Source: a virus
Taxonomy: Duplodnaviria > Heunggongvirae > Uroviricota > Caudoviricetes
Length of the DNA: 25,810 nucleotides
Strand: one strand, 5' to 3'
IMG/VR virus record: IMGVR_UViG_2548876964_000006
Location: 1 to 25,810 of that record
Shown: in pieces, positions 1-25,810 of the stretch
Position numbering within the stretch: position 1 is the first letter of the stretch
How the letters are laid out: every line of letters begins with the position of its first letter
Program-made: the position numbers and the translations under genes
The notes under the pieces: generated by a model
Told to the model about the DNA's origin: nothing
Database searches by the model: none
The model's input: the letters and a program-made list of their open reading frames with translations, nothing else

Positions 1-22096: not shown

Positions 22097-22162
22097 AATA
22101 ATAAATTAATTAGTACATATGCGCCATTTGATATAGCGCACATTAACATCGGGAGAATAATC

Positions 22163-22318
22163 GTGTCATCCAAGGCTAATTATGAATCGCTGGCATCGAT
22201 CATGCCGCGTAATGAACAGGAAACAGATGCTGTAGTGGACCCTGTAATCGCTGAAATGAATGCTCGCCTGGAGGCTGAATTTGCAGCTGAGAATGAACAT
22301 ACCACGCAGGGCGACTAG
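22163..22318 (+). CDS. small acidic protein (51 aa)
   Basis: GTG 7 nt after GGGAG; overlaps the next gene start by 26 bp. Confidence 0.3.
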   Translation: MSSKANYESLASIMPRNEQETDAVVDPVIAEMNARLEAEFAAENEHTTQGD

Positions 22319-22922
22319 GACTGTTTTTTGTGTCGGTAGCGGTCCGTCACTCACTCGTGAGGACTGTGCTGCTATAGAAAAAACTGGCTGTTCAATCATC
22401 GCGGTTAACAATTCCTGGCAGATGTTCGATGACATTTATGCCTTATACGCCGGTGATTTGTCATGGTGGAAGCAATACGGATCCACCATACCGGGAGGGA
22501 GATTCCGCAAAGTGACAGCCAACCTGGCGGCGGCGAAATCATTTTCGTTGGAGTACAGGCGATATTGTGGACCGGCGGAAGGGGTAAATAGCGGCGCGCA
22601 GGCTATCAGTCTGGCTGCTGAATCAGGGGCTGAAGTAGTGGTATTAGTCGGCTATGACTGTTCTCTGCAAAACGGCCTTCATTGGCATGGCGCGCACCCT
22701 CAAGCCCTACGGAATCCAACGCAGGTGTCTATTTCAAAATGGCAACAGCAGTTCCTGGATACCCGCAAAAAACACGCAGATTTACATATTTTGAATGCAA
22801 GTAGGAGCAGTGCAATTCAATGTTTCCCAAGAATAAATTTAGAGGCAGTGATCGCGTTATTATCGTCGGCAGTGGCCCAAGCGCCGCAAACTTTGTTGCG
22901 CCGCGCGGAGTGCCGATTATAG
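22293..22922 (+). CDS. GSGPS-motif Rossmann-like protein, paralog A (DUF115/MptE-like or GT42-like)
   Basis: VFCVGSGPSL...IIAVN and NSGAQAISLAAESGAEVVVLVGYD resemble the MptE/Maf/Cst-II fold; paralog of 22820..23446. Confidence 0.5.
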   Translation: MNIPRRATRTVFCVGSGPSLTREDCAAIEKTGCSIIAVNNSWQMFDDIYALYAGDLSWWKQYGSTIPGGRFRKVTANLAAAKSFSLEYRRYCGPAEGVNSGAQAISLAAESGAEVVVLVGYDCSLQNGLHWHGAHPQALRNPTQVSISKWQQQFLDTRKKHADLHILNASRSSAIQCFPRINLEAVIALLSSAVAQAPQTLLRRAECRL

Positions 22923-23446
22923 CGGTCAATGGGGCCATCGACTGGCTGAACCGCGCTTCTTATTTTTTCACACTTGATCCATCGCCAGACAATATGCGGC
23001 GCGTTGGTCGTGGCCGCCGTCGCCGTGGTGTTTGTTATTGCATGGCACTACCCGATGTTAAAGAACGTGAAGTCAGAGGCGGCGTTCTGTGCTTCCGTCG
23101 TGTGGCTGAACGTGGCATGGAGCCAAAAAATACGAATTCTCCCGAGTGGTGGGCGTGGCGCTGGTCCGCACATTTCGGACTTTGCGAAGATGAGAATGAA
23201 ATTGCCAGCGGCAATAGTGCATATGGTGCTCTGAACCTGGCTTTCCATATCGGATTCAAACATGTCGCCCTGGTGGGCGTTGACGCTACACAAGAACCAC
23301 GCGTTCACTCCGGCGGCACGCCAAAAAATCTAAGTCACCTGCCTTTGTTATTCCAGTCTGCGCGTGAACGGATTGACGTTGTTTCATGCGGGAAAATGGG
23401 AGGTATTCCGCAGATGACTCTTAAAGAATGGCTGAAGAATACATGA
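22820..23446 (+). CDS. GSGPS-motif Rossmann-like protein, paralog B
   Basis: [10 protein letters not shown]...IIAVN and [24 protein letters not shown]; overlaps paralog A by 103 bp in another frame. Confidence 0.5.
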
Positions 23447-24120
23447 TGGCACCAACAATTTATCACCGTATCGACGGTACCAAATACAGGAATATCTGGG
23501 TTGTTGGTGATCTGCATGGTTGCTACACCAGACTGATGTCCGAACTCCATCGTGTGGATTTTGACCCGGCGCAGGATTTACTGATATCGGTCGGCGACCT
23601 TATCGATCGCGGTACTGAAAATGTCGAATGTCTGGAACTATTGCAGATGCCCTGGTTCAGGGCAGTGATGGGGAACCATGAGCGGCTGATGATTGATGCG
23701 TTAAGTCCTGATGGCAACGTGAATAACTGGCTAATGAATGGCGGACAATGGTTCTTCATGCTGGACACTGATCAGGAAATATTAGCCAGGGCGCTGGTGG
23801 AGCTGGTAAAGCGTCTGCCCTATATCATTGAGTTGAACACCGGGCAAGAAACTATCGTTATAGCCCATGCCGACTATCCGGATAATGAATACCAATTCGG
23901 TAAGGAGGTGCCGCTTTTCAACGTTGTCTGGGCGCGCGAGCGTATCAGTGATTCGATGGATGATATTGGTGGCGAAATTTCGGGCGCAGATCGTTTTATC
24001 TTTGGTCACACTCCGGTGAAAAGCCCGAAGACATTCTGGAATCAGCAGTATATCGACACTGGTGCCGTATTTTGCGGAAACCTGACATTGATGAAAGTGA
24101 AAGGTGATGGTGCAGCATGA
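23443..24120 (+). CDS. serine/threonine protein phosphatase, lambda-PPase/calcineurin-like family
   Basis: GDLHG, GDLIDRG and GNHE metallophosphoesterase motifs; start overlaps the upstream stop. P1 encodes a comparable Ppp. Confidence 0.75.
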
Positions 24121-24818
24121 AGATTGCTTTAGTTCTTCGCTCTGGTGGTGACTATAACGCTTCCGATGTGCAGTGGCTGGTTAATCAACTGCCAAAAGGC
24201 TATGAAATTATTTGCCTGACAGACCTGAAGCGTTTACATGTACCTGGCGTCAAAGTTGTCCCATTGATCAACCAGTGGCAAAAGTGCCGTGGCTGGTGGG
24301 CGAAAATCGAGTTGTTCCGACCGGATATAACCGATGATCTGTTCTATCTGGATTTGGACACGGTTATTGCCGGTGATATACGCCCAATCCTTGAGAATCC
24401 ACCAACCTGCTTCACCATGCTTAGGGATTTTTACCATCCACAATATCGTGGTAGCGGTGCCCTGTGGATACCAAATAGTGTAAAAGCACATATCTGGAGT
24501 TCATTCTGGCAAGATCCGGAAGGTTGGATTGCTCGTTGTGTCACTACTGAGTGCTGGGGTGATCAGGGATTCTTACGGAAGGTTATGGGCGATGATACAC
24601 CAGCATTTCAGGATCTGTATCCAGGATGGTTTGTAAGTTACAAGGCCGATGTTGTGGAACCTGGTTCAAAATATGCGAGCGCGCGTTACTCCAGGGGGAA
24701 TGGGGCATTACCAAAGGACTGCCGAATAATCTTTTTCCACGGCAAACCGCGGCCTCGCGAAGTGTCAGAGGATTGGCTTCCCCTCATTAGCTCGTTTTTT
24801 GAGCGAGAATCAGAATAA
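24117..24818 (+). CDS. GT-A fold glycosyltransferase-like protein (GT8-like)
   Basis: [13 protein letters not shown] (DxD), GDQGFL and [10 protein letters not shown] resemble the GT8 DxD / DQxxLN / HxxGxxKPW motifs. Confidence 0.5.
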
Positions 24819-24819
24819 T

Positions 24820-24849
24820 ATTGCTCTAATAATTCCATATTTTTAAAAC
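24820..24849 (+). promoter_or_regulatory. C1-operator-like site (ATTGCTCTAATAATTCC, 14/17) with -35 TTGCTC and -10 TAAAAC
   Basis: Third copy of the 30-bp promoter architecture; the predicted start site falls in the loop of the adjacent hairpin. Confidence 0.45.
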
Positions 24850-24874
24850 GTGATGTACACTCATCACGTTTTTT
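24845..24874. terminator. bidirectional terminator hairpin flanked by inverted operator-like copies
   Basis: AAAACGTGATG / CATCACGTTTT stem with A/T runs on both sides. Confidence 0.55.
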
Positions 24875-24885
24875 ATTAGAGCAAT
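24869..24885 (-). promoter_or_regulatory. inverted C1-operator-like site (ATTGCTCTAATAAAAAA on the minus strand, 14/17)
   Basis: Forms a symmetric pair with the site at 24820 around the hairpin. Confidence 0.4.
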
Positions 24886-24899
24886 CTACAAGGTGCACT

Positions 24900-25118
24900 A
24901 TGTGGCCATTCCGACGGAAATATCACTACTGGCTGATCGCCTTTGTTACGCCGACCGGCGGTATCAGGCATGTCATCACCAGGTATCGCAACAAGAGACT
25001 CACCTTAGCCAGAATTTTACAGGCTGCCATAGGTGAGGGACTGGATACAAATTGCGTAGTCCTTCCACCTTCATACTTAGGAAAAATGACCGAAGCACAA
25101 GCTAATACGGAACTTTGA
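24900..25118 (+). CDS. hypothetical small protein
   Basis: ATG after AAGGTG, immediately downstream of the operator and promoter. Confidence 0.45.
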   Translation: MWPFRRKYHYWLIAFVTPTGGIRHVITRYRNKRLTLARILQAAIGEGLDTNCVVLPPSYLGKMTEAQANTEL

Positions 25119-25119
25119 A

Positions 25120-25810
25120 ATGAGCACTTCAGCACAAAACCAATCAATCGAAAATGTTTCTATCCCTGATGTCCTGAATGCCGGTATCCCGGCCATTATC
25201 CAGAACATCCGAGCCGCGCAACGCCGCGTTAGTTGTGATGACCTCACAGCGCGTTTTTTTGATAATGCGGTTCAGTCAGCGGAGATGCTTCACGCACAGC
25301 TTATTGATGTTTATAACGCAGAAGCTGATAGCCATAACTCCCTGGTAGATGCAGCTGAAAATATGCAGTTGGATCTCGGTCTGAAGGGTAAAGAAATTGA
25401 AGAGCTTCAGCTGGAAATTGAACATTTGAAACGCCAGCAACAGGACGCGATCGAAGATGCGACGCATGACGCCAACCAGCGTGCTGATAATGCCGAACGT
25501 ATAAGCATTGAGCTGGAAACAAAACTCAATGAAATGACCGCGATGGTTGTGCTGCGGAACTCACAGATTTCAACTCTAAAATCTCAATATAAAGAGATCA
25601 TGAAACTTGATCCTTTTAACCTTGAGAAACGCTATAACAAAGCCAAAAGCGAGCGACAGGAACTGCGTAAGCAGATTGTCGACCTTAACCAACAGCTCAA
25701 AAAGGCTATTAAAGATGCAAGCGAGGCGCGCGTGGCATTTGCTAATAAAAAAGCAGAGGTTACCGAGCTGGTTAATGAAAACGCCAAATTTGCGACGCTC
25801 AAGAAGGAAA
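25120..25810 (+). CDS. hypothetical coiled-coil protein, 3'-truncated at window end; paralog of the gene at 2..823
   Basis: ATG 25120 opens a frame with no stop to the window end (translated by hand); the last 227 nt are identical to 25-251. Confidence 0.55.
   Translation, partial: MSTSAQNQSIENVSIPDVLNAGIPAIIQNIRAAQRRVSCDDLTARFFDNAVQSAEMLHAQLIDVYNAEADSHNSLVDAAENMQLDLGLKGKEIEELQLEIEHLKRQQQDAIEDATHDANQRADNAERISIELETKLNEMTAMVVLRNSQISTLKSQYKEIMKLDPFNLEKRYNKAKSERQELRKQIVDLNQQLKKAIKDASEARVAFANKKAEVTELVNENAKFATLKKE
25584..25810 (+). repeat. direct repeat copy, identical to 25..251
   Basis: 227/227 identity by direct comparison; the 25 bp immediately upstream share only about 12/25. Confidence 0.85.

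Follow-up and report, generated by a model that had tools for sequence, protein, structure and literature searches.

The window analyzed here, a stretch of 25,810 nucleotides (positions 1 to 25,810 of the IMG/VR virus record IMGVR_UViG_2548876964_000006), contains near its right-hand end a 66-bp intergenic element (24820-24885) between two genes of the plus strand. Upstream lies pmgQ (24117-24818), which the ORF list and the P1 annotation of the homologous stretch place as the last gene of the plus-strand unit pmgN-pmgO-pmgP-ppp-pmgQ; the element begins 1 base past its TAA stop codon (24816-24818) and ends 14 nt before the ATG at 24900 that opens pmgR, a 72-codon plus-strand ORF (24900-25118) also named from the P1 annotation. 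The plus-strand leader of pmgR (24886-24899) carries a ribosome-binding site, AAGGTG (24890-24895). The gene is essential, and its deletion yields unjoined heads and tails (PMC9024508); most of the PLSDB plasmid records in which it occurs leave it unannotated (tblastn matches with annotation 'none').

From left to right the element reads ATTGCTCTAATAA-TTCCATATTTTT-AAAACGTGATG-TACACT-CATCACGTTTT-TTATTAGAGCAAT and is built of two nested inverted repeats. The outer arms, ATTGCTCTAATAA at 24820-24832 and its partner at 24873-24885, form a 13-nt inverted repeat that is 100% complementary, with 40 nt between the arms. The inner arms, AAAACGTGATG (24845-24855) and CATCACGTTTT (24862-24872), form a perfect 11-bp stem closed by the 6-nt loop TACACT (24856-24861) and followed by T6 on the plus strand. 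This hairpin (24845-24872) has a predicted energy of -13.4 kcal/mol, and a 91-nt region around it folds at -26.9 kcal/mol (z = -7.6 against shuffled sequence). An earlier note on this DNA had drawn the hairpin at 24845-24874; the stem-loop it described is real, but the end was set 2 nt too far and took in part of the T-run.

The element is identical, base for base, to positions 82152-82217 of phage P1 (GenBank AF234172), where the record lists a 'monovalent C1-controlled operator OpmgRa' (formerly Op86a), a 'predicted sigma 70 promoter PpmgR' and OpmgRb (formerly Op86b), and says of OpmgRa that it 'controls expression of pmgR and pmgS'. The final 2.4 kb of the window shares 98% identity with phages P1 and P7 and 100% with the Escherichia coli plasmid NZ_CP013030.1, and judged by its sequence the window is a stretch of a P1-family phage-plasmid. 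Because the element is identical to this annotated stretch, its mirrored operators and embedded promoter are already known, annotated P1 features and not a new system; the two inverted, operator-like 17-mers that the earlier note had seen flanking the hairpin turn out to be the genuine P1 repressor operators Op86a and Op86b. Operator a (OpmgRa, ATTGCTCTAATAATTCC, 24820-24836, plus strand) is identical to P1 82152-82168 and operator b (OpmgRb, ATTGCTCTAATAAAAAA, 24869-24885, minus strand) to P1 82201-82217, both annotated as protein_bind 'phage repressor C1'. Sequence, flanking genes (pmgQ on the 5' side, pmgR-pmgS on the 3' side) and the orientation of both 17-mers agree with P1 throughout, and only our interpretation differs, in that the likely -10 is put in the hairpin loop (24856-24861) and not at 24844-24849.

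P1 carries 22 C1 operators, with the asymmetric 17-bp consensus ATTGCTCTAATAAATTT (PMC8546580). Operators a and b each match this consensus at 14 of 17 positions, with a perfect 13-nt core. Operator b departs from the consensus at positions 15-17, with AAA for TTT, at the very bases where the plus strand must have its T-run, and the same bases thus appear to serve both functions: the T-tract of the plus-strand terminator (TTTTTTATT, 24869-24877), invariant over alignment columns 51-58 in 24 sequences, also supplies operator b with its 3' flank (positions 9-17). Parallels within P1 include the bivalent operators Op72ab (ban) and Op99ab (c1), in which two inverted C1 17-mers likewise govern one promoter. 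There, the 17-mers overlap to give one incomplete palindrome of 28 bp, whereas operators a and b are separate 17-mers, 32 bp apart and annotated as monovalent, with a promoter core and a hairpin between them.

Operator matches recur across the window. Allowing up to 2 mismatches, the 13-mer was found six times against 0.85 expected, a count reached in none of 100 shuffles. By P1 coordinates the other matches correspond to Op88 (1403), Op94 (11411), a site before c4 (14714) and Op82 (21200). The match at 11411-11423 is Olpa/Op94, before lpa, and that at 21200-21212 is O26/Op82, on the minus strand between gene 26 and pmgL. The Op88/OpmgT module (1403-1475, ATTGCTCTAATAAATCT TGATTTTTAAAAC) has about 30 nt in common with the Op86a module, including TTGCTC-17-TAAAAC, and continues into a G+C-rich hairpin, CATGCCGC-AAGGC-GCGGCATG, that has no T-tract; the likeness suggests a duplicated operator-promoter cassette. 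The operator-like sequence at 14714 (TTTGCTCTAATAAATTG) is followed by Rfam matches to isrK (14805-14882) and C4 antisense RNA (14907-14994), so that 14714-14994 represents an immI-type c4-icd-ant immunity module, situated directly after pacB, where P1 has c1.

The c1 gene is absent from the window, and a 'phage repressor protein C1' is encoded about 18 kb downstream in the 100%-identical plasmid NZ_CP013030.1. Relative to P1 the window is a patchwork of the 82.9-85.2, 87.5-93.2 and 73.7-83.1 kb regions, joined via the c4-icd-ant module. Its positions 25-251 are identical to 25584-25810, a repeat of 227 bp inside pmgS, and bases 1-24 are the reverse complement of approximately 25304-25330. Plasmid NZ_CP013030.1 carries two directly repeated icd-ant modules 26.7 kb apart, with c1 just outside the segment between them, and the window looks like that segment closed into a circle, which could be an assembly cycle through the repeat or a genuinely excised circle.

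Conservation was assessed at two depths. When IMG/VR was scanned for pairs of operator cores separated by 25-55 nt, more than 119 matches came back, and every one was this same locus. A contig search with PmgR gave only two near-identical loci, and diversity was taken from a PmgR protein-cluster search combined with contig look-ups and from phage and plasmid collections, which supplied eight further, diverged lineages (PmgR 72-84% identical), nine with P1. In all nine, the element is exactly 66 nt long, and the 13-nt operator cores are near-invariant across 24 distinct sequences. The cooperative binding or looping that the earlier note raised for the paired operators may occur, and the fixed span is indirect evidence at most. 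Among 107 P1-type loci the loop was the least variable block, with 0.17 minor alleles per site; the arms had 0.6-1.2, and the inside of the element as a whole 0.2-1.2, far below the adjoining spacer past operator b (4.5). Within that spacer, positions 24886-24889, which separate operator b from the ribosome-binding site, were hypervariable among the P1-type loci, occurring as CTAC, CTAT, CCAT, ATAC, TTAC, CCAA and others. In lineages L131 and L133 (both at 1420-1485) the two operator copies have changed together, with GTTC in place of GCTC at position 5, and in L135 (1421-1486) the same change is found in operator a only; a repressor specificity that has shifted or relaxed may lie behind these substitutions.

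Intrinsic terminators consist of a G+C-containing stem-loop followed by a run of U, and bidirectional ones occur at convergent genes. Several features of the hairpin fit this description on the plus strand. The stem starts 27 nt past the pmgQ stop codon, at the 3' end of the upstream transcription unit, and in all lineages its plus-strand energy lies between -11.4 and -16.5 kcal/mol, with T5-T6 after it in each of them. Of the stem cells in the alignment, 96% were paired, compared with 41-58% in controls in which the 3' partner was slid by 1-3 columns, and RNAalifold recovered the same stem unaided. Three of the 11 stem pairs had changed on both sides (pair 31-48 from G-C to A-U, pair 34-45 from A-U to G-C, and pair 29-50 from A-U through G·U to G-C) and six of the 11 showed one-sided, G·U-compatible changes, counts that reflect few independent events because the sequences are related, which also means that shuffle controls overstate significance. 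In lineage L132 the stem is re-registered (CGGCATG/CATGCCG), with the hairpin and T6 still in place. P1-type singletons contained three A·C and three other mismatches in the stem, representing either some tolerated damage or sequencing errors. With intrinsic terminators in general the element shares a stem-loop and U-run just past a stop codon, and an A-run before the stem. The element departs from ordinary examples in that its terminator bases also serve a promoter and a repressor site.

Automated searches were less forthcoming. The hairpin went uncalled as a terminator in a consensus scan, probably because the program used the maximal 11-bp stem, which leaves only 4 T within the 8 nt that it examines; if the tail is taken to begin at the 7-bp G+C core, it reads TTTTTTAT. 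Rfam held no family for the element, its sole match being a chance one (E = 4). The P1 record lists no terminator feature in the 38 kb inspected, and since none is annotated anywhere in that region, the absence at this element is uninformative. A search of a paper library for Op86, for P1 start-site mapping, or for Term-seq or in vitro termination data found nothing relevant.

The earlier note had proposed a bidirectional terminator, a claim that the strand asymmetry of the hairpin contradicts. In minus-strand reading, the tail behind the stem is UUUU and then A5 in P1 (UUUU AAAAAUAUGG) and CUUC in other lineages, and in four lineages the stem falls to -5.8 kcal/mol with no U-tract. Among the seven diverged lineages that share the stem register, the non-Watson-Crick pairs on the plus strand comprised 11 G·U, no A·C and no others, and a G·U pair on the plus strand is an A·C mismatch on the minus strand. 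In addition, pmgQ, pmgR, pmgS, pap and all annotated neighbors lie on the plus strand, which leaves no reason to expect transcription converging on the element. A usable U-tract and conservation on the plus strand only, with no convergent gene, set it apart from bidirectional terminators. A palindromic protein-binding site (e.g., a LexA-type box) was rejected as an explanation of the inner repeat, because the half-sites of the repeat covary and contain G·U pairs, which are asymmetric in DNA. Plus-strand-specific pairing, the retained U-tract and the all-plus gene order together argue that the hairpin is selected as plus-strand RNA, and it looks like a conserved, one-way intrinsic terminator that ends the pmgN-pmgQ unit.

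Selection on plus-strand RNA would be equally expected of a conserved structure that is not mainly a terminator, such as a 3'-end stabilizer or processing site, and the evidence for selection at the RNA level favors the two to the same degree. One version of this account makes the element an RNase III target in which the outer operator arms pair too, giving a 24-bp bulged helix, and indeed the full 66 nt can fold as one long bulged helix (-26.9 kcal/mol); such a structure would separate the fates of the pmgQ and pmgR mRNAs. We consider this quite improbable. An invariant T6 directly past the stem is a hallmark of intrinsic termination that a stabilizer does not need, the outer arms are explained by the C1 consensus (the one covarying position within them changed where the operator motif itself changed), and a terminator would act during transcription, before the outer 3' arm had been made.

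For initiation at the element, there are two candidate promoters on the plus strand, both of which are weak. Candidate A (24821-24849) is the promoter implied by the earlier note and the PpmgR annotated in the P1 record: a -35 hexamer TTGCTC (24821-24826), a 17-nt spacer and a -10 hexamer TAAAAC (24844-24849), with an implied start at about 24856, in the loop. It matches the consensus at 8 of 12 positions, lacks the final T of the -10 and was not called by the consensus scan. Candidate B (24833-24861) combines TTCCAT (24833-24838), a weak -35 that matches at only two of six positions in P1, with a 17-nt spacer and the loop itself, TACACT (24856-24861), as -10, which implies a start at about 24867-24869, in the 3' arm or at the start of the T-run and under operator b. 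A promoter on the minus strand, reading from the TTGCTC of operator b, was rejected, as the hexamers 16-18 nt on (AGTGTA, GTGTAC) are not -10-like.

Conservation separates the two candidates. The loop hexamer conforms to TAnnnT in nine of nine lineages, occurring as TACACT, TATCAT or TATTAT. The -10 of candidate A is retained as TAAAAC in the Salmonella lineages but reads TGAAGC in JK004, L131 and L133 and TGCGGC in L132, the key second-position A being lost in all four, and natural P1-type variants have TGAAAC (three loci) or TAAAGC (five loci). A rough sigma-70 weight matrix ranked candidate B as the top site in all nine lineages (3.5-5.3), with its -35 at operator positions 14-20, and gave candidate A 1.9 in P1, at most 1.9 elsewhere and negative values in four lineages. 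The same matrix placed the Plpa, P1ban and Pdmt promoters where they are annotated, and 68 of the 25,779 plus-strand positions of the window scored as high as candidate B or higher. The geometry of candidate B also has a precedent in P1, at Olpa (Op94)/Plpa, where the -35 occupies operator positions 15-20 and the -10, TATTAT, positions 37-42, giving the same operator-to--10 distance as from operator a to the loop. At Plpa the asymmetric operator is single and its 3' end overlaps the -35, which is a good one (TTGCTA), and the spacer contains no hairpin; the element here has another operator, inverted, on the downstream side, and its spacer and initial transcribed region are filled by a terminator stem.

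The reading in which the hairpin is a bidirectional terminator and the promoter is exactly the annotated PpmgR, with TTGCTC as -35, TAAAAC as -10 and a start in the loop at about 24856, draws strength from several sources besides the record. Its geometry is that of the annotated P1ban (-35 at operator positions 2-7, -10 at positions 25-30), the TTGCTC-17-TAAAAC module appears again at Op88/OpmgT (window 1403), and TAAAAC is kept in the Salmonella lineages. Against this stand the poor match of TAAAAC, its loss in JK004, L131, L133, L132 and P1-type variants, its low or negative scores beside those of the loop, and the failure of bidirectionality on each of the points given above; we regard this reading as unlikely. 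The conserved TAnnnT in the loop, the spacing shared with Plpa and the loss of TAAAAC make a start near 24867-24869 likelier than one in the loop, and the comparison suggests that the loop hexamer is the likelier -10 and that PpmgR is annotated with its -10 in the wrong place. Of the earlier proposal of a repressor-controlled plus-strand promoter, its embedding within the 66 bp stands, but the start in the loop is doubtful and is probably about 12 nt off, as TAAAAC is not conserved. With either candidate the transcript would lack the 5' arm, so the terminator could not form in it. The central idea of the earlier note, that upstream transcripts would end here and repressor-controlled ones start inside the structure, is thereby kept, and the conserved hairpin and T-tract past pmgQ support it.

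More distant relatives show what the arrangement looks like with other operator sequences. The P1-like plasmid NZ_CP056338.1 of Citrobacter freundii (L129+L130) encodes a PmgR homologue of 35% identity and contains no P1-type operators. In their place it has a recurring, mostly intergenic motif, ACCATACTAATT (A[CA][CA]ATACTAATT), with 21 matches against 8.6 expected, and before the pmgR homologue two perfect mirrored copies of it enclose TATCAT, with the best promoter match, TTACAA-18-TATCAT, lying between the mirrored copies. The Pantoea plasmid NZ_CP034366.1 (L141+L142) has the recurring intergenic motif AGATACTAAAATA (11 matches against 2.4 expected), and a perfect 20-nt mirrored pair flanks TTTACA-17-GATATT, again upstream of a pmgR homologue. 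The Citrobacter, Pantoea and P1 motifs have a CTAA core in common, in the same register. The motifs of the two plasmids probably serve diverged C1-like repressors as operator sets.

Like the P1 element, both plasmids mirror their own recurring operator motif around a -10-like hexamer before the pmgR homologue, which favors the view that a real promoter lies between the two operators. Unlike the P1 element, their spans are shorter (44 and 56 bp compared with 66 bp), the promoter spacer contains operator a, and neither a hairpin nor a T-tract is found at the mirrored pair of NZ_CP056338.1 or NZ_CP034366.1. Mirrored pairs made of other motifs, with no hairpin, imply that the paired arrangement may be older than the P1 operator sequence, and the missing hairpin implies that the terminator would be an addition in the clade of P1, Salmonella and Cronobacter. 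A conserved helical phasing of the two operators was rejected: the CTAAT-to-CTAAT distances, counted by hand, are 49 bp in the P1 clade, 27 in Citrobacter and 31 in Pantoea, with no common phase.

These relatives also bear on a reading with no promoter inside the element, in which pmgR would be expressed by read-through from PpmgN or LPpmgL and the C1 operators would act in lysogens as roadblocks or in repressor-assisted termination. Both promoter candidates are weak in P1, as such a reading predicts, and operator b overlaps the T-tract, so that polymerase might be held up at the terminator by bound C1. The clear sigma-70-like promoters between the mirrored, hairpin-free operators of Citrobacter and Pantoea speak against it. 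The upstream promoters are themselves controlled by C1 (via Oppp and O26), which would leave a second roadblock largely redundant, and an essential gene would be starved of transcripts behind a conserved terminator that no promoter follows. Blocking pmgO, pmgP, ppp or pmgQ by CRISPRi is nonlethal and deletion of pmgR is lethal (PMC10695390), a weak argument, because CRISPRi knockdown of pmgR gave no phenotype either (PMC10695390), which makes the polarity data uninformative on an internal promoter. We hold a promoterless element to be very unlikely.

We think it likely that the 66 bp form the junction of two early transcription units, at which three signals overlap: operators, a plus-strand terminator and a promoter core. 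Within this explanation, the anatomy of the sequence, its identity to the annotated P1 operators, and its conservation, covariation and strand asymmetry are observed, and we infer C1 occupancy, termination activity, the choice of -10 hexamer and the exact start site. Op86a and Op86b, as inverted C1 operators, would bracket the promoter of pmgR-pmgS, and between them a plus-strand Rho-independent terminator (11-bp stem, 6-nt loop, U6) would end transcripts of the pmgN-pmgQ unit. The promoter core would be threaded through this terminator, with the 5' arm in the promoter spacer, the loop TACACT as the most likely -10, and the 3' arm and T-tract as the first stretch to be transcribed and as a part of operator b as well. 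RNAs begun inside the element would carry no 5' arm, would form no terminator and would read into pmgR. In a lysogen, C1 at operator a would cover the -35 and the upstream region and C1 at operator b the start site and first transcribed bases, so that with both operators occupied an essential head-completion gene would be locked twice over. A point against this explanation is that a terminator right before an essential morphogenetic gene would also cut late transcription from LPpmgL.

The comparison adds to the P1 annotation in that it corrects the 'bidirectional' reading of the hairpin, suggests that PpmgR has been given the wrong -10, and indicates that in P1-like elements of differing repressor specificities a mirrored operator pair guards an essential head-completion gene. 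The element offers a compact natural case in which a terminator, a promoter and two operators would use the same bases, and it may be of interest for the design of insulated, repressor-controlled units and for P1 vectors. As a broader and more tentative proposal, possible but short of probable, the mirrored operators around the pmgR promoter may represent an ancient, selected architecture of the P1 family, retained even where the repressors recognize other sequences, into which a clade-specific terminator was built with the -10 in its loop and its T-tract doubling as operator flank. In such a design the inverted repeat around the -10 might also make the promoter sensitive to supercoiling, through cruciform extrusion, or to read-through from upstream. 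If true, a single 66-bp element would stop incoming transcripts and start terminator-immune ones, locked by C1 on both sides.
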